Source: a virus (taxonomy: Duplodnaviria; Caudoviricetes). From it: 64,000 bases of DNA. The stretch covers positions 1-64,000 of the IMG/VR virus record IMGVR_UViG_3300037418_002577. One strand, 5' to 3'. This document shows positions 1 to 64,000 of the stretch, one piece after another. The notes beneath the pieces were generated by a model, which ran no database searches, was not told the origin of the DNA, and saw only the letters and a list, made by a program, of their open reading frames with translations. Each line of letters starts with the position of its first letter. Within the stretch, counting starts at the first letter, position 1. The position numbers and the translations under genes were made by a program.

Positions 1-6
1 CTCGAC

Positions 7-477
7 TTGCAGGTCAAGTTCGGCAGCGTGAACATCGGCGATCAGGTCGCCTCGATCCCGATCAAATTCACCCGCGATCACCTGAAGAGTCTCAACCGCT
101 GCGAGGAGTTTTTCTGCGGCAAGCAGTTGACCGGCTCGATCGGCGTGCTCTCGAACCCGCCGCATATTAGCGCGGAGGGCGACACGCTCACCCAGCGTCA
201 GATCGTCCCCGATCTCGAGCAAACGGTCGGCGGCGTCTTCACGTCGAAGAAGTTCACGGTCGGCCCCAAGGCGATCGGGGCCAGCCTCGCGTTCCAGATC
301 TCCGGGATCGACATCGGCGAGCTCAGTCACCTCGCCAACAAGGAAGGCCGGATCGTGATCAAGGAAGTCGCGGGGATCGAGGCGAAGCCCCGCGGGCGGC
401 CACCGAAGTCCGAGGACGACGATTCGGAGATGGGGGACGATGACGACGACGAGCCCCTGGACGACGAGGACGACTGA
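7..477 (+). CDS. Hypothetical protein with acidic C-terminal tail; probably begins upstream of the window
   Basis: Frame open from position 1; D/E-rich tail; no family recognised. Confidence 0.6.
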   Translation: MQVKFGSVNIGDQVASIPIKFTRDHLKSLNRCEEFFCGKQLTGSIGVLSNPPHISAEGDTLTQRQIVPDLEQTVGGVFTSKKFTVGPKAIGASLAFQISGIDIGELSHLANKEGRIVIKEVAGIEAKPRGRPPKSEDDDSEMGDDDDDEPLDDEDD

Positions 478-708
478 TCTCGGTTTCCGCGGCGCCCATT
501 AGCCAAAGGTCGACAATGCCAATTCCCAGATATGCGGGCCCGGTGCGATATGACTGGCCGAGCGATTTTCGCTTCTGGCCAACGCCGACCGATTCCCGCA
601 AGGCAATTCAACGAGGGCCGATTCTTCGCCGGCACTTCGCCGCATGGCCGAGGCCGCCGCCCCTGGATCGGCTGGTCGGTATCGGTGCTAAACGATGCCG
701 TCAGCCTG

Positions 709-752
709 ACCCGCGTTGCCTGGTAGAGCACGGGCGGCGCGGGTTTATTTTT
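709..752 (+). terminator. Hairpin plus T-tract upstream of the replication genes
   Basis: ACCCGCGTTGCC pairs with GGCGGCGCGGGT, followed by TTATTTTT. Confidence 0.5.
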
Positions 753-796
753 GTGTTGATCTGCCACCTGGAGCGAAAGGACAAAGGATTCAAGCG

Positions 797-1201
797 ATGG
801 CGAAAAGTAAAAACCCGACCAGTTTCTTGATCAACGCGAAAGAGTTTTCGTGCCGAGGCGACATTGAGTCGATGAGCACCGAGGAGCTCGGTGCATATCT
901 CCTGCTAATGTGCAAGGCGTGGAACGAAAGGCCGCCAGCGAGCGTTCCAGACGACGACGCGATACTCGCCAAATGGGCTCGGCTTACTCAGGCCCAATGG
1001 GCGCAATGCCGCGCGTCCGTTCTGAGTCATTTCAAAAAACGTCAAGACGGTCGGCTGTATGACGAAAGGCTGGAGCGAGAGTTTCAAGCACTCCGCGAGA
1101 GCCAACGGCGGAAAAGTGATGCCGGAAGGCGCGCGGTCAACGCAAGGTGGAGTCAGAGCGCAAAGAAACTGAAGAAGGTCATTGTTTACGTGGAGGAGTA
1201 G
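797..1201 (+). CDS. YdaU/DUF1376-family phage replication-associated protein
   Basis: Motif MSTEELGAYLLLMCKAW...DDDAILAKWARL...RLYDERLERE; RBS AAGGA upstream of ATG 797. Confidence 0.8.
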   Translation: MAKSKNPTSFLINAKEFSCRGDIESMSTEELGAYLLLMCKAWNERPPASVPDDDAILAKWARLTQAQWAQCRASVLSHFKKRQDGRLYDERLEREFQALRESQRRKSDAGRRAVNARWSQSAKKLKKVIVYVEE

Positions 1202-1207
1202 GGCCGG

Positions 1208-2233
1208 ATGTCCAAGAAGCTGCCTTCATTCCAGTTCTACCCAGGCGACCATCTCAAGGAACCGTCATTACGCCGATGCAGCAAGGCTGCAAAGGGCGTT
1301 TGGTTTGATATGATCTGCATATCATTCGAGTGTGAGGAACGGGGCGTGTTCCAGACTTCCGGGGTGCCGTGGCCAGATGGAGACATCGCCGCGGCGGTCG
1401 GAGGCGACATTGCTGAGAACCTACACGCTCTCGAGGAACTGCTGGCGAAGGGCGTCTGTTCCCGGAATCAATCTGGGGCAGTGTTCTGCCGTCGTGTGGT
1501 CCGCGATGAACGCAAAAGACGGCTATGTGGTGAAGCGGGTAAGATGGGGGGAGGAAATCCCGCCTTACGCAAAGGTGCGGCTAAAGGTGGGATTAAAGGT
1601 ACCTTAATAGGTGGGTCCAAACGGAATCCAAAGGCTTCATCTTCATCTTCGGATGAAGAGGGGGCGCTGCCCCCGTCTTCATCCACTTCGGCTGCAGCTT
1701 CAGCTTCAGTTTCTCCTGCGGAGCCGCCGCCAGAGGCGGCTTCTTTGGCTCCTCCGCCTACGGCGGCTGCGCCAAAGGCGGCTTCGCCGGAAGAGTCGGC
1801 TTCGCCTCCTGGATCGGCTAAAAGCGCCGATCCTCCTCGGCGTGTGGATCGATCCGAAGACATCCTCGCAGTCTTCGAGCACTACCGGAAGCACCGCCCA
1901 AAGCGGCATCTCCGCCCGAACTCCGAGTCGAAGGAGTGGAAGCATATCCGCGCCCGACTGAGTGAGGGGTTCACGGTCGCGGATCTGTGCGAGGCAATCG
2001 ACGGGATGATGCGATCCCCCTTCCACCAGGGGGAGAACGACCGCGGCGGCACGATGTTCGACAGCCTGGAGCTCGTCGTTCGGAACTCGTCCCAAATTGA
2101 GAAGTTTAAGGCGATTCCGGAGCGCGCCCCGGTAATCTCGCAATCCGCGAAGTTCACACATCGGGCGGCCGAGAGCTATTTGCAGCGGCGGTTCCCGTCA
2201 CAGGAGGAGTTGGAGCACGATGCCCCTTACTAA
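1208..2233 (+). CDS. Phage replication initiator (lambda O-like architecture)
   Basis: N-terminal PSFQFYPGD...KGVWFDMIC DUF1376-like wHTH, Ser/Pro/Ala linker with DNA repeats, helical C-terminal domain; followed by loader-like gene. Confidence 0.75.
   Translation: MSKKLPSFQFYPGDHLKEPSLRRCSKAAKGVWFDMICISFECEERGVFQTSGVPWPDGDIAAAVGGDIAENLHALEELLAKGVCSRNQSGAVFCRRVVRDERKRRLCGEAGKMGGGNPALRKGAAKGGIKGTLIGGSKRNPKASSSSSDEEGALPPSSSTSAAASASVSPAEPPPEAASLAPPPTAAAPKAASPEESASPPGSAKSADPPRRVDRSEDILAVFEHYRKHRPKRHLRPNSESKEWKHIRARLSEGFTVADLCEAIDGMMRSPFHQGENDRGGTMFDSLELVVRNSSQIEKFKAIPERAPVISQSAKFTHRAAESYLQRRFPSQEELEHDAPY
1571..1618 (+). repeat. 12-bp-period AAAGGT iterons inside the initiator gene (putative origin)
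   Basis: AAAGGT at 1571, 1583, 1595 and ATAGGT at 1607. Confidence 0.65.
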
Positions 2234-2882
2234 GCCTCAAGTTGCGCGGCTGGTGAAGTCAGTCGAGGCCCTAGCGATCAATTTCGGCAAGGCGGCCGGC
2301 GAGGAGTTGTTCCTGGCGTTCGAGATGGGCCTGGATGACTTGCCGATCGACCAAATCGAGCGGGCCGTCAGGCGCGCGATGCGCGAATGCGCGTTCATGC
2401 CGACCGTGATGCAGGTTCGGGAGTTGGCCGGCGTGGTGAGCGACAAGGATCGTTCCGTGCTGGCCTGGGAGTGCGTGCTGCGAGCGATCAGGAAGATCGG
2501 CATGCACGGCTCGGTTGACTTCGACGACCCGGTGATTAACGCGACCGTGCGGCACCTCGGGGGCTGGGAGAAGGTTTCTGGCGTCGAGACGGATCAACTG
2601 GATTGGGTCCGCAAGGCGTTCGAGGCGAACTATCAGGCTTGTTGTCGGGCCGGCATCTCGCAACGCGAGGCGCGGCCACTGCTGAGCGTCCACGACGCCT
2701 ACAACGCAGCGAACGGGTTTCTGTCGGAGGTGAAGCCGCCGCTGAAGATCGAGTCTGGGCTTCCGCCACACGCGCGGACTGTGTTGCGGATCGGGAAGTC
2801 GGAAGGGAAAGGGTTGGTGTCCGGTGTGGCGGCCGACCTCGGGAAGCGTTTGGGGATCGAGGACAAAGGAGCAAAGCCGTGA
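2220..2882 (+). CDS. Helicase loader/inhibitor-like protein (G39P-like N-terminus, DUF6475-like C-terminus)
   Basis: FMPTVMQVRELAG motif then AWECVLRAI...VDFDDPVINATVRHLGGW; position after initiator. Confidence 0.65.
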   Translation: MPLTKPQVARLVKSVEALAINFGKAAGEELFLAFEMGLDDLPIDQIERAVRRAMRECAFMPTVMQVRELAGVVSDKDRSVLAWECVLRAIRKIGMHGSVDFDDPVINATVRHLGGWEKVSGVETDQLDWVRKAFEANYQACCRAGISQREARPLLSVHDAYNAANGFLSEVKPPLKIESGLPPHARTVLRIGKSEGKGLVSGVAADLGKRLGIEDKGAKP

Positions 2883-3466
2883 GGAATCTTGTGATTGGAA
2901 TCGACCCCAGCCTGACGGGCTTGGGCGTGATCGGGCTCCAGGCTGGCGAGAATGATCCAGTGTTCAAGCATCGGTTCACCTCGAAGCCAGCCTCCGGGCT
3001 CTTGCGGTTCGATCGCTACACCGGGCTTCGGGACAAGGTCGCTAAGGTTCTCGATGTCTGGGAACCACAAACCGCCATGGTGGTGATCGAGGCGGCGCCT
3101 AATCAGATCAAGAGCGCTTCCGGAAAGTCGATGGTCGAGATTGGCACGTACCTGCAGATTGCCATTCGGAAGCGATTCGAGGACCGGCGGGTTGAGGTAT
3201 ACCCTGGCTCGCTCAAGAAGTTCGCGACCGGCAAGGGCGTTGGAAAAAAAGAGATCATAGCGGCGCACGTCGCCACCCGCTGGGGTCAGCTTTTCGATTC
3301 GTCAGATGAGTTCGACGCCTACGTGCTCGCCAAGATTGGGCTGTGCTATGCCGGCCTGGAGGATGCGGCGAATGCGGCGCAGCGGGAAGTGATCGAGGCG
3401 TTGCGGGCCGGGCCGGCTCCGAAGAAGCCCCGGAAGAAGGCCGCGGAAGTTGACCCGAACTGGTAG
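2879..3466 (+). CDS. RuvC-like Holliday junction resolvase
   Basis: VIGIDPSLTGLG, VVIEA and DEFDAYVLA RNase H-fold motifs; GTG start overlapping upstream stop. Confidence 0.8.
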   Translation: MRNLVIGIDPSLTGLGVIGLQAGENDPVFKHRFTSKPASGLLRFDRYTGLRDKVAKVLDVWEPQTAMVVIEAAPNQIKSASGKSMVEIGTYLQIAIRKRFEDRRVEVYPGSLKKFATGKGVGKKEIIAAHVATRWGQLFDSSDEFDAYVLAKIGLCYAGLEDAANAAQREVIEALRAGPAPKKPRKKAAEVDPNW

Positions 3467-3516
3467 GGCGGTGTCGCCCGGGATTCAATCTGACCCCAAG
3501 CGTGAAAGGCTGACCG

Positions 3517-3972
3517 ATGGCCACAACTGCTGTTGATTTATTACAAAGCGTACTGAAGAGCGCGAAGCACGCGATGGAAGAAATCGCCTCCGTGGCGGTG
3601 CTCTTGAATGGAGCGAAGCCGACGAACCCCGAAGCCTATGGCAAGGCGATGAGCAATCCGGCCGATGCTGGCTGCATCTCGCGGGCGTACTCCGCGATCG
3701 ACGATATGGAGTTCGAGGTCAAGCTGGCCCTTGCCGAGCTGCAATCGCCCCCCGCCGGCAAGACAATCCGCATCGAGATCCCCGTGGCGATCAACCCGGC
3801 CGGCAAATGGTACGCGGCCGGCAGCAACGTCCGCGGCGACGAGATCAACCTCGGCGAAGTCGCGGCCGTGCTCGGTGGAATGCCAACCGTGGTCTTTGTG
3901 GTTGCGGATCTGCCGTTGCCCGGGGCGCCCGCGGAAGTGGCTGGCAGGGTGGACACAACCCCATGTGGCTAA
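3517..3972 (+). CDS. Hypothetical protein
   Basis: RBS GAAAGG, 151-aa ORF in operon. Confidence 0.6.
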   Translation: MATTAVDLLQSVLKSAKHAMEEIASVAVLLNGAKPTNPEAYGKAMSNPADAGCISRAYSAIDDMEFEVKLALAELQSPPAGKTIRIEIPVAINPAGKWYAAGSNVRGDEINLGEVAAVLGGMPTVVFVVADLPLPGAPAEVAGRVDTTPCG

Positions 3973-4268
3973 GCCCCGGAAGCCCGAGACCGCAATTCGA
4001 GCCCCCCAAGCCAGGCTCCGCACGATGGAACGCAATGCTCAGACAGTGCCAGCATCGAAACGGAAGTGAAGCGGGATGCCCGTGCGGAGATCCAATGCTG
4101 TGCCGGGTGCCTGACGAAGAATTGGCTGATCGGATTGCGGCGTTAGATCGTGCGGACTTGGTGTGCATTCGGTACGCGGTGCGGTTGAAAGCGATGGGAC
4201 GTGTGACCTCTAACCCCAACCTGTAAGCGATGACAGGTTCCCCTCTGATGAAAGGCGGCGAGAACGAG

Positions 4269-5093
4269 ATGAAAGTTACGGCGTTAGCCCAATGGTACGG
4301 AAGCAACAGAACGCTCGCCCCCCACGTCGGTGAAGAATTGGCCGGCTGCGAATGGGTCGGCGTCCCGTTCTGCGGCGGTTGCTGCGAACTGCCGTACATC
4401 AAATGCCGCAGCGGCGTCGCGAACGACCTGCATCGACACGTCATCAATCTAGCTCGTGTAGTTCAGAATGCAGAATCACGGCGGCTGCTTGCGGAGATGC
4501 TGAACGACATTCTTTTTCACCCCGACGAACTGGCGGCCGCGCAGCAACAATGTCTGGCAAGGGAGCGAGCCTCGCTCTTCGGGTCTAGCGTTCAGTGGGC
4601 TCGCGATTATTTCATCTGCTGCTGGATGGGACGCGGCGGAAAGGCGGGCTCGAAAGGCGAGTTTAACCAAGGTCTCTCTGTTCGCTGGGAAGCCGGCGGC
4701 GGCGACTCGGCAACGCGGTTCCGCTCGGCCGTCGAATCGCTCACGGAGTGGAGCGAGGCCCTGCTGCCGTGGAATTTCCAAGTGCTCGATGCGTTCGAGT
4801 TTCTCGACAAGTGCAAGGATAGGCCTCGCCACGGGCTGTACGTGGACGCTCCCTGGCCGGACGCCGGCGATAAATACACGCACCGTTTCGACGAGCGGCA
4901 GCAGCGAAAGTTGGCGGGTGCCCTGGGAGCGTACCGAGAAACTCGCGTCGTCATCCGTTATGGCGATCATCCGCTGATCCGCGAGCTGTACCCGGAGAGC
5001 GAATGGACCTGGCTGCGGCAGGCGAGCCGGAAACAATCGAACGACGAATGTGAGGAAGTATTGATCATTAACGGTCCCTCTTATTCCAAGTGA
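4269..5093 (+). CDS. Dam/D12-class DNA adenine methyltransferase-like protein with atypical motifs
   Basis: WYGSNRTLA, VPFCGG (motif I-like), ANDLHRHVIN, LYVDAPW in place of DPPY. Confidence 0.75.
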   Translation: MKVTALAQWYGSNRTLAPHVGEELAGCEWVGVPFCGGCCELPYIKCRSGVANDLHRHVINLARVVQNAESRRLLAEMLNDILFHPDELAAAQQQCLARERASLFGSSVQWARDYFICCWMGRGGKAGSKGEFNQGLSVRWEAGGGDSATRFRSAVESLTEWSEALLPWNFQVLDAFEFLDKCKDRPRHGLYVDAPWPDAGDKYTHRFDERQQRKLAGALGAYRETRVVIRYGDHPLIRELYPESEWTWLRQASRKQSNDECEEVLIINGPSYSK

Positions 5094-5116
5094 GGCGTTT
5101 AGAAAGGCGGCGAGAG

Positions 5117-5803
5117 ATGAGTGACCACACCCCGTCCTCCATAAAACATCTGTCACTGAGAGGCCGCGTCATCGCTTGGCTACTCTCGATTGCCAACACT
5201 AAGCCGCCAATTATCGACAGGCCGGATTTCTACGACCTGAAGCAGCGCATCTGTGAACGGTACGGGCGATTCGTCGGGCACGACCTGCAGGAGATCGTCA
5301 AGGAATGCTGGGGACCGTGGGAAGCCGATCAGTTCGGCGAGCGAAGTCCAATCGGATGCCGTGGAACAGCGTGCCGAGTCTGTGGCGGAACTGGAGCCTT
5401 CGACGTGCGGTGGGTGAGTCTGGAGAGTTGGGCTATTGGGCGGCGAATCTTCCACCGTCCCTCGGGCGACACTCGCATCCGCCCCGATCCGAGCAGCGTC
5501 ACAATCCACGGACTCGTGAAGCACAGAGACTACGGCAGAGGTGCCGACGAGGCGCGGTTGTGGCTCTACCTGCTGTGCGGCGAATGGGAGTTGTTGTGGC
5601 GGCAAATGACGATTGTGCATTGCTGCGGATGGTATTGGTGGCCGCTGCTGAATGTTCAGCGGATTGCATCGAACATCGCGCTTCGCTTCCACATCGAGCG
5701 GTGCGTCCAATGCAAGATGCGATTTATCAGCGGACGGGCGCGGCGGTGCTACTGCCGAGAGTGCCGGAGCCAAGCCCAATCGAGCAGCGAAATCCCCTTT
5801 TGA
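5117..5803 (+). CDS. Hypothetical protein with Cys clusters
   Basis: ORF with RBS; CxxCxxC and CxxC motifs. Confidence 0.6.
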   Translation: MSDHTPSSIKHLSLRGRVIAWLLSIANTKPPIIDRPDFYDLKQRICERYGRFVGHDLQEIVKECWGPWEADQFGERSPIGCRGTACRVCGGTGAFDVRWVSLESWAIGRRIFHRPSGDTRIRPDPSSVTIHGLVKHRDYGRGADEARLWLYLLCGEWELLWRQMTIVHCCGWYWWPLLNVQRIASNIALRFHIERCVQCKMRFISGRARRCYCRECRSQAQSSSEIPF

Positions 5804-5816
5804 AAGGCGGCGAGAG

Positions 5817-6212
5817 GTGAGCGGAAAGACAATTACGGACTGGTGCAAGAACGTCCACGAATGGGCTGTCGGCAAGGGCTGGTGGGAGAAGAAGGATCGA
5901 AACTTCCCTGAGCAGATTGCCTTGATGCACTCGGAGCTGAGTGAGGCGCTGGAAGAGTTTCGGAAGTGGGGGCTCGATCCGAAAGTGTTCCTGTACGACG
6001 ACTGGAGCGAGAGCGGAATCGCCTGCTTGCCTGTCGAGCCAATCTACACCGGGCGCGGAAAGCCGGAAGGCATCGCCTCAGAACTGGCCGATGTTGTGAT
6101 CCGCATCATGGACACCTGCGGAGCCTACGGCATCGACCTGGAAGGCGCGATCGAAGCGAAAATGGCTTACAACCACACCCGTCCCCACCGTCACGGAAAC
6201 AAGCACGCCTGA
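5817..6212 (+). CDS. MazG-like nucleotide pyrophosphohydrolase
   Basis: IALMHSELSEALEE...ELADVVIRIMD...IEAKMAYNHTRPHRHGNK signature. Confidence 0.85.
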   Translation: MSGKTITDWCKNVHEWAVGKGWWEKKDRNFPEQIALMHSELSEALEEFRKWGLDPKVFLYDDWSESGIACLPVEPIYTGRGKPEGIASELADVVIRIMDTCGAYGIDLEGAIEAKMAYNHTRPHRHGNKHA

Positions 6213-6230
6213 GAAAGAGAGCGAAGCGAA

Positions 6231-6791
6231 ATGAGCTACATTCAGCCCCACATGGTCGAAGCGTTGAAGGATCATGCCTTGGAAGAGATTCTGGGGCCAG
6301 GAGATGGCCGAGCGTTCTTGATGCGGCGTCCCGGAGAATGGGACATGCACCTGTACCTCGTGTTCTTCAGAGAGTGCATCATTCTCACCGGCGACCTGGC
6401 TTTCGGAACGCGGAACGGTTGCATCTCGGACATGAAGTACGACCTGCAATGGTTCATCGGAAACGCTGGCGGCGACTATTTGTGCTCCAAGTTCCTTGAC
6501 AAAAAATGGCAGCCGGAAATCGCATCCGAGTTGATGGCGGATTGGCTGGTGTCGGACAAAGACCTGACGGCCGAGCAACGCGAAGTGGTTGAAGAGGCCC
6601 TCGAAGAACTCGACTCCGACGGGATGGGTAGCGAGCGACTCTGGCACGCTCTGGTTAATGCCGAGATCGACGTGAGTGACGGAGTACCGGGAACAGACTA
6701 TCCCCGCGCCGACGCCGGCTGGCTCTGTGCAGTCCAGCAACGGTTTCGCGACCTGTATCGAGCGCAGTTTCAGCCGAAAGAGAGCACATGA
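6231..6791 (+). CDS. Hypothetical phage protein
   Basis: ORF with junction RBS; ILTGDLAF motif. Confidence 0.6.
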   Translation: MSYIQPHMVEALKDHALEEILGPGDGRAFLMRRPGEWDMHLYLVFFRECIILTGDLAFGTRNGCISDMKYDLQWFIGNAGGDYLCSKFLDKKWQPEIASELMADWLVSDKDLTAEQREVVEEALEELDSDGMGSERLWHALVNAEIDVSDGVPGTDYPRADAGWLCAVQQRFRDLYRAQFQPKEST

Positions 6792-7543
6792 AAACCAAAT
6801 ACAAATCCATCATCTTCGACGCATCCGAGGTGCAATCGCTCCTTGCCGGGAGGAAGACGCAGTTCCGGGAGCCAGCAAATCCGCAGCCAGTTTCACCGGG
6901 TAGCGCGAAGCCGAGACTCAGAGTCGGCGACATCGTGCGGGTGAAAGAGACATTTTGGGGAAAGCACGACATCGAAATCGGAGACTACGGTTCAGTCTAC
7001 TTCAACGGACCAGTCCTTGATGTTAGTGAGCAGTTTCATCCAGGCATCCAGTATCTCGCAACTCCTGAATGCTTCAACCTACCAACGCTGGAGTTCGGGC
7101 AGACAATCGAGCGATTCACTGGAGAGCCCGAGCCGGGAGACTGGTGGCTGTCACCTCCCGACGAATGGGACGGTCACGATGAGAATGATCATCTCCGTCG
7201 CGGCATCTGGACATTCCTTGCGTGGGGAAAAGGGAACTACACTCGCCATCCAGCAGGAACACTCCCAATCTGGGCCTCCCGTCGCTGGCTCGAAATCACC
7301 GAGGTACGGTGCCAGCGACTGATGGAGATCAGCGACGAGGACTGCAAAGCCGAAGATTGCGCCGGGTGGTACTCACCTTGCCATCCTGATTTTGGAGAGA
7401 CTGACGGGCGCACGCCGAGCGAGGAATACATCGAACGCTGGGACGCACGGCACGGAAATAAGCACCCGTCATCGGCGAATCCGTTTGTGTTCGCCTATTC
7501 GTTCCGGGTTGTGGAGAAGCCTGTTTTGAAAGGGAGCGAATGA
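6788..7543 (+). CDS. ASCH/PUA-like domain protein
   Basis: IIFDASEVQSLLAGRKTQFR...VGDIVRVKETF...WLEITEVRCQRL...NPFVFAYSF. Confidence 0.75.
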   Translation: MKTKYKSIIFDASEVQSLLAGRKTQFREPANPQPVSPGSAKPRLRVGDIVRVKETFWGKHDIEIGDYGSVYFNGPVLDVSEQFHPGIQYLATPECFNLPTLEFGQTIERFTGEPEPGDWWLSPPDEWDGHDENDHLRRGIWTFLAWGKGNYTRHPAGTLPIWASRRWLEITEVRCQRLMEISDEDCKAEDCAGWYSPCHPDFGETDGRTPSEEYIERWDARHGNKHPSSANPFVFAYSFRVVEKPVLKGSE

Positions 7544-8232
7544 GCAGAAGCCACACAGATGTACCAGCCACCGTCGAGCAGCATGCTTTGCCAGCGTTCA
7601 GCGGACTCATGTTCACGCTCGATGACGAGTTGCATGAACTGGTATTTGTCATGTATCACCAACGCAGGCCGTTCTCTGTCGAAACAGTTGAGCATTGGGA
7701 CCACAGCAAGAAGCCGTGGTTTAATCCCGAAAAGGACAAACCTCGCGGCTTTTGCCCGCAAGGATTTGACTTTGAGTATTGCCGTCGAAACGACACGATC
7801 TATCAACACAACTCCGGTGGCGGCGGTACGGTTCGAGTCGTGCTGCATGAAATCGTCGAAAAGCATCCGCCTTGTGAGATTTGGATAGCAGCAGGCATAC
7901 CGCTGTTTCGGCACGCCAAGAGAAAGCCTTTCAACGAAATCCCATTGAAGGACGGCGACCTCGAACGTCTCGGATACAAGCGGCTGCGGAAACCGCGTCT
8001 CTTGCGGGGCTGGAGAGACGAAGCGAGTCGCAACCCATTCGACGTTTCTGAAGAGGGAGAAACCGTCTACTGTCGTCGCTGCGAAGATCATCTTCCCGAC
8101 GAACCTGGGAGTGTTTGTAAGCACCTCTATTGGTGCGACGACTGTGGCGACTGGTTTTACCTCGACAACCGAATGGACAGCGATGGCGAGCGACGCAAAT
8201 GCGAATGCAAGAATGAAGACGACTGCGAATAG
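7540..8232 (+). CDS. Hypothetical Cys-rich protein
   Basis: ATGA overlap; C-terminal CxxC clusters; flanked by 24-bp direct repeats. Confidence 0.6.
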   Translation: MSRSHTDVPATVEQHALPAFSGLMFTLDDELHELVFVMYHQRRPFSVETVEHWDHSKKPWFNPEKDKPRGFCPQGFDFEYCRRNDTIYQHNSGGGGTVRVVLHEIVEKHPPCEIWIAAGIPLFRHAKRKPFNEIPLKDGDLERLGYKRLRKPRLLRGWRDEASRNPFDVSEEGETVYCRRCEDHLPDEPGSVCKHLYWCDDCGDWFYLDNRMDSDGERRKCECKNEDDCE

Positions 8233-8285
8233 TCGCGAGTGGCTGTAGTAGCCAAGAGTCTGGTGCAGGTTTTGAAAGGGAGCGA

Positions 8286-8672
8286 ATGAGCAAGGAGTTG
8301 CGGGCAGCGGCGGAACGGCTAATTAACGAGCCGCATGGGAACAGGGATGCCGGCTATGGAGCGTCCCCGCAGAGGATTAACGATGAACGGTGGGTTGCGC
8401 AGGAATACCTCGCAGAGCATCCCGCAGACGATGCGGATTATCCAGACGGAGAATGGCTTTTGGCGGTCTTGCCGGTTTCCTACAGCGGGACCGACCGGGC
8501 GCACGTCGATGTCATCGAGCAAGGAACTGTCGTTGCCTGTGTGGACTTCCTCTGGAGCGACGGGTGCACAATTTGTCATATCAATCTTCAGTTGTTCCGT
8601 GAGATGAAGACCAGGAAGCAGGTTCGTGATTTGTGTCGCGGGCTGGGCATCACTTTGAAAGGCGCCTCATGA
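8286..8672 (+). CDS. Hypothetical protein, paralog A (MSKELR family)
   Basis: Shares N-, mid- and C-terminal motifs with next ORF. Confidence 0.65.
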   Translation: MSKELRAAAERLINEPHGNRDAGYGASPQRINDERWVAQEYLAEHPADDADYPDGEWLLAVLPVSYSGTDRAHVDVIEQGTVVACVDFLWSDGCTICHINLQLFREMKTRKQVRDLCRGLGITLKGAS

Positions 8673-9040
8673 GCAAGGAACTGAGAGAGGCCGCGGAAGA
8701 GGCCGAGAAATTGCATCGCGTGTCGCCGCCACACGTCAAGAAACGGCGGCAATGTGAACTGCTTGGGCAACTCGCCAGAGCGGTCCTCGCGGAGCATCCC
8801 GCAGACGATGGCGAGCGGATCAGCCAGGAATGGTTCGACGAGATGTACGAATTCGCGCTCTCGCTTGACGAACAATTTGGATTGTTTCTCGGCAGCGATG
8901 GAGTCGTGTACCTGTTCGCTGAATCTGGAGCGGAAGATTCATCGCATTTCTCTCGGCCCCTGCCGCACATCAAGACGCGCGTCCAGTTCCGCAACCTCTG
9001 CAAAGTCCTTGGCATCCCTTTGAAAGAGAGCGTGAAATGA
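8669..9040 (+). CDS. Hypothetical protein, paralog B (MSKELR family)
   Basis: ATGA overlap; MSKELR, LAEHPADD, KTRxQxRxLC...LGIxLK shared with 8286..8672. Confidence 0.65.
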   Translation: MSKELREAAEEAEKLHRVSPPHVKKRRQCELLGQLARAVLAEHPADDGERISQEWFDEMYEFALSLDEQFGLFLGSDGVVYLFAESGAEDSSHFSRPLPHIKTRVQFRNLCKVLGIPLKESVK

Positions 9041-9678
9041 AGGCTCACTGGAAGTATCTCGTCTATCTGATGCGTCACAAATGGTTCGTTCTGCTGGCGT
9101 GCCGCAAGCTCCGCGTGCCTCTTTGGCGAGCCGTGGTGCACGACTGGTCGAAGTTCCTGCCGTCCGAGTGGTTTCCCTACGTCAGATTCTTCAACGGACT
9201 GCCTCAGGTTGGGGACGTGGTGCGGGTCGATTGCATTGATGGGTTTGGCGGTCACGCGGAGATCATCGACACTCGCAACGACAAACTGAGCCGGTACAAG
9301 GTGCGATTTTGGCATGAATGGGAATCTTATCACCAAGAGTTTTGGGCGCACGACTTCGAGGTGGAAGGACTTGACGAAGCGAAGGCGGCGTTCGACGTCG
9401 CTTGGCTCAAGCATCAGAACCGGCAACCGCACCACTGGCAGTATTGGCTGCTGACGCTTGATGACGGCGGCACGCACCGGCTTCAAATGCCCGAGGTCTT
9501 CGTGCGTGAGATGGTGGCCGACTGGATGGGCGCAGGCCGGGCTCTCGGATTCCCCGACACTAAGGGGTGGTACGAGCGGAACCGCGACAACATTCAATTG
9601 CACGACCGAACCCGGCAGCAAGTTGAAAACCTGTTGCAGATGACATCGTGGGAAGAGAGCGTGCCGAATGAAGGCTGA
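9037..9678 (+). CDS. HD-type phosphohydrolase (DUF5662-like) with internal insertion
   Basis: RHKWFV...VHDWSKF...HQNRQPHHWQYW...EMVADWMGAG. Confidence 0.7.
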   Translation: MKAHWKYLVYLMRHKWFVLLACRKLRVPLWRAVVHDWSKFLPSEWFPYVRFFNGLPQVGDVVRVDCIDGFGGHAEIIDTRNDKLSRYKVRFWHEWESYHQEFWAHDFEVEGLDEAKAAFDVAWLKHQNRQPHHWQYWLLTLDDGGTHRLQMPEVFVREMVADWMGAGRALGFPDTKGWYERNRDNIQLHDRTRQQVENLLQMTSWEESVPNEG

Positions 9679-10099
9679 CATCCCTGAAGGCTGGACGGAC
9701 AAGCCAACGGAGCCGGGCTGGTATCTGTGGCGCGAGAGTATTCAGGTTCAACGCCCAGACCTAATGGAAGTGAAGCAGGGTAATGGCGGATTCCATTTCC
9801 ATTACTGTGGACGATGGCGAGCTTCCTGGGATTTTCCCGGCGGCATCTGGCAAGGCCCGCTCAAGCCCCAAGAGCCAGGCACCGTCACAATCACCGCTGC
9901 CGAGCACGAGGAGCTGAAGCGGTGCAAGCGGGCGTGGGGTGCAATTGTTCGTCACGCGATGGCTCCCCTTAAGGGTCTCGGTGGCAAGTGGGTAGTTCTG
10001 GGGCCGGATGGATTCTTCGGACTCACCCCTTGCGACGATCCCGTGTCGGCAACGCTCATGGCCGCTGAGCACCTGGAAGCGAAAGACGAGAATAAGTGA
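9668..10099 (+). CDS. Hypothetical protein
   Basis: KPTEPGWYLWR phage motif; coupled ORF. Confidence 0.6.
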   Translation: MKADIPEGWTDKPTEPGWYLWRESIQVQRPDLMEVKQGNGGFHFHYCGRWRASWDFPGGIWQGPLKPQEPGTVTITAAEHEELKRCKRAWGAIVRHAMAPLKGLGGKWVVLGPDGFFGLTPCDDPVSATLMAAEHLEAKDENK

Positions 10100-10335
10100 A
10101 GCATCACTGCCCAAGCTACTGCCACAGATGCCCGGACATGGGCGGCGACATAATGCCAGGATGCATGGGAGTAGCAGTTTCAAACCGAATGGACCGCTGC
10201 ACATGCCAGCGGCCAACGCGCAGAGACAAGGCGGCCAATCAATCTGATGACGATGTTGCTAACCAACTTGAGGCTCTTGAACAAGCGGCGTCGAAGCTGA
10301 GGCAACTCCTGGAAGCGAAAGAGAGCAAGCCATGA
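10096..10335 (+). CDS. Small Cys-rich hypothetical protein
   Basis: GTGA overlap; CxxxCxxC...C...CxC. Confidence 0.5.
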   Translation: MKHHCPSYCHRCPDMGGDIMPGCMGVAVSNRMDRCTCQRPTRRDKAANQSDDDVANQLEALEQAASKLRQLLEAKESKP

Positions 10336-10808
10336 GCGACAAAATCCACACCGGCATCTACAGCAACGCGAGCACATGCTCCGCCGCACCGAACCTAAAC
10401 GACATCATGCGGCTGATGAAATCTATGCCGCCACCGCCCGACAAGACGGAGTTCGTGATGCACCCGAACAACGCGAAGTTGTTCCCGGCCGCAAAGTCGC
10501 CAGCGGCATTTGCGAGCCCGCTTTACGGAATCCCGGTGCACTTCGACAAAGCAATCCCCGAGCGAAAACTCCGCACCAAATGGCATCCGCCAAAGGGAAG
10601 CCGGTTCGTCGAGTACGGTCCTGAAGATGAGCCGTGGATGCGTCCGCTGGGGCTGGGATCAGTCGAGACGGTGGACGACGGGCCGTTGATCGTGGAAGTC
10701 AATAGGTCCGCGATGGAGCGAATGGAGCGATCGCTTGAGTATTTGGACTTCAGAAATACCCGCATGATTTGCGATGCGTTTGGAACAACGAAAGAGAGCG
10801 TGAAATGA
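10332..10808 (+). CDS. Hypothetical protein
   Basis: ATGA overlap, junction RBS. Confidence 0.55.
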   Translation: MSDKIHTGIYSNASTCSAAPNLNDIMRLMKSMPPPPDKTEFVMHPNNAKLFPAAKSPAAFASPLYGIPVHFDKAIPERKLRTKWHPPKGSRFVEYGPEDEPWMRPLGLGSVETVDDGPLIVEVNRSAMERMERSLEYLDFRNTRMICDAFGTTKESVK

Positions 10809-11074
10809 GCGACAAGCCCGAAATCGTCCTGCCCATCATTCATATGAACGGCACCTCGGCGAAAAGTTTGATCGAAGAACGCAATATGGCGTACAACGCC
10901 TTGCAGGAAGCCTACGGATTCTTGAAACACATGGCCCCCAACGGACGCGACTACTACCCGGAGCCGGGCCGCATGGAAAAGGCGACAGCCCAGCATCTTC
11001 GGAGACTGTCGGTGATTCACGACCTGATGAACGAGCTTGAGTTTGAGATCGCGGAAATCGACTCGCCCAAGTGA
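10805..11074 (+). CDS. Hypothetical protein
   Basis: IHMNGTSAKSL...MAPNGRDYYP conserved-looking phage motif. Confidence 0.65.
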   Translation: MSDKPEIVLPIIHMNGTSAKSLIEERNMAYNALQEAYGFLKHMAPNGRDYYPEPGRMEKATAQHLRRLSVIHDLMNELEFEIAEIDSPK

Positions 11075-11364
11075 TCCCCCCGGCAGTTAGCGCCGACCAC
11101 CCCGAAGGATTTGAAAGCATGAACGAACACGAAGAAGCCCCGCTCCTCATCACCCCAACCATGAACGCCGCTGCCGCCATGTCGGCGCTGTTGGCCGTCG
11201 GTGCGGTGAGTCCGCCGAAAGCTCACGAACCCGGCATGCCAAAGCGGGGATTCGGAACCGGGCGATACCGTGAAACCCACAAGCAGCAGCGCTCTACAAT
11301 CGGAGAGCGGCGAGCACAGCGGAGGGCTGAGAGGCAGCGGAAGAAATCGAACCGGAGCCGATAG
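11071..11364 (+). CDS. Hypothetical basic protein (alternative start 11119)
   Basis: Fills operon gap; Arg/Lys-rich tail. Confidence 0.4.
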   Translation: MIPPAVSADHPEGFESMNEHEEAPLLITPTMNAAAAMSALLAVGAVSPPKAHEPGMPKRGFGTGRYRETHKQQRSTIGERRAQRRAERQRKKSNRSR

Positions 11365-11401
11365 TTGATCCCGTTCCCACCCCCTGAGAAGGAAAGAGAA
11401 G

Positions 11402-11635
11402 ATGACCGTCTACCGAATGGAACTGATCCTCGACGAGGATGACTATCGGGATCTTCAAAAGGAATTCTCGCTTCGCCAATCTCGCTGCCGAGACGCAGAT
11501 GGAGTGATGTTGCCTGAGGGAGAATCAAACCTTCCCGGAGCACTGATCGGCGAGATTGTGCGGGGCCTTTGGGATTACCGCGACCTGTTGAATCGAGATC
11601 GTGGAACCGGAGAGAAAGAGAGGGCCGCAGAGTGA
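11402..11635 (+). CDS. Hypothetical protein
   Basis: RBS GAAAGAG; 77 aa. Confidence 0.55.
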   Translation: MTVYRMELILDEDDYRDLQKEFSLRQSRCRDADGVMLPEGESNLPGALIGEIVRGLWDYRDLLNRDRGTGEKERAAE

Positions 11636-12369
11636 CCGAACCAATCACCCCGGAAGCGTTGACGGAACTGGATGTGAAGCGCGAGAGGTGTGCCGGCATC
11701 GATGTCAGTGAATTCTTTAATTCACCATACGGCCGTTCGGCTGCGATCCGTCTCGTGAACACCTACCCCGCCATTCGCTCTTTGATCACCTCGCAGCAAG
11801 AGGAGATCGAACGGCTGAAGAAGCGATCACAGAATCTTAGCTGTGAAGTGAGCGTGCTGGAGGCGTTCCGGAAAGACGACCGAGCAGCGCTTTCGCTAGT
11901 CCCTGAATTGGCTGCCGACACCGAACTCTGGGCGGCAATGAAGCGCGAGCGGGATACGGCAAAAGCCCGTGCCCAGACTGCGGAAGCGGAGATCGCACGC
12001 CTCACAGCAGAGAGCGAGTCCCGTCGCCTCACACTTCTAGAAAAGGCGGAAGAATGCCGCAAGGAATGGACCCGAGCCGAGAACGCCGAAGCGGAGATCG
12101 TGAGGATGAAAAGAGAGGTGGCAATCGAACGGGCGTGGAAGGAAACGTTTCATGGTTTGGCCGACATCACCGTTGAATCGCTTGAAAAGGTGGCTGCCCG
12201 AGCCGAGACCGCCGAAGCGGAAGTTGAGCGGCTGCGGGATGGGATCGAGATCATCAAGGGATTCTCAGAGAGCGATGAGGACGGCTACTACTGGCTTGCC
12301 GAGATCCTCGCACAAGCGAGCAGGCTTCTCAACCCGTCTGAACCCAAGAAAGGAACCACGAGCCAATGA
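11632..12369 (+). CDS. Coiled-coil protein with three RAxxAEAE(I/V)xR(L/M) repeats
   Basis: GTGA overlap; repeats RAQTAEAEIARL, RAENAEAEIVRM, RAETAEAEVERL. Confidence 0.6.
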   Translation: MTEPITPEALTELDVKRERCAGIDVSEFFNSPYGRSAAIRLVNTYPAIRSLITSQQEEIERLKKRSQNLSCEVSVLEAFRKDDRAALSLVPELAADTELWAAMKRERDTAKARAQTAEAEIARLTAESESRRLTLLEKAEECRKEWTRAENAEAEIVRMKREVAIERAWKETFHGLADITVESLEKVAARAETAEAEVERLRDGIEIIKGFSESDEDGYYWLAEILAQASRLLNPSEPKKGTTSQ

Positions 12370-12674
12370 CAACGCAAGCACTCCCGGAATTCATGGTGCG
12401 AGTCAAACTGCCGTCGTCAAGTGCCTACGCCGCGTGCCCGAGCGGAGACGCCGAATACGAAGAGGCGTACAAAAAAGCGATCTTCGACGTCAAGCCGGCT
12501 GGGTTTGAGGTGTCGTGGCCACGGCTGAATGAAAAGTGGCCAGTTGACTCGGAAGGATACACTTGGGTTCGGCTGTTTTGTGCTGATCAATCGTCAGCCA
12601 TTGCTCAGTGGATCGGCAGAGTCGATGAACTGCAAACGCGACTTGAAACTATTAGAAGGGCGGCTGGCCAATGA
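12366..12674 (+). CDS. Hypothetical protein
   Basis: ATGA overlap. Confidence 0.55.
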   Translation: MTTQALPEFMVRVKLPSSSAYAACPSGDAEYEEAYKKAIFDVKPAGFEVSWPRLNEKWPVDSEGYTWVRLFCADQSSAIAQWIGRVDELQTRLETIRRAAGQ

Positions 12675-13579
12675 CCGACAGAATCACCGAGATCGAAGCC
12701 CGCGCGAACGCGGCAACGCCTGGACCGTGGGATGTTGCGGAAATCGACCATAAATCCGGGGATGTATCAGTGACTGCCGGAACCGGCGACGAGGAAGATT
12801 TGATCATCACGATTAACTGCGAGTTTTCAGAAACACTGACAGGGAAGGATGCCGTTGCGCTTGGCTATTTCATCGCCCACACCCGCGAAGACGTGCCCTG
12901 GCTGATCCAGCGTGTCAGGGAGTTGGAAGCGGAACTGAAGGCAGCCCGAGAGAAGTGCTCCGAACTAAACCGCCGCTGCCAGGAAAACGAGTCACACAAA
13001 GTCCAGGAGCGATACCGAGACGAAGTCCGCGATCAATGGCAAGGCCTACTGGACGACGCCAATCGACGTGCACAAGAAGACGAGAAAGAAGTCGAGCGAA
13101 TCCGCACCGAATGCGGAGACCTGGTGCTGCAACGAAACGCCGAAGCCGAATCGCTCCGTCGGCAACTTCGGGAAGCCCGAGACGCCAACCGCGATCTACA
13201 TCGACTGGCGCAGAAAGCAGAATCAACCCGGCTTCTGAAAGCGGAGGAGCATGAACGAAACTCGACGATGGCGCAGTCGCTGAACGGCGCGATGAGCGCG
13301 TCATTAAAGGCAGAGAGGAAACTACTGCGGGCCAACGCGCAAGCCAAAGCCGCGAAATGCGAGTTCGCCGACACCTTCCTCGAAAACGCTGCCCTGAAGG
13401 CCCGGAACAAACTGCTGGAAGAGTTCTGGGCGTGGTGGAAATTAGCTGACCGTTCATCACGGGAATGCGATAGCGACTACGTCGGTGCCTGGCAGCGGTG
13501 GAACGAAGCCCTTGGCGATCCCAGAGCCGCCGAACCCAAACCCCAGGAGCAAGCCCCGACCGCGGCGCCCGGCCAATAA
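12671..13579 (+). CDS. Ead/Ea22-like coiled-coil protein
   Basis: IEARANAATPGPW...FIAHTREDVPWLIQRVRELE motif. Confidence 0.7.
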   Translation: MTDRITEIEARANAATPGPWDVAEIDHKSGDVSVTAGTGDEEDLIITINCEFSETLTGKDAVALGYFIAHTREDVPWLIQRVRELEAELKAAREKCSELNRRCQENESHKVQERYRDEVRDQWQGLLDDANRRAQEDEKEVERIRTECGDLVLQRNAEAESLRRQLREARDANRDLHRLAQKAESTRLLKAEEHERNSTMAQSLNGAMSASLKAERKLLRANAQAKAAKCEFADTFLENAALKARNKLLEEFWAWWKLADRSSRECDSDYVGAWQRWNEALGDPRAAEPKPQEQAPTAAPGQ

Positions 13580-13594
13580 CAGCAGCGTAGCAAC

Positions 13595-13620
13595 AAAAAG
13601 AGCCCCCAAGTCGGGGGCTC
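13595..13620 (-). terminator. Intrinsic terminator between the convergent operons
   Basis: GAGCCCCC-AAGTC-GGGGGCTC with A5 on its left (T5 on minus strand). Confidence 0.8.
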
Positions 13621-13644
13621 GCTGCGTTTCTGGCGGCATCGGTC

Positions 13645-14043
13645 CTAAATCCGCTCGGCGAACTCCGGCCTGTTCAGGATCTGCGCGACCGCGGCCTCGA
13701 AGTGGTCCTGCAGCTTCCGGACGATCAGTTCCTTTTGTCGCTCCCGGAATCGATCCGTCACCGGGTAGGCCACTATCTCGGGAATGTCGTCGCAGTACCT
13801 TTCGCAGATCAGCCGCAGGTCCTCCACATCGTCCGCAACCTCGACGTCGACCTGCGAGGGATCGTAGACCGTGTGGAACTCGATCTCGAGCACGTATTGC
13901 CCGGCCGCGGTTCGATACAGGCGGACGACGTGCCATCGCTTGAGCTTGGGTATGGCGGCTTCTGGCGGCATCACCTCTGACAGCAGTTCCCCGCGGAAAG
14001 CGAGCGGCGGCTGGCCCGACCGGATGAGGCTGTAATCGGTCAT
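13645..14043 (-). CDS. Hypothetical protein
   Basis: RBS AAGGAACCCCCCATG; LAFRGELL...RWHVVRLYRTAAGQYV. Confidence 0.65.
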   Translation of the reverse strand: MTDYSLIRSGQPPLAFRGELLSEVMPPEAAIPKLKRWHVVRLYRTAAGQYVLEIEFHTVYDPSQVDVEVADDVEDLRLICERYCDDIPEIVAYPVTDRFRERQKELIVRKLQDHFEAAVAQILNRPEFAERI

Positions 14044-14108
14044 GGGGGGTTCCTTTGGTTCTCGGTTCGCTGCTGGGTGGTTGGTGTTTGGTGGCATCGG
14101 CAGGTGTT

Positions 14109-14492
14109 CTACGGCGAGGCGTGAGCGGCCGGGCTCTCGCCGCCTGCTTTAGCGATGGCGGCGCGGGCGGACTTCTCCCATGCAGTCCAGTCTTCGATAT
14201 TCACGCCAGCCACACGAGCCAACATACCGACTCCGCCGACAGCAGCCTTCAAAGCCGCAAGCAACTCGTCATGGCAGTTGACGGCGTTGACGATCAGGTT
14301 GGCGTTGGCTTCAGCCTGCTCGCGTGTCGGCTCGTGATGATCATTATGTCTGTCGAGCACTGCAAGAGGCAATTGCCGGGCGGGCCGATCGACTTGGTAG
14401 ATGTGCCACAATCCATTCGTGAAGCCGTCAAGGTTGCCGTGGCGTACTGTGCACTCAACGGCTTCCCACGGGGTCGGCGTGCTCTGCGTCAT
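14109..14492 (-). CDS. Phage TPxPW...ANAxLI family hypothetical protein
   Basis: TPTPWEAV...EANANLIVNAVNCHDELLAAL; RBS GGAG. Confidence 0.7.
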   Translation of the reverse strand: MTQSTPTPWEAVECTVRHGNLDGFTNGLWHIYQVDRPARQLPLAVLDRHNDHHEPTREQAEANANLIVNAVNCHDELLAALKAAVGGVGMLARVAGVNIEDWTAWEKSARAAIAKAGGESPAAHASP

Positions 14493-14528
14493 GTCTCAAG
14501 TCTCCTGTTCAATAGGGCGTGAATTGCG

Positions 14529-14717
14529 CTAATCGACCTGTGGATCGCAGTCGTCGCAGTGTGTTTGGCTGTCGTCGATCTCTGTTCCGCAATACTCGCA
14601 TCGCTTTACCGTGCAGCCTGGGTAACGGGAGTTGACTGCTCGGTGTTGCGACTGGCTCAGTGGGCGGGAGGTTCCGGCATCTCTGGCTGCTTTCTCTTCG
14701 TCGATCCAGTCGCGCAT
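14529..14717 (-). CDS. Small zinc-ribbon protein
   Basis: CEYCG...CDDC; RBS GAGGAG. Confidence 0.55.
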   Translation of the reverse strand: MRDWIDEEKAARDAGTSRPLSQSQHRAVNSRYPGCTVKRCEYCGTEIDDSQTHCDDCDPQVD

Positions 14718-14772
14718 GGTTACTCCTCTGCGGTTTCAAATGGCGTCTGCCGGATGGCAGGAACCGAGGTGG

Positions 14773-15087
14773 CTAGGCTGCCGCCCGGTTGCGTTGAAGA
14801 TCAGCAAGAGCCTCGTCAAATGTGTCGCCGAACCCTGCTGGTGACTCCTGAAGATTGGCGAAGTCGCCATTGACGCAGCACCATGCGTTTCCGTCCTTGA
14901 AGAAGCAAATCGCCTCACCCGGAACGCCAGACCTGACAATCGGAAACTGCCGGAGAAGGCCGCGAACGCGATCGCGTGCCCAACCCCACCCCGTGTGCGC
15001 GCCGGAGACAAATCCAGCCACACATTGTTCGTTGACTGGGCACGTTTCCTCGTTGACGAATCGGGTTAAGGCGTCAAGTAGCGTCAT
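14773..15087 (-). CDS. Hypothetical protein
   Basis: RBS GGAG within 18-bp direct repeat. Confidence 0.55.
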   Translation of the reverse strand: MTLLDALTRFVNEETCPVNEQCVAGFVSGAHTGWGWARDRVRGLLRQFPIVRSGVPGEAICFFKDGNAWCCVNGDFANLQESPAGFGDTFDEALADLQRNRAAA

Positions 15088-15110
15088 TCTGAAATCTCCA
15101 GGGGGTCAGG

Positions 15111-15578
15111 TTAGTGAAACCGAACAACGCCATTTACTTGTGCGGCGAGACGAAATGCACTCAGCCATTGTTCGTACTTCTTGCGAAAGCCCGTGTCATC
15201 CTCTGATTCCGAATTGGGGAGTTTGCCGAGATGCTCCTCGAAATCCGCCGCCAGTTTGGCGCTCGTCTTGGGGCCGATCACTCCATCGCAATCGGTGAAG
15301 TGAATCAGCTCTACGAACGGCTTGCCCTTGAAGGCGTCGGGGCTCTCCCAGACCTGTTCAGCGCAAACACCGAGCATTGTTTCTGACAGCCGGTTTCTCC
15401 ACCAGTTGTAGCCCGAGTAGCTTCCACCCCAGAAGTCGTAAAGACTTGTGGCGAGGTAGTGGCCAGTCTCCAGTCCATCCGCTTGCAGTGGGAAGTCTTG
15501 AGAGTTGACGTACAGATTACTGTCGTCCTCTCGATCTGTTGGGTGCAGGTCGCGGTAAACACTGATGTCGAGTCCCAT
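15111..15578 (-). CDS. Conserved hypothetical phage protein
   Basis: MGLD...GSYSGYNWWR...FVELIHFTDCDGVIG motif; flanked by 18-bp direct repeats. Confidence 0.7.
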   Translation of the reverse strand: MGLDISVYRDLHPTDREDDSNLYVNSQDFPLQADGLETGHYLATSLYDFWGGSYSGYNWWRNRLSETMLGVCAEQVWESPDAFKGKPFVELIHFTDCDGVIGPKTSAKLAADFEEHLGKLPNSESEDDTGFRKKYEQWLSAFRLAAQVNGVVRFH

Positions 15579-15608
15579 ACCAAAGATCTCCAGGGGGTCA
15601 GGTGTCAG

Positions 15609-15806
15609 TTACTTCACGTCAGCCGCTTTGCTGTGCCGCAAGATGCCTTCAGAATCCATCTCCCATTCCTCGGGGTAAAGCAGCGATTGGCATCTCACCC
15701 ATGCCGCCTCTGATTCCCAGCCATGGTCAGAAATCAGGTGATCGTGTAGTTGTGCTGCGTGCGCGAATGAGAGGTTGCAGCCGGAGCATTTGTATTTGTT
15801 GGGCAT
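15609..15806 (-). CDS. Small protein with classical C2H2 zinc finger
   Basis: YKCSGCNLSFAHAAQLHDHLISDH. Confidence 0.6.
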   Translation of the reverse strand: MPNKYKCSGCNLSFAHAAQLHDHLISDHGWESEAAWVRCQSLLYPEEWEMDSEGILRHSKAADVK

Positions 15807-15841
15807 GGTCACGTTCCGCTACAGAGGGGCCACATACAGAT

Positions 15842-16168
15842 TCAGTACGCCTCGCCATACCAACTGCCGTGATCGCAAATCCATTCGACGCGACGATTGC
15901 CGCAGACGCATCGCCTGCTCACTCCGTCCCAGCCAGGGCATTCACCTTCGTCGGGATCGCAGTTTTGTCCGCTGAAGTCAAACCTCTCGCCAGCAGCGGC
16001 TCGCGGAACGATTTCTGTCTTGAATCGCTCGAAGGATTCCTTGTCGTTCTCAAACGCTCCGCGAACACAGCCAGATTGCTCGCCGAACAATTCGACGATC
16101 TCCTCGTCCGTCAGGGGCTCGCCGCTTTCGAGTTTGTTTTCCAGTTCGTACTGCCGGTTATGTGGCAT
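15842..16168 (-). CDS. Hypothetical protein with Cys-rich C-terminus
   Basis: ECPGWDGVSRRCVCGNRRVEW; flanked by 15-bp direct repeats. Confidence 0.65.
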   Translation of the reverse strand: MPHNRQYELENKLESGEPLTDEEIVELFGEQSGCVRGAFENDKESFERFKTEIVPRAAAGERFDFSGQNCDPDEGECPGWDGVSRRCVCGNRRVEWICDHGSWYGEAY

Positions 16169-16206
16169 ATCGTTTCTCGCTTTCTTGTTTCCGCTACAGA
16201 GGGCGA

Positions 16207-16350
16207 TCAATGGGTTTTTCTCTGGACAACCTGGATCTCCGCAACGTCCCCGTCAGCGAGTTGTCGCAGCACGAATTGCAGCCGGTCCAGACTGTAGGCT
16301 CCGTAGTATGCTCGCCGGCCGTCTGACGTGATCCAGAGTTTGTATCGCAT
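16207..16350 (-). CDS. 47-aa hypothetical protein (below ORF-track cutoff)
   Basis: Translated by hand: MRYKLWITSDGRRAYYGAYSLDRLQFVLRQLADGDVAEIQVVQRKTH; fills operon gap. Confidence 0.5.
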   Translation of the reverse strand: MRYKLWITSDGRRAYYGAYSLDRLQFVLRQLADGDVAEIQVVQRKTH

Positions 16351-16452
16351 GTTTGGCTCGCTCAATGGGGCCTGCCCGCACAGCAGGAGAAACCGCTCGC
16401 GCCGATTGTGTGCCGGGTTGCGAGTCCGACGCGGCGCGGGCGGAGGAGAATG

Positions 16453-16755
16453 TCACCCTTCCAGAGATTTGATTTCATCCCTCAACTTGGCCAACCGCGA
16501 CTGGGCATCCGCGAGTTGCTGGCGATTGAGAAACCGGGCATTACCTGGGGCTCTTTCGCTGTCACACCCTTCGCGCCGCCGCTCTCCGGTTCCAACGCAT
16601 TCGTAGATGCGGTAATCGGCGAACTGTGGGTCTCCGCTGCCGCATTTTCGGCGGGCTTCTTCGGCTCCATAAGTGCCCTCGTTCGTCTCGACCAGGATTT
16701 GCATGGCAGAGAGTTCGTCCGCTTGTTTCTTGAGGTCAGCGATTTTCGTTGTCAT
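16453..16755 (-). CDS. Hypothetical protein
   Basis: RBS GGAGAATCGAACAATG. Confidence 0.6.
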   Translation of the reverse strand: MTTKIADLKKQADELSAMQILVETNEGTYGAEEARRKCGSGDPQFADYRIYECVGTGERRREGCDSERAPGNARFLNRQQLADAQSRLAKLRDEIKSLEG

Positions 16756-16835
16756 TGTTCGATTCTCCTGTTTTGAGTTTCTGCGGCGGTAGCAACCCGC
16801 CGAATGGGGCCTGCCCGGAGGCAGGAAAGAGGCGA

Positions 16836-17042
16836 TCAGCTAGGCTCAACCAAGCCGTAGCGAGCACGCTCTGTTGCCGTCAGCCGCCTGCCGGACTTTC
16901 GCCAGTAGAATTCAACGCTGCGAGCGGAGCCGTCGTATCTCCGCTCGATTTTGGCACCGCTTGGCGTCTCGGCGTAACTGTACTCGACAATCTGGCCTTG
17001 GTTTTGGGGCGGTGTTTCAAACTGCAGTTCGCGGCTTTTCAT
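16836..17042 (-). CDS. Hypothetical protein
   Basis: RBS GGAGAATTGAAACATG. Confidence 0.55.
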   Translation of the reverse strand: MKSRELQFETPPQNQGQIVEYSYAETPSGAKIERRYDGSARSVEFYWRKSGRRLTATERARYGLVEPS

Positions 17043-17087
17043 GTTTCAATTCTCCGTCTAGGGTGAGTAGCAGGAAAGGGGCGGCTA

Positions 17088-17621
17088 TTAGGACCGATAC
17101 GGTCGCAGTGTACTCGCTCGTTGCGTCGTGGAGACCATGCTTTGCATCCAGCGGACAGTGATCTTGTCGCCGTCGATCTCCTCGACATATCCGTGGTCGT
17201 AATCCTCTGGGTTGTTGCCGCCTTCGACATGATCTCCGATGGTGAATTCCGGGTCCGCAGTCACCTCGGACACGATCAGCCGGCAAGTCGTCGGGCACTC
17301 GAACCGGGCCTTGGCTTCGACCATCGCGGATTCTGGGTCGTGAGCCTCGACGGTCCCGGCCCAATCCTCTCGGCCACTGGCTCGGTTCTCTGCGAGGGTG
17401 ACGTCGTAGGTTTTCTTGTCGGATGCCCAGCGGTCAGCCGCTCCACCGTCGATTCCGTCGTACTTCCAGGCGTACCAAATTTCATGGGCCAGTCTTCCCT
17501 TCGCTCCAAATTCTCCACGCTGGGCTTTGTCGCGCGCCTCATCAATGCTGATCCCATTAGCAGTCGCCATCTGGTCGATGAATTCGCAAACGCTGCCAAT
17601 TACGTCATGTACGGTCGTCAT
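17088..17621 (-). CDS. Hypothetical protein, SH3-like C-terminus
   Basis: RBS GGAGAATCGAAACATG; FTIGDHVE...GYVEEIDGDKITVRW. Confidence 0.6.
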   Translation of the reverse strand: MTTVHDVIGSVCEFIDQMATANGISIDEARDKAQRGEFGAKGRLAHEIWYAWKYDGIDGGAADRWASDKKTYDVTLAENRASGREDWAGTVEAHDPESAMVEAKARFECPTTCRLIVSEVTADPEFTIGDHVEGGNNPEDYDHGYVEEIDGDKITVRWMQSMVSTTQRASTLRPYRS

Positions 17622-17727
17622 GTTTCGATTCTCCAAGTTAAGCCAAAGCCAGGAGCAACCCGGCAGGTCAGTCAGATCCCCACTACACCGGGGGACGGTT
17701 CACGCGGACGGGGGTTAGGTTGGGCAA

Positions 17728-18156
17728 TCACGCCGGCCGTGATCCGGACTCAAACTCAGCCGCAAAGGAAGCGTAAAACGTCGCCGTGACCTTTTCGATG
17801 GCCGACATAATGCGGCGGTAGTCGGCGTCTGTCGCCAATCCGAATCGGGACGCGCCGGCTGGTGGCACGCACTCCGCGCCGCTCTCGTCTCTCCACGACC
17901 AGAGAGAATCCGCCACCTCGTCAACCGAGCCGCGAAAGTCGGCAGGAACGAGCCGCTTGTCGAGGACGCGAAAAAAGAACGCTTTGTCCGACTCCAGGGA
18001 GCCGAGACGGTAAGGCACGGCCACAACGTCGAACCCTGCAAACCAGACGTAGGCCCCTTTGCCCTGTGAGTCGAATTCGTACCTTGACGGGCCGCACGAG
18101 AAGATGTCTGAAACACACGGAAAACTGCGGTAGCTGACGATCTCGGAAGTGTTCAT
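17728..18156 (-). CDS. Hypothetical protein
   Basis: RBS GGGAGA; operon context. Confidence 0.5.
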   Translation of the reverse strand: MNTSEIVSYRSFPCVSDIFSCGPSRYEFDSQGKGAYVWFAGFDVVAVPYRLGSLESDKAFFFRVLDKRLVPADFRGSVDEVADSLWSWRDESGAECVPPAGASRFGLATDADYRRIMSAIEKVTATFYASFAAEFESGSRPA

Positions 18157-18267
18157 GTTCATTCTCCCTTGGTCTTCGATTTCCCGACAGATCAGCGTCG
18201 GCCTGATTCGACAGCAAGCGATTCCGCGCCCCGGTCGCTCGGGGCGCGGTGTCACGCGCTGGCAGCA

Positions 18268-18912
18268 TCAACGATCAATCGCCACGATTGCGACATTCAC
18301 CCCAGTCCCCTCGGCCTTGAACGATCCCGCCGGCAACTCGATCCACTGGCTTGCGATTGGCTGCAGCTTCGCGCGTTGCTTGGGACCGTTCGCGCAGAGG
18401 GACACCAGCCGACCACCGGGAGCCAGCAGCGTCAGCGCGTGCAGGACGTGTTTGCAGTCGGTTCCCATTTTGAATGGGGGATTCATCAGGATCGAATCGA
18501 ACAACCCCAGCCGGTCGGAGCCGCATGCTAGGAAATCGGCTTGCACCAGCTCGGACAGGGAATCGCCATCGGTCGCCCTATAAAGCTCTCCGCAGCATTC
18601 CGGGGAGTGCTCGACCAGAACAATCGGGAATGATCGGCTGATCGATCTGGCGGCATTGTAGAGCCTCCCCAGGCCGGCGGACGGTTCGAGCGTGCGGCCG
18701 AACGTGTCGAACATCCCGGCAAGGCGATCCGCCAGGGGCTCGGGAGTCTGAAATAGATTGAATGACGACACCACACGGGGGGCGGCATCTTCTCGGGCCA
18801 GGCGCTGGAAGCGGGGGCGCTCGGCTGCCATCTCCTCACCCTTGGCCTCTGTGACTTCCAGCAGGTGCCGCAGTCGCAATCGTCCGGTTCTCTGTGACTC
18901 TCTCGCGTTCAT
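18268..18912 (-). CDS. Small class I SAM-dependent N6-adenine-type methyltransferase
   Basis: LFQTPEPLA, LEPSAGLG (motif I), QADFL, ILMNPPF (motif IV). Confidence 0.85.
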   Translation of the reverse strand: MNARESQRTGRLRLRHLLEVTEAKGEEMAAERPRFQRLAREDAAPRVVSSFNLFQTPEPLADRLAGMFDTFGRTLEPSAGLGRLYNAARSISRSFPIVLVEHSPECCGELYRATDGDSLSELVQADFLACGSDRLGLFDSILMNPPFKMGTDCKHVLHALTLLAPGGRLVSLCANGPKQRAKLQPIASQWIELPAGSFKAEGTGVNVAIVAIDR

Positions 18913-18995
18913 GGTTCGCTCGATTCTTCGGGCTTGGGACCGATCCCCCTACGTCGGGGAGCGCATTAGACCGGGTTTCCCCGGCCCCCTCTGCG

Positions 18996-20510
18996 TTAGA
19001 CGTTGACGGGCTCGGGTTGCTCGGCCTTGGCCGGTTGGACTGGGGCAAACTTCGGCAACAGCTTTTGTGGCTTGTCGGTCAGGATTACGACGCGGTCGGC
19101 CTTGTCGCCGTAGGTCTTGCGGACCTTGAACGCAACCGGGCTCGGGTCAATGTTCTGGCCGTATTTGGTTTCCGGCCTGAAACCATGTTCGCACACATCG
19201 ACCGTTTCGTAACGGCTGTAGGTGCCTTTCGAGACTGCCGAATACTCGGCTTGCGTCATTCGCACGACCGTTGACGGGACGAAATCGCCGTAGACCTTCC
19301 CGTACCGCTCCATTTCGGCTTTCTCGTATCGAGACTTCGCCCGGGCGTTCCAATGGGATTGCAGCCATTCGGCGGCCTCATCGGTCGGATTGATCAACGG
19401 AGGGGCTTTCGGCTTGCTGGCCTTTGCCTCGGCCTTCTTCGCTTTCGTGGTCGCCTGGAATGTCTCACGCTCGGCATCGGTCGGCGCGCGGTAAACATCC
19501 TCGCCGGACCGCTCGATATTGACGATCAACTCCCGGATTTTCTGCTGCTCAGCATAGTCAGCCCAGCCAAACGGGTCGCGACCGTGAACGACAACCGACG
19601 TCACCCGCTTGGTTACTGGTGAGCGATTCACACGTAAGACCTGCGCCCAGCCATTGACCGCGATTAAGTGGCGTGCGCTTCGGTCCGAACCGACCTTGAT
19701 CCAGCCGCCCGGCTCAATCTCGACCTCGGCCGCCGTTCCGCCTTCCTCGGCCAGCATCGCCCGTTCGTAGGTCAGCCGCAATTCGTAATGCTCGACCCAT
19801 CGCCGGTAAGCCGCCTCAATGGCCGGCAAATCGGCTTGCGGAACCCAACGGCCACCGCGACCTTTGGGGCCGCACCAGACATGCGGCACTGCCGCGCCGT
19901 CGTGCAGATACTCGCCTTTTGCATAGTTGTATTCCTGCTGGTGGATGATGTGCGGCGGGTTGTCTGTCGGTGTGTACGATGCGACAGCCGCCCGAAGATC
20001 AGCCTCAATCGTCAAAATCCGACTGCGCCGCACCGAAGCGGATGATTTATACAGAGCGTGCGAAATCACACCAGCCGTTCGTTCCTGCCAGTATTCCGCC
20101 TTGGACCACTGAGAGACAGCGCGGACCCGACTGCGATCATGTCGCGCGGCTTGGCGCTCGGCACGGGCTCGGTTCTGATGCCCGAATGCCGACGGGCCAG
20201 ACTCGAACGTGTCGGCCGCGCCGCCGGCCTCGGCTCGCCGCTTGTCCCGGTAATCGGAAAATCGCTCCGCACGATCGGCGGCCCGTTCCTCGGGGCTGTA
20301 ATCCTCATCGCCAATGTCTTCGCCTTCGTCCAGGAACTCGCGGGCCAAGTCTTCGCGGCTCGGCGTCCAGGTCGCCACAAAATCGCAATCCTGTTTCGGC
20401 GTGGAAACGAATCCGGCGGCGCGGAGCCGTTCGTAATCGTCGCGCGGCACGCGCCCGACATACAGCCGCAGTTTGTTGTCTTCCGGGGAATACGTTGCAG
20501 TTGCGGTCAT
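18996..20510 (-). CDS. DUF3560-domain protein
   Basis: TYSPEDNKLRLYVGRVPRDDYERLRAAGF...WTPSREDL...RAADRAERFSDYRDKR. Confidence 0.75.
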   Translation of the reverse strand: MTATATYSPEDNKLRLYVGRVPRDDYERLRAAGFVSTPKQDCDFVATWTPSREDLAREFLDEGEDIGDEDYSPEERAADRAERFSDYRDKRRAEAGGAADTFESGPSAFGHQNRARAERQAARHDRSRVRAVSQWSKAEYWQERTAGVISHALYKSSASVRRSRILTIEADLRAAVASYTPTDNPPHIIHQQEYNYAKGEYLHDGAAVPHVWCGPKGRGGRWVPQADLPAIEAAYRRWVEHYELRLTYERAMLAEEGGTAAEVEIEPGGWIKVGSDRSARHLIAVNGWAQVLRVNRSPVTKRVTSVVVHGRDPFGWADYAEQQKIRELIVNIERSGEDVYRAPTDAERETFQATTKAKKAEAKASKPKAPPLINPTDEAAEWLQSHWNARAKSRYEKAEMERYGKVYGDFVPSTVVRMTQAEYSAVSKGTYSRYETVDVCEHGFRPETKYGQNIDPSPVAFKVRKTYGDKADRVVILTDKPQKLLPKFAPVQPAKAEQPEPVNV

Positions 20511-20653
20511 CTGGTTTCCTTTCGCCGCTCCCAGTTGCGGCCATTTTCATTCTAACTCGCCCCCACTCAGCAGGGGGCCTTGCTTGTCCGGCATCAACCG
20601 ACCAATGTACCGCGGCGCCAGGTTCCCGGCAATTCCGCGGGGGATTGGGAGGT

Positions 20654-21061
20654 TCAAGCCGGCCCGTGGGCCTTGGCGTCAATCTGGAAGAAATCCAATC
20701 CAGGCCCCATGTAGCTCGCAATTCGTCCATAGATCATGTAGGGGCGATCGATGCCGTTCTCTTTTGCCTCAACTGCAATCTCGCGATACGTTTGCCGGTC
20801 GAGGATTTGCTTGTCGTTCCAAATGATGAACAGCCCCCGCTTCCCGACAGTTCCCACAAGATGGCTGGCGCTGGTTTTCTTCTCAACGAATGTTGGAAAC
20901 ATCGGGAGCAAGGAAGCAAGAACCTTGGCTTGACGATCGTATCTCTTGTCGCAAGTTGGGCACATATTCAACATGCGACTGCAATACTTATTGCACCGAC
21001 TGCAGAGTTGCAATCGTCCATCCTTGCTGTACGGTGGCTTCACTGCTGGGCATTTCGTCAT
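20654..21061 (-). CDS. Zinc-finger plus domain resembling the C-terminus of type III-like R-M methyltransferases
   Basis: CSRC...CPTC then GLFIIW...LDRQTYREIAVEAKENG...YMIYGRIASY...FFQI; resemblance from recall only. Confidence 0.5.
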   Translation of the reverse strand: MTKCPAVKPPYSKDGRLQLCSRCNKYCSRMLNMCPTCDKRYDRQAKVLASLLPMFPTFVEKKTSASHLVGTVGKRGLFIIWNDKQILDRQTYREIAVEAKENGIDRPYMIYGRIASYMGPGLDFFQIDAKAHGPA

Positions 21062-21149
21062 GGCTTGGGCTTCCTTCGCGTTCTTGGGGTTCGAGACAGG
21101 GAAAGTATCGTCTGGGGCGCAAACGAGCGCCACGGGGCACGCCAGGCGT

Positions 21150-21413
21150 TCAGGCGCGTACGTGCATCAACTCGCGACCGTGCGGCACGTCGCGTGGATC
21201 GTCGGCCAGCAGCAGCGATTCGATCAAGACCTGCACGCGGGCCGCGATGTAGCCAGCGTCATCGGTTGTAATGCCGGGCTCACCGTCAAGCATCTCGAAA
21301 ACATCATTGCAGACGTCTTCGGCCAGTAATTCGACTCGCGATCGGTGCATCGTCATCATCTCCGGAAAAGACCTGGGGGAACCAGCAGGGAACATCATCG
21401 CGCCGGCTTGCAC
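21150..21413 (-). CDS. Hypothetical acidic protein (start uncertain)
   Basis: ORF in operon. Confidence 0.45.
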   Translation of the reverse strand: MQAGAMMFPAGSPRSFPEMMTMHRSRVELLAEDVCNDVFEMLDGEPGITTDDAGYIAARVQVLIESLLLADDPRDVPHGRELMHVRA

Positions 21414-21446
21414 CTCGGCGCGGGGGGTAAGCTGATTGCGCTTCGA

Positions 21447-21674
21447 TCAATAAACCAGCACGCAATCCGGGTGAAGCGTGCGGATATGCTTAATTGAAGA
21501 TGATTCTTCAGTGGGATAACCGACTGTCCTGCACTCATAGCTGCAGATAAACAACTCATGCAAAACGTGAATTGGGCGCATAAACCATCTAACATTGTCA
21601 TCCCATATCGGGGAATCACGGAACACGTCAACCTTGAATGCGTCGAGGTCATCCGCGGCGTAGCTTGCTGACAT
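21447..21674 (-). CDS. Hypothetical protein
   Basis: RBS GAAAGG. Confidence 0.5.
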   Translation of the reverse strand: MSASYAADDLDAFKVDVFRDSPIWDDNVRWFMRPIHVLHELFICSYECRTVGYPTEESSSIKHIRTLHPDCVLVY

Positions 21675-21715
21675 AGTAGAAACCTTTCGAGTGGGGAGAA
21701 TGATTCAGAGGGAGC

Positions 21716-21946
21716 CTAAAGGCCGGCCTCATGTCGAACCTGCCGCACGTATGCCCGAAAGATCGCACGTGCATGACGATCGTCGTCGGCCTCCTCACGG
21801 ACGTCAGTTTCCCAGCGATTGCGAAGCGACGTCTTCGTTAGCATCGAAACCACCAGACCATGCCGCCGCACAATCCACGTCTGCCAGCCATCGGACAATC
21901 GCTTGTGGTCGTCACCCAGGACCGGATGCCTCATTGAGCTACCCAT
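21716..21946 (-). CDS. Hypothetical protein, first gene after the leftward promoter
   Basis: G-rich RBS upstream of ATG 21946. Confidence 0.45.
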   Translation of the reverse strand: MGSSMRHPVLGDDHKRLSDGWQTWIVRRHGLVVSMLTKTSLRNRWETDVREEADDDRHARAIFRAYVRQVRHEAGL

Positions 21947-22034
21947 GATTGAAACCCCCCATACTGGCATCAGCCCCAGCTTGCTTCGTCGCTTGATGCG
22001 ACTGGTGCGGCTTTCGTCGGCCGCGATGTTTAAG

Positions 22035-22062
22035 ATTCTACAATCCGTTTCGGCTACGTCAA
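22035..22062 (-). promoter_or_regulatory. Sigma70-type promoter for the leftward accessory operon
   Basis: Minus strand TTGACG-N16-TAGAAT. Confidence 0.6.
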
Positions 22063-22662
22063 GCCTCAACCTAAAAGATTTTTCAGAAATATTAAAACTC
22101 GCGAGGTCGACCTGCAATCGCCGCCTGCCTGCCGGGTACATTCCGCAACCGACTACCAGCAACCAGCTTGCCGTCGCGCGCGAGGAGCGTGGAGATTGCT
22201 CTCGCGCGAGCATAGCCGCAGGCTATAGCCGGAGGAGCAGCCTATGAGCATCCTCATGCCATGCTCTCACACGCGGCACGTAGTGGATTTGGAGGGGATT
22301 GGAGTAGTGATGCGTATAGTCCAACGGGCTACTGTATGGCACGCCTATAGTCCGAACCATCGTGGGACGCGCAACACATTGCGATGCGGTGGGTTACGTC
22401 AATACCATCGGACAATGGGGCCGCGCCCCCGAGTGCGTGGCCGCTTCTAATCCACGTTCCCCTCTGAGGTTTTGGACCTATCTGGGGCCAAGTCGCGGGG
22501 CTGTTCGGTGTTGGTGGATCGGTTGCTGTTCCGGGGCCAAACTCGCTGTTTTTCTCGGTGAATCGTGGGCTTCCCGGTGTTGTGTGCTGGCTGTTGAGAG
22601 AGTTTCACAGGGCCTGTCCCCGCGAGTTGTTTAGCGTCGTTCGCAGTCTGCGGCGATCTTCC

Positions 22663-22989
22663 TCACGACGTTTGTTGTTCCTGGAGTGGAACGGTTGGTT
22701 GCTGCTCTCTGAGGAGCTGGGTGATATTCCCAGCGGGAGCGGCCCGGGGTTGCGGGGTGGTGCTCGTCGCCAGCGGCTTTTCTGGGGGTCGGCTGTTGTT
22801 CTGCAGCGGCTTGGTTATGTCCCCCTGTTGGTGGGGGAGCCCGTGGTTAGGGGCGAGCAGTGCGTATTGTCCCAGGTTGCCGCACATCATGAGGGGAAGG
22901 TTGCCAGGGTCTAGGGCTGTAGCCGCGGGGATGTGCTCGCGCGGTGGCTGTGGGGTGGGGGCTGATGGGTCTGCGGGGTTGATCCTCAA
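22663..22989 (-). CDS. Pro/Gln-rich hypothetical protein (doubtful)
   Basis: ORF only; low complexity. Confidence 0.3.
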   Translation of the reverse strand: MRINPADPSAPTPQPPREHIPAATALDPGNLPLMMCGNLGQYALLAPNHGLPHQQGDITKPLQNNSRPPEKPLATSTTPQPRAAPAGNITQLLREQQPTVPLQEQQTS

Positions 22990-23177
22990 ATAAGATGGAC
23001 TGCGGACGGTCTGGATTGCCGTGCGTCACTGTCTTAGAGGACGGCCGACTTGGGAGTTGGCCGGGGTCAAAAAGAAAAGGCGACCCCATTTGTTCGGTCA
23101 AAACGGGCGGGGCCGCCTGTGAAGTTGCTGGGTTGTCCGATCCGTTTTGACCTGCACCAACTCTACCGCGATCGGGC

Positions 23178-23618
23178 TCAGGGCGTCAAGGGAGAATTGG
23201 CGCCGCGTGGATTGATGTGATCCAAGAAGAGCCCCCACTCCTTGAGGATGCGGTCGATCTGCTGCTGGTTGCAACTTGCCGCCATTTCGCTTGATGACGA
23301 CAGAACCACAAGGATCGGGAGCCCCTTCGATATGTCGAAGTCCACCTCGCAAGAGCAGACCTGGCCGGCGCGGATCGCGGCAATGACCTTGGCCTCCGAC
23401 TCTGGACTCATGGCTGTTGCGATTTGCTCCAGGCAGTCCGCCACGGATTCGCTTCGACCTCCGCCCCGGCTGGCCTTGCCGACGTGGCCCGTCTCCAGGC
23501 AGGTCGCCGTATCGCCGTCGCCCGCGATCGCCAGATGGCGCACCTCGCCATCGACAACCGCGTGAACAACCTCGCCCGGGTGGATCATTCCGTAAGTTTT
23601 CACTGTCACTGCACTCAC
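23178..23618 (-). CDS. Hypothetical protein coupled to the DUF1580-like gene
   Basis: GTGA overlap with upstream stop; RBS GAAGGGG. Confidence 0.55.
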   Translation of the reverse strand: MSAVTVKTYGMIHPGEVVHAVVDGEVRHLAIAGDGDTATCLETGHVGKASRGGGRSESVADCLEQIATAMSPESEAKVIAAIRAGQVCSCEVDFDISKGLPILVVLSSSSEMAASCNQQQIDRILKEWGLFLDHINPRGANSPLTP

Positions 23619-23854
23619 CCCCTTCGGTTGACTTCCTCGAGAAAACGCCGGTACGCCTGCACGCTGGTTTTGAGCCCGCCGCCGATGTCCGCGATGTCCA
23701 AGTAGACCGCAAGGCCGGTGGCGCGGGCCTTCTTCCCGTAGGTTCCCCACCTGATGAGGGACATGGATGAGGGGTTCCCGGCCAGCCGGGTTCCCTCTCC
23801 CAGGGGGACCAAATCCTCCGTCAGCAGCCGAGCAAGAATCTCATCTCCAGGCAT
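23615..23854 (-). CDS. DUF1580-like HTH (excisionase/AlpA-like) protein
   Basis: SMSLIRWGTYG...LDIADIGGGLKTSVQAYRRFL matches recalled DUF1580 pattern of planctomycetes. Confidence 0.7.
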   Translation of the reverse strand: MPGDEILARLLTEDLVPLGEGTRLAGNPSSMSLIRWGTYGKKARATGLAVYLDIADIGGGLKTSVQAYRRFLEEVNRRG

Positions 23855-23859
23855 GGCCC

Positions 23860-24015
23860 TGTCCTCGATTCGTAAAAACAGCATTAAAGACACGATTGAA
23901 TAATATGATGAATATGTAACAGATTTGCCAGATGAATACGACGGTAATTAATTACATAGTCCTAATTGGAGTTGCAAATTGATTCGCGCGCCTCCCCCCA
24001 AGCCGAAAATCAGGT
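23860..24015. promoter_or_regulatory. AT-rich divergent control region with 12-bp palindrome GTAATTAATTAC (23944-23955)
   Basis: Local AT richness between divergent genes; perfect palindrome. Confidence 0.55.
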
Positions 24016-24021
24016 GTCCCG

Positions 24022-25293
24022 ATGCCTCGCCCCAAAACGCTCAAGCCGTCCAAGGATGCTGCTCAGACCTCCGCGAATGACGCGGGAACCGACGACAACC
24101 AGGGGCTCGGGGCCTCGATGGACCTCGATGAGGTGGTTGGCGATTCCGACGACGACAGCCCGGGCGACGACGGCAGCGGCGGCGATGATTCCGGCGAGCA
24201 GGCCCCGGCCGAGACTGGCGGCGATGATGACTCCGGGGCGGCGGCGGAAGCCCCGCTCAGTTTTCTCGACCAATTGGCGGCCGAGGGGTTCGAAGGCGTC
24301 GCCGATGAGGCGGACGCCCAGGCCCGAATTCTGGAATCGCACCGGCAGCTTCGCGAGCAGAACGAGCAATTGCAGCGGATGCAGCCCTACGCTCGGGAGC
24401 ACATCGAGCTGTACCGCGACCCCGCCTTCCAGGCGTTCATGGCCCAGCGCCAGCAGCCGGCCGGACATCGCGACCTGCCCCAGAACGGAACCGCACAACC
24501 CGCCGGCCAGCCACAGCAGCCGGCGCAGGAAACCCCCGCCGAATCGTGGTGGAACCCGCCGAAAGTAGACCAGCGGAAAGTAGACCTCTACAGGGAAATC
24601 CGCGAGGACGAGAACGGAAACCGAAAGGTTTATTGGGCCGACGACACTCCGTTGTCACTTAGATCCGCTGTCGCAGAGAAGGAGGCGTACCATGCTGAGT
24701 GGGCCGCCAAGTTGGTGAATGAGCCAGATGAAGCATTTGAGTCGTTCTACAAACCGCGGCGGCGCAAGGATTTTGAGGACGAAGAGTATCTGAAGCTCCT
24801 TGATCAAAGGATTGACGCGCGATTCGGTCGTGTTCAAGAGCAACAGACCGAGCAGCAGTTCCTCGACCAACTCGGCGAGCAGAACCCTTGGCTCTGGAAG
24901 ACGGACCCCCGCACGCAGCAGCCGCTCATCAACCCAGTGACCCATCAGGCCGAACTCAGCCCCCAGGGCCAGCGCGCGTTCGAACTCACGGCCGAAGCCG
25001 AGGCGATGGGCATCAAGTCGCCCCAGGATCAATGGCGCTACGCCGAGCGGATGCTCAAGGTCGAGCAGTTCGAGGCGACCCAAGGCCAGCAGACGCAGGG
25101 CCAGCAGACTCAGCAGCGGATCCAGGATCAACGTCAGAAGCATCTTCGTCGCGGCACGGCCAACGGGTTGCCGAGTCGCGGCGGTTCGATTCCGAACGGC
25201 ACTTCCCCAGGTCGCCGGCCTCAGAACCCAAATCTCAGTTTCGGCCACAGCGCGGCCGCGGCCCTGGAGCAAAACGGCCTCTCGTTTGAATAG
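24022..25293 (+). CDS. Capsid scaffolding-like protein
   Basis: Acidic disordered N-terminus, Gln-rich coiled coils, directly before major capsid gene. Confidence 0.6.
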   Translation: MPRPKTLKPSKDAAQTSANDAGTDDNQGLGASMDLDEVVGDSDDDSPGDDGSGGDDSGEQAPAETGGDDDSGAAAEAPLSFLDQLAAEGFEGVADEADAQARILESHRQLREQNEQLQRMQPYAREHIELYRDPAFQAFMAQRQQPAGHRDLPQNGTAQPAGQPQQPAQETPAESWWNPPKVDQRKVDLYREIREDENGNRKVYWADDTPLSLRSAVAEKEAYHAEWAAKLVNEPDEAFESFYKPRRRKDFEDEEYLKLLDQRIDARFGRVQEQQTEQQFLDQLGEQNPWLWKTDPRTQQPLINPVTHQAELSPQGQRAFELTAEAEAMGIKSPQDQWRYAERMLKVEQFEATQGQQTQGQQTQQRIQDQRQKHLRRGTANGLPSRGGSIPNGTSPGRRPQNPNLSFGHSAAAALEQNGLSFE

Positions 25294-25330
25294 GCCGGAG
25301 TAGCTCCGCAGAACCAAGGGGAGTCCCCAT

Positions 25331-26464
25331 ATGGGCGTCTATCAGAGTTTCAGTCCGCAGGCGTTCGCGCGGTCGCTCGCGACAACGCTTCCAGACCATA
25401 TCACCAAGATCGAGGAAGCCTGCTACCGCAACTTCCAACTCTTGGCGTTGATTCAAAACTCCGGCAATGTGTCCTACAACAACGGCGGCGCCGGATTCAC
25501 GTGGAACGTGCAGTACCGGAACCACACCGTCGAAGCGAACACGGGCGAAACCCCGCGGAACTTCTCCCGCAAGAACCTCTGGAAGCGGGCGGAGCTCGAG
25601 TACCGCGGCTATGAGGCCACGGACGCGATGCTGAAGCGGGAATACCTGGAGAACCGCGGGAAGTCCGCAATTATCCGGGTCATGGACGGCTTCGGGGATC
25701 GGCTGAAGAAGTCGATCATGCAGGCGCTCGGCACGGAACTGTTCATCGACGGAACCACCGCCGCCAACTCCCAGGCGTGGCACGGCCTGGAGTCGATGTT
25801 CGGGGCGACGCAGACGATCAATATCTCCAGCGGCGTCGCCCGTACTGCCAACGCTCTCGACTGGGTGGGCGCGCCGAACACCACCTACGCGGGCCTCTCC
25901 ACGTCGCTCGGAAACTACGGTGGCGACAACGAAGCTGGCGTCTACTGGCCGCTCGGGCTGGCCGATCCGGAATACGACTTCTGGTCGCCGTTGATCGTCA
26001 ACTACACGAGCTCGGCGTTCGGCGGGGGGGCGGATACCTGGGCCGCACAGGGCGACGAAGCGATGCGATTCGCGATCGTGCATGCCCAGCGCAACAGCAC
26101 GCTCGACGGCCAGATCACCAACATCATGCTCGATCGGCAGTTGTACTTCGGGCTGCTGAATCTGTTCGACAACAAAGAGCAGATCCAAGTTACCCCCGAG
26201 AACGGGCTGCGGGCGCTCGGCTTCAAGAACGTGCTCGTCTTCGACGGCGTGGAAGTCTCCTGGGAAGCGGGCGTTCCGAGCAATGTCGGCTACGCGCTCA
26301 ATTACGCGAACTGCGAGTTGCGGTGCATGAACGACCAGCTCCTGGAACTCGAAGGCCCCGACTACGACATGCGCACGCAGTCGTTCAACGTTGTGGCCGG
26401 CACGCTCTCGAACCTCAAGTACACGAGCCCTCGGAACTTCGCGAAGTTGGTCACGCTGGCCTAA
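25331..26464 (+). CDS. Major capsid protein (HK97 fold)
   Basis: 377 aa; ATTL...RNFQLLAL, AELEYRGY, ELFIDGT...HGLESMFG, FDGVEVSWE, GTLSNLKYTSPRNFAKL. Confidence 0.85.
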   Translation: MGVYQSFSPQAFARSLATTLPDHITKIEEACYRNFQLLALIQNSGNVSYNNGGAGFTWNVQYRNHTVEANTGETPRNFSRKNLWKRAELEYRGYEATDAMLKREYLENRGKSAIIRVMDGFGDRLKKSIMQALGTELFIDGTTAANSQAWHGLESMFGATQTINISSGVARTANALDWVGAPNTTYAGLSTSLGNYGGDNEAGVYWPLGLADPEYDFWSPLIVNYTSSAFGGGADTWAAQGDEAMRFAIVHAQRNSTLDGQITNIMLDRQLYFGLLNLFDNKEQIQVTPENGLRALGFKNVLVFDGVEVSWEAGVPSNVGYALNYANCELRCMNDQLLELEGPDYDMRTQSFNVVAGTLSNLKYTSPRNFAKLVTLA

Positions 26465-26535
26465 ACCGGCGGGGACTGGACGGCGGACCAGGCGACTAAA
26501 AACCCGAACACAACCTCTTAATCCAGGGGAAAACC

Positions 26536-27171
26536 ATGTTTCTCGAAGACCCGCCCATGTTTCTGGGCGAAACCCTCAAGGGTACGGATGCGGATGGCAA
26601 CCTGATCAACGCCGAACGGCTCGGCCAGATTTTCACACTGCCCTACGGCCGCGTCGCGTCCCCGCAGGTCCGCGCGGCGAAGGGCCGCTTCACGGGCCAC
26701 CCGATCACCGCCGTTCTGCTGCGGAACACCTCGGGCGGCGTGCTGCTCGGGAAGCGACTGGGACAACTCAGCCGCACGGCCGGCTTCAAGCCTTTGCAGG
26801 AAGTCGACGGCTATTCGACCACCTTGGCCAACCAGGGCGTCGTGATCATCGACTCGCAGTTGGGCTCCGCTGGCGTGGCGTCCAACGACATCTTCTGGGG
26901 GATCATCCGCGGGCCGGCCACCATCCTGACTCCGATCGCGGGGGCCGACTTCAACGGTGACATCGCGGTCGGCGGGCGGTTGGTGAGTTCGACGGGCACG
27001 ACCACGGGCGCGACCACTTCCGGCCGCCCCTCGAACGTGACGATGAACGCGACCACGGGCTTGACCGATGCGTACAAGATGGCCGCGAACGCGATCGGCG
27101 TCGCCATGTCCGCCCGAACCACGGGCGAGACGAACGCGGATCTTCTGCTCAACGCCACGATCGTTTGGTAA
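26536..27171 (+). CDS. Capsid decoration/cement protein
   Basis: Gly/Thr/Ala-rich beta protein right after capsid gene. Confidence 0.6.
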   Translation: MFLEDPPMFLGETLKGTDADGNLINAERLGQIFTLPYGRVASPQVRAAKGRFTGHPITAVLLRNTSGGVLLGKRLGQLSRTAGFKPLQEVDGYSTTLANQGVVIIDSQLGSAGVASNDIFWGIIRGPATILTPIAGADFNGDIAVGGRLVSSTGTTTGATTSGRPSNVTMNATTGLTDAYKMAANAIGVAMSARTTGETNADLLLNATIVW

Positions 27172-27233
27172 CAACGGACGTTTCTGTCTTACGAGCGGTG
27201 TACGGCCGCTCGGAAGGCGGACGACTTGGGGCG

Positions 27234-27271
27234 CTGGCCAGAGGCGATTTATCCCTCTGGCCAGTGTTTTT
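27234..27271 (+). terminator. Terminator after capsid/decoration genes
   Basis: CTGGCCAGAGG-N9-CCTCTGGCCAG followed by TGTTTTT. Confidence 0.75.
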
Positions 27272-27374
27272 CCTCAGTCGAGATCGAGAAAGGTGCTGAC
27301 CGTCAACTGAAAATCTGACCGTCCTACTTGTTGTCTCAGACTCCCAAGTCGTCCCCCAAGAGGAACCCCAAGTC

Positions 27375-29033
27375 ATGCAGTCCACCCCTGCGCTTAAGCT
27401 CAACGTCCTGATCTTCTTTCCGGCCTACGGCGGCAACGGCGGCATTTCGAGCGAGCACCCCGACATTCGTCAGTGGGCAGTCGAGACGATCCTGAAGATG
27501 AAGGCCGATCCCCGCGTCGGTCAAATCTTCGAGTACACCGTGGCCGATACTCCGATCACGATGACTCGCAACCGCGCCGTCGTCGAAGCCCGCCGCCGCG
27601 GGGCGCATGTCCTGATCATGGTCGATTCCGACCAGTCGCCCAACAAGCATCGGAACGATCCCGGCTTCAAGCCGTTCTGGGATGTCGCCTTCACCGAAAT
27701 CTACAACCACTATCAGGCCGGCCCGCTGGTGATCGGCGCTCCGTACTGCGGGCCGCCAGACGGCAGCGAGAACGTCTACGTCTTCCAGTGGGATGACCTG
27801 GGCGACCGGGCCTCCGAGACGTGCGTCCAACTCAACCAGTACACACGGGCGCAAGCCGCGATCATGTCGGGCGTGCAGGAATGCGCCGCGCTGCCGACGG
27901 GTCTGATCATGTACGACATGCGGGCCTTCGACCTGATCGAGCCGACCGGGCGCGAACGCCGGCTGATCCTCGAAGACGTGCAGGCCGGCAAGTTGTCGAT
28001 CGAGAAGGCGGCCCGCGAACTCCATCAGGGCTGGTTCTATTACGAATGGACCGACCAGACGGCGAGCGAGAAGGCGAGTACCGAGGACGTCACGAACACG
28101 CGGGACATCTCCCTCGCTGGCATGCGAGTCCTGGGTTACAACCCGGTGCGGTGCGCCTGGGATTCCTGGGTCGGGCACCACAAGCCTTGGAACGTCGGGA
28201 AGCCGAAGCGGACGACCGTCGAGCAGATTTCCAGCATGTTCGCGCATGCCGTCGAGAACGGCGACTCGATTCGCGAGCGGATCGTGAATGTCGATTTGAC
28301 CAAGGGGTTCGATCTGTCGCAGGTTCGGGGTTCCGCGCCGGTCTCGCCGCAGCCGGAGTCTGGCGAGAAGGTCCGCGACCTGTTCGGCCATAAGGTGACA
28401 TCGTTCGTCCACCAGACTCCGATCGAGCATCTGGAGTCGCTGCGTAACCTCTGCTACGAGGAGCGTGGCCGCAAGGATCGCGTGATCAACATCTGGGAGA
28501 TCGGGAGCTGGGTGGGGGAATCCGCGATCGCGATGGCTTCGATTGGCGATGGCGTGCATGTTCGTTGCGTGGACACCTGGGGCGGAACCAACGGGGACAT
28601 CACCGGGACCATCGCGAGCCAAGCTAGCTCCAAGGAGATTTACCGGAGGTTTCTGCAAAACACCCGCGAGTTGCCGAATATCCATGCGCGCAGGGGTGAG
28701 TCCATTGAAGTAGCCAAGGACTTACGGTCCCAAGTGCTCAATTATCCGATCGACCTGATCTTCATCGACGGCGACCACTCCTACGAAGCAACCAAGGCCG
28801 ACATCCTCGCATGGTGGCCGCTGCTGGACAATGACGGCGTGATGATCGGCCACGACTTCCAGACTCAGCAGTTCCCGGGCGTTGATCGCGCGGTTCGCGA
28901 GATCTTCGGCGCATTCGCAACACCGTATGCGATCGGCCCGACCGGCGGATTCTGGATGGTTCGCAAGGCCGACCTGCACGGCTTCTGCCTCGCCGACATC
29001 GAAGAGCGGATCAAGAACATCGCGAGCAAGTAA
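27375..29033 (+). CDS. GT-A-fold glycosyltransferase fused to class I SAM methyltransferase (Methyltransf_24-like)
   Basis: TRNRAVVEA...LIMVDSD (DxD), ALPTGLIMYD, STEDV, VGHHK; then WEIGSWVGES and DLIFIDGDHSYE...MIGHDF. Confidence 0.8.
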   Translation: MQSTPALKLNVLIFFPAYGGNGGISSEHPDIRQWAVETILKMKADPRVGQIFEYTVADTPITMTRNRAVVEARRRGAHVLIMVDSDQSPNKHRNDPGFKPFWDVAFTEIYNHYQAGPLVIGAPYCGPPDGSENVYVFQWDDLGDRASETCVQLNQYTRAQAAIMSGVQECAALPTGLIMYDMRAFDLIEPTGRERRLILEDVQAGKLSIEKAARELHQGWFYYEWTDQTASEKASTEDVTNTRDISLAGMRVLGYNPVRCAWDSWVGHHKPWNVGKPKRTTVEQISSMFAHAVENGDSIRERIVNVDLTKGFDLSQVRGSAPVSPQPESGEKVRDLFGHKVTSFVHQTPIEHLESLRNLCYEERGRKDRVINIWEIGSWVGESAIAMASIGDGVHVRCVDTWGGTNGDITGTIASQASSKEIYRRFLQNTRELPNIHARRGESIEVAKDLRSQVLNYPIDLIFIDGDHSYEATKADILAWWPLLDNDGVMIGHDFQTQQFPGVDRAVREIFGAFATPYAIGPTGGFWMVRKADLHGFCLADIEERIKNIASK

Positions 29034-29662
29034 TGGCACCGATTCGCACCAAGCAGACGCAGCCGACTCCGCCGGAGGCCAAGATTCCTTCGACAATGAA
29101 GACGTGCTGCGCCTGCAACAATGCGATGCCCGCGACCGATGTTTACTTCGATCTGGACGCCTCGCGCGAGGACGGGCTCCGTCAGCGGTGCAAAGACTGC
29201 CGGCGGAAAAAGAGCAAGGGGAACATGGAGAAGCGGGTCGGCGCGCATGCCCGGCGCCTCGACAAGCAGACTCGCAACATGCTGACCCTGTTGGCGAGCC
29301 CGGACTTCAGCCCTGATCAGGTCAACGGCGTCCCTCATATCGCCAGCGTCTACGAAGAGATCACCCGCCTCTTCGGCGGCGCGCAGGGGGTCGCCCAGCA
29401 TTTCATGATTCAGTACCTGGAAGCCCCGGCCGGCGGTCAGATCCGCCAGCGGATGCTGGATGCCTATCTCCGGCTGGCCAATAAGGTGTCCGACTCCGGG
29501 GCCGCGAAGAAGCCGCTCGAACTCTGGACCGAGGACGAGTTGCGAGAGTTCATGGAGAGGAAACGGGGCGAGTTGACCCAGGTCCAAACGATCTACGTCG
29601 AGCGGGAACCCTCCGGTCCCCCGTTGATCGAGGAGGCCGGTCATGGCACGCAAGCCACTTGA
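29033..29662 (+). CDS. Putative terminase small subunit with N-terminal C4 zinc finger
   Basis: CCAC...RCKDC; helical; immediately upstream of and overlapping TerL. Confidence 0.5.
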   Translation: MAPIRTKQTQPTPPEAKIPSTMKTCCACNNAMPATDVYFDLDASREDGLRQRCKDCRRKKSKGNMEKRVGAHARRLDKQTRNMLTLLASPDFSPDQVNGVPHIASVYEEITRLFGGAQGVAQHFMIQYLEAPAGGQIRQRMLDAYLRLANKVSDSGAAKKPLELWTEDELREFMERKRGELTQVQTIYVEREPSGPPLIEEAGHGTQAT

Positions 29663-31388
29663 TCTCCCGGCGCATCCCCCGGACCCGCGCGCCGGAGCGT
29701 TCACGCGATCGTCGCACGACACGGACGAATTCCTGGCCGCGGCGATGGAGTTGCAAAGCCGGTCTGAGGAGGCTCTGGCCCTTTACGAGCCGACCCCCTT
29801 TCAGGAAGCGTTTCACGCCTGCCCGTCACGTGAGCGGTTGATTCAGGCCGGCAATCAAGTTGGAAAATCTCTAGCCGCCTTCGTCGAGGTGGCGCGGGCC
29901 CTGACCGGCCAAGATCCGCACAACAAGTACCCCACGACGGACGGGGTCGCGATTTGCTTGGGGATCGACGAGAAGCACATCGGCCGCGTGATCCATAAGT
30001 ACCTCTTCCGCAAGGGGGCGTTCCGGATCATCCGCGACAAGGCGACCCGGAAATGGCGAGCCTGGAAGCCCTGGATTCCCGAGGATGCGGAGCGGCGGGC
30101 GGAAACTCGCCCGGCCCCACCGTTGATCCCGGAGCGGTTCATCAAGAAATGGGCGATGACCAAGGCCGCCAAGCACATCTTCGAGACGTGCGAGTTCCAT
30201 AACGGCTGGGTGCTGCACGCCTATTCGTCGAACTCCGAGCCGGCGGGCGGTTTCCAGGCCGACCTCGCCCACATCGACGAAGACATCATGCGGCCGGACT
30301 GGTACGACGAGTTGATCGCCCGCCTGTCGATGCGGAATGGCAAGCTGATCTGGTCGGCCCTCCCCCTCGCCAAGAACGACGCCCTGTGCAACGTGATCGA
30401 GCGGGCCGAGGATGAGGCGAGCAGCGATAAGCCGACGACCTCCGTGTTCCGGGCTTCGATCTTCGACAACCCCTACATGCCGGAAGAGGCAAAGCAAGAG
30501 AACATCAAGCGATGGCGGGCGAAGGGTGACGACGAGTACCGCAAGCGGGCCCTGGGCGAATTGGTCGTCGATTCGATCCTGATGTACCCGACCTTCTCCA
30601 AGACGCATCACTCGTGCATCAAGGCCGAGGATCCGCGGCTGGAGATTCAACGCATCCTGACCGATCGAAACGGCACGCCGCCCGATGACTGGACGCGGTA
30701 CATGATCGTCGACCCCGGTCACACGGTCTGCGCGGCCCTATTCTTCGCCACGCCGCCGCCCGAACTGGGCGACTTCCGTGTCTGCTATGACGAGCTCTAC
30801 ATTCAACAGGCCGACGCGAAGCTCCTGGGGATCGGGGCGAAATCGAAGTGCGGCGAAGACCACTTCGAGGATTTCATCATCGACATGCACGGCGGACGGA
30901 TCCGCGAGATCGGGAGCGGCGAGCTCCCTGTCCGGCAGTACGAACGGCACTTGGCCGACAACCAGGTGATTTGCGAGAAGCGGGGAAGCCGGTTCCTGGC
31001 CGGCTGCGATGACGTCGAAAGCCGCGAGGGATCGCTCCGGGAATGGCTGATGACGCGGCGCGACGGGACGACGAAGTTCCTGATCAACCCGGCCCGCTGC
31101 CCGCACACCTGCCGCGAGATGAGCCGGTTCAAGAAACTGACCACGACCGTCGGCGGCCAACTCGTCCCCACCGACAAGGGGAACCGAAAGGCGAACACCC
31201 ACTGCTGCGAATGCCTTGAGTACGGCGCGGCGCACGGACTTGATTTCGTCCCGCACAAATCCCGCGCGATCGCCCTCTCGCCGTTCCAGCGGAGGTTGGC
31301 CGCCCGAGTCGAACGGAAAAAGATCCGCCTTGCGAAAAGCTGGAACGGATCGGAAAAGACCATCACTCTCGGCCCGCAAGGGTCATAA
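29643..31388 (+). CDS. terL: Terminase large subunit
   Basis: Walker A AGNQVGKS, Walker B LAHIDED, nuclease YMIVDPG, C-terminal HCCECLEY. Confidence 0.9.
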   Translation: MARKPLDLPAHPPDPRAGAFTRSSHDTDEFLAAAMELQSRSEEALALYEPTPFQEAFHACPSRERLIQAGNQVGKSLAAFVEVARALTGQDPHNKYPTTDGVAICLGIDEKHIGRVIHKYLFRKGAFRIIRDKATRKWRAWKPWIPEDAERRAETRPAPPLIPERFIKKWAMTKAAKHIFETCEFHNGWVLHAYSSNSEPAGGFQADLAHIDEDIMRPDWYDELIARLSMRNGKLIWSALPLAKNDALCNVIERAEDEASSDKPTTSVFRASIFDNPYMPEEAKQENIKRWRAKGDDEYRKRALGELVVDSILMYPTFSKTHHSCIKAEDPRLEIQRILTDRNGTPPDDWTRYMIVDPGHTVCAALFFATPPPELGDFRVCYDELYIQQADAKLLGIGAKSKCGEDHFEDFIIDMHGGRIREIGSGELPVRQYERHLADNQVICEKRGSRFLAGCDDVESREGSLREWLMTRRDGTTKFLINPARCPHTCREMSRFKKLTTTVGGQLVPTDKGNRKANTHCCECLEYGAAHGLDFVPHKSRAIALSPFQRRLAARVERKKIRLAKSWNGSEKTITLGPQGS

Positions 31389-31421
31389 CCTCAGTCCCAC
31401 CCCAAGGAAAGTAGGCACACC

Positions 31422-31931
31422 ATGGCGACCGCAGAACTGACCCTCGTTCCCACTGAATCCGAGATCCAAGCCTGGCGCATGCCGTCCCCCGAGGTCGGCG
31501 AGCCCGTCCGCTGGTATCCGCACGCGATCATTGACGCCAAGGCCCCGCTACTCGGCTGGATCGCGCGCGTGTCGCATCGCAGTGTGGTGATCCGGTTGGC
31601 GGCCGGCGACGTGAAGGATTCCGTCCCGCACGTCGACGATCCGCGGATGCGAGTCAACGCCAACCGCCGCGAGTTCGGATCGTGGGATTACACCGAGGCC
31701 CACTACCGCTACGACCGCGAGATCGAGGCCCTGAAGCGGCGGGTCGCGGCGCTCGAGTCTATGGCCCCGGCCGATGACGCCAAGGAGCCGGACGAAGTCC
31801 CCCGGGAAAGCGGCGTCGAGGATTACCACGCTCTGCGGCGGCGGGCCAAGGAGATGGGGATCGAGTTCACCCAAAACCCCCCGCGCGACTGGCTGACCGA
31901 GCAGATCGCCCTGAAGCAAGCCCAGCAGTAA
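31422..31931 (+). CDS. Hypothetical protein with C-terminal Rho-N/HeH-like helix pair
   Basis: YHALRRRAKEMGIE...RDWLTEQI. Confidence 0.6.
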   Translation: MATAELTLVPTESEIQAWRMPSPEVGEPVRWYPHAIIDAKAPLLGWIARVSHRSVVIRLAAGDVKDSVPHVDDPRMRVNANRREFGSWDYTEAHYRYDREIEALKRRVAALESMAPADDAKEPDEVPRESGVEDYHALRRRAKEMGIEFTQNPPRDWLTEQIALKQAQQ

Positions 31932-31987
31932 CCGAACTGTTCGGAGTTTCCGAATCGTTCCCGGAACCCACAGAATGGGAGACCTAA

Positions 31988-34150
31988 ATGGCCAAACTCG
32001 ACGGAAAACGACATCCCCTCGCGCCGCTGTGCAAGCAATGGCTGTCGCTGATCAAAGTCGCGCAGGAGAAGAAGCACCGCGAGTTTGGCCAGTTCGCCGA
32101 GGAGGCAATGAAGTTCTACGACGGCGCCCACGACTTTATGTGGGACGTCGACAAGTACGCCACGGCACCCGGAGGGTTTCTCGACAAAGACTCCGGGACC
32201 GCCATGCCGACGTTCCGCATGACCGTGAATCGGCTGTTCGAGGCCGTTGCGCTCTTCGGGCCGGCCCTGTTCCACAAGTACCCCCAGGTGGTCGTCAATG
32301 CGATCGAGCCGCCGGAGATCAGCCCGGAATCGCTCGGCTTCGACCAAGCCGACGAAGCGGGGATGCAGCAATACCAGCAGATCATGGCTGAGCAAGCGGC
32401 CGAGGCCTCCCGCAAAAAGACAATGGCCAGCCTGAAGCAGCGATACCTCAACTGGCTGCAAGTCGCGGCGAACAAGAAGAAAGAGGCCCGTGAGTCAATC
32501 ACGGAAACGCTGATCAAGGGGATGGGCGTCCTCTGGACGGAGATGCGGCGGCCGCGGGGAAGCCGGATTCAATACCCGGCTTCGGTTCATGTCTCTTGCG
32601 ACGACATCGTGAAAGATCCAGACGCGGAATACGATCATCAGGTCGAATGGATCGCGCGCCGCTGCGTGCATGCCGTCAACCGGGTCGAAGAGAAGTATGG
32701 CCTCCCGGCCGGCAGCCTGCGTGGGTCGATGCAGTCGCTCGAATCGCAATCCACCGCGAAGGGGCGCAAGGACGCCAAGTCCGGCAAGCAGGACACAACG
32801 TCGTACGACTTGATCGAATACTGGGAGATCTACTCGAAGAACGGTATGGGTGATCGCCTGAAAGGGGCCGGCGAGGGGAACAAGGTCAAGTACGACCTGT
32901 CCGAGTTCGGCGACTTTTGCTACTTGGCGGTCGTTAAGGATGTGCCCTATCCGCTCAACATGCCGACCGAGATGCTCGAGCGCGGCGACTCCGAGGAGTT
33001 ATTCCAGGCGGCCCAGTGGCCGATCCCGTTCTGGACGGACGAAGAATGCTCGAACGGCTGGCCCTATGCGGAGTTGTCGTTCTACCACAAGCCGAAGTCC
33101 GTCTGGCCGATCAGCCCGGTCAAGCCCGCGATCGGCGAACTGCGGTTCGTCAACTGGTGCATGAGCTTCCTGGCCGACAAGGCGGCCGCGAGTTGCAAGA
33201 CCTACATGGGGGTGATGAAGTCGGCCGCCGAGGAGATCCGCCGGCAGATCGCCGATTCGTCGGGCCCGTTCACGATCATCGAGATTTCCGAGATCGTGGG
33301 CCAGCCGATCGACGAGATCGTGTCGATGCTCTCCGCGCCCGACATGCCGGATCTGGTCTGGAAGATGGCCACGGAAACCCTGGAGTTTATCGATAAGCGA
33401 CTCGGGACGACCGACTTGATCTACGGCCTGTCGAGCACGCAGATGCGATCCGCGGCCGAGGCGCAGACTCGCGACGCGAATACCCAGGTCCGACCCGACG
33501 AGATGGCCAACCGGGTCGAAGACTGGCTGTCGGAATCCGCGATGAAGGAAGCGGAGGCCGCAATCTGGATGCTGACTCACGACGACGTGGTTCCCGTGCT
33601 CGGGGAACTCGGGGCGCACATCTTCGAGACGCAGATCCAGACGACCGACTTCGACCAGATCGTTCGCGACTTCGATTACACGATCGCCGCGGGGAGCGCG
33701 CGGAAGCCGAACAAGGCCCAGCGGATCGCGTCCCTCAACGAGTTCGGCCAGATGTTCTTGCCGGTCGCGTCGGCAATGGCGGAATCCGGGCAGGTCGGAC
33801 CTTACAACGCCTTCATCGAGGATATGTGCCGGGCGCTCGATCTCCCCGAGCCGCAGCGGTATCAGATCGACCAGCCGCAAGCCTCGCAGGGTCCGTCTCC
33901 CGAAGAAATGGACGCCCAGGCCAAGCAGCAGGAGATGCAGCAGTCGGCCCAGCAGCACGAGCAGGAGATGGCACAGAGTCAGCAGAAGTTCCAGCAGGAG
34001 ATGACCCAGGAGAAGGCCCAGCATCGGCAACAGACGCTTTTCGATCAGCAGGACAGCAAGATCCAGTTGCAAACGTCAAAGGCGATGGGGGCCGCGAAGG
34101 TCGCCCAGGCCAAGAAACCGAAACCCAAGCCCGTAGCAGCGAAGGCATGA
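31988..34150 (+). CDS. Portal protein
   Basis: 720 aa after TerL; EAMKFYDG, TVNRLFE, LIKGMGVLWT, SAAEAQTR, Gln-rich coiled-coil C-terminal barrel as in P22-like portals. Confidence 0.85.
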   Translation: MAKLDGKRHPLAPLCKQWLSLIKVAQEKKHREFGQFAEEAMKFYDGAHDFMWDVDKYATAPGGFLDKDSGTAMPTFRMTVNRLFEAVALFGPALFHKYPQVVVNAIEPPEISPESLGFDQADEAGMQQYQQIMAEQAAEASRKKTMASLKQRYLNWLQVAANKKKEARESITETLIKGMGVLWTEMRRPRGSRIQYPASVHVSCDDIVKDPDAEYDHQVEWIARRCVHAVNRVEEKYGLPAGSLRGSMQSLESQSTAKGRKDAKSGKQDTTSYDLIEYWEIYSKNGMGDRLKGAGEGNKVKYDLSEFGDFCYLAVVKDVPYPLNMPTEMLERGDSEELFQAAQWPIPFWTDEECSNGWPYAELSFYHKPKSVWPISPVKPAIGELRFVNWCMSFLADKAAASCKTYMGVMKSAAEEIRRQIADSSGPFTIIEISEIVGQPIDEIVSMLSAPDMPDLVWKMATETLEFIDKRLGTTDLIYGLSSTQMRSAAEAQTRDANTQVRPDEMANRVEDWLSESAMKEAEAAIWMLTHDDVVPVLGELGAHIFETQIQTTDFDQIVRDFDYTIAAGSARKPNKAQRIASLNEFGQMFLPVASAMAESGQVGPYNAFIEDMCRALDLPEPQRYQIDQPQASQGPSPEEMDAQAKQQEMQQSAQQHEQEMAQSQQKFQQEMTQEKAQHRQQTLFDQQDSKIQLQTSKAMGAAKVAQAKKPKPKPVAAKA

Positions 34151-34154
34151 AAAC

Positions 34155-34724
34155 ATGGCAGGAATCTCCAGATCGAAGCGCATCGACATCCTTGAGGCGG
34201 AAATCGCTAATGCCCCGATCCACGTTCAGGATGCGTACTTCTGCGCCCTGATCGAGGGGACAGACGCCATTCTCGCCCACATGCTGGCGATGCGGCAGGG
34301 CCCGCAGATGAAGGGCTCCGACCGCGCCTTCGGGGAGGGGCAGCGGTTGAAGATGGGGGCGATGCACGAGCGGAACCGCGACAAGATCCAGGCGATCGCG
34401 GAGAAAGCCGGCATCCGCACGCAGGGAAAATACTACGTCGGCGGGCTCGGGCGCTACAACGACCCGGCCGCCTGGGTCTCAACCGCCGACGACGTGAAGT
34501 CGGTCCTGAAGGCGAAGAACCTCACGGCAACCGGAGTCGTCGAGCATCAAGGGGTCGCGATGCCGCCTCCGCCGCCGAAGCGACTGTCAGAGCGACTGAC
34601 GCGAGAGTTCGTCGCCAAGACGCTCAAGGCCGAACCCAAGACGGCGGAGGCGGTGCGGAAGAACCCGAAGAAAATGCGGGATCTCCGGGAACGGGTGATT
34701 GCTACTCACGGGGCGCGACGGTAG
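34155..34724 (+). CDS. Hypothetical head-associated protein
   Basis: Follows portal; RBS; 189 aa. Confidence 0.65.
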   Translation: MAGISRSKRIDILEAEIANAPIHVQDAYFCALIEGTDAILAHMLAMRQGPQMKGSDRAFGEGQRLKMGAMHERNRDKIQAIAEKAGIRTQGKYYVGGLGRYNDPAAWVSTADDVKSVLKAKNLTATGVVEHQGVAMPPPPPKRLSERLTREFVAKTLKAEPKTAEAVRKNPKKMRDLRERVIATHGARR

Positions 34725-35529
34725 GCAGCTTGTCTCGCCCGTTCTCGCAGCCTTTCAGGGGAAACCCGGCCTTGGCTGCATGGTACGCCCGCTCAATCGC
34801 CCCCTTCGACCACTCTTTGCCGGTCGTGCGCCGCACGCTACGCAGGAGCTTGTAGTACACCCGCATGTAGGACAGTTTGTCCCTGTCCAGTAGTTGCACA
34901 ATGTACTCGCACTGCTGGCGCTCCTCGGGATTCACAATGAAGCGGGACTTGGCCCCCTTGTCGATCTTCTTCCAGCCGATCGGGGTTCCGCCTCCATACG
35001 GGAGGCCTTGTCGGCGTTTCCAGGCCAGCGACTCTTTCGTGCGGGTTGCGATCATCGCCCGTTCGAGTTGGCCGACCGCACCCAGGATCTGAGCGAAGAA
35101 CATCCCGACATCCGTTGCCAGATCAATCGGGAAGTCCAGCAGATGCAACCGGACGTTGCGGGCCTTGAACTTCTCGAGCACCTCGCAAACTTCCTTGGTG
35201 GATCGCATCGCACGATCCATGCGGGCCACGACGACATGATCGCCGGGCCGCAGAAACCGCCAAACGGCCTCCCCTTGCGGGCGCTGCACCCAGGGCTTGC
35301 GGGTCGATTCGTTCGGGTCGCAGTACCAGCCGGCCCATTCCATGTTCGCCGGCAACTTCCCCGCGGCCTTGGAATCCCGGAACCACTTGAGGCACAGTTC
35401 CTCTTGCTGCTTCGGGCTGATGACCTGTTTGTCGGTCGAGGCGCGCCCGTAGCCGAACAGATACGGCCGGTCCTCGCGGTGGTCGTTGTTGACGAAGAGG
35501 TGGAGATTGTCCAAGATGGGATCAGCCAT
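34702..35529 (-). CDS. Serine recombinase (resolvase domain plus short recombinase-like domain)
   Basis: FGYGRAST (catalytic Ser), VVVARMDRAMRS, LERAMIATRTKE, PIGWK. Confidence 0.9.
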   Translation of the reverse strand: MADPILDNLHLFVNNDHREDRPYLFGYGRASTDKQVISPKQQEELCLKWFRDSKAAGKLPANMEWAGWYCDPNESTRKPWVQRPQGEAVWRFLRPGDHVVVARMDRAMRSTKEVCEVLEKFKARNVRLHLLDFPIDLATDVGMFFAQILGAVGQLERAMIATRTKESLAWKRRQGLPYGGGTPIGWKKIDKGAKSRFIVNPEERQQCEYIVQLLDRDKLSYMRVYYKLLRSVRRTTGKEWSKGAIERAYHAAKAGFPLKGCENGRDKLPTVAPRE

Positions 35530-35628
35530 GACGTGTTGCTCCTTTCAGCAATCGTTGTGGTGAGAGCCGGCTCGGGTCTGAACCACCTGGGCCGGCTCGT
35601 TCATTTTATCGGCAGGTCACGTGCCGGT

Positions 35629-35925
35629 CTATGGCGATGCGGGGGCCGACTCCGTGTAGATTGTTTCTCCAGCCGGATTCGTGATCGACAGGCATCGAAT
35701 CAGGTCTTCGCCGCATTTCGTCCTTGGCGGTTGATCCGATCCGGCCCCCTGCACGGCAAGGGTCCGGTTGCAGTCGCACGAAAAATTCCCCTCTTCCCAC
35801 TCGAATCGCATGCGGTGATCGTGCGAATCGGCGTCCCACCCTGGATGCGGTTCGTACTCAAGGGCCCACTCTTGGCCATCTCGCATGCCGCGGAGCGTTA
35901 CTTTGTACTTTTCGGCGTCGGGCAC
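35629..35925 (-). CDS. Hypothetical protein
   Basis: RBS GAGGAG before GTG; WEEGNFSCDCNR motif. Confidence 0.7.
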   Translation of the reverse strand: MPDAEKYKVTLRGMRDGQEWALEYEPHPGWDADSHDHRMRFEWEEGNFSCDCNRTLAVQGAGSDQPPRTKCGEDLIRCLSITNPAGETIYTESAPASP

Positions 35926-35966
35926 GTTCGCGTCTCCTCTCTTGTTAGAGCGGAACAATTTCGCAA

Positions 35967-35995
35967 TTGCATGTCAAGACCGCCGCTGGTAAATT
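35967..35995 (+). promoter_or_regulatory. Sigma70-type promoter for neck/tail genes
   Basis: TTGCAT-N17-TAAATT. Confidence 0.5.
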
Positions 35996-36063
35996 AAACC
36001 TCACCCAAGCGTTCTACCTTCCCATCTAAGACAGAAACAGTTGGCTCAACGCCCTGTTTCTGC

Positions 36064-37212
36064 ATGCTTTACACCTTCCAAGACGCGGTCCTTGATGCCC
36101 TGGATTTCCAAGGGCAATCGGCTGGCTCTGGCTCTGACCAGAAGCCGACGCGATTTGCGCGCCGCGCCGTGGACGACGCCCTCCGCGATCTCGCTAACGC
36201 CCACTCCTGGGCCTATTACGAGCAGGGCTACCAGTTCACCACCGTCGGCACTTACGCCACGGGCACGGTCACTTACGACCACACCGGCGGCACCTACGAG
36301 CGGCAACTGACCCTCGCGAGCGGCACCTGGCCAAGCTGGGCGAATCTCGGCTCGATCCTCGTCGGCAACATCAGTTACCGCGTGTCGACCCGCGTCAGCG
36401 ATTCGGTCGTCACCCTCTCGCCGAACTCCAATCCCGGCGACGATTTGGCCGCGGGGACCGCCTACACGCTCCTGCGCGACACGTACCCCTGCCCGTCCGA
36501 CATGGTTTCGGCGGGCGACCTGTACGACCTCACCAGCCAGCAGTTGGTCCCGAACATCACCCCCGACGCCATGCAGCGGCGCAAGTTGGCTTACGTCGGC
36601 GCGGGGCAGCCGTTTTTCGTCACCCTGATCGGGGACGACAATTACCAAGGCTCCATGGCGTTCAAGTTCAACCAGGCTCCGGATTCCGCCCGCGAGTTCG
36701 GGTTCGTCTACCGACGTCGCCCGCGCGACCTCAACATCCCGGGCTACGCCACTGGGACGGCCTGCACGACCGTTGACAGCACGACGGTCTGCGGCACCGG
36801 AACCGTCTGGTCGGACGCAATGGTTGGTTCCGTGATTCGCTTCAGCGATTCGAGCACGGCCCCGACCGGCTTGATCGGAACCAATCCCGCGGCTCTCGAG
36901 CGAGTCGTCGCCAGCGTCACTGACGCCACGCACCTCGAGTTGGACGCGGCCGCCGACCGGACCCTCTCGGGGGGCATCGCTTACGCGATCAGCGACCCGA
37001 TCGACATCGACGTCGGCCCGATGCTTAACGCCTTCCGGGCCGGCCTACGGAAGTCGGCGGCTCCCGCGGCTGACAAGAAAAACTCGGACGACGCCGAGTC
37101 GCGATGGAGACGCGACCTACGGCTGGCAATCGAGGCCGACAGCAAGTTCCGTGGCCAGAACTCTCGCTGGATGCCGGGCTGGTACACGCTGCAAAACATC
37201 ACGACGGACTGA
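36064..37212 (+). CDS. Head-tail adaptor/tail tubular protein with inserted beta domains
   Basis: Helical start (AVDDALRDL...HSWAYY), YPCPSD, QAPDSAREFGFVYRRRP, helical end; two Thr/Gly-rich inserts. Confidence 0.65.
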   Translation: MLYTFQDAVLDALDFQGQSAGSGSDQKPTRFARRAVDDALRDLANAHSWAYYEQGYQFTTVGTYATGTVTYDHTGGTYERQLTLASGTWPSWANLGSILVGNISYRVSTRVSDSVVTLSPNSNPGDDLAAGTAYTLLRDTYPCPSDMVSAGDLYDLTSQQLVPNITPDAMQRRKLAYVGAGQPFFVTLIGDDNYQGSMAFKFNQAPDSAREFGFVYRRRPRDLNIPGYATGTACTTVDSTTVCGTGTVWSDAMVGSVIRFSDSSTAPTGLIGTNPAALERVVASVTDATHLELDAAADRTLSGGIAYAISDPIDIDVGPMLNAFRAGLRKSAAPAADKKNSDDAESRWRRDLRLAIEADSKFRGQNSRWMPGWYTLQNITTD

Positions 37213-37241
37213 TTTCAAACCCCAAGTTTGGAGATTGCGAC

Positions 37242-37550
37242 ATGGGCTACTTGATGATCGACCACCGCGGCACGATGGCGCCGGACGGCACGAAAGGGAG
37301 GCTGCAGGAATTCGACACGCTCGCCTGCAAGCATTGCCAGGCGGTCGTCGCGGTCCTCGACAAGAACCACCCCAACGTCCGGTCCTACACCCCGAAGTTC
37401 AAATGCACGCGCTGCAACGGGCCGGTCTGCCGGGCCTGCGCCGCGCTCGGTGTCTGCAACCCGATCCAGGCCCGAATCGAGCATGCGGTCAAGACCGGCC
37501 GCTGGGACGAGAAGTACCTGTTCAAGCAAGGCTCCGTCCCGATGAATTGA
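37242..37550 (+). CDS. Zinc-binding protein
   Basis: CKHC, CTRC, CRAC, C; RBS GGAG. Confidence 0.7.
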   Translation: MGYLMIDHRGTMAPDGTKGRLQEFDTLACKHCQAVVAVLDKNHPNVRSYTPKFKCTRCNGPVCRACAALGVCNPIQARIEHAVKTGRWDEKYLFKQGSVPMN

Positions 37551-37606
37551 AGCCACCCGCGATTTCCTTCCCCACAGTCGTCCCCCGAGTCAAAGCGAGT
37601 CGTCCC

Positions 37607-38365
37607 ATGCAAGCGTCAATCCAAGGCTACCCGCCCGTCAAGGTTGGGATCATCACCGGCGACCTCGGCCGCTACGTCGAGTTCAACAACGCGATGTACG
37701 CGCTGCTGCTGCCGGTCGGGAGTAATTACCAGAACATCCGCGGCAACGGGTTCGCGTACAACCGGAATCTGCTGGTGCGCGAGATGGACCCGGAGATCGA
37801 ATACCTCTGGTTCATCGACGACGACCACACGTTCGATCCCGGCATTGTGATGAACCTGATCACGCGCGGCGTCGACATCGTGCAGCCGATGTGCGTGACG
37901 CGCAAGCCCCCGTACAACCCCTACGGCTATCGTTTCGCCGATGGCGATTATCACACGATCCCGTGGGCCAAATTCCCCAAGTCTGGACTGTTTGAAGTGG
38001 ATGCGGTGGGAACGGGCGGAATGCTCGTTCATCGACGTGTGTTTGACGCCATGCCCGATCCCTGGTTCGAGGAGGGAAAACTCGGGCCGGAACATCTGGG
38101 CGAGGATCTTTGGTTCTGCAAAAAGGCCAAGGAACTCGGCTTCAAAATCTACGTCGACTGCGACAACCCAATGGGCCACCTCAGCACGCACGCTGTTTGG
38201 CCCATGCAGACGCCGCAAGCGGACTGGTGCGTTGGAATGAATTTTCTTCATGGGGTCTGGGCACCGTTCGCCACGGACTTCGGACACCAAGGACTTAGGG
38301 AGGTGAAGGATGGCACGTTACAGCGGAAGTGTGATCAGCCTGACCCCGTCGCTGACGGACGATAA
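37607..38365 (+). CDS. Family 2-like glycosyltransferase
   Basis: AYNRNLLV, LWFIDDDH (DxD), EVDAVGTGGMLVHRRVF, GEDLWFC, GHL. Confidence 0.85.
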   Translation: MQASIQGYPPVKVGIITGDLGRYVEFNNAMYALLLPVGSNYQNIRGNGFAYNRNLLVREMDPEIEYLWFIDDDHTFDPGIVMNLITRGVDIVQPMCVTRKPPYNPYGYRFADGDYHTIPWAKFPKSGLFEVDAVGTGGMLVHRRVFDAMPDPWFEEGKLGPEHLGEDLWFCKKAKELGFKIYVDCDNPMGHLSTHAVWPMQTPQADWCVGMNFLHGVWAPFATDFGHQGLREVKDGTLQRKCDQPDPVADGR

Positions 38366-38759
38366 CTGGAACCTGCGCGCCGGGGCGGCGAAGTCGGGCA
38401 AGATCCTGGAGGTCTGGTTCGGTGGCCAAGCCACCACGTCCACGGGGATGCAAACGCGCGTGGCCCGCGCGTCCGGCCAAACCGGCTCGGCGACCGCAGG
38501 GAACGTCGAGAAGCTGCATCCGAACGCGGCCGGCAACGGGATGGGATTCGCAACCACGTTTGCGACGACCCAGCCGACCTTGGAGGCCGGCAACCTGTTC
38601 GCGACGTCATGGAATGCCCACGGCGGCGTCGTGCGGTGGCTGGCGGCTCCCGGCGAGGAATTCGTCCTCATCGGGGCGGCCACGGAACTGACGATCGCCT
38701 GCCGGAATTCGGTCGGAACTGCTGTCAGCGATTATGGTTGCGTTTGGGAAGAAGATTGA
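38310..38759 (+). CDS. Putative virion structural beta-sandwich protein
   Basis: Thr/Ala/Gly-rich, RBS GGAGG/GAAGGA, tail-region context. Confidence 0.6.
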   Translation: MARYSGSVISLTPSLTDDNWNLRAGAAKSGKILEVWFGGQATTSTGMQTRVARASGQTGSATAGNVEKLHPNAAGNGMGFATTFATTQPTLEAGNLFATSWNAHGGVVRWLAAPGEEFVLIGAATELTIACRNSVGTAVSDYGCVWEED

Positions 38760-38813
38760 GACTTCCCGTCCGGCAACGGTTCCTGATCGCGGTTTTCCCG
38801 GGCGTGAGTCACG

Positions 38814-40904
38814 ATGTTTCAATACCGACGTCCCAACCAACGACAAGCCCCCTGGCAGCCCGCGCTGCAAGGGGGCGTTTCGGTTCCGGAGGTTCAGCAG
38901 CCGCCTCCGGCAAGGGGCCACGTCGCGCATCACGCTCCAGGTCCACGCTATGCGGCGGCCGCCTATGTTGTGCTGCTGTCGACCTTTGTTCCGCCGGACG
39001 AGCCGGTTCCGGTTCAGTCTCTGCCTGACCGTGCTCCGGCCGCCCAGCGGGCTCCCTCTGCCGCCTACTGGCGTGACAACTTCCTGGCCGTCGTACCGGC
39101 CGACATTCCGATCTCCTCACAGTCTCTCCCGGATCGTGCGCAGGCCCCGCGGCGCGCGGCCTTCTTTGCATACGAAATCCACTCGACTCCCCCGCCGAAC
39201 GCAGAGGTTCCGTTCTCGGCCACGCTTCCGGCGAGGGTTGCAGGTCCACGTCGAGCGCGCGCTGAAGCCTATTGGTTCGCGGAACGCTTGATCCTGCCGC
39301 AGCAGCCGACTCCCCAGCCGGTCTTGCCGGATCAAATCGTGCTCCCGGAGCGTGCCCCCTCGGCCCCCCGCGCGGCCCCTGCCGCGTACTGGATCGCGGT
39401 CCCTGTTCCTCCGCAAGACGCGCCGTTCGGACAACAACTGTTGCCCGCGACAGCGATTCGCGTTCCCCGTGCGGTCCCCGCCGCTTACTGGTTGCACCCC
39501 CAAGTTCCGCCCGTCGAGGCGATGCCGCCGGCCAATGTCCGGTTCGATCGCGCCTCGGCCCCCCAACGAGCACCGTACTCTGCATATCTGATCGCTGCTT
39601 CGGTCCCCCAACCTGAGCAGCCGGTTGTCGCCGCCGTCCTCCCGCAACGTGCGGAAGGGCCCCGGCGCGCCGTGTCGTCCGCCTATGCCGTCTCGGCGAC
39701 CATTCCGCCGTCCGACAATCCCCTGGTGAGGCCCGCAATGCCCGCGGTGGCGCGGGGCGCACTCCGCGCTCCTGCTGCCGCGTACAGCCTGACCCAGTGG
39801 ATGCCACCCGAGCAGCCGTCAATCTCCAGTGTTTGCCTGCCGAGTCGCCCGGCCGGTGCGGTTCGCGCCGCCAGCCAGGCGTACTCCTTCGCGTCCCCAC
39901 AGCCCCCGGTCGAAGTGCCGGTTGAAACTCGACTGCAGCCTGACACCCCGCGCGCGGTGCGACGTGCGCTGGTTGCAGCCTACAGCATCAACGCCCCACA
40001 GCCCCCGGTCGAAGTGCCGCCGGCTCCGATCTCGCTCCCCGATCGGGTCAGCGGTGCGCGGCGCGCTCCCGCTTCGGCCTACGCGGTTCACTCGCCGCAG
40101 CCACCCGTCGATCAACCGACGTTCGCACTCGCGTTGCCTGCGATTCCACGTGCCGCCCCTCGTGCGTCCGCCGCTGCCTATTGGCACCAAAACGGTCTGA
40201 TTCCGCAGGAAGCGATTTCAGCCCCCGTTGTTTTGCCGGCGATGATCCGAGGGGCGGCGCGAGCGCCGGCCGCCGCTTACGAGATTCACACGACCCTGGC
40301 GACCGAGCAGCCGACGGGGGCTATCCTGCTTCCCAAGCCGCAGGCCGTGCGCCGCGCGGCCCCGGCAGCCTACACGTTCGGCCATTTCGTGCCGGTCCAA
40401 GCCCCGGTGATTCCGCAGGCGATCTCACAACCCGGTGGGACCCGCCGTGCCGCGTCGTCGGCGTACCTGATTGCCGTTTCGGTTCCGCCGGCCGACGTGC
40501 CGCCGAGCTCCGGGGCAATCTCGCAACCGCGACCCCAAGCGAGACGGGCGTCGGGCGTGGTGCTCAACGCGACCGTTCCGCCGCCCGAGGCCCCGGCTGG
40601 AGTTCAAACACTCAGTCGTCCTGTGGCTCCGCGTCGCGCCCCGGTCGCTGCCTACTCGATCAGTCCGAATCTGCCGATTGCGTCCGTTCCAAGCGGGGCT
40701 GTCGTCATGCCGAATCGGGCACCGGGTCCGCGGTGGGCGAATGCGGCGGCTTACTGGCAGGTGAATTCTCCTGTGGCCCCTGAGTTCCCGGTCGGCGTGC
40801 AGATCGTCCCGGCGCGGCCGATTGCGGCAGGTCGCGCGGCGAATGCGGCCTACTGGTTCCATGCGGTTGTGCCGCCAGCGGACTCGACGGATTGTCAGTG
40901 CTGA
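38814..40904 (+). CDS. Pro/Ala-rich protein made of about 20 imperfect ~33-aa repeats (LP-x7-RA-x3-AY-x-rich linker)
   Basis: Repeats aligned by hand, e.g. LPDRAPAAQRAPSAAY, LPERAPSAPRAAPAAY, LPDRVSGARRAPASAY. Confidence 0.75.
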   Translation: MFQYRRPNQRQAPWQPALQGGVSVPEVQQPPPARGHVAHHAPGPRYAAAAYVVLLSTFVPPDEPVPVQSLPDRAPAAQRAPSAAYWRDNFLAVVPADIPISSQSLPDRAQAPRRAAFFAYEIHSTPPPNAEVPFSATLPARVAGPRRARAEAYWFAERLILPQQPTPQPVLPDQIVLPERAPSAPRAAPAAYWIAVPVPPQDAPFGQQLLPATAIRVPRAVPAAYWLHPQVPPVEAMPPANVRFDRASAPQRAPYSAYLIAASVPQPEQPVVAAVLPQRAEGPRRAVSSAYAVSATIPPSDNPLVRPAMPAVARGALRAPAAAYSLTQWMPPEQPSISSVCLPSRPAGAVRAASQAYSFASPQPPVEVPVETRLQPDTPRAVRRALVAAYSINAPQPPVEVPPAPISLPDRVSGARRAPASAYAVHSPQPPVDQPTFALALPAIPRAAPRASAAAYWHQNGLIPQEAISAPVVLPAMIRGAARAPAAAYEIHTTLATEQPTGAILLPKPQAVRRAAPAAYTFGHFVPVQAPVIPQAISQPGGTRRAASSAYLIAVSVPPADVPPSSGAISQPRPQARRASGVVLNATVPPPEAPAGVQTLSRPVAPRRAPVAAYSISPNLPIASVPSGAVVMPNRAPGPRWANAAAYWQVNSPVAPEFPVGVQIVPARPIAAGRAANAAYWFHAVVPPADSTDCQC

Positions 40905-40955
40905 TTGAAACCGGGCGGATACCCAAGAGGATCCAATGGCAGACTGGGGGTCGAA

Positions 40956-41384
40956 ATGACGTTGACAGAATACATTGCATCACAATCAGACCTGGCCGCT
41001 CTAGCGGTCGAAGCGCGGGACCAAGAGATTGACGCATTGCTCCGCGTCAGAGATCAACGCGGGCCGATCCCGTGTGATGAAATCAATCGCTGGTCGGCTC
41101 TCAATGGACTGATGGTTCGGCTGCATTTGGTGGCGATCGATCCACAGCATCCGGCCTTCGCGGCGGCTTACACTGCTGAGCGATGGCTATCGGATGTACG
41201 CAATGAAACCTTGGACATCGATCTTATTGCTTGTCAGTCGATGCTGGCTGGGCTTGTGGCGGCCAATATGATGAGCGACGGCGAGCGGACAGAACTTGAA
41301 GCATTGGCGGCGAATCGTTCGACGCGGGCTGTCGCGGCTCTCGGATTTCAGCCGACTCTCGAGCAGATTGGAGCGGCACGATGA
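40956..41384 (+). CDS. Hypothetical virion protein
   Basis: ORF coupled to next gene by ATGA. Confidence 0.6.
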   Translation: MTLTEYIASQSDLAALAVEARDQEIDALLRVRDQRGPIPCDEINRWSALNGLMVRLHLVAIDPQHPAFAAAYTAERWLSDVRNETLDIDLIACQSMLAGLVAANMMSDGERTELEALAANRSTRAVAALGFQPTLEQIGAAR

Positions 41385-41995
41385 CGACAACGACCCCTAG
41401 TAAAACGCCATCCGCCGCACATATCGCCTGGGCGGATTACGCCAATGCCTCCGTCACGCTGGGGACTCCAGTGGACGTCTCGACAAAATTCGCGGTGGCA
41501 TTCTCCGTGCGACTCGGACGCCGTAGCGGTTCGGCCTTCACGGCGGGATGGCCCAATGTTCGCATCGAAAAGAGCCTCAAGACCAGCGGGAATTACTGGA
41601 TTCCAGTCGCGTCGTATCAGATGCAGGTCGGAGCCTCGATTGCCAATACGACCCTAAGCGGGACAGTGGCTGCCGGGGACTCGACCTGCGTCGTTGCCGC
41701 CGCGACGAACATCGCAGCCGGAGATTATCTCTTCCTGGGTCACACGACCACCGTCGCCAATTACGAGATTGTGCGGGTCAAGTCCATCAGCGGCACGACG
41801 GTGACCTTCGAGGAGCCTTGCGTCTCGGCACACGACAACACCGCGCCTGTCACGGATCAAGCCGAGACGGTCGTTATCTCGATCTCGACAACGGATTGCC
41901 AGCGAGTGCGTGCGGTGGTCGACAATGCGGGGAGCGGCCAGACGATCGCGGCGGAAATCACAATCGGCACGTTTGATTCCTTGGGGACGGCCTGA
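41381..41995 (+). CDS. Putative virion structural protein
   Basis: Thr/Ser/Ala-rich beta composition. Confidence 0.6.
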   Translation: MTTTTPSKTPSAAHIAWADYANASVTLGTPVDVSTKFAVAFSVRLGRRSGSAFTAGWPNVRIEKSLKTSGNYWIPVASYQMQVGASIANTTLSGTVAAGDSTCVVAAATNIAAGDYLFLGHTTTVANYEIVRVKSISGTTVTFEEPCVSAHDNTAPVTDQAETVVISISTTDCQRVRAVVDNAGSGQTIAAEITIGTFDSLGTA

Positions 41996-43143
41996 TGCTC
42001 TTGCAGACCGGCACTATCGACTGCTCGAATCCAGTCAACCGAGAGGCCCCCGAAATGCGGGGCTGCCTCGCGCGGTGGATGTACGTGCCGGGGATGGCGG
42101 GCGGGGCGAAGCTTTTGAATCTGTTTAGCGCGCATGACATTAGGAACGCAACTCACGGGACGCTAATAAATAGCCCCTCATGGTTGGCTTCTCAGCGACA
42201 AGGAGGATACGGATCGGTCTCGTTTTCTGCGGCGAGCAGTCAATATATCGCCGCAAATTCCCCAACTTTGTCCTCTGTCGTTGGGACTATATCCGTCGTG
42301 GTTAATAAGCGCACGACCGGCAGAATGTTTGTCGTCGCGAATTATTCCACAGGCCGCGGATTCTCCCTGGAAGTCGGGCTGACGAACGAGAGGCCGCGAT
42401 TCCTGTTTGCGTTCAACGGATCAGACTCGCGCGACATCGACATTACCGGGGACGCAAACATTCCGATTGGCGTGAACACCGTCATTACTGTCACCTCAGA
42501 CGGTACAAACGGGGCTCTCTATATCAATGGGCGGCTGGCTGGGACAGACACGGGCGCGCCGGTCACGCCTAACAACAACCTGGAGATTGGGCGATATTCT
42601 GGAAATGCGTTTTACTGGAACGGCACGATCGACGATGTGTGTCTCTGGAATCGCGTCCTGTCGCCGGCTGAGATCTACGAAATTGTCCAAAATCCGGTCG
42701 CCTGGAATCGCAAGACGCTGAATTATCTGCGAATCCCGTTTACTCCCTCAGTCTCGGGGGTCCCGGAGGAGTTGTTATTTCGGGACAGCCGCTTTTCCAG
42801 CGTGCCGCGCGGCGCCGCATCCCTGACCGCCGCGCGCACGGCGTTGCGACAGCCGTTCCATCTGGAGAATGATCCGGTTAGTGCGGGCGAGGAGTTGTTT
42901 CGTGATCTCCGGTTTAGTGCGCCGACCTTTCGCGCCAGCCTCTCTCGGGCTCACCTGCTGGCGACACTCGCGTCGCAGTTTCACTCGTTCGAGCCCGTGC
43001 CGTTCCGAGGCCCCAGCCCGTATCGTCCGGCCCGAGTCGAAGCGGCCAGCAGTTTCCGAACACGGATGCCGCAAACAGAGTCCTATCGAGGCCGACCCGA
43101 ACAGTCTCACGAATCACGCGGCCGGCCCGAGGAGGCGACATGA
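41995..43143 (+). CDS. LamG/concanavalin A-like domain protein (candidate carbohydrate-binding virion protein)
   Basis: VTSDGTNGALYINGRL...LEIGRY...YWNGTIDDVCLWNRVLSPAEI. Confidence 0.85.
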   Translation: MLLQTGTIDCSNPVNREAPEMRGCLARWMYVPGMAGGAKLLNLFSAHDIRNATHGTLINSPSWLASQRQGGYGSVSFSAASSQYIAANSPTLSSVVGTISVVVNKRTTGRMFVVANYSTGRGFSLEVGLTNERPRFLFAFNGSDSRDIDITGDANIPIGVNTVITVTSDGTNGALYINGRLAGTDTGAPVTPNNNLEIGRYSGNAFYWNGTIDDVCLWNRVLSPAEIYEIVQNPVAWNRKTLNYLRIPFTPSVSGVPEELLFRDSRFSSVPRGAASLTAARTALRQPFHLENDPVSAGEELFRDLRFSAPTFRASLSRAHLLATLASQFHSFEPVPFRGPSPYRPARVEAASSFRTRMPQTESYRGRPEQSHESRGRPEEAT

Positions 43144-43622
43144 GCAACCCCATCAGCGACCAAATGACGGCGATCTGGAACGCGATCGACAATTACGCCG
43201 ATCTCCAAAGTCAGTTCAGCCAGAAGTACAAGCTCGACGAGAACATGCCCGATTTCACCGAGGACGACGATCCGAAGTTCGCGGATTACCCGGCGATCAT
43301 GGTCCTGCCGAGCTCCGAAATGCCCGACTGGTATCTGAATAAGCAGATGAAGATTGTGACGGCCTTTGAAATCTGGATGTGGACGGAGAAGTGGGCGTAC
43401 TCCCAGGCCGCCGACTTGCTGCAGAAACTCCGGCTGGCGTTCTGGAAGGCGTCCGCATCCGTGGCGACCCCGTCCTACATCAAGACCTGCACCGGATACC
43501 ACCCGATTTCGTTCTCTTCGATCAGATACAAGCGAGTTGTGGTCGGCGAACGCGGCTCGCAACGGGCCCTCAAGACGACCGCGGTTCTCACCCTTCAAAC
43601 GAACGACGACCCCTTGGCTTAG
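43140..43622 (+). CDS. Tail terminator/completion-like protein
   Basis: 160 aa before tail tube; YPAIMV motif. Confidence 0.5.
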   Translation: MSNPISDQMTAIWNAIDNYADLQSQFSQKYKLDENMPDFTEDDDPKFADYPAIMVLPSSEMPDWYLNKQMKIVTAFEIWMWTEKWAYSQAADLLQKLRLAFWKASASVATPSYIKTCTGYHPISFSSIRYKRVVVGERGSQRALKTTAVLTLQTNDDPLA

Positions 43623-43631
43623 GAGCGCATT

Positions 43632-44579
43632 ATGGCTGACACGATTACCCCGATCATGACCCCGCAGAGTTATCTCGCGATGTTCGACGAGGGGACCTGG
43701 GGCGACATGCCCGGCTCCCCGACCTACATCCATCTCCCCGTGTTCGATTACGGGGTGGACCTGGAGCCCGAGACGCGCGAGGCGACGCCCTTTACCGGGC
43801 TGTACCAGGAAAAGCACCTGGGCACCATCCGCGGGTTGCCGGCTGGCATGATTCGCACGGCGCTCTACGGCTGGCATCCAGCCGGCCTCGCGACGTCGTT
43901 GATGGAGTACCTGATCGACTGGGCCTTCCTGCACCAGGAAACCCAGCTTCTGCCGAGCAAGGGATTCGAGTGGGCGGAAGGCCCGGACCTGGCCAATCGA
44001 CGCCACCTGGGCTGCCGGGTCGACACGGCCACGTTGTCGGGGTCCGAGCAGTCGAAGATCGTCACGCTCGACCTGGGGATCAAGGGGCGCTCGGAGGAGA
44101 CATTTGCCACGGCCCAGACTCTCCCGGCCAACCGGAATAAGCTGGTCGAAGTCGAGTACCCGGACTGCAACTTCTCCATCGGCGGCAGTGAGGTCAAGAT
44201 TCAGGCGTTCGCGCTCCAGGCCCAGAACGGGCTGATCGTGTCGTTCCTCAACTCCAACACGCCGACGTTGCTCGTGAAAGCGGTGCGGCGAGTGGTCCTG
44301 TCGATGGTCCCCGCGAAGACCGCCGACACCTACAACGCGCTCTCCCGCGCGTTCTCGATGAATGAGTTCACCGGGCAGATCGTGCTCCGTGGCTTACACA
44401 ACGGCAGCGGCGTGACCGGCACGAAAGCGGTGGGCACGATCGACTTCCCCCGGATGGGATTCATTCGCCAAAAGGCCAAGGCCGGCCAGAGCCAAATCCT
44501 GTTCCAGCAGCTCAACTTCAAGATCATGAAACCGGATACGTCGGCGGCCGACATGACCACGACTTGGAGTGAGGAGTAA
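43632..44579 (+). CDS. Major tail tube protein
   Basis: YLAMFDEGTWG...YIHLPV..., GCRVDTATLSG, TIDFPRM; beta-rich 315 aa. Confidence 0.75.
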   Translation: MADTITPIMTPQSYLAMFDEGTWGDMPGSPTYIHLPVFDYGVDLEPETREATPFTGLYQEKHLGTIRGLPAGMIRTALYGWHPAGLATSLMEYLIDWAFLHQETQLLPSKGFEWAEGPDLANRRHLGCRVDTATLSGSEQSKIVTLDLGIKGRSEETFATAQTLPANRNKLVEVEYPDCNFSIGGSEVKIQAFALQAQNGLIVSFLNSNTPTLLVKAVRRVVLSMVPAKTADTYNALSRAFSMNEFTGQIVLRGLHNGSGVTGTKAVGTIDFPRMGFIRQKAKAGQSQILFQQLNFKIMKPDTSAADMTTTWSEE

Positions 44580-44585
44580 TCCGCG

Positions 44586-46385
44586 ATGGCAGCGCAAGAC
44601 GAAGAACTCCCGACCCCCGAGGAAATCGCCCAACAAGGCTTGGACGAGAACGGGGATGCCCCGCCCGAGGAGGAGGACGCTTCTCTTGCGCTGCCCGAGT
44701 CGGACCCGCAGGAGTCGTTGCATCAAAAGCTCCAAGCCATGCACGACAGGCTTCTGGAGTCGGTCAACCAGCAGATGGAGGTGATCCAAAATGCGATCCG
44801 CGAATCACGCGGCCCAGTGGCTGATGCTCCAATTGACCCTGGCCCTGGGGCTCCGGCAGAGCCTCCCCAGCCGCCCCCCGCAGTGGAATCCGATCCCGCC
44901 AACGAGCAGCCGACCGAAAGTCGGCAATTTGCTTTCCCGGAGTCCACCCGGGAAACAGTTCAGATTCCCGAGATGCCCCAGGAATCAGCGGTAGCGCCGC
45001 TCGGAGATCAGAGCCAGTCGCAGGTCTATGCCACTCCGGCCGTCACGCAAGAGCCGTTGCAGATCGACTTGGGGACGTTCTACCGCACCGTCGGGATGAC
45101 GTCCGAGCCCGATCCCGAAGTCGATCAGCCGGAGCCCGCCGGGCAGCCCGATCCTCCGCCGTTGGTTTCGGAGCCAATGGCCTTGCAGGGCGTTCCGGCC
45201 CCGCAGTTCGCGCTTCCGCCCGCGCCCGTTCCGCCCGTTGCTCCGCCCGTCCCGGTGGCTGTGCCGGCCCCTTTCCCCGCCCCCCCTGTCGCCACGCCCG
45301 CCCCGCCCGCGGCCCCGCGCCAAGCGCCGCCTCCGCAAATCGTCCCTGTGCCGGCCGAGTCCCCCGCGCCGCCCGCCCCCGCCCCGGCTGCACCGCGGCC
45401 GCCAGTGGCCGCGCAACCGCCCGCCGAGATCCCGGAGCCGGTCGCGCCGCCCCCGGCCGCCGCGCCATCCGCCGCCGTCGAGCCGGTCGCGCCATCGGAG
45501 CCAACCGGACCGCCCGAGGATCAGGAGCCGGATCCGGTTGCGCGGCCCGCAATCCCCGCGCGGCCCGCGGTGATCGATCCGCAGACCGGGGAAGCCGATG
45601 AGTCGCCGGCCCTGGAGATTCCAGGATTCCCACCCGGCGCCCAGGTCCATGCGCCGCCAGCCGTGCTCCCGCCAGACGCAAAGGACGGAGCCGACTGGGA
45701 GCCGGTCAATGCGTTTGTTCCGCCGCCCGCAAGTGAGGCCCGGCCTCGCCGAATTCATTCGCGCACCGAACCAGCGCTCGAGCAGCCCGCCGCCGTTCCG
45801 AACGAAACCCCGCTGGAAGTCCCGGAGTCGCCCACAGCGGCCGCCCCGCCGAAACCAGACGAGTTGCCGAAAGCGGTGCAAGGGGACCAGCCCGACGAGC
45901 ACACGCCGCTGGGCCGGATCGAGCGAACGCTTGAGCAGATCCGTGACGGCGAGAGTCCGAACGCCGAGCCCGTGCTCCCGGCCGCTCCCGCCGCCAACGA
46001 TGCGCCGCGCGCGACCGGCAAGCAATCTCCGACGCGGCGCGAACCCGACACGCAGGGGCCGACGGCCAACTCTCCGGAAACTCCGGAGAGTTCGACCAGC
46101 GGAGGCCAGCCCGCAGGTTCCGCAGACAGTCAGGTTCTCGATATCATCGACGATGCTTCCAAGGTGGGCGAGCAGGCGCGCGAATTGGCGACGGTCGCGC
46201 GCGAGATCCTGGCGCAGTTGATGCAAACGATGCAGACGGTCGGCGAGGGGATGTCTGGGGCCAATGAATCGCTGCGGGCGCTCCGCGACGACGTGAACCG
46301 GCAGGCGGCGGCAATTGAGATCATCAGTCAGTCTCTGGCCGAGTCGCCGCGAGAACGAGCCATGCGGGCAGGGCAATCTCTATGA
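44586..46385 (+). CDS. Acidic Pro-rich low-complexity protein with helical ends, in chaperone/tape-measure position
   Basis: Long PAP/PPA tract; coiled-coil-like N- and C-termini. Confidence 0.6.
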   Translation: MAAQDEELPTPEEIAQQGLDENGDAPPEEEDASLALPESDPQESLHQKLQAMHDRLLESVNQQMEVIQNAIRESRGPVADAPIDPGPGAPAEPPQPPPAVESDPANEQPTESRQFAFPESTRETVQIPEMPQESAVAPLGDQSQSQVYATPAVTQEPLQIDLGTFYRTVGMTSEPDPEVDQPEPAGQPDPPPLVSEPMALQGVPAPQFALPPAPVPPVAPPVPVAVPAPFPAPPVATPAPPAAPRQAPPPQIVPVPAESPAPPAPAPAAPRPPVAAQPPAEIPEPVAPPPAAAPSAAVEPVAPSEPTGPPEDQEPDPVARPAIPARPAVIDPQTGEADESPALEIPGFPPGAQVHAPPAVLPPDAKDGADWEPVNAFVPPPASEARPRRIHSRTEPALEQPAAVPNETPLEVPESPTAAAPPKPDELPKAVQGDQPDEHTPLGRIERTLEQIRDGESPNAEPVLPAAPAANDAPRATGKQSPTRREPDTQGPTANSPETPESSTSGGQPAGSADSQVLDIIDDASKVGEQARELATVAREILAQLMQTMQTVGEGMSGANESLRALRDDVNRQAAAIEIISQSLAESPRERAMRAGQSL

Positions 46386-48220
46386 CGCTGCACATGGAAT
46401 ATCAGGGGCCATCCGACAGTTCCTTCACGACGCTCGACGTGACGGCCGACCGGATCACCGACCTGAAGCTCCACTTCTCGACGGAGCACGCGTCCTACGC
46501 GACATGGATCATGCGGCAGGCCGAGCACACGATGCCGATCCTGCGGAATTCGTTCATCCGGATTTGGGACGACTCGAACAACGGCAATGCCGAGGACACG
46601 CCCTACGGGCCTTGGTCACAGTCGCGACCTCAGTTCGAGGGGTTCGTGGATGAAGTCTCCCCAGGCGACGACTCGACGACGATTCGATACCTCGCCTACG
46701 ATCCGACCGTCATCGTCTCGCGGGAAACTCAGGTCATGTCGACGGGCTGGATCGACGACGGAAACGGCGGGTACACCGAGGGGCAGGGGGCGACGCCGCG
46801 GCTGGTCCTGAACGAGTACATCGACAGTTCCCCGGATTGGCCGTTCGAGCGCGATCACAACGTCACCGTGGGCGGCATGATCACCGGCATCCTGCAGGAC
46901 GCGAATCTGCCGCTCGTGCGGTTCAACGCGGCGCCCAGCGGCGCTTTGGCTTGGAACCCGGCGGACATCGTCGACTTCAACTTCCGGCCCCAGGAAAAGA
47001 TGGTGTTCGACTCGATGGGGATTCGTTCCGCGATCGAGTCCGTGCTGCGCTGGGAGCCGGCCGTCAAGCTGTTCTTCACCCCCGGGTTGCGGACGTGGAA
47101 TTTTTTCAACGCCTACAACTCGCCGCGGCGGACGCTGACACTGAACCAGTTCACGGGAATCTACAAGGTTCTCAGTCGGACGCTGCGGCGTTCGTTCGCC
47201 AATCGGTACACGGCCGTCAAAATCTACGGGCCGGAGACGGCGCAGATCGCGTACTTCTCAACGGTGGATGGCACGCTCGAAACCACGGACGGCGGAGTGG
47301 TGCTCGAGAATTACAACGATTCGGGGGGCGGCGCGCAGCAAGTCGTCAGCCACACGACTTGGCAGATCGTCGATCCGACCAAGCGGCGCGGCTGGCGGCG
47401 GTTGCCGACGCCGCAATATGTGCCGATCGGTTCCTACTTCTACCAGCTCACCTACAGCCCGACCTTGCAGTATTCGTTCGACGGCGGCACGACCTGGAAC
47501 ACGCACTCCTGGCCGATTTGGGACTTCCAGAACGGGCGCGTCACGATCGGCAATAGCCACATTTTTCTATACATCAACCCGGCTCCGTTCCCGCCGACGA
47601 CGCAACATTACTTCATCCCGAACGCGATTCGGATTCAGTACGCCTACCACCTGACGCCGCTCTCCGTGCGGTCGCCGCTCACCGGCTACTCGGGGACAGC
47701 CTACACGGTGGCCAACACGCAGACGACGCTCCGGGCCCGCGATCCGATGCTGGCGGTCGGCTACGAATGGGGGACGCCCGTCACGACCGCGACCCGGCTG
47801 GCCGAGTTCCAGGCTTATGCCGATCGGCTGCAGCAGCAGCGCCGCGAGATCAACTATACGGGCGGCGTGGTGCTCGACGGCCTGCGGTACGAGTTCGCGC
47901 GGCTCAACCGGGCGATCGACCTCGCCGCGGTGGACAGCGATGGGGCGGCGCTCGTCACCGGCCTGGAGCACATGGGGGCGCTCGTGACCGACGTCGAATA
48001 CGATTACGAGAAGCGGATCACGACTCTCTTGTTCTCGTCAGACCAACTCGCGGTCGCCGGCTTCTCCCCGGAGTTCCTGAAGGCCCGGCTGCAGATCAAG
48101 GCGTTGCAGCAGATCCGGGTGTCGACGCTCAGTTACGACATCCGCTTCAACGGCAATTCGACGGTCAGCAATACCACCCAGACCATTTACGTCGACCCGA
48201 TCACCGGGCAGCAGGGGTAA
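46382..48220 (+). CDS. Tail tip/baseplate hub-like protein
   Basis: 612 aa; FEGFVDEV, RYTAVKIYG, ALVTDVEYD; position. Confidence 0.6.
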   Translation: MTLHMEYQGPSDSSFTTLDVTADRITDLKLHFSTEHASYATWIMRQAEHTMPILRNSFIRIWDDSNNGNAEDTPYGPWSQSRPQFEGFVDEVSPGDDSTTIRYLAYDPTVIVSRETQVMSTGWIDDGNGGYTEGQGATPRLVLNEYIDSSPDWPFERDHNVTVGGMITGILQDANLPLVRFNAAPSGALAWNPADIVDFNFRPQEKMVFDSMGIRSAIESVLRWEPAVKLFFTPGLRTWNFFNAYNSPRRTLTLNQFTGIYKVLSRTLRRSFANRYTAVKIYGPETAQIAYFSTVDGTLETTDGGVVLENYNDSGGGAQQVVSHTTWQIVDPTKRRGWRRLPTPQYVPIGSYFYQLTYSPTLQYSFDGGTTWNTHSWPIWDFQNGRVTIGNSHIFLYINPAPFPPTTQHYFIPNAIRIQYAYHLTPLSVRSPLTGYSGTAYTVANTQTTLRARDPMLAVGYEWGTPVTTATRLAEFQAYADRLQQQRREINYTGGVVLDGLRYEFARLNRAIDLAAVDSDGAALVTGLEHMGALVTDVEYDYEKRITTLLFSSDQLAVAGFSPEFLKARLQIKALQQIRVSTLSYDIRFNGNSTVSNTTQTIYVDPITGQQG

Positions 48221-48221
48221 A

Positions 48222-48836
48222 ATGGCGCGCCAATGGGACCGACCCGTCAACCCGATCTTCGCCGAGCGCGACGACCGGGAATTGCTGTACCGCATGAAGA
48301 CGGACATCGAGGAACTGCAAAAGCTCCTGCAGCCGGCGTTCGGATTTGGGTCGGGGGACACCGGTCTCGCCGGCACGCAGATCCCGTTCTACTTCCCGGC
48401 AGGGTCGGGGGACGGATCTTCTGGGACGGGGGCCTCTCTCTCGGTGGTGCGACTGGAAGAGCCGCTTTACCGCGGCGTCCGGGTCAACGCGCAACTCCAG
48501 AGCTGGAACGGCGCAGCCTGGGGGAACGGCGGGGGCGGCCAGATTCTCGTCTACGGCGACCTCTTCAACGGTTACGGCTTCGACGGCGAGTTGTTCGCGG
48601 CGTTCAAGTCGGTCGAAAATGATCGGTACTACGCGGTCGGCTGCGGGACGACCTTCTGCAAGGGGACCGTCGCTTCGCAGGTCACGTCTTCGGGGACGGC
48701 CTCAGTGACAGTCCGCGGGAACAAGCAAATCACGATCACCGGGTATTACGGAACGCTGGCCGCCAACAAGAAGTTCGGCGTGAATTGGGATGAATATGAT
48801 TCCAAGTGGACCATCCACGCCGGGGAGTGTAGCTGA
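48222..48836 (+). CDS. Tail-associated protein
   Basis: Context; ends IHAGECS. Confidence 0.55.
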   Translation: MARQWDRPVNPIFAERDDRELLYRMKTDIEELQKLLQPAFGFGSGDTGLAGTQIPFYFPAGSGDGSSGTGASLSVVRLEEPLYRGVRVNAQLQSWNGAAWGNGGGGQILVYGDLFNGYGFDGELFAAFKSVENDRYYAVGCGTTFCKGTVASQVTSSGTASVTVRGNKQITITGYYGTLAANKKFGVNWDEYDSKWTIHAGECS

Positions 48837-49285
48837 TGGGGTTTAAGTTTTCCGCCGGCTGCAACTGCTGTTGCCCCTGCGATCAATGCAGCGAATACAA
48901 CTGCACCACATGCTGGCAATTCACGGTGTCCGGGGTTACTGGTACGTGCCCCGCTGTGCCGGAATTCAATGGGAACTTCCTGGCTCGCCCTTTTGATTCA
49001 GGGTTAAGTAATTGCGATTGGCGTGTCTCGCACGCGCTCTTTAATCCTTGTGGCGGCGGACCATCCACTTCGATTTACTTCATCAGCGCAGATCCTGTGA
49101 ATTTCAACCTCCTGACGACGAACCTTCAAAGCGGTTCAAGTGCGTTCGCGCTCTGGACAATTCGCCGAACACTCTGGGTCTGCGACGGGCCAAACACCCT
49201 GACGCTCAATCCCGGATCATACGCATCCGCGGCTATCGGCACATGGCCGAGCACTGTCACCCTCAATAAGGTTGTGTGCCCATGA
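48836..49285 (+). CDS. Cys-rich tail-tip protein (candidate variable receptor-binding module)
   Basis: GCNCCCPCDQC N-terminus; lower GC than neighbours. Confidence 0.55.
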   Translation: MGFKFSAGCNCCCPCDQCSEYNCTTCWQFTVSGVTGTCPAVPEFNGNFLARPFDSGLSNCDWRVSHALFNPCGGGPSTSIYFISADPVNFNLLTTNLQSGSSAFALWTIRRTLWVCDGPNTLTLNPGSYASAAIGTWPSTVTLNKVVCP

Positions 49286-49551
49286 CTTGCACTGGATGCG
49301 GCAGCGCAGAACCGACGGTAACACCCGAAGGGAAAACCAGCCTCGATCATTTCCGGGAGCGATTGGCAAGAATCGACGAGCCTTGCTCCTACCGCGGGGC
49401 AGTCCTTGAAATACGCCAGTGCGACCTCTGCGGGCTCCGCTCAGAGAAGTTTGAGGTCTACGCCTGCACGTTGCACCAGGAATGCTCGCTGCACGCGCGG
49501 CACTCCAAGGTGCGATCCTGTGTCGTCTGCTCGGATTGGTCGCCACCATGA
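49282..49551 (+). CDS. Small Cys-rich protein
   Basis: CTGC, CDLC, CxxHxxC, CVVC; ATGA overlap. Confidence 0.6.
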   Translation: MTCTGCGSAEPTVTPEGKTSLDHFRERLARIDEPCSYRGAVLEIRQCDLCGLRSEKFEVYACTLHQECSLHARHSKVRSCVVCSDWSPP

Positions 49552-49644
49552 CCGGGCTTCCCAATTCCCGGTTCTCGCGGCATACTTGAAATCGGCCCCC
49601 AAGCCGTCCGCCTTCCCGGTTTTCTAAATCCCCGGAGGCGCGAC

Positions 49645-50916
49645 ATGGCGTTCAATCTTCACCAACCGCTCAACCCGGAAGGGCCCTACGGCCCGTATAC
49701 CCCCAAGCAGGTCCAACAAAACCTCGCCCCCACCCGGAGCCGGCTTCGATCCGGACTCCGGTTCGATCGGTCGGCCTTGGCTGCCAGTTACAACCAAGGG
49801 CTCGGCTCCCAGAACTTTCGCGGGGCGGTCAACATCCGGATTCCCTCGACGGCCCCGCTGGCGATGGGTCTCGGCCAGCGCATGCGTGCGAATAGCCCTG
49901 GCTCGCAGTTGCCGGTGGCACGGGCCGGTGCCGACCTCGGGGCCCGCAATTTCAATTCGATGATGGGCCAAGCCAGCCCGGATGTGACCGCGGCGAACGA
50001 CACGGCGATCGCCCGGCAGCGGACCATTGCGGCGAACCCGATGATGCACCTGGCCGGCAGTTCGCAAGCGGGGCTCGCTGGACGCATGGCTCGGCTGGCT
50101 GCGGCTCGGCGACCGGTTGGTGGAGGCGGAGGCTATGAACCGCCCGATCCCTTTGCCGGCGGCGATGGTCCGATTCTCCAGAGCCCGCGCTTCAACTCGC
50201 CCAACTCGGTTCGGGCGAGGGTCAGTTCTCCAACCGCCGCCCCCTTCACGGTGCAACGCCCAATGATGGACGCGGCCAGTCCGTCCAATTACAAGGCAGG
50301 CGACAAGCACAACCACGTCTCTCACGGCGGCGGATCGTTCAACATGAACGTCGTCGACCTGCCGGCCGAGGTGATCGCCGGCTACCGGAATCGCTCGAAC
50401 GCCAAGGCCGCGGCGCGAACTGACGCGGGCCGACAGAACATGATGGCCCGCGCGACGCTCCGGCAGTACCTCGCCAATCCCGCGGCGGCCGGCGCGTTCG
50501 GCGACGTTCCCGCGATGGCGGCGGGTGGCGGATTCGGAGGGGGGTCGCGCGGCGGCTATGGAGCGGCCGGGATGGCGGATGTGATGCGGAAGCGCCAAGA
50601 CGACCTCATGTTGCACACCGGCGCTTACCATGTAGCGATGCAAAAGGGCGAACTCCCCCCCGGTCTGACGCTGCAGCAGTACCTGGGGGCGACCGCCGGA
50701 ATCGGCGCGATGGGTGGCCAGCAGATGCCGGTTGGCGGAGCCTTGCCAAGGAACATGCAGTTCCCCGTTGCCCAGCCATTTCCGATCGCTGAACCTGCGT
50801 CTGTCACCATGAAGCGAAAGGCTCAACAGGCGGCGGCAGTGCGCGCGGCGAATGCGGCTGGCTATTTCAATGACCAGCCGCCAGCGTGGTCACAAGGAAT
50901 GGGTTTCGGCTTCTGA
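49645..50916 (+). CDS. Putative internal virion/DNA ejection protein
   Basis: Gly/Ala/Met/Gln-rich, no Cys; RBS GGAGG. Confidence 0.5.
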   Translation: MAFNLHQPLNPEGPYGPYTPKQVQQNLAPTRSRLRSGLRFDRSALAASYNQGLGSQNFRGAVNIRIPSTAPLAMGLGQRMRANSPGSQLPVARAGADLGARNFNSMMGQASPDVTAANDTAIARQRTIAANPMMHLAGSSQAGLAGRMARLAAARRPVGGGGGYEPPDPFAGGDGPILQSPRFNSPNSVRARVSSPTAAPFTVQRPMMDAASPSNYKAGDKHNHVSHGGGSFNMNVVDLPAEVIAGYRNRSNAKAAARTDAGRQNMMARATLRQYLANPAAAGAFGDVPAMAAGGGFGGGSRGGYGAAGMADVMRKRQDDLMLHTGAYHVAMQKGELPPGLTLQQYLGATAGIGAMGGQQMPVGGALPRNMQFPVAQPFPIAEPASVTMKRKAQQAAAVRAANAAGYFNDQPPAWSQGMGFGF

Positions 50917-50964
50917 GATCCCCACGAATAATCCGCAGCGTTCGCTTTTAGTTCAAGGGAAGCC

Positions 50965-53900
50965 ATGCCCATTCAGAACCCACAAGACCGCCTCAACCGC
51001 CGCCTCAACCGAATCCGAGGGGGGCGCGGCCGCACCGCGACGAAGATCGCCCCGGCTGAGGATGAGTCGATGTTCCACGCCCTCGGGCGCAAGACGCTCG
51101 GGGCGCTCGGCAAGGCGGGGAATCTACTCGACACGATCGGCGGGACGACACGCACCGCCCTGGCCGGCGAGAACCCGCTGGCCGCCGCCGCAAATCCCCT
51201 GAGCGGGGAGCACCGGGTAAGCGGCCTTGATCTGCTGACCAAGTACGCGCCCGGTCTGGTCGGCACGAACGACCCGAAGAAGTGGGAACTCGGCGACGTC
51301 GGCCGCGGGCTCGCAGGATTTGCGACCGAAGTCGCCACAGATCCGATGACCTACGTCACCCTCGGGGGATCGGCCGTCTTGAAGGGCGGCGTGCGAGGCC
51401 TGGCGCACATCGGAATCCCGTTCACCAAGATCGGGAAGGTGGTCGGCACCGGACGCGTGGGGCAGAAGATCGTCGGGGCGGGCCGTGCCGTCAAGAATGC
51501 GGCGGCCTACGGCAACATCCCCGGCACGAAGCGTTCCCCCGGCCGGGCTCTTGCCCAGGCTTTCGACTCTCGAGTACTCGAGACGGCGACCCCTGAGTTC
51601 CAGCGGGCAACTCGAGCCAGGGCCGGCGCGGCTGACGCTGCACAGGCGGCCGAGCGAATGCAGGTTGCGAAGTGGACCACCGCGTTCCATCGGGCACACG
51701 AAGCCGGGATCGTCAACGCCCACGATTCGGCGGCCGTGCGGCGGATACTCGAGGGAGTCGATGCCGTTCCCCCGGAACTCAAACAGACGGTCAATGAGAT
51801 CCACAGCCATTTGGCCTCCCGGCAGCGCGAGTACACCCGGCGCGGGATCAAGGCCCCGGTCCTCGACGACATCGTGAACTATATCCCGCGGCAGTTGAGC
51901 AGCATGGCCACCGGGCCGCGTACCAGCGGATTGTCGCCCAACACGTTCGCCGCGGTCGAGCCGAGCCAAAAAGCCCGCAAGATGTTTCTGAAGGGGATTC
52001 CCGGCGGCACCGACCCGATCACCCGTCTTGGGCGCGACCCCGTGCTCAACGACATGATCGAGAAGAATGTCGGCAAGATTCAAATCGCGCGGCACATCAA
52101 GAAGAATTACCCCGAGATCCCGGTTTCCTACAACCGAAAACTGAAGGCCGGCGAGTATGGGCCGCCCAAGCCGAAAAGCCGCGTCCGGGCCTTGGCGACC
52201 TGGCTCAAGGAAGGCGTCTCGAAAGAAACCCGCCAATCGGGGATCTTCGGCAATACGCCGCTGCATGACATCCTGACCCACCGCTCACGAGTCGCCGATC
52301 GGCTGCACAACGTCGATACCGTGTACGACGTGCTCTCCCAGGCGGCCCAGCCGATGCGGATGCAGTCGAAGTCGCAGAACATGGTGCGGCTCGACAAGGT
52401 GTTCCGGGCGCTCAAGCTCGCGCCGGGGAAGATTGGATCGGGCGGCTGGATCCAGCAGATCGGAAACCGCAACCCGGCGCTGGCTGCGGAGATGCTTCGG
52501 GCGAAAAGCCCCTTTGCGTTCGCCAAGACGCTGCACGTTCCGCGCGCGCTGGCCGAGGACGCGCTGCGTACCCGCAAGGGGCTGCGGCTCCCCGCCGCCG
52601 TCGGCCCCGTGATGCAAGGGATCGACTCCCTGACGAACGTCACCAAGGCCGGGTTGACCGGGCCGTTCGCCAGCTTCCACGCCCGCAACCGACTGTCGGG
52701 CGCCGTGAAGAATGCGACCGAGGGGTTGCTGCGGAGTCCCAAGTCAGAATTGGACGCCGGCACCCTTCTGCGCGGCGGCAGCCTGCCGGGAGTCGAGCAG
52801 ATCCCGGAAGTCGCCAACATCCTCCAGAGCCGGGGGTTGCCGATCACCAACGCGAACGCGACCGACGTGTTCCGCCAACTCGCCTTTTCGCACGGGCTCT
52901 CGCAAAGCCACCTGGGGGAAGCGGCCGCCCGGATCGGAGGCGCGCCGGAAGGGAGTTCCTTCCAATCACTCTCGAGCCAACTCCCCGGCATCGGCGGCGG
53001 CTTTCGCTGGAAGGATGTCGCCAAGCAGGCGATCGGCGCGACCCCGACGACCACCGTCAACCCGCTCAAGGGGACCGTCCGCGGCGGATTCAACGCCACC
53101 CCGGAATCCAGCTTCGGACCGGTCAAGGCCGGCGAGACCCTGGGGAATTACGTCGAGGGATTGAACCGCCTCTCCCCGCTGCTCGACGAGATGCGGCGCG
53201 GCGTGCCGAGTGCTGAGGCCGCCCGCAAGATTAAGTCCGCTCAGGTGGACTATTCCGCGAAAGCCTATACCCCGTTCGAGCGCGACGTCTTAACCCGCGT
53301 CATGCCGTTCTATAAGTTTCAGAAAGGATCTACTGTCCATCTGGCAAAGGAGTTAGCGTCTAAGCCTGGAGGCGCGACGGCTCAACTCATGAGAGCCACA
53401 AACAAACTACGTGGCGATCAGAATCAGCCGCTCCCTGAGTATGTCGGGGACACGGCGGCGATCCCTTTGCCCGGTGCTCATGCGGACGGAACGCGGTCCT
53501 ATCTGACGGGCCTGGGCCTAATGCACGAATCCCCCCTGGAGTTCGCCGGCGGCAACCCGCTGCTCGAAGCCGTCTCCCGCGCGAACCCGCTCTTGAAGGG
53601 TCCGATCGAGGCGGCGTTCGGCCAGAGCGCCTTCCAGAAGTCGGCGGAAGGGGGCCGCCCCTTGACCGACATGGACCCGCTGGCCGGCCGGCTGCTGGCG
53701 AACCTTACGGGACGAGACGAGCCGTACCGGATCAATCCGCTGCTCGAGCATGTCCTGGCCAACTCGCCCCTGTCTCGGGCGCTGACGACTGCTAAGACGC
53801 TCACTGATCGTCGTCCCTCTGCGACACTCGTCAAGAAAGCGCTCAACCTCGGGACCGGCCTGCGGATCACCGACGTCTCGCCAGCCAGCCAGGAGAAGGT

Positions 53901-54108
53901 GCTGCGCGAAAAGTTGAACGAAGAGATGCACGCGCTTGGCGGACGGAACTTCAACGAGGTGTATCTCCCTGAATCTCGCATGAAGAATATGAGCACGAGC
54001 GAACTTCAATACGTGCAACAACTTAAGAAGATGAATGCACTCTTAGGTAAGAAGGCTCGCACCCGAGCTAAGACGAAAAAGCAGAAAAAAGTAGCAATCC
54101 CCTCTTGA
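50965..54108 (+). CDS. Large internal virion/ejection protein
   Basis: 1047 aa, Gly/Ala-rich; VDY...TPFERDVLTRVMPFY motif typical of podovirus-like core proteins (recall). Confidence 0.6.
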   Translation: MPIQNPQDRLNRRLNRIRGGRGRTATKIAPAEDESMFHALGRKTLGALGKAGNLLDTIGGTTRTALAGENPLAAAANPLSGEHRVSGLDLLTKYAPGLVGTNDPKKWELGDVGRGLAGFATEVATDPMTYVTLGGSAVLKGGVRGLAHIGIPFTKIGKVVGTGRVGQKIVGAGRAVKNAAAYGNIPGTKRSPGRALAQAFDSRVLETATPEFQRATRARAGAADAAQAAERMQVAKWTTAFHRAHEAGIVNAHDSAAVRRILEGVDAVPPELKQTVNEIHSHLASRQREYTRRGIKAPVLDDIVNYIPRQLSSMATGPRTSGLSPNTFAAVEPSQKARKMFLKGIPGGTDPITRLGRDPVLNDMIEKNVGKIQIARHIKKNYPEIPVSYNRKLKAGEYGPPKPKSRVRALATWLKEGVSKETRQSGIFGNTPLHDILTHRSRVADRLHNVDTVYDVLSQAAQPMRMQSKSQNMVRLDKVFRALKLAPGKIGSGGWIQQIGNRNPALAAEMLRAKSPFAFAKTLHVPRALAEDALRTRKGLRLPAAVGPVMQGIDSLTNVTKAGLTGPFASFHARNRLSGAVKNATEGLLRSPKSELDAGTLLRGGSLPGVEQIPEVANILQSRGLPITNANATDVFRQLAFSHGLSQSHLGEAAARIGGAPEGSSFQSLSSQLPGIGGGFRWKDVAKQAIGATPTTTVNPLKGTVRGGFNATPESSFGPVKAGETLGNYVEGLNRLSPLLDEMRRGVPSAEAARKIKSAQVDYSAKAYTPFERDVLTRVMPFYKFQKGSTVHLAKELASKPGGATAQLMRATNKLRGDQNQPLPEYVGDTAAIPLPGAHADGTRSYLTGLGLMHESPLEFAGGNPLLEAVSRANPLLKGPIEAAFGQSAFQKSAEGGRPLTDMDPLAGRLLANLTGRDEPYRINPLLEHVLANSPLSRALTTAKTLTDRRPSATLVKKALNLGTGLRITDVSPASQEKVLREKLNEEMHALGGRNFNEVYLPESRMKNMSTSELQYVQQLKKMNALLGKKARTRAKTKKQKKVAIPS

Positions 54109-54133
54109 CACTTGAAAAAAACCTAAGTAGCGT
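54105..54133 (+). promoter_or_regulatory. Strong sigma70-type promoter upstream of lysis region
   Basis: TTGACA-N17-TAGCGT. Confidence 0.75.
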
Positions 54134-54139
54134 TGGTGC

Positions 54140-54260
54140 ATCGTCCGCCAAAAAAGCGGGCGGTGCAAACAACGTAGGCGTGACGGCCAAAACTGTCATT
54201 CCGAAATCTCTAGTTCGTGGAGTGCGAACAGAGCCGTTAATTGCACCGCCCGCTTTTTTA
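54140..54260 (+). ncRNA. Structured ~120-nt leader/small RNA closed by a 19-bp stem and U-tract
   Basis: Perfect inverted repeat 54150-54168 / 54241-54259, two inner hairpins, alternative 5' hairpin. Confidence 0.6.
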
Positions 54261-54283
54261 TTTGGCACGACGGAGATTAAACG

Positions 54284-54541
54284 ATGGACGTCACTCAACT
54301 TTTTACGCAACTCGGCCCGTTCGTCGGACTTGTGGTTGTGATCGGAATGGCGCTGTGGAAGTGTGCGACGTGGTTCGCCCCCCGTGTCGACAAGGTGGTC
54401 GACGGGCATGTGGAATACCTGCAATCGTCGAAAAAGGTGATGGAGTCACAGGCCGCCACGCTGACGGAGTTGAGTGCGATGGTCGGCGATATTCACAACC
54501 GGGTCATCGTGACCGGCTGTAGCCAAAACCAACGAGCATAA
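54284..54541 (+). CDS. Holin-like single-TM coiled-coil protein
   Basis: FVGLVVVIGMALW TM, then amphipathic helix; RBS GGAG; follows virion genes. Confidence 0.55.
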   Translation: MDVTQLFTQLGPFVGLVVVIGMALWKCATWFAPRVDKVVDGHVEYLQSSKKVMESQAATLTELSAMVGDIHNRVIVTGCSQNQRA

Positions 54542-54552
54542 AAGGAAACGCC

Positions 54553-54870
54553 TTGACCAATCATTTCACCCCTCCTCCGCCGCAAGCGCCCGTGGAATTC
54601 GCGATGGCCGACCAGTTGCTCTTGCAACTGCGTCGGTTTTCCCCGTTGGGGCGCGAGGTGCTGGCGCATCGGATGGGTTGCACGGAGGTCAAGGTGGTGG
54701 GCCTGTTGGCTCGGCAGATTCAAGACCTGCGGGTCGAGGAACATTCGAGGCGCTACCAATTGACGCCGCTGGGTCGCCGGGTTGCGAATGAAGTCGCGGC
54801 CCGGTCAGGCAACCCGGCGATCGCGGCGGTGTCGGTGGGAGCGTTTCAGGCGAGCTTGCTTTGCGGCTGA
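54553..54870 (+). CDS. Winged-helix-like protein (alternative start 54604)
   Basis: LGREVLAHRMG...YQLTPLGRRVA. Confidence 0.5.
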   Translation: MTNHFTPPPPQAPVEFAMADQLLLQLRRFSPLGREVLAHRMGCTEVKVVGLLARQIQDLRVEEHSRRYQLTPLGRRVANEVAARSGNPAIAAVSVGAFQASLLCG

Positions 54871-54914
54871 ATGGGTACGAAGTTTCCCCAAGTCTTATAA
54901 ACATGGAGTGCGTT

Positions 54915-55409
54915 GTGGCCAAGAAAAGCGGTTACATCCCGGCGTTTGTGAAGGCGAAGATCCTCGCCAACAAGATCTCAAAGCAAGCGCCCAAGTCGAA
55001 GCCAGGCAAGGTCACGTATCCCGACTCCTACAGCGAGTTCGAGATTCAATCGTTCCTGCACACGGCCCTACGCGAGAAGGGCTACGACGCCCGCGGCGAA
55101 GTGCGAACGACAACCGGCAAGTCGCGTTTCGACATCGTCATCTTCGAGCAGAAGAAGGCCGTGCGGATCATCGAGATCAAGAAGGGGAAGGTCGGCGGCC
55201 ACACGAAAAAGAAACACGAGCAGTCTCAGTTGCTCGCCCAGGAACTGCAGATCGAAAAGTATCGGCAACACGGGCTCCCCGTTCATCACATCCTCGGAAT
55301 GGATGCGGCGGTCGAGTATGTTGCTGGAATGCCTGACCTGGAAGCGCCTGCCGTGCGGCAAAGGAGAGTGGTCGCCGAGATGTTTACCTCGCAGTGCTGT
55401 ATCGCTTGA
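54915..55409 (+). CDS. PD-(D/E)XK-superfamily nuclease
   Basis: SEFEIQ (I), RFDIVIF (II), IIEIKK (III), QIEKY (QxxxY); GGAG before GTG 54915. Confidence 0.75.
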   Translation: MAKKSGYIPAFVKAKILANKISKQAPKSKPGKVTYPDSYSEFEIQSFLHTALREKGYDARGEVRTTTGKSRFDIVIFEQKKAVRIIEIKKGKVGGHTKKKHEQSQLLAQELQIEKYRQHGLPVHHILGMDAAVEYVAGMPDLEAPAVRQRRVVAEMFTSQCCIA

Positions 55410-55444
55410 AGATTGCGGTGGTGTGAAGTGAGGTCCAAAGAACG

Positions 55445-55497
55445 CAAAAACCGCCTGCCCCGGAAAGGTAGCGGTTTCGGCGTCGAGGTCAGTCTGG
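55445..55497 (-). ncRNA. Putative ~50-nt antisense small RNA with intrinsic terminator
   Basis: Starts just after the minus promoter; ends in AAACCGC...GCGGTTTTT hairpin/U-tract; no ORF. Confidence 0.55.
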
Positions 55498-55502
55498 GGG
55501 GA

Positions 55503-55531
55503 ATTATAACCCTCCTCGGTTATGTTTGCAA
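55503..55531 (-). promoter_or_regulatory. Strong minus-strand sigma70-type promoter
   Basis: TTGCAA-N17-TATAAT on minus strand. Confidence 0.75.
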
Positions 55532-55534
55532 GAA

Positions 55535-55860
55535 CTTTTACCGCTGAAAAGAACTTGAGGCCCTCTAAAGGGGCCGGTTGTGCTGGGTTAAATCCTCCCC
55601 AGTGAAAAGGTCGGATTGTGAAAGCAGCTTCCGCACGGCGGTTTCCCAGGCAACGGGCAGGTAGTTGATCCTGCGTCGAGAGATACGTCCTGGTCCAAAT
55701 GTGATAACGCGAACAAAAAGCTGCAGCGAAGCGATCGAGGCCCTTTCCTCACAGACAGCCAACAAGAACTGATCGAACGCAAGAGACGAGGGACACCTGG
55801 ATTCTTGGGCTAAAGCCCTAAGGATCACAGGGGAATCTCGCATGGGATAACGAGTTTTTA
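55535..55860 (+). ncRNA. Hairpin-dense non-coding region (candidate structured RNA; strand uncertain)
   Basis: Many stems read by eye, e.g. GCAGCT/AGCTGC, CCAGG/CCTGG, GCAGG/CCTGC, CCTGGATTCTTGGGC/GCCCTAAGGATCACAGG, CTCG/CGAG. Confidence 0.4.
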
Positions 55861-55872
55861 CAGGCCATAGAA

Positions 55873-56457
55873 ATGAACCAAACCGACATCCGCGCCCTGT
55901 TCGTCCGAGAGTGGCACATTGTCATCGGCGGCTTCCAGCAAGACCTCGGGACTTACTCGGGAATGCGTCACGTCTGGCGGGGCCTGCACCGTTTCGCGGG
56001 GGACGAGATTGCGGTGGTGTTCTACCCCTGGCGCGCGGACTGGAAGCAACTGGCCGAGTTGATCTCTCAGATGCGGCCCGCGGACGGGAAGCCGGTGGTC
56101 AAGATTTACGCTTACTCTTGGGGCTGTGGGCACGGCTTCACGAAACTGGCGGCCGAGCTCGGTAAGCGAAACATCGACGTGGCAGCCGCTGTCTTGTCTG
56201 ACCCGGTGTTCTACTCGTCGTTCCTGTCGACGCGGTTTCTGGCGTTCGCTCCGAACTGGCCGATCCGCGTCCCGGAGACAGTGAGGCATGTCGAGGTGTT
56301 CCGGCAGAACTTTGAGTTGCTGCGTGGGCATCGGCTGGCGTGGAACCCGGAGACGACCACGGTGGTTGAGCACGTTCCGCCCGCGCACATTTCGCACACG
56401 GAGATGGACGATCTCCAGGCGTTCTGGGATCGGTGCCAGGAAATCGCGAAGGAATAG
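55873..56457 (+). CDS. Alpha/beta-hydrolase (esterase/cutinase-like)
   Basis: Nucleophile elbow YAYSWG, LSDPV, ISHTEMD as candidate Ser-Asp-His triad. Confidence 0.7.
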   Translation: MNQTDIRALFVREWHIVIGGFQQDLGTYSGMRHVWRGLHRFAGDEIAVVFYPWRADWKQLAELISQMRPADGKPVVKIYAYSWGCGHGFTKLAAELGKRNIDVAAAVLSDPVFYSSFLSTRFLAFAPNWPIRVPETVRHVEVFRQNFELLRGHRLAWNPETTTVVEHVPPAHISHTEMDDLQAFWDRCQEIAKE

Positions 56458-56467
56458 CGAGGAAATC

Positions 56468-57550
56468 ATGCGGCGAATGAAACGAGATTCGATCGAGGTG
56501 CTGCTGTGGTGCGGGCTGGGGGCCTTCATTGCGATCTGGATGCTGACGATCAGCGCGGTCAGCGCGAAGGGGGCCGAGAGCGGTTCCCATGCGGCGTCGA
56601 CGGTGATCGTGCGGCAGAAGGTGCGGTCGTGCTTCCAGGGGCAAGCCTGCAGCGAGACGGCGGAGTCGGGGACCGGCACGATCATCGGCACAGTCGATGG
56701 AGATCCCAACCATTACGTGGTCGTCACGGCCCGGCACTGTATCGATAAGGGGCCGGTGTCGGTGCGGACGGCGGACGGCTGGTTCCCGATCGAGAGCAAG
56801 CGGCTGCATCCGTCGCTCGATTGCGGCTTCGTGACGTTCTACTCGAAGCGCTCGTACCCGATTGCGGCGGTCGATGAGTCGGATCCGGCTGTGGGCGAGT
56901 CCGCGAGTTGGCTCGGTTATCCGCGGGACAACTGGCTGCGAAATTCCTCCGGGTCGATCGAGTCGATCAACGGCAACATCCAGATCACCGGGCGGTCGCT
57001 CCACGGCGAGAGCGGCGGCGGCGTTTACGTGCGGGGTTGCTTGTGCGGGGTGGTCTGGGGGACGGACGATCGAAGTTGTTTCGCAACGCCGTTCGGCCCG
57101 TTCTGCCGCTGGGTCCGGAGGGAGCGGTATGCGATCCGATTCGGCGGCGAGGTTCCGCCTCCGCCCTCAGTTGCCGAGAAGCCGGTGCCTCTGCCCCTGC
57201 CTGCGAAGCCGGTGAACGCGACCGATTTGACGCCGGTCCTTTCGGTGTTGGAGACGATCAGCGCGCGGTTGACGCTGCTCGAATCGCGGCCGGCGGCGGC
57301 TGGCCCCCCGGGCGAGCGTGGTCCTCCGGGGCTCCGCGGCGAGCCCGGCCCGGCTGGTCCGGCGGGTCCGGCTGGATCGAGTGCATCCTCGGCGGCCGAG
57401 TTGGCCGAGTTGCGGCGGCGGCTAGGGAAGCTCGAGAGCACAGAGATCCCCGTCCATATCCTGAATCCCGACGGCAGCGTGAAGCTGTCGAAGAGTGTCC
57501 CGTTGGGGCAGCCGATCGAATTCCGGTTGCTGCCCGTGGCGAGTGAGTGA
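56468..57550 (+). CDS. Exported trypsin-like serine protease with collagen repeat and coiled coils
   Basis: N-terminal hydrophobic segment; VVTARHC, LDCGF, HGESGGG; nine Gly-X-Y triplets. Confidence 0.85.
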   Translation: MRRMKRDSIEVLLWCGLGAFIAIWMLTISAVSAKGAESGSHAASTVIVRQKVRSCFQGQACSETAESGTGTIIGTVDGDPNHYVVVTARHCIDKGPVSVRTADGWFPIESKRLHPSLDCGFVTFYSKRSYPIAAVDESDPAVGESASWLGYPRDNWLRNSSGSIESINGNIQITGRSLHGESGGGVYVRGCLCGVVWGTDDRSCFATPFGPFCRWVRRERYAIRFGGEVPPPPSVAEKPVPLPLPAKPVNATDLTPVLSVLETISARLTLLESRPAAAGPPGERGPPGLRGEPGPAGPAGPAGSSASSAAELAELRRRLGKLESTEIPVHILNPDGSVKLSKSVPLGQPIEFRLLPVASE

Positions 57551-57603
57551 GCCTGCCGGTTGTCCGGTGGGCCTGTTTTTGTTTCTGACGAAAGGACTGA
57601 ATC

Positions 57604-57864
57604 ATGGCTGTTGTTGACCTTCCCGAAGCTGTCGCGAGCGCCCTGCAGACGCACACGATGAACGGTGCGGCGCGGCAGGAGAACTCCGCCCGGTCGTTCA
57701 CGGAGATGCTCCAGCATCAATACGCGAGCGGCCTGACGTTCCGCGATGCCGTCGCGGCCCGTATCGCCCTTGAGTCGGGCAGCGGGCGGACCCGCGCCGA
57801 AACCAACGCGCCGAACGATACCTCGGCCGGTGGTTCCGGGACGACCCCCAAGGCTCCGGTGTAA
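57604..57864 (+). CDS. Hypothetical protein
   Basis: RBS AAAGGA. Confidence 0.65.
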   Translation: MAVVDLPEAVASALQTHTMNGAARQENSARSFTEMLQHQYASGLTFRDAVAARIALESGSGRTRAETNAPNDTSAGGSGTTPKAPV

Positions 57865-58166
57865 TGGCGAGCTTGGAAGCGGAAATGCGGTCGGCCGCAG
57901 TCGAGGCCGACTTGTCGATCGCACTTTCGGCCGCCCTGCAGGGGGCGTATCTCCTTGATACGCTTCCTGCGGACGCGGGCGCGCCGACTCATACGGCAGC
58001 GATCATCACCAAACAAGCGGAGGGGGCGCTGGCAGAATATGAACGACTCTCGAGACTCACTGCTGACTCCCGCCGAGAGACTGACGCATGGGCACACTCT
58101 GATGATGCTGGGGCACGCGCACTCGACGCTGGCACAGAATCGCCGGATGGTGGCCAACCAGAATGA
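57864..58166 (+). CDS. Hypothetical helical protein overlapping the next ORF
   Basis: TAATG coupling to upstream stop. Confidence 0.4.
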   Translation: MASLEAEMRSAAVEADLSIALSAALQGAYLLDTLPADAGAPTHTAAIITKQAEGALAEYERLSRLTADSRRETDAWAHSDDAGARALDAGTESPDGGQPE

Positions 58167-58524
58167 CGTCGCGCTGAAGGCGATGGGCGGCGAATCAACC
58201 CACGGATCGGAGCCGGGAGTGGATGAAATGCTCGTCCTGGGGAATTACAACGTGACGCAGCAGTTGCACCCGTCGGCGGTTTCGGCTCCATCGCCGTCCG
58301 CCCCTGGGCCAGCCAATTCCAAACTCGGGACGCTGGCCAAGCTCGGGGTCGGAGCCGCGCTCCTGGCGACCGGGATCGGCGGCGGGGTTGGCGCGTCGTT
58401 GATCTTCAGTGCGTTGACGCAACGGCCATCGAATCCGCCGGTCGTGCGCCCCGTCCCCAAGCAATCGCAAACCCTGTTCGATCTGGACTTCGGTCCCGAG
58501 GTTGTTCCGCCTCCGCCGAGATGA
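58040..58524 (+). CDS. Membrane protein with Gly-rich C-terminal TM segment
   Basis: LGVGAALLATGIGGGVGASLIF. Confidence 0.6.
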
Positions 58525-58595
58525 ATCCTTTCGAGGGGCTGGTCCGCTTGGCACGATGCCGCGGGCCGGCCTTTTTCTATTCGAGGAGTAAAGCC

Positions 58596-59687
58596 ATGCC
58601 CATCCGCCTGATCGTGATTTCTGCATCCGCACTATTGTCGCTGTGTCTGATCGGATGCAATGACGAGTCTTGCCCCCCCAACATGGAAGAGATCGCGCGG
58701 AGTAGCTGTGGCGATGGTCGTAGTGATTATCAGTGCTGGCCTGGAACTGATCGGAACCGTGACGGCGAGCGTTTTTGGTATGACAATTTTGGACAACGGC
58801 TCTACTTCAGCCGCGGGAGAGTCTGGAGGCAATGTTGCGGAACTCGGGGATGGAACGCCAAGGGCAATCCCCACCGAAACAATGTCACGCTACTTAAGAA
58901 GCCGTTTCGCTATAACCCCACAAGGATCCCAGCCATGCCTATCCGCCCGACGCTCGTATTCGCCCTCCTGTGCGTGCCCGCCGCCGCGGACGACACAATC
59001 CCCGCCCCGGCGAAGTACGGCACGCCAGACGCGGCCTATGCAACGCACGGGGGCTATCTCTCGGCGTTCGATCCGCGGACCCGCAACCCGCGTTGGGTGC
59101 TCGAGCGAATCGACCGGACGTCGCTGCGGAATGTGGTCAAGCGAGACACGGAGAAGTTCCGCCCCGATTCGTCCCTGCCGGCCGTGTTCCGCGTGGACGA
59201 CCGCGATTACCTGCGGAGCCAGTGGGACCGCGGGCATCTGGCGGCCGCCGCAAATCACCTCGCCAGCCAGGCGGACCTGGACAGCACGTTCCTGTTCTCG
59301 AACACGATGCCGCAGTCCGCCCCCTGCAACCGTGGGATCTGGGCGCGGCTCGAAGCGGAGATCCGCGACCTCGCCGAGCAAGAGGACGTTGGCGCCGTGT
59401 TCGTGCTGACGCTGCCGCTGTGGAGCGCCGGGCCGGATGGGATGGTGCGGCATGCGGTCATCGGGCCACATCGGGTGTTCGTGCCGACGCATTGCGGGAA
59501 GTCGGTCCTGATCGAGCGCGGCGACCGCTTGGAACTGCGGGCCTGGATGGTGCCGAACCTGGACTGCGGCAGCCTGGAGACGCATCACTTCCGCTGCCCG
59601 GTCGATCTGCTGGAGTCCGAGGCCGCGCTCGACTTCTGGGCGGCCCTGGAGGACAGCGAAGAAGCGGAGTTGGAAGCCGTCAAATAG
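58596..59687 (+). CDS. DNA/RNA non-specific (NucA/Serratia-type) endonuclease; lipoprotein-like long form, second start at 58935
   Basis: RNPRWVLE, WDRGHLAAAAN, FLFSNTMPQ...NRGIWARLE, VPTHCGK; lipobox LIGC. Confidence 0.85.
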   Translation: MPIRLIVISASALLSLCLIGCNDESCPPNMEEIARSSCGDGRSDYQCWPGTDRNRDGERFWYDNFGQRLYFSRGRVWRQCCGTRGWNAKGNPHRNNVTLLKKPFRYNPTRIPAMPIRPTLVFALLCVPAAADDTIPAPAKYGTPDAAYATHGGYLSAFDPRTRNPRWVLERIDRTSLRNVVKRDTEKFRPDSSLPAVFRVDDRDYLRSQWDRGHLAAAANHLASQADLDSTFLFSNTMPQSAPCNRGIWARLEAEIRDLAEQEDVGAVFVLTLPLWSAGPDGMVRHAVIGPHRVFVPTHCGKSVLIERGDRLELRAWMVPNLDCGSLETHHFRCPVDLLESEAALDFWAALEDSEEAELEAVK

Positions 59688-59730
59688 CCGGCGCGTAGCC
59701 GTCAAATGAAACCCCAAGTTGGAGTCTGGA

Positions 59731-60201
59731 ATGGAATGCGTTCTCTTGTTTGCGGCAGGCGTGGGCTTCGTTTGTTTCTTGGTCACTTTGACCTACTTGG
59801 AATGGTGGGGGCAGTCACATCGTCGCGATGAGAGGCAGGCAACGGCAGACGCCTTCCGTGCGGAATGCGACGAGGTCATGGAGTTTTGCGACGAGATTCA
59901 GGCCAGCTGGAAGCGGTGTGCTGCCGAAAAGCCCGCGCCCGGAAACATGCTGATGTGGACGGAGCAAAAGACCGGCGAAAACTGGCCATTAAGGTTTCAG
60001 GCCGACCACCCCGCGGGCTCGCATTTTTATCAAGTTGATGCGTCGTACGACGATGACGGGAAGGTGGCATACTGGAGCGCGGAGTACGTCGACAGACACT
60101 GGCTAACCCACCGAATGAGGATCGCGGACACCGACTTCGAGTCCTGCATTTTGGCCTGCGAGCGGCACGCGGCCTACTGCCTCGAACATCCGGTTCCGTG
60201 A
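59731..60201 (+). CDS. Membrane-anchored hypothetical protein
   Basis: N-terminal TM VLLFAAGVGFVCFLVTLTYL; RBS GGAG. Confidence 0.6.
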   Translation: MECVLLFAAGVGFVCFLVTLTYLEWWGQSHRRDERQATADAFRAECDEVMEFCDEIQASWKRCAAEKPAPGNMLMWTEQKTGENWPLRFQADHPAGSHFYQVDASYDDDGKVAYWSAEYVDRHWLTHRMRIADTDFESCILACERHAAYCLEHPVP

Positions 60202-60208
60202 AAAAGAC

Positions 60209-60237
60209 GTGACATCCGCCCGTAGCCCGCGTATAGT
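60209..60237 (+). promoter_or_regulatory. Moron promoter
   Basis: GTGACA-N17-TATAGT. Confidence 0.6.
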
Positions 60238-60275
60238 GGGGGCAGGTTTACCCCAAGTCACCTGCCGAGGCAAAC

Positions 60276-61106
60276 ATGATCAAGACACCAACGAGCACAT
60301 TGGCACTTTTCGCCGTGGTCCCGCTCACGCTTTACATGCTGTTCACGATAAACAGCGATGGTGGCCTCCAGTTATCCGAACCCGACGAGTCGATCGGCCT
60401 TCATCAGAGCGCGATCGACGCGGCTTTTCTGGAGCACGAGCAAGCAAGCCAAAGGAAACCGACAGATCCGAAGCAGCCGATAACGCGTGTAGTCACCCTA
60501 GGAAAAGTAACAAGGAACGGACACATGGCAACTGAGAGTCATTTCGCCGGCCACGCCGAAAACAGCGCATCCGGCGGCGCAAGTGCGTGGTCTTCTACCA
60601 TCGACGCCCCGTCTTCGATGTCCGCCGAAGATGAAAACTGGATGACCTGTAGTCTCGACAACAACGCGGCCAGCCAAACGATCGTCGCGAATACGTTCGG
60701 GTTTGCGATCCCGACTGGCGCGATCATAAACGGGATCGAGGTTTCGTGGCGTCGCATGGAGAACAACTCGGGCGGCATCCACATCTTCGACAACAACATT
60801 GATGTCAGTAGCCCTTCAGTCGGAGCGACCGGCGGACGGGCGGACGCTGCGGAATGGGCTGATGCCTTCTCGGCGCAATCCTACGGCGGGCCAACCGATC
60901 TCTGGGGTGCGTCATGGACCGCAGAGGACATTAACGATCCGCTATTTGGGTCGTCGCTTTCTTGCCGCGACGTCGGCGGATCGCTCGGAACAGCCCAAGT
61001 CGACGCCTGCGTAATCACGGTGTATTACGATGAGGCGGCGCCGGTCGACCCCGTTGAACTCCGCGCTGGATCGCAGACGATGTCGGGATGCTTCAGCCAG
61101 CCGTAG
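60276..61106 (+). CDS. Moron: membrane-anchored beta-sandwich surface protein (internal start 60525)
   Basis: N-terminal TM; FGFAIPTGAIINGIEV...YGGPTDLWGASWT motif; own promoter and terminator. Confidence 0.65.
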   Translation: MIKTPTSTLALFAVVPLTLYMLFTINSDGGLQLSEPDESIGLHQSAIDAAFLEHEQASQRKPTDPKQPITRVVTLGKVTRNGHMATESHFAGHAENSASGGASAWSSTIDAPSSMSAEDENWMTCSLDNNAASQTIVANTFGFAIPTGAIINGIEVSWRRMENNSGGIHIFDNNIDVSSPSVGATGGRADAAEWADAFSAQSYGGPTDLWGASWTAEDINDPLFGSSLSCRDVGGSLGTAQVDACVITVYYDEAAPVDPVELRAGSQTMSGCFSQP

Positions 61107-61124
61107 GCCCGGCCGATCAACCCC

Positions 61125-61154
61125 AGCCCCGGCGCAAAACGCCGGGGCTTTTTT
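61125..61154 (+). terminator. Intrinsic terminator
   Basis: AGCCCCGGCG-CAAAA-CGCCGGGGCT-TTTTT. Confidence 0.85.
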
Positions 61155-61272
61155 CATGCGCATCCGCGATGGAATCGAAGCTGGCGGATTCGGTCTGGTC
61201 GATTGAGCGGCTGCTGCCGGAAGTGGCTATGTAACTGCGGTTGCCTTGCGGCTGAGTCCCCGCATTCGGACA

Positions 61273-61379
61273 ATGAAAACGCCACCAGCGATCAACTGGT
61301 GGCGTTCGGTGTTCCCTCTGGCCGAGAGAACCATGCCAATCGGTAACAGCATGGTACGGCTCCCGGCGTGGATCGTCAA
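61273..61379 (-). ncRNA. Putative ~70-nt antisense small RNA with promoter and terminator
   Basis: Minus strand TTGACG-N17-TACCAT (61379-61351), then 11-bp hairpin AACGCCACCAG/CTGGTGGCGTT plus TTTT. Confidence 0.45.
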
Positions 61380-61392
61380 TCGGGAGTTGTCA

Positions 61393-61974
61393 ATGTCGAA
61401 ATGTAGCGAATGCGGGTTACTGATGTTTCGGGATACCACAACATGCAAGCCCGAATCCGCAGATGAGCGTACAAGAGAAAGCGGAGTCCTCAAGAGAAAC
61501 GGCACCGCATTCCCCTTAACATTTTTGTGCCTTGCCAATTCGCCGAGTTTTTGCCGAAAGCAGCCGGAGAGCCCGAAGCAATCTGCTGTAGAATCAATAA
61601 ACAAAGAAATCGAGTGCGATTCCTTTGTGAAATGGATTCCAGCAAAATCGGCTCAGGAACACGAAGACATGACCATTCTCGAAAAAGTGCGAGAAGAGAA
61701 TCGCCGTGCACAGGAGCAAATGCGTGCCGAGCAGCTAGCAGTGAAGAAGGAAGCCGACGAACGGTATGCCGAAGAACGTCGCCACAAGGCAGAAGATCGC
61801 GAACGCGCAAGGCGAGCAGAAGAGCGAGCAGAAAAATCTGAATTGCGGGCGGATGAGTTGGCGAAGAGCGTCAGGCTTCAGAGATGGGGAATTGCGCTAT
61901 CCGTAGTAATATCCGCAGCGCTCGCCATCAAGGCAGTTGTAGAATGGATCGGTTCCGCAGCAACACAGTCGTAG
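61393..61974 (+). CDS. Cys-motif, coiled-coil, C-terminal TM protein
   Basis: CSEC start, E/R-rich helix, WGIALSVVISAALAIKAVVEW; RBS GGGAG. Confidence 0.65.
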   Translation: MSKCSECGLLMFRDTTTCKPESADERTRESGVLKRNGTAFPLTFLCLANSPSFCRKQPESPKQSAVESINKEIECDSFVKWIPAKSAQEHEDMTILEKVREENRRAQEQMRAEQLAVKKEADERYAEERRHKAEDRERARRAEERAEKSELRADELAKSVRLQRWGIALSVVISAALAIKAVVEWIGSAATQS

Positions 61975-61992
61975 GACAGTACCGAGATTTGA

Positions 61993-62199
61993 ATGTGCCG
62001 ATTCATCAAGTATCGCGATTCCCACACCGGCGAAACGGTTTACGTCAACTTGACGTCTGTGACCGAAGCCAAGTACAGCGAACAAGACAACCGCCTTGAG
62101 GTCACGATCGGCAATCCCATCGGTGAATGCCGCACAGCGATTCTCCGCGGCAAGGAAGCCGAGCAGGCCAAGGCGGCTTTGGACGGCATCTGCAAATAA
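61993..62199 (+). CDS. Small hypothetical protein
   Basis: GETVYVNLTSV motif; followed by terminator-like hairpin 62201-62225. Confidence 0.6.
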   Translation: MCRFIKYRDSHTGETVYVNLTSVTEAKYSEQDNRLEVTIGNPIGECRTAILRGKEAEQAKAALDGICK

Positions 62200-62234
62200 G
62201 CCACGGGACAGCGCCGGGGCTTTTTCGTGCGAGG

Positions 62235-62393
62235 CTACTCTCTCGGCGGAAACACCAGGAAAGCAAACGGACCGAGCCAGATCGAGAGCCGCCACATTCC
62301 GGCCGGATAGCCCCGCATGATCGGCGCCGCCACGCCCAGAATGGCCCAGCCGAATCCCACGACAGTCGCTATAAACCCTAAGAATTCCTGCAT
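62235..62393 (-). CDS. 52-aa two-TM membrane protein (below ORF-track cutoff)
   Basis: Translated by hand: MQEFLGFIATVVGFGWAILGVAAPIMRGYPAGMWRLSIWLGPFAFLVFPPRE; RBS AGAGAGGG. Confidence 0.65.
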   Translation of the reverse strand: MQEFLGFIATVVGFGWAILGVAAPIMRGYPAGMWRLSIWLGPFAFLVFPPRE

Positions 62394-62419
62394 TTACGGC
62401 CCTCTCTGAAAACAGAACC

Positions 62420-62491
62420 AAAGGTTGCCCCAAAGGTCAACCCAAAGGTGCAGATAAAGGTGCCCCTAAAGGTGCCCCTAAAGGTCAGTAA
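62420..62491 (+). repeat. Six AAAGGT motifs at exact 12-bp period, intergenic
   Basis: AAAGGT at 62420, 62432, 62444, 62456, 62468, 62480. Confidence 0.9.
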
Positions 62492-62739
62492 GTCTGAAAT
62501 CAGTTTCTGATATTATTTCCGCCTTCGCAATTGGTAGATATCCCGAACAACAGGTTGTGGTCGAGCCAGCGAGCGAGGCTGGATTTTGTATCTTGTAAAC
62601 ACCCGTTCATGTGGTAATCTGGTCTCATTCGGATCAAGGAATGATCAACCCGCCACCGGCGCAGAGCCGGACGAACGCTGCCCCGGAAACCAACTGCGGC
62701 CATGACAGGCCAAAGGGCGGCCTTGCAGGAGAAACCTGC

Positions 62740-62985
62740 ATGCGACACGTCAAACTCACCCATCGCCAAGCCGCCGTTCTGAGCTATATCCGCTCCACTG
62801 CTCGTCTCCGCGGCCGGCCCCCGTCCCTTCGCGAGATCGCCCGCCACTTCGGGATCGCATCCACCAATGGCGTCGGATGCCACCTGCTGGCGCTCCGTCG
62901 CAAGCGGGTGCTGACCTGGAAGGTGGACGATTCCCGCACGCTGCAGCCGGCGATCACCCTCCCTTTCGGCGGGGACGTTGGCTGA
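62740..62985 (+). CDS. Stand-alone LexA-like DNA-binding wHTH (no peptidase domain)
   Basis: LTHRQAAVLSYI...GRPPSLREIARHFGIASTNGVGCHLLAL; RBS CAGGAG. Confidence 0.85.
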   Translation: MRHVKLTHRQAAVLSYIRSTARLRGRPPSLREIARHFGIASTNGVGCHLLALRRKRVLTWKVDDSRTLQPAITLPFGGDVG

Positions 62986-63365
62986 CTCTTGAGCCAAATT
63001 CCGCGCTCGTCAGCCGTTTTTGGTTTTCTCAGCGGGGCGCGCCGTCAAAGTCATAAGTAATCGTGCTGATATCACTTACGAATACAAAGAAGTGTTCTCT
63101 GATGCCGCTTAAGTGCAAAACCTCAATCGGCAGCAGATATACCAATTGAAATCGATATTTACCCATGTGTAGATTGGCAAACATCAGGGATTCTACCATG
63201 ACTTCTCACGTGGTCCCCGAAGCGTTCTCCGAGCGTTGCAGGATGCAAATCTCGTTAAACACTCGCGAATAGACCGGCGCGTAGCGTCCGGCAGGCGATT
63301 GCCATGCCCGCCAAAAAACTTCGTCACGGAAGACAGCGTGGTGTGTTCGGTAAGGATTCGGCACG

Positions 63366-63554
63366 ATGTCGCAAATCGAATCGAATGTCGGGAAAACGGT
63401 AATTTTGTTTCGTGTCCTTGATCGGGATGGCATGGTTCTGGCAGACTTGCTGCCAGAGCGTGCCGCGAAGGTCAGTTGCGAAACATGGGAGCGGCACGAA
63501 CCGGAGCTTGGCGTCCGGGCGGTTCCCGTGCGGTGGCAAGAGGTAACGAGATGA
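63366..63554 (+). CDS. Small hypothetical protein coupled to integrase
   Basis: Stop overlaps integrase ATG (ATGA). Confidence 0.55.
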   Translation: MSQIESNVGKTVILFRVLDRDGMVLADLLPERAAKVSCETWERHEPELGVRAVPVRWQEVTR

Positions 63555-64000
63555 TTCCGGTTGCGCTGTACCTGCGAATGTCAACGGACGTCCAAGAGCA
63601 CTCGATTCCTGACCAGAGGAAGGCGCTGGTGACATTCGCGGGGCAGCACAAGTACAAGATTGTCGCGGAGTATCTCGACGAAGGGATCTCCGGCGACCGC
63701 ACGGAGAAGCGGGCCGGGTTTCTCCAGATGATTGCCGACTGCGGCAAGGGTAAGTTTCAGCGGATTTTGTGCTGGGATCAAGACCGCTTCGGACGGTTCG
63801 ACCCCTTGGAAGCCGGCTACTGGATTCAGCCGATGCGCGCGGCCGGCGTGATGTTACACACGATCGCCCAAGGCTTGATCGACTGGTCGCAGTTCGAGTC
63901 GCGGATTTTGTACAGCCTGGCTCAGGAAGGAAAACACGCCTTCCTGCGGGATATGTCGCGGAATGTCATCCGCGGCCTCGCGCGGCACTGTAAGGATGGG
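63551..64000 (+). CDS. Large serine recombinase/integrase, truncated by window end
   Basis: Translated by hand: MIPVALYLRMSTDVQEHSIPDQ...YLDEGISG...ILCWDQDRFGR. Confidence 0.9.
   Translation, partial: MIPVALYLRMSTDVQEHSIPDQRKALVTFAGQHKYKIVAEYLDEGISGDRTEKRAGFLQMIADCGKGKFQRILCWDQDRFGRFDPLEAGYWIQPMRAAGVMLHTIAQGLIDWSQFESRILYSLAQEGKHAFLRDMSRNVIRGLARHCKDG

Follow-up and report, generated by a model that had tools for sequence, protein, structure and literature searches.

What is the function of a long, branched hairpin lying between the last tail gene of a phage and the gene that follows it? This question is raised by a stretch of 64,000 nucleotides (called the window in its entire length) from a tailed and probably temperate phage of planctomycete-type bacteria. 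In the 175-nt spacer between a 1047-aa tail-module gene and the gene of an 85-aa membrane protein, a perfect 19-bp inverted repeat (arms 54150-54168 and 54241-54259) encloses a forked interior of 72 nt and runs into the tail U6AUUU. The most likely role of this element is an ordinary one, that of an operon-end terminator or attenuator, in an unusual branched form. How phages of Planctomycetota regulate their genes is, to our knowledge, almost unexplored, and a branched terminator crossed by the mRNA of a conserved gene would be a simple case of how a tail operon is separated from what follows.

A branched hairpin at the end of the tail block

The genes from ~41.4 to 54.1 kb form a single tight block on the plus strand, closed by the 1047-aa gene (Table 1). 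Base composition changes across the element: the GC content is 0.63-0.68 before it and 0.55 after it, and the third-position GC amounts to 0.80-0.87 in the tail genes vs. 0.71-0.75 in the genes after the element. This drop marks a module boundary and counts for an operon end at this site. In the Atlas, the 1047-aa protein leads to viral clusters and to LPD38. Proteins identical to the flanking 1047-aa and 85-aa proteins are encoded on eight to nine public contigs. Many open reading frames (ORFs) of the window belong to no recognized family.

Table 1. Position of the hairpin segments, their flanking genes and other features of the window.
Feature	Position	Strand	Basis
Self-cleaving twister ribozyme, between two genes	18928-18995		Rfam scan
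Large terminase	29643-31388		
Tail tube protein, upstream of the 1047-aa gene	43632-44579		
1047-aa gene, last of the tail/late block	50965-54108	+	ORF list
Putative promoter TTGACA-17-TAGCGT, start near 54140	54105-54133	+	Pattern match
Segment A, resembles the right arm and can pair with segment B	54137-54148	+	Folding, shuffle test
Segment B, left arm, A6 + GCGGGCGGTGCAA	54150-54168	+	Arm search, inverted-repeat scan, fold
Forked interior: closing helix, P2, junction, P3	54171-54238	+	MFE and centroid folds agree
Segment C, right arm, TTGCACCGCCCGC + T6, then ATTT	54241-54263	+	Sequence, arm search, terminator scan
Segment D, predicted partner of 54141-54152 in RNA that reads through	54261-54272	+	Prefix folding
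85-aa protein gene, one TM helix and a helical tail	54284-54541	+	ORF list
LexA-type DNA-binding protein	62611-62985		

The gene behind the element is real, because homologues of its 85-aa product exist: one in the related phage locus L012 (27% identity, E 4e-10), one in Planctomicrobium piriforme and one in a further cluster. The sequence-only reading, a first inspection of this DNA, had called this gene holin-like and had proposed that the RNA in front of it times lysis. The protein has a single transmembrane helix and belongs to no Pfam or PHROG family; the hint of a holin comes from the Atlas, where Holin_BhlA occurs in 17% of one neighboring cluster (score 0.90), and is weak. The next genes code for a winged helix-turn-helix (wHTH) protein and then for a PD-(D/E)XK nuclease, and no endolysin is found among them. 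With neither a holin family nor an endolysin neighbor, the timing of lysis is conjecture. A search for loci in IMG/VR based on the 85-aa protein returned nothing. No repeats flanking a mobile cassette were found from 54100 to 55900, and the tract 55400-55880 has no significant structure (z -1.3).

The 19-bp inverted repeat is the longest and best of the 64-kb window, and its 19-nt arms occur there only once, even if up to three mismatches are allowed (chance expectation 0.01). For the RNA, RNAfold gives one dominant structure: the 19-bp helix P1, a 2x2 internal loop, a short closing helix AACG/CGUU (54171-54174 with 54235-54238) and a three-way junction. From the latter, two hairpins emerge, P2 (54177-54202, loop CCAAAA) and P3 (54208-54233), joined by GAAAU; the three junction strands measure 2, 5 and 1 nt. 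The predicted energy of 54150-54259 is -56.6 kcal/mol (z -7.8), and that of the element with its flanks is -60.9 kcal/mol (z -6.3). The stability of the 72-nt interior alone is not clearly beyond chance (z -1.8; 12/200 shuffles). The arms, the near-copy of one of them, the U-tract and the promoter-like sequence described in the sequence-only reading are thus all in place, and its three-way-junction interior is reproduced by RNAfold.

Probable termination and read-through

In its 13-bp GC-rich stem, directly followed by TTTTTTATTT, the element resembles an intrinsic terminator, and this tail is the richest in T among the terminator-like sites of the window. As the stem base and the U-tract are textbook features of a terminator, and as relatives terminate at this position, termination on the plus strand is taken as the core function. 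The loop is different. Efficient intrinsic terminators are known with loops of 3-8 nt; about ten compact hairpin-plus-T-run sites of this kind are present at gene ends in the window, whereas the interior of the element counts 72 nt, and the branched site (54156-54253) is unique. With such an oversized interior, the element may terminate poorly or may exist for another reason. The presence of about ten canonical terminators in the phage indicates that U-tract terminators presumably work in its host, the behavior of the host RNA polymerase being an assumption of this reading.

From the U6 run to the ATG at 54284, only 24 nt are available, and they include the GGAG of the ribosome-binding site (54272-54275). 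There is no room for a promoter; the mRNA of the 85-aa gene must hence cross the hairpin. A conserved gene right behind the hairpin implies, in turn, that termination is incomplete or conditional. With a probability of about 0.55, we consider the element to be a hairpin of the intrinsic-terminator type, acting as a partial or factor-dependent attenuator that ends the tail operon. We infer termination, leakiness and any regulation from the sequence, the folds and the gene layout.

In this mechanism, the 13-bp GC-rich stem, which A6/U6 pairing extends, and the U6AUUU behind it would form an intrinsic (Rho-independent) terminator with the 72-nt forked insert in place of its loop. The hairpin would close the tail/late operon on the plus strand, and the post-tail cassette (85-aa membrane protein, wHTH protein and PD-(D/E)XK nuclease) would be transcribed through it. 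The attenuator would then set how much transcription reaches the cassette from the tail operon and, possibly, also from the weak TTGACA promoter. Read-through would either be controlled or come from an inefficient terminator, with the branched loop as the cause and a fixed step-down of expression as the result.

The comparison with related loci points in the same direction. Homologues of the 1047-aa protein (24-42% identity) are found in many phage contigs and in three Planctomycetota genomes. In total, 85 loci were collected from IMG/VR and metagenomes, plus three prophage copies in Planctomycetales genomes, in which the relatives of the large gene are distant (38-44% identity); in 141 Tepidisphaerales genomes, no relative of the large gene was detected. 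In most relatives, the next gene abuts the large gene. A layout like that of the window is seen in a subset (L012, L022, L051, L057, L068/L082, L084 and G777), in which a small basic ORF of 34-48 aa with the motif P..VKNV.G comes after the large gene. In L012, L057, L068/L082, L084 and G777, this small ORF is itself followed by a plain hairpin-plus-T-run terminator. The window has no such ORF and carries the branched hairpin in its place; a small basic ORF hidden in the spacer was considered and rejected, as an HMM of this ORF matches no frame there.

Terminators behind the homologous large gene indicate that an operon end at this site is recurrent in the lineage, though this element is not, and they favor the simpler reading of an operon-end terminator. 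Compared to intrinsic terminators in general, also those that have A and T tracts and work in both directions, the element has the same GC-rich stem base, the same U-run with an upstream A-run pairing with it and the same location at the end of an operon, where the relatives carry ordinary terminators. It differs in its 72-nt fork instead of a loop of 3-8 nt, in the conserved promoterless gene within 24 nt and in a competing hairpin upstream.

RNA that reads through the hairpin is predicted to fold further. By prefix folding, the helix is extended by pairing of 54141-54152 with 54261-54272, giving a duplex of ~29 bp that touches the ribosome-binding site (the first G of GGAG, 54272). This extended helix suggests possible processing by RNase III or some translational damping. 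Processing could even be the main function: the duplex, 19 bp long or ~29 bp in the read-through RNA, would be cut by RNase III, and the cut would separate the mRNA of the tail genes from that of the genes downstream or destabilize one of the two. A perfect duplex of this length is sufficient for RNase III, and the twister ribozyme indicates that intercistronic RNA cutting occurs in this genome. The T7 RNase III sites and lambda sib/tI also have a long perfect intercistronic duplex, longer in the read-through than in the terminated RNA, but their sequence and shape are unrelated, and cleavage is hypothetical here. As the U-tract would be superfluous for such a role and as a duplex of this kind is absent from the relatives at the corresponding site, a site made for RNA processing or stability is very unlikely.

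The competing hairpin and the promoter-like sequence

Just upstream of the left arm, the near-copy of the right arm, GCATCGTCCGC (54138-54148), can pair with the left arm in a 12-bp hairpin (A:B) with two G-U pairs and the loop CAAAAAA, at -21.3 kcal/mol. According to prefix folding, the growing transcript would adopt A:B as long as it does not yet include the right arm. When the 41 upstream bases were shuffled, an equally good fold with the left arm was obtained in 20 of 5000 cases; the competitor hairpin exceeds chance. Segment A differs from segment C by two C-to-T changes, both of which preserve the pairing in RNA. In silico, the near-copy thus captures the left arm as previously proposed, and the two folds are mutually exclusive.

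On the minus strand, the element folds nearly as stably (-55.3 kcal/mol); its A6 tract and the near-equal stabilities of the two strands are also compatible with a terminator working in both directions or with a site acting at the DNA level. The four G-U pairs, two in A:B and two in P2, are workable only as plus-strand RNA; those of A:B become A-C mismatches on the other strand. In addition, no convincing minus-strand promoter was recognized by eye in the sequence to the right of the element. Hence, the element would act as an RNA of the plus strand.

The balance between the two folds is uneven. Forcing the transcript into A:B costs 18 kcal/mol relative to its minimum, the terminator fold, and the barrier from one to the other is estimated at ~6.5 kcal/mol along the direct path. 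As a rough estimate, the refolding of unaided A:B would take no more than tens of milliseconds, less time than a pause of the polymerase at a U-tract. Because of this low barrier and the deficit of 18 kcal/mol, A:B would be a weak antiterminator by itself and not a kinetic trap. For the attenuator proposed above, segment A would form its competitor hairpin first and be displaced, unless a factor holds A:B or modifies the RNA polymerase. Since A:B is quickly displaced when unaided, a regulated switch would need a protein, a ligand-stabilized state or a modified polymerase.

Such a switch was the core of the sequence-only reading. In its signal-sensing form, the forked interior would be an aptamer or a protein-binding platform gating termination: once the interior is folded or bound to its partner, AACG/CGUU would nucleate the 19-bp stem, displace A:B and cause termination, and otherwise the cassette would be transcribed. 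The two exclusive folds, of which A:B comes first in silico, fit this model, as does a terminator stem that at the same time closes a three-way junction. So does the position of the element in the only possible leader of the 85-aa gene; furthermore, no known RNA family matches, and the site is the sole branched terminator-like site of the phage. The low z-score of the interior, the very short junction strands and the energetics of A:B, on the contrary, argue against a sensor, as do the loci and genomes searched, which yielded neither a homologue nor covariation. In addition, riboswitches do not usually have their competitor on the 5' side of the aptamer. The signal-sensing switch is therefore unlikely.

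Attenuators and riboswitch platforms built on three-way junctions, for example the purine riboswitches, have in common with the element the alternative pairings, predicted here, that share one terminator strand, the helix-closed junction and the leader position. Unlike those platforms, the element has no conserved aptamer and no match in Rfam, its closing helix is itself the terminator, its competitor lies 5' of the junction and its junction strands are very short. With no conservation or covariation in the searched data, an aptamer cannot be claimed; the folds competing in silico and the leader position of the proposed switch stand, and the riboswitch reading as a whole is possible but unsupported. 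A gated terminator, with a stem that is the closing helix of a three-way-junction sensor and with a competitor hairpin at its 5' side, would be a new type of phage riboregulator, a doubtful prospect. It is just as doubtful that the passage from the tail operon to the post-tail cassette is decided, in this way, by a small molecule or by a factor of the phage or its host. In such a system, the terminated RNA of ~120 nt might also act in trans. If the fork does bind something, it would represent a new class of regulatory RNA.

The putative promoter consists of TTGACA (54105-54110), which overlaps the stop codon of the 1047-aa gene, a 17-nt spacer and TAGCGT (54128-54133). It is the sole match of TTGACA-N16-18-TANNNT in the window, but at least one match is present in 23% of shuffled windows. 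TAGCGT has three of six bases in common with TATAAT, an A is present at the expected start, and a stricter consensus promoter scan does not list the site. The sequence announced as a promoter thus exists, but the evidence that it is one is weak.

Starting from this promoter, a stand-alone small RNA gene can be imagined, with a roughly 120-nt RNA (~54140 to 54260) and its own terminator. The RNA would act in trans or would be a by-product of antitermination by a modified polymerase, like the 6S RNA of lambda pR'. The A at the expected start, the strong terminator features and the 5'-terminal and 3' hairpins, which would stabilize the RNA, all agree with this possibility. It suffers from the poor promoter match (three of six bases in TAGCGT, and a chance frequency of 23%), from the lack of a known target and of conservation, and from the absence of any Q-like or other antiterminator Pfam family in the ~60 scanned ORFs. 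We consider it quite unlikely. Lambda pR'-tR', with its 6S RNA and Q, and the HK022 put RNA are comparable, as the element, too, has a possible promoter with a terminator right behind it, in front of late-expressed genes. Here, in contrast, the promoter is weak and neither a Q-like gene nor a put-like match was found; the unit also lies after the structural genes, and not before them as in lambda. The search for a Q-like antiterminator covered, by Pfam, ~60 ORFs of the window, where most ORFs are without family; the window stops 9.6 kb short of the end of the contig.

The same segments may be viewed as DNA. The three copies of the GC-rich segment would then be operator half-sites, or the element would be a recombination site or the end of a mobile element. 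A and B, separated by a 7-bp spacer, make up a palindrome immediately past the -10 sequence, roughly from +1 to +28 relative to the putative promoter, with C as a third site at a distance; a regulator could be, for example, the wHTH protein, encoded in the same cassette, two genes downstream. Both strands also fold equally well. The complementarity, on the other hand, comprises 19 perfect bp and four more, including the A6/T6 tracts, which exceeds the needs of protein half-sites, and the differences between A and C, both C-to-T, keep the pairing of an RNA. There is no target-site duplication either, and no further copies exist in the window or in 398 genomes. A function at the DNA level is extremely unlikely.

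Searches for relatives and look-alikes

In Rfam, the region of the element has no gathering-level match. At E-values up to 10, only two chance-level matches appear, sRNA41 (22 bits vs. 45) and SNORA74, and an E-value scan of the whole window likewise gave no family for the element; the idea that this RNA is new to Rfam has therefore survived. Known RNA families (ribozymes, pRNA, Y RNA and known leaders) were rejected as candidates since no Rfam score comes near the threshold. An identity as tRNA or tmRNA was rejected as well, as ARAGORN recognizes no cloverleaf, and neither of these RNAs, in the window.

Related phages yielded no covariation. The exact arm is absent from IMG/VR, where interior 16- and 17-mers give chance matches only, and no match to the element was found in the 85 related phage loci by blastn and nhmmer. 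A covariance model built from this single sequence found nothing in 86 sources, nor in 151 Planctomycetota genomes of the order Planctomycetales, that of Planctomicrobium piriforme (G384). GenBank phages yielded neither a protein nor a DNA match. In the data searched, the element is thus an orphan. As it is missing in all relatives examined, selection on it is not demonstrable.

The pattern of the element ends occurs in 0/398 genomes. With this result and a single copy in the window, a repeat family, MITE or REP was rejected. The lone match in the genome collection, in a Tepidisphaeraceae metagenome-assembled genome, agrees with the element in no more than the 13 searched bases; its interior is unrelated, and it is present in a single copy between convergent genes. 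This genome is rich in long intergenic hairpins, which makes such a coincidence easier, and the match is best treated as chance. Apart from this chance site, the genome (G001) has no copies.

A stem of at least 12 perfect bp around 30-120 nt and followed by a T tract was not encountered elsewhere across 740 kb of DNA from related and host sources. The nearest analogue, in L030 (2566-2661), has a 13-bp stem, a forked interior of roughly 70 nt and T-rich flanks; it is located beside a tRNA fragment and an integrase gene, and its interior is unrelated to that of the window element. The phi29 pRNA and the three-way twister-sister ribozyme have the same outline, in which a long 5'/3' helix leads past a small internal loop to a short helix and a pair of hairpins. 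Their Rfam models do not match even at E 10; the likeness is one of outline only.

In L012, the closest relative with a homologue of the 85-aa gene, the spacer before that gene has no recognizable kinship with the window element. It is nevertheless long and structured: besides a terminator and an AT-rich stretch, it has a fold resembling a cloverleaf (2742-2807), which ARAGORN does not call as a tRNA.

A possible second partner for segment A, and other long hairpins

Segment A, the near-copy of the right arm that can pair with the left arm of the branched hairpin, may have more than one partner. Within the 3'-terminal part of the large gene that closes the tail block, 10 bases (TTGGCGGACG, 53936-53945) are perfectly complementary to it (54142-54151). 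This offers a possible second pairing partner, judged from base complementarity, within the long tail-operon transcript.

By shape, the closest analogue of the branched hairpin is found in the phage relative L030, where a 13-bp stem with a forked interior of ~70 nt follows the 3' fragment of a tRNA (a probable att site) and precedes an integrase gene. Long intergenic hairpins also abound in G001, a Tepidisphaeraceae MAG (L086-L106): perfect stems of 14-33 bp enclose interiors of up to 95 nt. There, 13 were counted in 60 kb, or ~22 per 100 kb, versus 0-0.5 per 100 kb for the same class in the other sampled genomes and phage loci. They lie mostly at gene 3' ends, lack T tracts, and each has a different sequence.

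Elements following the large gene in relatives

Directly 3' of the large-gene homologue, several relatives carry a basic ORF of 34-48 aa with the motif P..VKNV.G and a Lys/Gly-rich tail. A plain terminator follows this ORF in five of them (L012, L057, L068, L084 and G777); the window has no ORF of this family. L012 has at 2742-2807 a fold of four helices that resembles a cloverleaf, with UUCAUUG as an anticodon-like loop. An AT-rich stretch that looks like a promoter precedes this fold, and the 85-aa gene's homologue starts ~120 nt downstream of it. Neither ARAGORN nor Rfam called a tRNA in this fold.

Coordinates of features in the window and in related loci
Feature	Sequence	Coordinates	Strand	Remark
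Motif CCCCCAAGCC (core CCCAAGCC)	window	4003-4012, 23995-24004, 49596-49605	+	several intergenic spacers
Same motif	window	2918-2925	-	
Type-P5 twister self-cleaving ribozyme	window	18928-18995	-	50.9 bits (gathering score 37.6)
Serine recombinase	window	34702-35529	-	resolvase/invertase domain, E 3e-27
Strong compact terminator	window	58537-58571	+	-26.7 kcal/mol, tail TTTTTCTATT
Basic 34-48-aa ORF	relatives	L012 2510-2614, L022 7266-7370, L051 904-1011, L057 1093-1206, L068 8089-8226, L084 1437-1556		
Basic 34-48-aa ORF	L118 (G777)		reverse	
tRNA 3' fragment	L030	2477-2540		
13-bp stem with forked interior	L030	2566-2661		

Other signals and genes of the window

The recurrent motif CCCCCAAGCC is not found in the spacer holding the branched hairpin (54109-54283). 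Two of its copies stand 25-47 nt upstream of a start codon (24022 and 49645), and the motif may serve as a promoter or regulatory box of the phage. The hexamer TTGACA is rarer than expected over the whole window, with 7 copies versus 21.5 +/- 4.8 in dinucleotide shuffles. The phage may be avoiding hexamers that resemble promoters, or codon bias may account for the shortage by itself.

The Endonuclease_NS gene has a long reading frame (58521-59687), and the strong compact terminator falls just within it; hence, the true start of this gene is probably further downstream. The serine recombinase gene interrupts the head-gene block midway and lies on the opposite strand. Finally, the twister ribozyme takes up the 83-nt spacer that separates two genes, one encoding a 504-aa DUF3560 protein and the other a methyltransferase-like protein of 214 aa. 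Given this intergenic position, at least one polycistronic mRNA of the phage is probably cut by a ribozyme.
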